This document shows positions 1-14,978 of a DNA stretch of 14,978 bases, in pieces (positions within the stretch are counted from its first letter, which is position 1; each line of letters begins with the position of its first letter). The notes below the pieces were generated by a model. It had not been told where the DNA came from. It saw only the letters and a list, made by a program, of their open reading frames with translations, and ran no database searches. A program made the translations under genes and the position numbers. Origin of the DNA: Gemmatimonadota bacterium (GTDB lineage: Bacteria; Gemmatimonadota; Gemmatimonadetes; Longimicrobiales; RSA9); contig JBBDRO010000096.1 of the NCBI GenBank assembly GCA_040905425.1, forward strand, positions 3,414 through 18,391, given 5' to 3'.

Positions 1-3000
1 GGCCGTCCAGGTGATCCCCTCCGGTGAGGTGAGCACGGCGCCATTGAAGCCCACCACTACCCAGTAGGACCCGTTCCATGCCACATCTCTGAGGTGGTTC
101 CCGGCGGAGTTCACGAGCGTCCAGTTCTGCCCATCGGGAGAATGCAGGATGGTGCCGGCGTTCCCGACGATCACCCAGTGGTCCCCGTTCCACGCCACGG
201 CGTTGAGGGGAGTGGTGACAGGCCGGCCTACCCGTGCCCATTCAAGCCCGCCCGGGGAACTGAAAATCTCGCCCCGGGTGCTGACGCCTATGATCGCATC
301 GTCTCCGTACGCCACCGCGTGGGGGATTTGCCCATCGACGGGTGCGGTGCTGAACCGGCTGGAGTATACCGTCCAGGTCGTGGGATCAGCCGCGGCGGCG
401 GACCACGCCATCTCACGGTTGTACGTGCCCACCACGATCCAGGAATCCAGGCCGGTGCGCACGGTCACCTTCTCCGCGGCAGCGGCCCCGTTGCCATCCT
501 GAGCGCGGAGCTGGACGTTGTGGATACCGCGGCTGAGCGTTGAGAGAACGGATGTTCCGGTGCCGATGACACCATCGCGGTTGCTGCGCCACTCCAGCGC
601 GGCGCCGCTCAGGGGGCCGTCCTCGGGGTCCACGGCGCTACCCTGGAAGGTGATGGCCGCCGCCTCCGCGAATACGGCGCGATCGGCCGGGGCGGTCAGT
701 GCCACCTCGGGTGCGCGGTTGGGAACATCCAGGTGCTTGCCCGAAATCCGGAAGAGGCGGCTGAAGGTCCGGTAGCCAGGTTCCACGGGCGTCCACGTTG
801 CACCATCGGCGGAGCGGATCACGGTGGTGGAAGACGAGCCGGCCAGCCACGCCGTGCCATCCCATCCTACCGCCTGAAGGTGGGCGCCGGTCCCGCTGGT
901 CCCTGCCGTCCAGGAGACCCCGTCCGTGGTGTAATGCACGGCACCGGCATCCCCCACCACGACGCACTGGCTGCCGCCACACAGCAGGTCCCGGGCGGGG
1001 TACCCGGGAGCGCCCGGCATGGCCTCCCAGATGGTACCGTCCGCGGACGAGTAGAACGGGTCGAAGGAATTTCCGGTGAGGATCCACCGCGCACCGGTCC
1101 ACCCCGCTCGATAGTGTGTGGCGGGAGCGCCCGAGGAAAATGTCTCCCAGGCGGCGCCATCCGTCGAGCGCACCAGATCCCCCTGGTTGGATCCCGCCAG
1201 CAGCCACTGCTGTCCGTTCCACGCAGGGGTGAAAGGCCGTAGCGAACCGCCATCCCGCCGGAGCGTCCAGGTGGCCAGGTCGGCGGAGGTGAAGATTTCC
1301 CTCTCGGCGCTCGACACGGCCACCCACTGGCCGCCGTTCCAGCCGAGATCCGAGAGCGTGTAGAGCCCAGACGTGGGCACACTATCCCACGTGCGACCAT
1401 CGGCAGAACGGAAGAACCAGCCGCCGGCGCTACTGGTCCCACCCACGATCCACTCGGCTCCGGTCCACCAGATCCGGGCCGCGGCAGAAGGTTGCCCTGG
1501 CGTTACCCGCGGCATCCAGTCGACGCCATCAGGTGACGTGAAGATCCGCAGATCGTTAGCGGCATCCCGCCCCACCGCCACCCACTGGGTGGGGCCATCG
1601 ATGACGAGGTGGATCGAGGCGGAATGAGTAGCGCCGTCCGGCTCCTCGACCACCAGCGTGATGCGGTGAATGCCGAAAGCCAGTTCGCTCGTCACGAACG
1701 TGGCACCCGTACCGAGCCTGCCGTCCAGGTCGCTGTACCAGGTGAGGCTGGCGTCCGGCAGGAAGCTCTGGCTCTGCGGATCCCAGCCTTCCCCCGAAAG
1801 TGTCACCGTCTGGCCCTCTTCCAACGTCGTTTCCGAAGCGGGGGAGAGGATCCGTGCCAGCGGTGCGGGGTTCACGGGTACTGGCGTGCTCGTGGCCACC
1901 GGTAGGAGCCAGTCCCAGGGACCAGCATCCCTGGCCTCCCAGGCACCGTTCACCCGTTCCAGGAAGAGCGGCTCGATCGTGCTCCCCACGTCCGTGTAAC
2001 CCACGGCAAAGGTCCGCTGGCCGTCCGAGGCCACGGACGAATACCAGAACACCTGCTCGGTGCCGGCGTACTCGCGCGTCCACTGGGCGCCGTCCGGATC
2101 GGTCGAAACCCAGATGGTGCCGTCCCACGTGGTGGCCACCCACGTGTCTCCGGTCCATGCCAGCGCCACGGGATTGTCCCCACCCAGGCTCCTGTGCTGC
2201 CAATCCGCACCGTCCGGTGAAACCCAGAGGCCGTCAAACGAAGGCGAGATCCAGACCGTGCCGTTCCACGTCAGGTGCTCCATCGCCCGAGGGGCCGGGG
2301 TGTCCAGTTCGAGCCAGGTCAGGGCATCCTCCGACACGCGAAGGGTCTCGCGGCCGACCACTAGCCACTGCGCGCCGTTCCATGCCACACCACTGAGGTT
2401 TTCGGTCGTACCGGACGCAACGGTCTGCCACACGAGCCCGTCCGTGGAGACCAGAATGGTGCCGTCGCGGCCCACCACCACGAACCGGTCCCCGTTCCAT
2501 GCGGCGTCGAACAGATTCTCCGAGGTGGGAAGCGTCACGCGGGTCCACGCCAGGCCGTCTTCGGAGACGAAGATGAAGTTGGAGCCCGACAACGCCAGCC
2601 AGCGACCACCACCGTGGATGAGGCGTTGCCAGTACTCGGCGGTGGTGAAGGTGGCCGCGGCGGTCCACGTTACTCCGTCCGCAGAGTAGTGCGGTCCGTC
2701 CTCCCACGCATCTGCGTCACGCCCGAGGGCCAGCCAGGGGAACTGAGTTCCCACACCCTCCGCCAGGATGCTGAGCACGTCCAGGTCCCCGACCCGGGCA
2801 TGCAGCGTATTCGTTCCCGGAGTGCTGCCCAGGATCCACTCCTGCACGGCCGCGATGCCATCCGCGTCGGTGGTGGCCAACGGGGGCGTCACGGTGCCAC
2901 CTCCACCGGCCACCGTGAACTCCACGTCCACGCCCTCGAGGAGATTGCCAAAGCCATCCGCCACGCGCACCACGGGCACCACGGGAACGGGGCTGCCGGC

Positions 3001-4830
3001 CGGCGCCGACTGGCCGCCGCCAGTCACGAGCACCAGTTCGGCAGGCGCACCCGCCGCCGCTTCGACTTCGAAGAGGACCGGCTCCAATCCGTCGGCACTG
3101 ATCTCCAGGATGTGGGTGCCCGGTGTCTCCCCCAGGACCCACGTGGCAGGCCCCACCTGCCCGTCCTGCTGGGTGCTCACCGTGGACGGATCCACCGATC
3201 CGCCGCCCTGCAGGATCCGCAGCGTGACGGCCACATCGGCCACGGGGGAGCCGCCCGAATCCACCACCCGGACGACGGGCGCCGGCTGCACCGGTTCTCC
3301 CACCCTACCGGTGGGGCCAGCGGCCTGCACCACTTCGATGGCCGTGGCTACCGGCAGAACGGTGACGCCTGCCGTGCCCAGGGCCTCACCGTGCCGAGCC
3401 ATCACGGTGGTGTTTCCGGCGGCAAGGGCACGTACCACGGCCGATGCGCCATCCGCCTCCAGCGCTAGCACGGCACCGTCCGTCACACTCCACTCCACCG
3501 CCGTGCCGGGGAGTTCGGCCCCCCCGGCATCCACCGCGACGGCTACCAGCGTCTGCTCGGCACCAAGGAACGTCAGCGTTGTAGCGTCTGGCAGCACCTG
3601 CACGGCCGCGGCGGTACGTGCCACGACCGCCGGCGCGGAGACCTCCACCTGGTCCACCCGGGCGGTGATCAGCGCCTCTCCATCCGCCACCGCCTCGAAA
3701 ATCCCCGGTTCCTGCATGGCCACCACCCCGGGGGCGGACGTGGACCAGGCCGCCTGGACGTGGGATATGGAGTGGTCATTTCGGTCCCAGGCTGCCACCG
3801 TGCCGTGCAGCCGCTGCCCCAGATAGCCGAAACGGAACTCGGCCGGCGTGATCTCGAGTCGCACCGGCTTCTGCGTGACGCGCACCGGCACGCGCGCTTC
3901 CACGTCGGGAGTCCCCGCCACCCCGATTACCACTTCACCCTCCCCCACGGCCAGGGTGCGGAACGTCCCCTCCCCCGTACTCTCGAGGAGGCCTGCCGGT
4001 GAGACCACCCAGGTCAGGCTCCGCCCGGAGACCAGCGCGCCGCGGGGGTCCACGGGCTCTGCCCCTATCCGTATCTCCGCGCCCAGAGCATCCGCCTCCA
4101 CCGCGGCAACGTCCGTGCGGATCTCCGCCACCCGCTGCAGCACGGTCACGATGGCGGTGGCGGAGTGCGCACCCACCTCCACCACGATACGTGCTTCCCC
4201 CGGGAGGAGGCCGCGGACGGTGCCGTCCCCGTCCACGGTAGCTACGTCGGGATCCAGGGTGCCCCAGAACGGCACGATCCCCGCGGGGCCTTCCACCTGC
4301 GCCGAGAGCGTGCGCTCCTGGCCTTCCTCGAATGCCAGCTCCGTGGGCTCCACCCGGACGGATTTCACGTCGAGGTTGGCGGGCGGCCCCCTGAACAAGA
4401 CCAAGGCGGCTATCCGCCGCTGATTGCTGGCGGTGGGAAGGTAGGGCCCGCCTCGTCCGCTCCACTCCACGGTCGGCGTCTCCCCCTCCGTGCTGATGAG
4501 CTCGGCCAGGACGTAAATTTCCGTCACGTGCGGAGGCACCGGCACGCTCAGGGGGAGCTCCCATGTTTCGGCATCGGGATCGACCTCGATCTCGGTTCGC
4601 ACCAGAACCGTCTGCCCGGACGTACCCGTGGCCGTGAGGCGAATGCGCCGGATGGGAGCACCGTGCCCGGTCACGGAGGGCGCGTAGGCTGGCGCGAGGT
4701 CGAGCTGGAGCGAGCGGTGGGCGCCCGGGTCACCCGGACCGGCCGGCCCGTCTCCATCGGCACAGGAGAGGAGCAGGGCCCCGACAGCAAGGACGCAGGT
4801 GACGATACGGGGTCGAAGTGAGGTATGCAT
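1..4830 (-). CDS. Giant surface lipoprotein (>1610 aa, 3' end outside window): lipoprotein signal, ~4 Big_2-like Ig domains, 2 Big_1/invasin-like domains, then alternating Asp-box (BNR-like) beta-propellers and PKD/Ig-like domains
   Basis: Manual translation of the minus frame from ATG 4830 is open to position 1. It starts MHTSLRPRIVTCVLAVGALLLS-C (lipobox-like Cys23). Big_2-like segments include FWGTLDPDVATVDGDGTVRGLLPGEARI. Big_1-like segments are PVVRVVDSGGSPVADVAVTL...WVLGETPG and PVVRVADGFGNLLEGVDVEF...WILGSTPG. There are many S-x-D-G-x-x-W repeats alternating with WNG motifs. Absent from the ORF track because there is no stop in the window. Confidence 0.93.
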   Translation of the reverse strand, partial: MHTSLRPRIVTCVLAVGALLLSCADGDGPAGPGDPGAHRSLQLDLAPAYAPSVTGHGAPIRRIRLTATGTSGQTVLVRTEIEVDPDAETWELPLSVPVPPHVTEIYVLAELISTEGETPTVEWSGRGGPYLPTASNQRRIAALVLFRGPPANLDVKSVRVEPTELAFEEGQERTLSAQVEGPAGIVPFWGTLDPDVATVDGDGTVRGLLPGEARIVVEVGAHSATAIVTVLQRVAEIRTDVAAVEADALGAEIRIGAEPVDPRGALVSGRSLTWVVSPAGLLESTGEGTFRTLAVGEGEVVIGVAGTPDVEARVPVRVTQKPVRLEITPAEFRFGYLGQRLHGTVAAWDRNDHSISHVQAAWSTSAPGVVAMQEPGIFEAVADGEALITARVDQVEVSAPAVVARTAAAVQVLPDATTLTFLGAEQTLVAVAVDAGGAELPGTAVEWSVTDGAVLALEADGASAVVRALAAGNTTVMARHGEALGTAGVTVLPVATAIEVVQAAGPTGRVGEPVQPAPVVRVVDSGGSPVADVAVTLRILQGGGSVDPSTVSTQQDGQVGPATWVLGETPGTHILEISADGLEPVLFEVEAAAGAPAELVLVTGGGQSAPAGSPVPVVPVVRVADGFGNLLEGVDVEFTVAGGGGTVTPPLATTDADGIAAVQEWILGSTPGTNTLHARVGDLDVLSILAEGVGTQFPWLALGRDADAWEDGPHYSADGVTWTAAATFTTAEYWQRLIHGGGRWLALSGSNFIFVSEDGLAWTRVTLPTSENLFDAAWNGDRFVVVGRDGTILVSTDGLVWQTVASGTTENLSGVAWNGAQWLVVGRETLRVSEDALTWLELDTPAPRAMEHLTWNGTVWISPSFDGLWVSPDGADWQHRSLGGDNPVALAWTGDTWVATTWDGTIWVSTDPDGAQWTREYAGTEQVFWYSSVASDGQRTFAVGYTDVGSTIEPLFLERVNGAWEARDAGPWDWLLPVATSTPVPVNPAPLARILSPASETTLEEGQTVTLSGEGWDPQSQSFLPDASLTWYSDLDGRLGTGATFVTSELAFGIHRITLVVEEPDGATHSASIHLVIDGPTQWVAVGRDAANDLRIFTSPDGVDWMPRVTPGQPSAAARIWWTGAEWIVGGTSSAGGWFFRSADGRTWDSVPTSGLYTLSDLGWNGGQWVAVSSAEREIFTSADLATWTLRRDGGSLRPFTPAWNGQQWLLAGSNQGDLVRSTDGAAWETFSSGAPATHYRAGWTGARWILTGNSFDPFYSSADGTIWEAMPGAPGYPARDLLCGGSQCVVVGDAGAVHYTTDGVSWTAGTSGTGAHLQAVGWDGTAWLAGSSSTTVIRSADGATWTPVEPGYRTFSRLFRISGKHLDVPNRAPEVALTAPADRAVFAEAAAITFQGSAVDPEDGPLSGAALEWRSNRDGVIGTGTSVLSTLSRGIHNVQLRAQDGNGAAAAEKVTVRTGLDSWIVVGTYNREMAWSAAAADPTTWTVYSSRFSTAPVDGQIPHAVAYGDDAIIGVSTRGEIFSSPGGLEWARVGRPVTTPLNAVAWNGDHWVIVGNAGTILHSPDGQNWTLVNSAGNHLRDVAWNGSYWVVVGFNGAVLTSPEGITWTA

Positions 4831-4885
4831 GGCGGTTGGCCGGAGCGAGGAGTTCAGCGGGAATGGGTTGCGCGTAACAAAGCCA

Positions 4886-4914
4886 ATACCATGCGCCGCT
4901 CACTGCGTTGTCAA
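4886..4914 (-). promoter_or_regulatory. Possible sigma70-type promoter for the giant lipoprotein gene
   Basis: Minus strand TTGACA (4914-4909), 17 nt spacer, then TGGTAT. Perfect -35 but weak -10, about 55 nt upstream of ATG 4830. Confidence 0.3.
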
Positions 4915-5041
4915 GGACTTCGTGCTCGGAGGCGCCAGGGGCGAACGGATGGCTGCGGCGCTGATCCACCCCACGCCGCCCCCCGAAGCCAACGCCCCCG
5001 CCGCGGAGAGAAAGAGCGCGGGGAGCTTCGAGACGACGCAG

Positions 5042-6355
5042 TCAGGCGATGGGTGAATCCGGCAGGGCTGACGCCGCCGGTCCGCTCGCGGTGCGGGTGC
5101 CGAGTCGCCGCATGATCACGGCCCGTGCGGGGGCGAAGCCGAGCGCGATCGTGCCTCCCGCAATCCAGGAGCCGAGGCTCGGTGGGAAGCCGAGCCGCGC
5201 TGCGAGCACGTCGGCTACCACATTCTCGATGCCGGCGAACGTGAAGAGCAGCGCAGCGCTCAACAGGCCGTAGAGCGTGGTGTGGCGGATCATCAGGCCG
5301 GGATCGAGCGCGCCGCGAAAGAACACGGCGAAGGCAGTGCCGCAGAGGAACGCCAGCAGCGCGGCGGGAAGCGTCAGCAACAGCCAGTCCTCGAGCGACC
5401 AGCCCGCCCAGCCCGCGACCATCTCGATGATGGTGCCGAGCAGCACGATCCACCCACCGGCTGCGATACCTTCCACGATCCACAGCATCCTGCGCCGCTC
5501 GTCCGCGCTCGCCGCCTTGTAATTGGCCAGGCTGAACGTCAGTCCCACACCGGCCGTCACCATCACGAGGATCGTGAGATAGGCAACCATGAGTGCCAGC
5601 GTCGGCAGCTCGCCTCGCAAGGCCGCGGGCAGGAGCGGCCACACCACAGCCACGCCCGCCGGTATGATGCCAAGCAGCCAGATCCTGCGGGACCGAAAGA
5701 ATTCCAGCAGTTGCTCACGCTTTTCACGATCCGTGCTGAACCCGCGGCGTGCCGCGGTGCGCAGCGAACCCAGCCACGCCGGCTGTACCGACCGTACGCG
5801 ACGCGCCGGCCGCGTGAGCACGTAGTCGGCCGCCCGCTCCAGTACCGCGAGTGACCCGACCGTGCCCCCGGGAGCGTCTGCCAGTTCGACTTCGTGTATT
5901 CGTAATGTGCGCGGATAGAATACGCTGAAGCGCGCGAACGCAGCCGCCATGAGGCCCGGAACGGCCATGAGCAGCGGGCGGAGGAACGCCTGCACGAGGC
6001 GATCGTCGCGCAGCGCCTGGTACCACGCCGGTCCTCGAGTCGGTGCGACCAGCACCAGGCCGATCAGCACGCACAGCAGCACAGGTATCAGGGCGAATTC
6101 GCGGGCTCCGCGGTCGAGTCGCAGGCGCCAGACCATCACGATACCGAGCGCGCCCGCGAACAGCCCCGCCCCGTGCAGCCCGAATTCGAAAATGCGGAGC
6201 GCCAGCCGGTCCGGGCGCATGGGTGGCAGGCTGGCGAGGTGCACCAGACTCGCGAACGCGCCTATGGCAACCAGGGTCGTCAGAATGATGGGAGCGGCAA
6301 GGCGTCCTGCGCGCTGGAGCAGCATTTCCTCCCGCTCGTAGAATAGGAAGTTCAT
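5042..6355 (-). CDS. Polytopic membrane protein resembling the N-terminal multi-TM sensor region of membrane signalling proteins, with no catalytic domain
   Basis: 437 aa ORF with about 9-10 hydrophobic segments. The C-terminal pattern ERRRMLWI...AFAVFFRGALDPGLMIRHTTLYGLL...ALGFAPARAVIMRRL resembles TM input regions that usually precede HisKA/GAF/cyclase domains. Start is uncertain: ATG 6355 (inside repeat copy 1) or ATG 6325 (after GGGAGG). Confidence 0.75.
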   Translation of the reverse strand: MNFLFYEREEMLLQRAGRLAAPIILTTLVAIGAFASLVHLASLPPMRPDRLALRIFEFGLHGAGLFAGALGIVMVWRLRLDRGAREFALIPVLLCVLIGLVLVAPTRGPAWYQALRDDRLVQAFLRPLLMAVPGLMAAAFARFSVFYPRTLRIHEVELADAPGGTVGSLAVLERAADYVLTRPARRVRSVQPAWLGSLRTAARRGFSTDREKREQLLEFFRSRRIWLLGIIPAGVAVVWPLLPAALRGELPTLALMVAYLTILVMVTAGVGLTFSLANYKAASADERRRMLWIVEGIAAGGWIVLLGTIIEMVAGWAGWSLEDWLLLTLPAALLAFLCGTAFAVFFRGALDPGLMIRHTTLYGLLSAALLFTFAGIENVVADVLAARLGFPPSLGSWIAGGTIALGFAPARAVIMRRLGTRTASGPAASALPDSPIA

Positions 6356-6391
6356 CCCACCTTGTCATCTTCGAGCCAAGGTAGGGCAGCG
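6340..6391. repeat. Dispersed intergenic element, copy 1
   Basis: AGAATAGGAAGTTCATCCCACCTTGTCATCTTCGAGCCAAGGTAGGGCAGCG matches copy 2 at 40/52 positions without gaps. Confidence 0.8.
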
Positions 6392-6449
6392 TGCTGGCAC
6401 GGGACAATGGCTCTGTAGGCGGGCGTCGGGGGTGGCGCCGGAATGCAGC

Positions 6450-7505
6450 CTACCGGAACTCCTCCATCAGCCGGTCCAGCTCCGCTTCACCGGGACACAG
6501 CGTGTCGAACGGGAGGTCCGTGAGGGGTTCCTCGACCGTGCCCAGGACGTCGTGCATGTCGCCCGCCCCGGGCTCGATGAAGAGCAGCCCGGTGGGCACC
6601 TCGCCGACGTCCTGCCGCTCCCGGAGGTAGCGGTACACTACGTCCCTGCGGGTAGGGTCGAACGCGTCCGGCACCTTCCGGAAGCGGACCCGGCTGCCGT
6701 CGTGCATGGCCACGTCCCGCACCTCGCCTTCGGCATAGTCCACGGAGATGGCGGCCCGGAGCGGGACGAAATCGGCCTCCACCACCGGCCGGTTCTGCTG
6801 TCGGGTGTACCGATAGCTCTTGGTCGACGCTTCGTGGTCGTTGAAGGTCACGCACGGGGAGATGATGTCCACCAGCGCGAAGCCCCTGTGCCGGATGGCC
6901 GCTTTCAGGATCGGCACGAGCTGGGCCTTGTCACCGGAGAACGACCGGGCAACGAAGGTGGCGCCCAGCGTCAGGGCCAGGAACACCGGGTCGATGGGCG
7001 TCTGCCGGTTCGCCTCGCCCTTCTTCGACTTCGAGCCCACGTCCGCGGATGCCGAGAACTGCCCCTTCGTCAGCCCGTAGACGCCGTTGTTCTCCAGCAC
7101 GTAGAGCATGTCCACGTTCCTGCGGATGGCGTGGCAGAGGTGCCCGAGCCCGATGGACAGGGAATCACCGTCACCCGAGACGCCGATGTAGGTCAGGCCC
7201 GCGTTGGCCGCCTGTGCGCCCGTGGCCAGGGCCGGCATGCGGCCGTGTACGCCGTTGAACCCGTGGGCCGTGCCGAGGAAGTACGTGGGCGTCTTGGCGC
7301 TGCACCCGATCCCGCTCAGCTTGGCCACGCGGTGAGGCGGGATCTCGAGCTGGAAGAACGTGTCGACGATTGCGGCGGTCACCGAGTCGTGCCCACACCC
7401 CGCGCACAGCGTGGACATGGATCCCTCGTAGTCCAGCCGCGTGAGGCCGAGGGCGTTGGTCTCCCGTTTCGGGAACCGGATCCGGGGCTTCGGGATGTAT
7501 GTCAT
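6450..7505 (-). CDS. korB: 2-oxoacid:ferredoxin oxidoreductase beta subunit
   Basis: LCAGCGH, SGIGCS, HGR and the TPP-binding GDGD...LENNGVYGLTKGQ motif, plus SPCVTFN. The start overlaps the alpha subunit stop (ATGA). Substrate specificity cannot be determined from sequence. Confidence 0.95.
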   Translation of the reverse strand: MTYIPKPRIRFPKRETNALGLTRLDYEGSMSTLCAGCGHDSVTAAIVDTFFQLEIPPHRVAKLSGIGCSAKTPTYFLGTAHGFNGVHGRMPALATGAQAANAGLTYIGVSGDGDSLSIGLGHLCHAIRRNVDMLYVLENNGVYGLTKGQFSASADVGSKSKKGEANRQTPIDPVFLALTLGATFVARSFSGDKAQLVPILKAAIRHRGFALVDIISPCVTFNDHEASTKSYRYTRQQNRPVVEADFVPLRAAISVDYAEGEVRDVAMHDGSRVRFRKVPDAFDPTRRDVVYRYLRERQDVGEVPTGLLFIEPGAGDMHDVLGTVEEPLTDLPFDTLCPGEAELDRLMEEFR

Positions 7506-9346
7506 TCGCCCGCGGCCTGGAGCGGCGGCGGCGCGGGGGCGGCGGCGAGGCCGAGGGCATCGAGGACGGCGGTGACGACGGGGCCGGGCGAGAGCGGCTG
7601 ACCGCCGTAGAAGCGCAGCGGCTCCATCCGCTCCAGCGGCACGCCGGTCTCGCCTGCCAGGAGGAAGCGGAGCTGGGCGTCCCTGTTCTGCTCGACGACG
7701 AACACGCGCTCGTGAGCCTCGACGAACTCCCGCGCGGCGCTATGGAACGGGAACGCCCGGACCCTTAGCACGTCCGTGGCCACGCCCGCGGCCGCCAGCC
7801 GCTCGCGTGCCTCGAGGACCGCGCTCCGGCACCCGCCGATGGTCACGAGCCCCACGGTGGCGCCCGGGGAGCGGACCACCTCGGGGGCCGGTGACGACGC
7901 CGTGGAACTCATCACCTTGTCGGCAATCCGATCCACCACCTCGAGGTAGGCCTCGGCGTCCTCCGTGTACCGGGCGTGGCTGTCGTGCCCGGAGCCACGC
8001 GTGAAGTACGCGCCTCGGGGGTGGACGCCGGGGAGGGTGCGGTAGGGGACGTGGTCGCCATCCACGTCCAGGTAGCGGGCCACCTTCGCCCCGGCCTCGA
8101 GCTCCTCCGCGGACAGCACCTTGCCGCGGTCGGGGCGGTAGCGGTCATCCCAGCGGAGCCGGGGCACCACCCAGTCGTTCATGCCGATGTCCAGGTCCGA
8201 GACCACGAACACCGGCGTCTGGTACCGCTCGGCCAGGTCGAACGCGGCCACCGCGAACTCGAAGCACTCCGCCGGGTCCGCCGGGAACAGCGCAATGTGC
8301 TTGGTGTCTCCGTGGGAGGCATAGACCACCGCGAGCAGGTCCCCCTGCTGGGTCCGGGTCGGCATCCCCGTGCTCGGACCGGTCCGCTGGATGTCGAAGA
8401 AGACCGCCGGGATCTCGGCGTAGTACGCCAGGCCGATGAACTCGCCCATCAGGGAGATCCCCGGGCCGCTCGTGGCCGTGAACGCGCGGGCGCCCATCCA
8501 ACCGGCGCCGATCACCATGCCGGCCGCCGCCAGCTCGTCCTCCGCCTGGACGACGGCCGCGCGCATCCGCCCCGTCTCCGGGTCCTTCCGGTAGCGCTCC
8601 ACGAACGCGCGGAACGCGTCCACCAGCGACGTGCTGGGCGTGATGGGGTACCAGCCCACCACGGTGGCCCCCGCGTAGATGCAGCCGAGGGCGGCCGCCG
8701 TGTTCCCGTCGATCAGTACGGCGTCGTCGTTCGACGCCTGGCGCAGCAGCCGGATGGGGAGCGGGCAGTCGAACCGGTCGCGCGCCTCGTCACGCCCCAG
8801 CTGGAGCGCCTCGAAGTTGGCGTCCAGCAGCTGCTTCTTCCGGCCGTACGTCTCGGTGATCAACCCCTCGATGACGTCGGGCTCCACGTCCAGCAGGACC
8901 GAAAGGGCGCCCAGGTAGGCTATGTTCCGGAGCAGCGTCCGAGCCCGTGCACCCTCGAACCGCTCGTTGCACAGCCGCGCGAACGGGATCCCCAGCAGCG
9001 TCACGTCCTCGCGCCGGGCTTCCCGCTGGAGCGGCCAGCTCGAGTCGGCGAGCACCCAGCCCCCCGGCACCACGTCCGCCACGTCCCGCATCTGCGTGGC
9101 CGGATTCAGCGCCACCATCAGGTCCGGCCGCTCCGCCCGCGCCGTCCACCCGCTCCCGTTCACCCGGATCTCGTACCACGTGGGAAGGCCCTGGATGTTC
9201 GACGGGAACAGGTTCTTCCCCGAGACGGGGATCCCCATCCGGAAGATGGCCTGCATCAGCAGCCCGTTGGCGCTCGCCGAGCCCGTACCGTTGACGGTGG
9301 CGATCTTCAGCGCGAAATCGTTGACCCGCTCCCCAGCGCTATCCAT
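7502..9346 (-). CDS. korA: 2-oxoacid:acceptor oxidoreductase alpha subunit (fused gamma-alpha)
   Basis: N-terminal gamma-type domain (TVNGTGSASAN, FPSNIQG), then YPITPS, QAEDELAA, TATSGPG, QRTGPSTGMPT and VEQN motifs. Confidence 0.95.
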   Translation of the reverse strand: MDSAGERVNDFALKIATVNGTGSASANGLLMQAIFRMGIPVSGKNLFPSNIQGLPTWYEIRVNGSGWTARAERPDLMVALNPATQMRDVADVVPGGWVLADSSWPLQREARREDVTLLGIPFARLCNERFEGARARTLLRNIAYLGALSVLLDVEPDVIEGLITETYGRKKQLLDANFEALQLGRDEARDRFDCPLPIRLLRQASNDDAVLIDGNTAAALGCIYAGATVVGWYPITPSTSLVDAFRAFVERYRKDPETGRMRAAVVQAEDELAAAGMVIGAGWMGARAFTATSGPGISLMGEFIGLAYYAEIPAVFFDIQRTGPSTGMPTRTQQGDLLAVVYASHGDTKHIALFPADPAECFEFAVAAFDLAERYQTPVFVVSDLDIGMNDWVVPRLRWDDRYRPDRGKVLSAEELEAGAKVARYLDVDGDHVPYRTLPGVHPRGAYFTRGSGHDSHARYTEDAEAYLEVVDRIADKVMSSTASSPAPEVVRSPGATVGLVTIGGCRSAVLEARERLAAAGVATDVLRVRAFPFHSAAREFVEAHERVFVVEQNRDAQLRFLLAGETGVPLERMEPLRFYGGQPLSPGPVVTAVLDALGLAAAPAPPPLQAAGE

Positions 9347-9347
9347 G

Positions 9348-11132
9348 TCAGACCGTTTCCTCGACCTCTCGTCCCGCGTACGGGATCAGCAGATCGAACT
9401 TCCGCATGTCCCACGCGGCCGTCGGGCACCGCTCGGCGCACAGCCCACAATGAACGCACAGGTCCTCGTCCTTGACCATGATCCTTGCCGTGTGCGGGAG
9501 CGGCTCCGACGCGTAGAGGGGCTGATCCAGGTTCGCGGCCGGCGCCTCGAGCCGGGTTCGGAGCTCGGCCTCGTCGCCGTCCCAGGTGATGGTCAGGCAG
9601 TCCACCGGGCAGACGTCGATACACGCGTCGCACTCGATGCACAGCGGCGCCGTGAAGTGGGTCTGGATGTCACAGTTCAGGCACCGCTCCACTTCCCGGA
9701 GCGTGCCTGCCACATCGAACCCGAGTTCCGCCTCGACGTCCAGGCTCGACAGCCGCTTCTCGAGCTCGGCGAACCGCATGGGCGTGCGGTCGGCAAGGTC
9801 ATAATAGTTCGAGTAGCTCCACTCGTGGAGCCCCATCTTCTGCGTGACCAGGTTCATGCCGTATTCCGGCCGGTCGTGCAGGTCGCGGCCCTGGCAGTGG
9901 AGGTGCATCGAGATGGCCGCCTGATGCCCGTGCTCGACCGCCCAGATGATGTTCTCCGGACCCCACGCCGCGTCCCCACCCGCGAAGACCTCCGGCCGCG
10001 TGGTCTGGTGCGTTGTCCGGTCCACCACCGGCTGGCCCCACTCGTCGAACTCGATCCCAACGTCCTGCTCGATCCATGGGAAGGCCGTATCCTGCCCGAT
10101 GGCCAGGATGACCGCGTCGCAGGGGATCACCACGTCCCGCTCATGCTCCTGGTGGAGCCGGCCCGTATCGTCCTCCCACGTCCGCAGCACCTCGAACTCC
10201 ATCCCCACCAGCCGTCCGTCCTCCACCACGTACCGCTTCGGCGAGTGATTCTCCACGACCTCCACGCCTTCCGCCTCCGCGTCCTCCAGCTCCCACGGGC
10301 TGGCCTTGAAGTAGCCCCGGGGCTTGCGCGCCATCACCTTCACGTCCTCCCCGCCCAGCCGCTGCGCCGACCGGCAGCAGTCCATGGCCGTGTTCCCCAC
10401 CCCGATCACCAGCACCCTCGGCGCGACGGACGTCACGTGGCCGAACGCCACCGACGCCAGCCAGTCGATCCCGATATGGACATCCTCCGAGTCCCAGCGT
10501 CCCGGCAGGTCCAGCTCCTTGCCGCGGGGCGCTCCGGACCCGATGAAGACGGCGTCGTACCCCTCCGCCAGGAGCGCCTCCATGCTGTCGACCGTCGTGT
10601 TCAGCCGCAGGTCCACCCCCATGTCCAGGATGTAGTCGATCTCTTCCTGGAGCACCGCCGGCGGGAGGCGGAACTTGGGGATGTTGTTCCACATCAGCCC
10701 ACCCGCCTTCTCCGTCTTCTCGTAGATCGTCACCTCGTAGCCCAGCGGGAGCAGGTCGTTCGCCACGGTCAGCGACGCCGGCCCCGCGCCCACGCACGCG
10801 ATCCGCTTCCCGTTCTTCACCTCCGGCGCCCTCGGCAGCAGCTCCCGCACGTCGTCCCGGAGGTCCGCGGCCACGCGCTTCAGACGGCAGATGGCAACCG
10901 GCTCCTCGTCGACCCTGCCGCGGCGGCACGCCGGCTCGCACGGCCGGTCGCACGTCCGGCCCAGCACGGCCGGGAACACGTTCGATTCCCGGTTCAGCAT
11001 GTACGCGTCCGTGAACCGGCCCTGGGCGATGAGCCGGATATAGCCAGGCACGTCCGTGTGGGCCGGGCACGCCCACTGGCAGTCGACCACGCGGTGATAG
11101 TACTGCGGATTCCCTACGTTAGTGGGCTCCAT
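9348..11132 (-). CDS. GltD/NfnB-like FAD-dependent NAD(P) oxidoreductase with N-terminal Fe-S domain and C-terminal 2x[4Fe-4S] ferredoxin domain
   Basis: N-terminal CQWACPAH and GRTCDRPCEPAC; GAGPAS and IGVGNTAMDC dinucleotide-binding motifs; FAGGD; C-terminal RCLNC, CIECDACIDVCP and CVHCGLCAERCP. I prefer the start MEPTNVGNP at ATG 11132 (4 nt after the upstream stop) to the track's 11180, which would overlap the upstream gene. Confidence 0.92.
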   Translation of the reverse strand: MEPTNVGNPQYYHRVVDCQWACPAHTDVPGYIRLIAQGRFTDAYMLNRESNVFPAVLGRTCDRPCEPACRRGRVDEEPVAICRLKRVAADLRDDVRELLPRAPEVKNGKRIACVGAGPASLTVANDLLPLGYEVTIYEKTEKAGGLMWNNIPKFRLPPAVLQEEIDYILDMGVDLRLNTTVDSMEALLAEGYDAVFIGSGAPRGKELDLPGRWDSEDVHIGIDWLASVAFGHVTSVAPRVLVIGVGNTAMDCCRSAQRLGGEDVKVMARKPRGYFKASPWELEDAEAEGVEVVENHSPKRYVVEDGRLVGMEFEVLRTWEDDTGRLHQEHERDVVIPCDAVILAIGQDTAFPWIEQDVGIEFDEWGQPVVDRTTHQTTRPEVFAGGDAAWGPENIIWAVEHGHQAAISMHLHCQGRDLHDRPEYGMNLVTQKMGLHEWSYSNYYDLADRTPMRFAELEKRLSSLDVEAELGFDVAGTLREVERCLNCDIQTHFTAPLCIECDACIDVCPVDCLTITWDGDEAELRTRLEAPAANLDQPLYASEPLPHTARIMVKDEDLCVHCGLCAERCPTAAWDMRKFDLLIPYAGREVEETV

Positions 11133-11136
11133 CGCT

Positions 11137-11403
11137 TCAGCCGGTTGGAGGGAAAAGGCGTTCCGCGGGATCCGGGTCACCCAGGGCGGTGGGCGGCGAG
11201 GGTGATGCCTCCGCCCACGCGGCGTGGGCTTCCTCGGCGGCGTCCAGCGGGCAGCACCAGCCCGTGCAGCGGGTGGGGTAGTCGAGGCAGCGGAGCGCGG
11301 CCGGATGGGACGTCTTCAACCGCTTCCGTACCGGCACGCCCTTCCTCAGGACCACGGGCACGTTCCGGTCGACGGCGGAACAGTACGCTCTGCGCACGTC
11401 CAC
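11137..11403 (-). CDS. Small Cys-rich hypothetical protein (88 aa), first gene of the oxidoreductase operon
   Basis: GGAGG lies 5 nt before GTG 11403, giving MDVRRAYCSAVDRNVPVV...RCLDYPTRCTGWCCPL. Its TGA ends 4 nt before the oxidoreductase ATG. Confidence 0.7.
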   Translation of the reverse strand: MDVRRAYCSAVDRNVPVVLRKGVPVRKRLKTSHPAALRCLDYPTRCTGWCCPLDAAEEAHAAWAEASPSPPTALGDPDPAERLFPPTG

Positions 11404-11511
11404 GGTCACCTCCGGGAGGGGAGGGGATGATCGGCGCTCGGAGCGCCGCGTATGAACGGTATATGCAGGAAAGCGGGCGGGCCGCTTCTGATCCCGGAAC
11501 GGTCGTCCACG

Positions 11512-11522
11512 AATCTAACACA
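11512..11522 (-). promoter_or_regulatory. Possible extended -10 promoter of the oxidoreductase operon
   Basis: Minus strand TGTG-T-TAGATT fits TRTGnTAnnnT. It lies about 110 nt upstream of GTG 11403 in otherwise very GC-rich DNA. Confidence 0.4.
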
Positions 11523-11639
11523 GCCGTGCCCGCGCCGGCCAGCGGAGGCGGCCGGCCCGCTCCCGAGGGGGCGCCTCAGGCGCACTGACCGCTGCCCGCG
11601 GCATGCGCATTATCGGCCAACTGGACCTCCCGGACCCCG

Positions 11640-11695
11640 GGGATAGGAAGTTCAACCCACCTTTGCGTCGCTGAGGCAAGGTAGGTCGGCGGAGC
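11640..11695. repeat. Dispersed intergenic element, copy 2
   Basis: GGGATAGGAAGTTCAACCCACCTTTGCGTCGCTGAGGCAAGGTAGGTCGGCGGAGC is 48/56 identical to copy 3, ungapped. Confidence 0.9.
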
Positions 11696-11801
11696 TTACG
11701 GCCGGCACCAGTCACCCGTGGGGCGACCCACCGTAATGGAGGCGTGCGAACACGTCCACACTTCCGTGGGATATTGAGGACAGGTGCGCCCGGCGAACAC
11801 T

Positions 11802-11823
11802 TCCCGCTCGGCACGAAGCGGGA
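11802..11823 (-). terminator. Terminator-like hairpin
   Basis: TCCCGCT...AGCGGGA inverted repeat immediately after a minus-strand TAG (11826-11824). The U-tract is poor (AGTGTT). Confidence 0.35.
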
Positions 11824-11941
11824 CTACTCCTCCCGGTTCCGGCCGAACTTCCGGATCAGCGTCTGCCTCATGCGCTCCAGCCATGGCGCCCGACTGTCGG
11901 TTCGATGGGTTCCACGGGACGCGTGCCGGACTTCAGCGGCG

Positions 11942-12196
11942 TCACGTCCGCCAGCCGGGGGGGAAAGCGTTCATCGGCAGTCCGCTGCCATGGCGCCAGA
12001 GGGCGTGCATGCCGGCGCTCATGAGCAGCGCCCCGACCAGGGCCAGCGCCGCCCCCCCCGCCATCGACCGGTAGGCGGGAAGACCGATCGCGGGTGCGGT
12101 AGCCCGCGTCCAGGCCCACAGCACCGCCGGGAGCAGGACGGCGAACAGTGCCCCGTACAGGATGCGTCCGCCTACTCCGCTACGCGCGCTTGCCAT
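11942..12196 (-). pseudogene. Truncated N-terminal fragment of a PEMT/isoprenylcysteine carboxyl methyltransferase-family membrane protein
   Basis: Two TM helices followed by ALWRHGSGLPMNAFPP. In this family that motif directly precedes 'xxLVxxGxYxxxxHP/NP', but here the frame stops 4 codons later and no frame continues with the family motif. Confidence 0.65.
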
Positions 12197-12699
12197 TGCA
12201 CCACCTCATGTATGGCCCAACCGGCGGGGGTCGAGACGCCCTCCGCCCCCGGACCCACCACGCGCCCCCAGCGGAGTTCCACGAGGGGCAGGCGCCATGG
12301 CGGCAGCGTCATGACCAGCCGCTCCGCATAGCCCCAGCCGTCCAGATGCAGGGCGCCCACGCGCAGCCGGACGCGCGCAGCCGGCACCAGGCACTCCCAG
12401 TCGACCGCGCCCGTCCTGTCTCGGTAGAGCCGGCGAAGAATCGGGGCGGCCGTGGGAGACCATTGGCCGTCCACACCCAGGCGGTGACACTGCCAGCCGA
12501 GAACGCCATCGGCATCGGCGAGCGGTCCGCTTCCGGGCGACAGGGTGGACCGCTCCACCAGGGGACCCGTTGGCCGGCTCAGCAGCGTGGCACCGTAGCG
12601 CACCCTGAAGGCACGCCAATGCACGCGCGCGGCGTATCCGATGAAGGCGGTGCCGTCATCACTGACCACGTCCAGATACCATTTGACCAAACGAAACAT
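12172..12699 (-). CDS. Hypothetical Trp-rich protein, probably CrtC/AttH/tocopherol-cyclase-like fold, possibly internally deleted
   Basis: MFRLVKWYLDVVSDDGTAFIGY...LDGWGYAERLVMTLPPWRLPLVELRWGR...GWAIHEVVQW (175 aa). The WYxD, GxGYxE and WGR motifs are characteristic of that fold. It overlaps the start of the methyltransferase fragment. The frame is also open upstream through repeat copy 3. Confidence 0.65.
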   Translation of the reverse strand: MFRLVKWYLDVVSDDGTAFIGYAARVHWRAFRVRYGATLLSRPTGPLVERSTLSPGSGPLADADGVLGWQCHRLGVDGQWSPTAAPILRRLYRDRTGAVDWECLVPAARVRLRVGALHLDGWGYAERLVMTLPPWRLPLVELRWGRVVGPGAEGVSTPAGWAIHEVVQWQARVAE

Positions 12700-12785
12700 C
12701 GGGTCTCGCCAGGTGCGGCTGATGCGGTTGATCACGCCGCGTGCCGAGCCGCTCGTGGCTGCTGCGGCGGCGCGGCACCGAGCAA

Positions 12786-12841
12786 GGCATAGGTAGTTCA
12801 ACCCCCCTTTTCGCGGCTGAGGCATGGTAGGTCGGAGGAGC
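12786..12841. repeat. Dispersed intergenic element, copy 3
   Basis: GGCATAGGTAGTTCAACCCCCCTTTTCGCGGCTGAGGCATGGTAGGTCGGAGGAGC, followed by the hairpin GGGTGGCC-AGC-GGCTACCC (12845-12863). Confidence 0.9.
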
Positions 12842-12911
12842 CCCGGGTGGCCAGCGGCTACCCCCGCCGCGAGCTTTCCCGTTCGCCCGCGCATCGATAA
12901 CGTGATCGATC

Positions 12912-13595
12912 ATGACAGAACCCCGCCCATCCGACTTCCTCGATGACCCCCTGGACCCCGTGGCGGTCCGCATTCTCGGCGCCCTGGTGGAGAAGGAGTT
13001 CACCACCCCGGACAACTACCCCCTCTCCCTGAACGCCCTCACCGGCGCGTGCAATCAGGCCACGAACCGTGAGCCGGTGATGAGCCTGGCGGAGGAGGAG
13101 GTGGCCGCCGCCCTCTCCACCCTGGCCCACCGCTCGCTGGTCCGGGAGGTGCACCGCAGCGACGCCCGGGTGAAGCGCTATCGCCATCTGCTGGCGGACA
13201 CCCTGCACCTCCACCCGGCGGAGCTGGCGGCCCTGGGCGTCCTCCTGCTGCGGGGGCCCCAGACGGCGGGAGAGATCAAGGGGCGCACCGGGCGCATGGT
13301 GGAAATTGTGGACGCGTCCCACGTGGAGCTGACGCTGGAGGCGCTGGCCGCCGTGGCCGTACCGCTGGCCGTCCAGCTACCGCGGCAGCCGGGGCAGAAG
13401 GAGGCACGCTGGGCGCACCTTCTCGGCGGGGAGCCGCCCACCGGCGCCGACGGCACAGCGGCGGCGGGGGAGCCGGTCACCGCGCCCCGTCCACCCAGCC
13501 GGGTCGACCTCCTCGAGGAGGAGGTCCGTACGCTGCGCGCAGAGGTCGAGGCGCTGCGCGGCGCATTCCAGGCCTTCCGCGAGGAGTTCCGGTAG
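12912..13595 (+). CDS. yceH: YceH family protein (DUF480/UPF0502)
   Basis: RILGALVEKEFTTPDNYPLSLNALTGACNQATNREPVM, RVKRYRH, LLLRGPQTAGEIKGR, PGQKEARWAHLL and a C-terminal coiled coil are all family hallmarks. Confidence 0.95.
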   Translation: MTEPRPSDFLDDPLDPVAVRILGALVEKEFTTPDNYPLSLNALTGACNQATNREPVMSLAEEEVAAALSTLAHRSLVREVHRSDARVKRYRHLLADTLHLHPAELAALGVLLLRGPQTAGEIKGRTGRMVEIVDASHVELTLEALAAVAVPLAVQLPRQPGQKEARWAHLLGGEPPTGADGTAAAGEPVTAPRPPSRVDLLEEEVRTLRAEVEALRGAFQAFREEFR

Positions 13596-13710
13596 CCCTT
13601 TTCGGTAGCCCCGTAGCGGCGAGGGGGGGGAAGGCGCCATACTGTTTCATCCGGAGCGCCCCCGGCGGCGCCGGACCTCCAGCAGATTCGCAACACCCCA
13701 GTGAGGCAGC

Positions 13711-14775
13711 ATGTCCCGACATTTCCTCCCGGCCGTCATGGCCGCGGCGGCGCTCTGCGCCTGTGAGCCCGTCACCGCCCCCGACTACGACGACGACGGC
13801 GACGGTGGCGGCAACGGCCCCACCACGGGCCAGGTGGCCTTCTGGACGGACGTGGCGGGGCTGGTGCCCATCGACGTGCAGGTGGGCGGTACCACCACGC
13901 GCATCGCCACGGCGCACACCGCCGCGCCCGCATGCGGCGGGTCCGGCACGGCCACCGTGACGCTGAGCGCTGGCAGCCATGCCTACGCCGGCGCCAGCAC
14001 CACCGGCGTGACCTGGAACGGCTCGGTGGACGTGGCCGCCGGCGGGTGTCTGCGCTTCCGCCTGACGGGCAGCGTGCCGCCCGGGTCCACCGACTTCTCC
14101 GCGCCCAGCACCTACTTCGCCGATCCGAGCGGGACGCTCGGCATCGGGTCGAGTTCCACCACGGGCTTCACGCTGACGGCCACCACCACGTTCGTCCTGC
14201 GCTTCGTCTCCGAATACCAGGCGCAGGCAGCCATCATCCCGGCGAACCAGCTCGACGCCTTCCGGAACGGCCAGGGCTTCACCGGCTGGGCCCTCTTCGA
14301 CCGCAACATCGGCACGCAGACGGTGACCCTCGGCCCCGGGCAGTACTACGTGGGAGTGCGCAACGTCACCCAGGCCTCCAACCGGTACCGGGCAGAGCTG
14401 GACTATGACATCCAGCTTGCGCCGGAGAACGGCTACACCTTCAGCTACGTGGATAGCCCCCTCCAGGGCGCGGAGACCGTGGGCGCCAACGGGGGCATGC
14501 TCTGGCACGGCTTCACGATCCAGGAGGGCTACCGCTACCTCCTGGACGGTGCCAGCCTGGGGCTGGAGATGTACATCATCCCGGCCTCCCAGCTGAATGC
14601 CTTCCGGGGCGGCCAGACGTTTCAGTATTACCCCGACTACAGCGGTAGCGACGGCGCCTACCCGGGACTCTGGGAGTTGAAGCTGCCGCCCGGCAGCTAC
14701 TACCTGGCCGTGCACAACCCGGGCAGCATCGGCGGCCCCATCACGTACCTCATGGAGCGCTGGCGCATCAACTAG
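13711..14775 (+). CDS. Lipoprotein with an N-terminal two-Cys beta domain and two tandem PPC/DUF1883-like beta-sandwich repeats
   Basis: GAGG 4 nt before ATG; signal MSRHFLPAVMAAAALCA-C; acidic/Gly linker; internal repeat IIPANQLDAFRNGQGF...TLGPGQYYVGVRN versus IIPASQLNAFRGGQTF...KLPPGSYYLAVHN. Strong GC3 codon bias. Confidence 0.85.
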   Translation: MSRHFLPAVMAAAALCACEPVTAPDYDDDGDGGGNGPTTGQVAFWTDVAGLVPIDVQVGGTTTRIATAHTAAPACGGSGTATVTLSAGSHAYAGASTTGVTWNGSVDVAAGGCLRFRLTGSVPPGSTDFSAPSTYFADPSGTLGIGSSSTTGFTLTATTTFVLRFVSEYQAQAAIIPANQLDAFRNGQGFTGWALFDRNIGTQTVTLGPGQYYVGVRNVTQASNRYRAELDYDIQLAPENGYTFSYVDSPLQGAETVGANGGMLWHGFTIQEGYRYLLDGASLGLEMYIIPASQLNAFRGGQTFQYYPDYSGSDGAYPGLWELKLPPGSYYLAVHNPGSIGGPITYLMERWRIN

Positions 14776-14978
14776 AGCAGGGACCTGCCGCCGGCCGCGC
14801 GGCGCGCGTGGCGCGGCGAGGCGGGCTTGCCGGATGGGAAGCGACGCTGCGCGTTCTTCGTCGCCGTCGCCGGGATGATGCGTAACCGCTGAGCGGGCTA
14901 CGAGTCACCGGCTGCCACCCAATCTGCGCGCACGCATGGTCTGCGGCCCTAGCGTCAGCACGACACCCGTGACGCTGC

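Follow-up and report, generated by a model that had tools for sequence, protein, structure and literature searches.

The window, that is, the whole stretch of 14,978 nucleotides that we analyzed, carries three copies of a formerly unlabelled repeat among the genes listed in Table 1. The arrangement of the three copies is no assembly artefact, as all of them are bridged by contigs from another sample of the same study, which cover 4500-8324 with 19 differences and 9939-14797 with one difference. To the right of copy 2, a search of 300 further genomes from this order at the DNA level gave no match to the probable 3' gene end and no source for the segment 11690-11965. In the hypothetical gene that follows the broken membrane protein gene, imperfect short direct repeats flank an in-frame deletion near 12234-12251.

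Table 1. Features of the window at and around the repeat copies. The strand given for the copies is the coding strand of the absent transposase.
Feature	Position	Strand	Remarks
Membrane protein gene	5042..6355	-	up to 437 aa, no Pfam match; adjoins outer end of copy 1
Copy 1, predicted solo oriIS end of IS91/ISCR-type element	6339..6428	-	outer end 6339, inner break 6428
2-oxoacid:ferredoxin oxidoreductase operon, three genes (FAD/Fe-S protein, alpha, beta)	6450..11132	-	intact; Pfam
Copy 2, predicted solo oriIS end	11639..11726	-	18/22 to published ISCR1 core; inner limit approximate
Probable 3' end of a gene	11824..11957	-	open frame, stop at 11824; presumed out-of-frame fusion to broken gene at right
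PEMT/PAP2/Lgt-domain membrane protein gene	11958..12196	-	first ~80 codons only; intact in sister, at least 562 aa
Hypothetical gene	12172..12699	-	175 aa, 267 aa in sister; conserved partner upstream of PEMT fusion gene
Copy 3, predicted solo oriIS end	12785..12872	-	same site in 92-95% identical sister contig; inner limit approximate
DUF480 gene	12912..13595	+	PF04337, E 5e-57; inner side of copy 3

The first-pass annotation had described three copies of about 55 bp in the same orientation, and the repeat itself is real: without gaps, copies 1 and 2 agree at 40/52 positions and copies 2 and 3 at 48/56, exactly as claimed, and all three were found on one strand. In ten base-shuffled versions of the window section 6301-12900, the best 52-nt ungapped match reached 32-34/52. 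The two pairs are well above this chance level, and the pair of copies 1 and 3, with 35/52, is marginal when taken alone. The length had been underestimated, as the repeat actually extends over about 88-90 nt, and the proposed inverted arms exist as imperfect 8-bp arms that are degenerate in copy 3 (CCCCCCTT / ATGGTAGG). The description of the copies as essentially intergenic and upstream of minus-strand units has to be qualified in two points: the ATG at 6355, which opens the minus-strand frame of the membrane gene, falls within copy 1, although this gene more likely starts at 6325, and copy 3 is also just upstream of the plus-strand DUF480 gene. The most conserved portion is formed by the terminal 22 nt, which lie outside the arms and represent the oriIS core; in two of the window copies, this core is damaged.

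A profile built from the three window copies alone was run over 85 IS91-family loci, 55 of which included at least 1300 nt downstream. It gave nine matches at E<0.1, eight of them downstream of the transposase on the opposite strand and one upstream, with a distance from the transposase stop to the match of 233-259 nt in seven loci and 433 nt in one. At E<=1, 15 of 18 matches were downstream on the expected strand, and the reversed control gave no match. The ISCR1 locus was matched with E 0.007. Measured to the element end, the distance was 185-256 nt in eight loci and 232 nt in ISCR1, which equals the 232 bp of the published ISCR1 oriIS region (PMC6218425), and copy 2 agrees with the published 22-bp oriIS of ISCR1 (22-mer from PMC13023784) at 18 positions. 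The Y2 HUH transposase domain PF04986 is present on the relatives' loci L047 and L058, and the closest transposases of this GC-rich subfamily come from Gemmatimonadota. At the level of sequence, these comparisons assign the three repeats to a catalogued kind of IS end, the oriIS (right) end of rolling-circle insertion sequences from the IS91/ISCR family. Simpler searches yielded little: copy 2 found matches in a plasmid blastn only at E=2, the one that was opened being an oriIS, a strict 45-nt degenerate pattern had no match in the genome contigs, and a 23-nt pattern with two mismatches allowed was present in 1 of 60 relatives.

An orphan IS end had been named before as a fallback, which was correct as to the IS end, but not as to the proposed IS1595 family. 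IS1595-family terminal inverted repeats resemble the copies only in being an IS end; they flank a DDE transposase, whereas our copies have no inverted partner and the relatives carry the Y2 HUH enzyme. We could confirm that the window contains neither an inverted partner nor a transposase: no partner was found among the 25 longest inverted pairs of the window, all profile matches on this contig are on the plus strand, and neither a transposase gene nor a terIS is present in cis in the window, meaning that the copies are ends and not whole elements. As the two ends of IS91-family elements are described as unlike each other (PMC13181058), the absence of an inverted partner is expected. The same source describes one or two imperfect subterminal palindromes at such ends. 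In the 8-bp arms, 74% of cells pair, compared to 31-60% in slid registers (33/500 in shuffles); a palindrome is thus present. A second, variable palindrome was seen by eye farther inward. Target tetranucleotides (CTTG, GTTC, or GTCC) were not conserved beside oriIS: 15 own-genome ends, one of them mis-anchored in a tandem repeat, showed 15 words with a single CTTG, and 38 ends in relatives showed 31 different adjoining words, none of which was CTTG, GTTC, or GTCC. Having no conserved target word, the ends are ISCR-like rather than canonical IS91.

The first-pass annotation had favored a site for protein binding or recombination with a spacer of 14 nt; a structured RNA was its other proposal. 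The constant spacing of the imperfect arms and their degree of pairing would suit a new host site-specific recombination site, a transcription-factor site, or a structured RNA, but the direct oriIS match in position, strand, and sequence refutes this view as to origin, and we assign it next to no probability. The conserved core lies outside the arms, Rfam gave no match for window positions 6000-13200 at E<=1, single-strand folding gave no signal (z-scores -0.25 to +2.15), arm covariation was not above that of shuffles (52/500), and none of the three tyrosine recombinase matches of the genome adjoins a copy. Readings as attC, dif/FRT-like, or ECF-promoter sequences were weighed by eye against consensus sequences and dropped after the oriIS match.

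The scan of the genome and its relatives that had been suggested revealed about 19 copies in the own genome and further ends in relatives. There were 19 matches at E<=0.01 with a profile in which 13 of 14 training rows stem from this same genome, and an iterated profile gave 17 matches at E<1e-5, with a best reversed-genome E of 0.057. Five copies are accompanied by transposase remnants in the expected orientation (twice on C2, and at C19, C76:20722, and C56) and one, C76:779, by a transposase fragment that is oriented the wrong way; the assembly contains such fragments only and no intact transposase. How far the shared sequence reaches inward differs gradually among the copies, from about 36 to about 300 nt, and many copies end near 85-100 nt. 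In relatives, 17 of 38 ends are solo. With respect to replication-strand bias, the GC skew was too weak for orienting the contigs. As a side aspect, solo oriIS ends serve as targets of an IS110-family element.

The orientation of neighboring genes bears on the idea that the ends are kept as drivers of the adjacent gene, like the outward promoters of the ISCR1 oriIS region (PMC6218425). In 13 of the 15 own-genome copies scored, the outside gene is directed away from the end (p about 0.02-0.03; null 0.59-0.60), and copy 1 contains a sigma-70-like site reading outward (9 of 12). However, this bias was not replicated in relatives, in which 19 of 29 genes point away (p 0.34 versus 0.6), after 17 matches without core motif and two duplicates had been dropped beforehand. 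Copies 2 and 3 have no sigma-70-like site, the hexamers aligned with PCR1-2 of ISCR1 are not kept in copy 2, and outside copy 3 the genes are disrupted. A retained promoter function is thus very unlikely.

Sister lineages allowed us to follow the history of two copies. A 3,345-nt sister-lineage contig from another study matches 5037-6428 with 93 differences and then continues with the element interior as in the own-genome copy C112 (30 letters past 6428 seen), and the similarity of copy 1 to C112 and to the sister contig stops at 6428 in both. The membrane gene and copy 1 are thus common to the sister lineage, in which the flanks differ on both sides. As more of the element is attached to copy 1 at this site in the sister, copy 1 was likely shortened after insertion; this holds for copy 1 only, and copies 2 and 3 may have been short from the outset. 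The break of copy 1 directly follows GTCG, the reverse complement of CGAC, which is given as an IS801 target word (PMC3189936). This would fit termination by the transposase; the chance of GTCG at this break, judged post hoc, is estimated at roughly 2-5% in this base composition. According to the same source, most genomic IS801 fragments derive from reorganization. Copy 3 occupies the same site in a contig of another sister lineage, 92-95% identical, where the neighboring genes are intact, and by this comparison copy 3 is older than the split from that lineage. An empty site was found for none of the three copies. The oxidoreductase operon between copies 1 and 2 consists of host metabolic genes and is outside the element. 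Its gene order is retained in 8/8 relatives' loci, none of which has an oriIS match better than E=1, and its FAD gene is present in 22 of 40 relatives; as the operon flanks differ in every genus among the eight relatives, synteny is uninformative.

The copies could instead be active non-autonomous mini-elements that, as in the IS801 miniatures, were born short by premature rolling-circle termination, in which case tandem same-strand copies would bound modules (copies 1-2, 5.3 kb; copies 2-3, 1.1 kb) that are excised and moved by a transposase acting in trans. The minimal IS91 oriIS is given as 82 bp, and lengths of 85-100 nt, close to this value, are compatible with both decay and selection for mobile mini-ends. 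Clustering on one strand (3/3 on C96, 3/3 on C80, 5/5 in G031), the broken genes between copies 2 and 3, the differing flanks of the membrane gene with copy 1 and of the operon in the sister lineage, the solo ends of relatives, and the precedents described in PMC3189936 and, for the tandem-oriIS sandwich, via PMC12772301 all point in this direction. Against it, copy 1 is longer in the sister lineage, the copies have diverged (35-48 of 52-56) and include two damaged cores, no two short copies at different sites were seen to share one inner end, and the assembly is devoid of an intact transposase. Moreover, the break in the PEMT gene is about 230 nt from copy 2 and away from any oriIS joint, and opposite orientations occur as well (C2, L152). 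Overall, we consider such mini-elements unlikely. In their most far-reaching form, the 90-nt ends would be live transposase-less rolling-circle origins, from which head-to-tail modules, including the whole oxidoreductase operon, would be rolled out from oriIS to oriIS in trans, which seems improbable to us. Such a process, an equally doubtful prospect, would parallel in bacteria the gene shuffling by non-autonomous Helitrons, here with the core metabolism of Gemmatimonadota as its object.

Taken together, it is quite probable that the copies are oriIS ends without transposase gene that were left from longer insertions cut back by deletions and rearrangements. This is supported by the oriIS identity, the location and strand with respect to the transposase of intact relatives, the dispersal of about 19 copies with graded lengths in the genome, and the longer copy 1 in the sister lineage, which has the same outer joint. 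Following published IS91 work, the HUH transposase would have nicked one strand at oriIS and copied inward, here from left to right on the plus strand, with the imperfect palindromes as recognition structures. If the ends were functional, strand-specific cleavage would be expected at the AGGGATAGG end. The terminal 85-90 nt would then have outlived the remainder of the element and would be placed at joints of a plastic region, and the metabolic operon would be host DNA that came to stand between two such remains. The remaining ends may at most provide short homology for recombination or serve a transposase in trans as substrates. Experimental proof for the transposition of ISCR itself is described as absent (PMC13393415).

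Among known systems, the oriIS of ISCR elements (ISCR1, ISCR2/ISVsa3; IS91 family) is the closest, with respect to the core, the subterminal imperfect palindromes, the strand and distance from the HUH Y2 transposase in intact relatives, and the variable DNA past the end without fixed target word. In contrast to these, the present set is a GC-rich subfamily, and the window copies come without transposase or terIS; the outward promoter of ISCR1 is not conserved, and resistance genes play no role. Right-end miniatures of IS801 with 229, 360, and 679 nt are described from Pseudomonas syringae pv. phaseolicola (PMC3189936); they are likewise transposase-less pieces of graded length, whereas our copies are shorter (about 90 nt), more numerous (about 19), and have no conserved target or terminal tetranucleotide. 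In the ISCR28 sandwich capture (Yuan and colleagues, as reported in PMC12772301), tandem oriIS ends of the same orientation bracket genes as in the window, but no ISCR transposase is beside the window copies, and capture is a candidate only. Miniature right ends of IS801 and sandwiches of tandem oriIS have thus been published before.

The repeats are ordinary mobile DNA and constitute no new regulatory or recombination system; they are likely what decay has left of older insertions, located where parts of a rearranged region meet. The present value is that a formerly unlabelled repeat can be assigned to mobile-element debris and that a Gemmatimonadota subfamily is added to the ISCR group. Solo oriIS ends are missed by annotation pipelines and are markers of rearrangement joints. 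Gene capture of the ISCR type could be studied in a simple system with these ends, if they were mobile in trans and able to excise what lies between tandem copies.

All three same-strand copies reported by the first-pass annotation were found in the window, with ungapped identities of 48/56 between copies 2 and 3 and 40/52 between copies 1 and 2, as claimed, and of 35/52 between copies 1 and 3; the best match in ten shuffled versions of the region was 32-34/52. The similarity extends to ~88-90 nt per copy, beyond the length first given. The layout is real, since contigs of another sample from the same study span the three copies. A profile of the three copies found 16 sites at E<=0.12 in the 4.1-Mb genome of the organism, an iterated profile 17 sites at E<1e-5 (best E in the reversed genome 0.057), and a sequence-only covariance model, whose training rows were mostly taken from this genome, 19 matches at E<=0.01. 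Matches at E<=0.01 also occurred in 39 of 149 other genomes of the order, mostly one to six per genome and weak. The repeat is therefore a dispersed family, and the genome-wide and order-wide scans counter the alternative of a local duplication relic.

Several copies of the genome run inwards into remnants of IS91-family transposases (listed in the table), with PF04986 matched on contigs C76 and C19. We then applied a profile built solely from the window's three copies to 80 genome loci and five plasmid loci encoding relatives of the C19 transposase fragment, 55 of the 85 having at least 1300 nt downstream. Of the nine matches at E<0.1, eight were on the strand opposite to the transposase and downstream of it, and the remaining one was upstream; at E<=1, 15 of 18 were downstream, and the reversed loci gave no match. 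The distance from transposase stop to end was 185-256 nt in eight loci and 232 nt in ISCR1, which equals the oriIS region length stated in the available text of PMC6218425. In addition, copy 2 matches 18 of 22 positions of the ISCR1 oriIS as printed in the accessible part of PMC13023784. From the remnants, the downstream placement and the ISCR1 match, the three repeats are therefore almost certainly oriIS, the replication-origin (right) ends of IS91/ISCR-family rolling-circle elements, here those of an ISCR-like element and present as solo ends, which bears out the first-pass interpretation in part. Each repeat has its outer end on the left in window coordinates; the missing transposase gene would have followed on the right, coded on the minus strand. 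The closest transposases come from Gemmatimonadota, which makes the host genome probably one of that phylum. The terminal GGGATA(G) core occurs as a short tandem duplication at several ends (L005, L140, L143, L147, L162); recurrent insertion or slippage at the nick is a possible cause.

Locations of oriIS ends, transposase remnants and neighbouring features (C, contigs of the organism's own genome, G000; G031, a relative's genome; L, fetched loci, L152 being a sister contig with copy 3)
Feature	Location	Description
Copies 1, 2 and 3	window ~6339-6428, 11639-11726, 12785-12872	solo oriIS ends
Transposase remnant	C2:64044	>100 C-terminal codons; stop ~240 nt from end
Transposase remnants	C2:56774, C19:7504, C76:20722	last codons
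Transposase remnant	C56	internal piece
Inverted junction	L001:411-874 (G000:C76)	oriIS joined directly to transposase fragment reading away, reverse of normal layout
oriIS with foreign end	C2:15734-15755, 64135-64156 (L184, L187)	outermost bases replaced
oriIS cluster	G031:C1:1816684-1849710 (L137, L167, L168)	five same-strand ends in 33 kb, all with transposase sequence inside
Further oriIS copy	L152:534-587	opposite orientation, ~480 nt past DUF480; lipoprotein gene there in window
Two-gene unit	window 12172-12699; L152:2001-4465, L154, L155	267-aa protein (no Pfam match), then PEMT-PAP2-Lgt membrane protein; conserved, broken in window
Small ORF	window 11137-11409 (-)	upstream of FAD/Fe-S gene
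Large secreted protein	window 1-4830 (-)	Ig-like domains and beta-propeller-like repeats; >=1610 aa, 1735 aa on contig
Palindromic repeat array	C76:1-360, C56:33060-33276, C30:47760-47991, C29, C88	contig ends; 12-nt palindromic core, period ~90 nt, REP-like, separate from oriIS repeat

According to the available text of PMC13181058, IS91 members lack terminal inverted repeats, their HUH transposase begins at oriIS and finishes at the other end, terIS, one or two imperfect palindromes lie inside oriIS, for IS91 itself the terminal 82 bp are enough, and termination frequently fails, giving one-ended transposition; the part of PMC13393415 available describes ISCR transposition as still lacking experimental proof. 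The inverted arms of the first-pass annotation form the first oriIS palindrome, pairing in 74% of cells, but their covariation stayed in the range of shuffles and folding was no better than in shuffles. Whereas IS91, IS801 and IS1294 have a target tetranucleotide, none was apparent in the subfamily here over 15 ends of the own genome (15 different words) and 38 ends in relatives (31 different words).

Each copy had also been placed upstream of a minus-strand unit. In the own genome, 13 of 15 scored copies precede a gene unit pointing away (p ~0.02-0.03), but this was not replicated in relatives (19/29, p 0.34), and only copy 1 of the three carries a sigma-70-like outward site. The small ORF upstream of the FAD/Fe-S gene of the 2-oxoacid:ferredoxin oxidoreductase operon, which lies between copies 1 and 2, has no Pfam match. 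About 50 of its codons are conserved, at 38-54% identity, in four of the eight loci compared from relatives, and it may be a small operon partner.

Outside the window, the foreign end that replaces the outermost bases of two oriIS copies on C2 was present in eight of 401 genomes, with 12 sites altogether, and at 7 of the 12 it is fused directly to an oriIS core as judged by eye; the element was also seen at L166, L179, L180, L182, L183, L186 and L188. It is the right end of an IS110/IS1111-type element (PF01548 and PF02371 on L180) with a long downstream non-coding region holding short matches to both oriIS target sides, as would be expected of a seek/bridge RNA. Titles and abstracts searched held nothing on oriIS as an IS110-family target.

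No intact transposase was found in the own-genome assembly, although remnants situated at contig ends would allow for a collapsed copy. A contig from a metagenome run of another study (X4) matches 5037-6428 at ~93%, covering a membrane gene and copy 1, and continues past copy 1 into the same element interior as copy C112 and contigs of other runs (30 letters seen). Because it shares the insertion site and the window's copy is shorter, copy 1 was most likely truncated once it had inserted, and then joined to the operon flank. Copy 3 occupies the same site in the 92-95% identical metagenome contig L152, where a hypothetical gene of 267 aa and a PEMT/PAP2/Lgt gene of at least 562 aa are both intact, whereas in the window the former has a 92-codon deletion and the latter is reduced to 80 codons; from this comparison, copy 3 is old and its surroundings have decayed.

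Several observations speak instead for live mini-elements: many copies end near the minimal oriIS length, the break of copy 1 follows GTCG, the reverse complement of an IS801 target word, and several contigs carry clusters of same-strand copies. The 38 ends in relatives divide into 17 solo ends, 10 with transposase sequence on the inner side and 11 with too little adjoining DNA to be classed; for ISCR28, a tandem-oriIS sandwich has been proposed (via the accessible part of PMC12772301). However, no empty site, recurrent short form or circle was found, and we consider such activity improbable. The inner lengths that copies have in common are graded, from ~36 to 300 nt. In the available text of PMC3189936, right-end miniatures of IS801 of 229-679 nt were trapped, and most genomic IS801 fragments were attributed to reorganisation. 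Overall, decay of longer insertions is quite likely the best account of the solo ends.

The literature search, in which subscription journals were thinly covered, returned no paper devoted to families of ~90-nt solo oriIS ends from environmental bacteria. Among known systems, ISCR oriIS ends and IS801 miniatures come closest. The cluster in the relative G031 is a candidate source of an intact transposase of a related subfamily.
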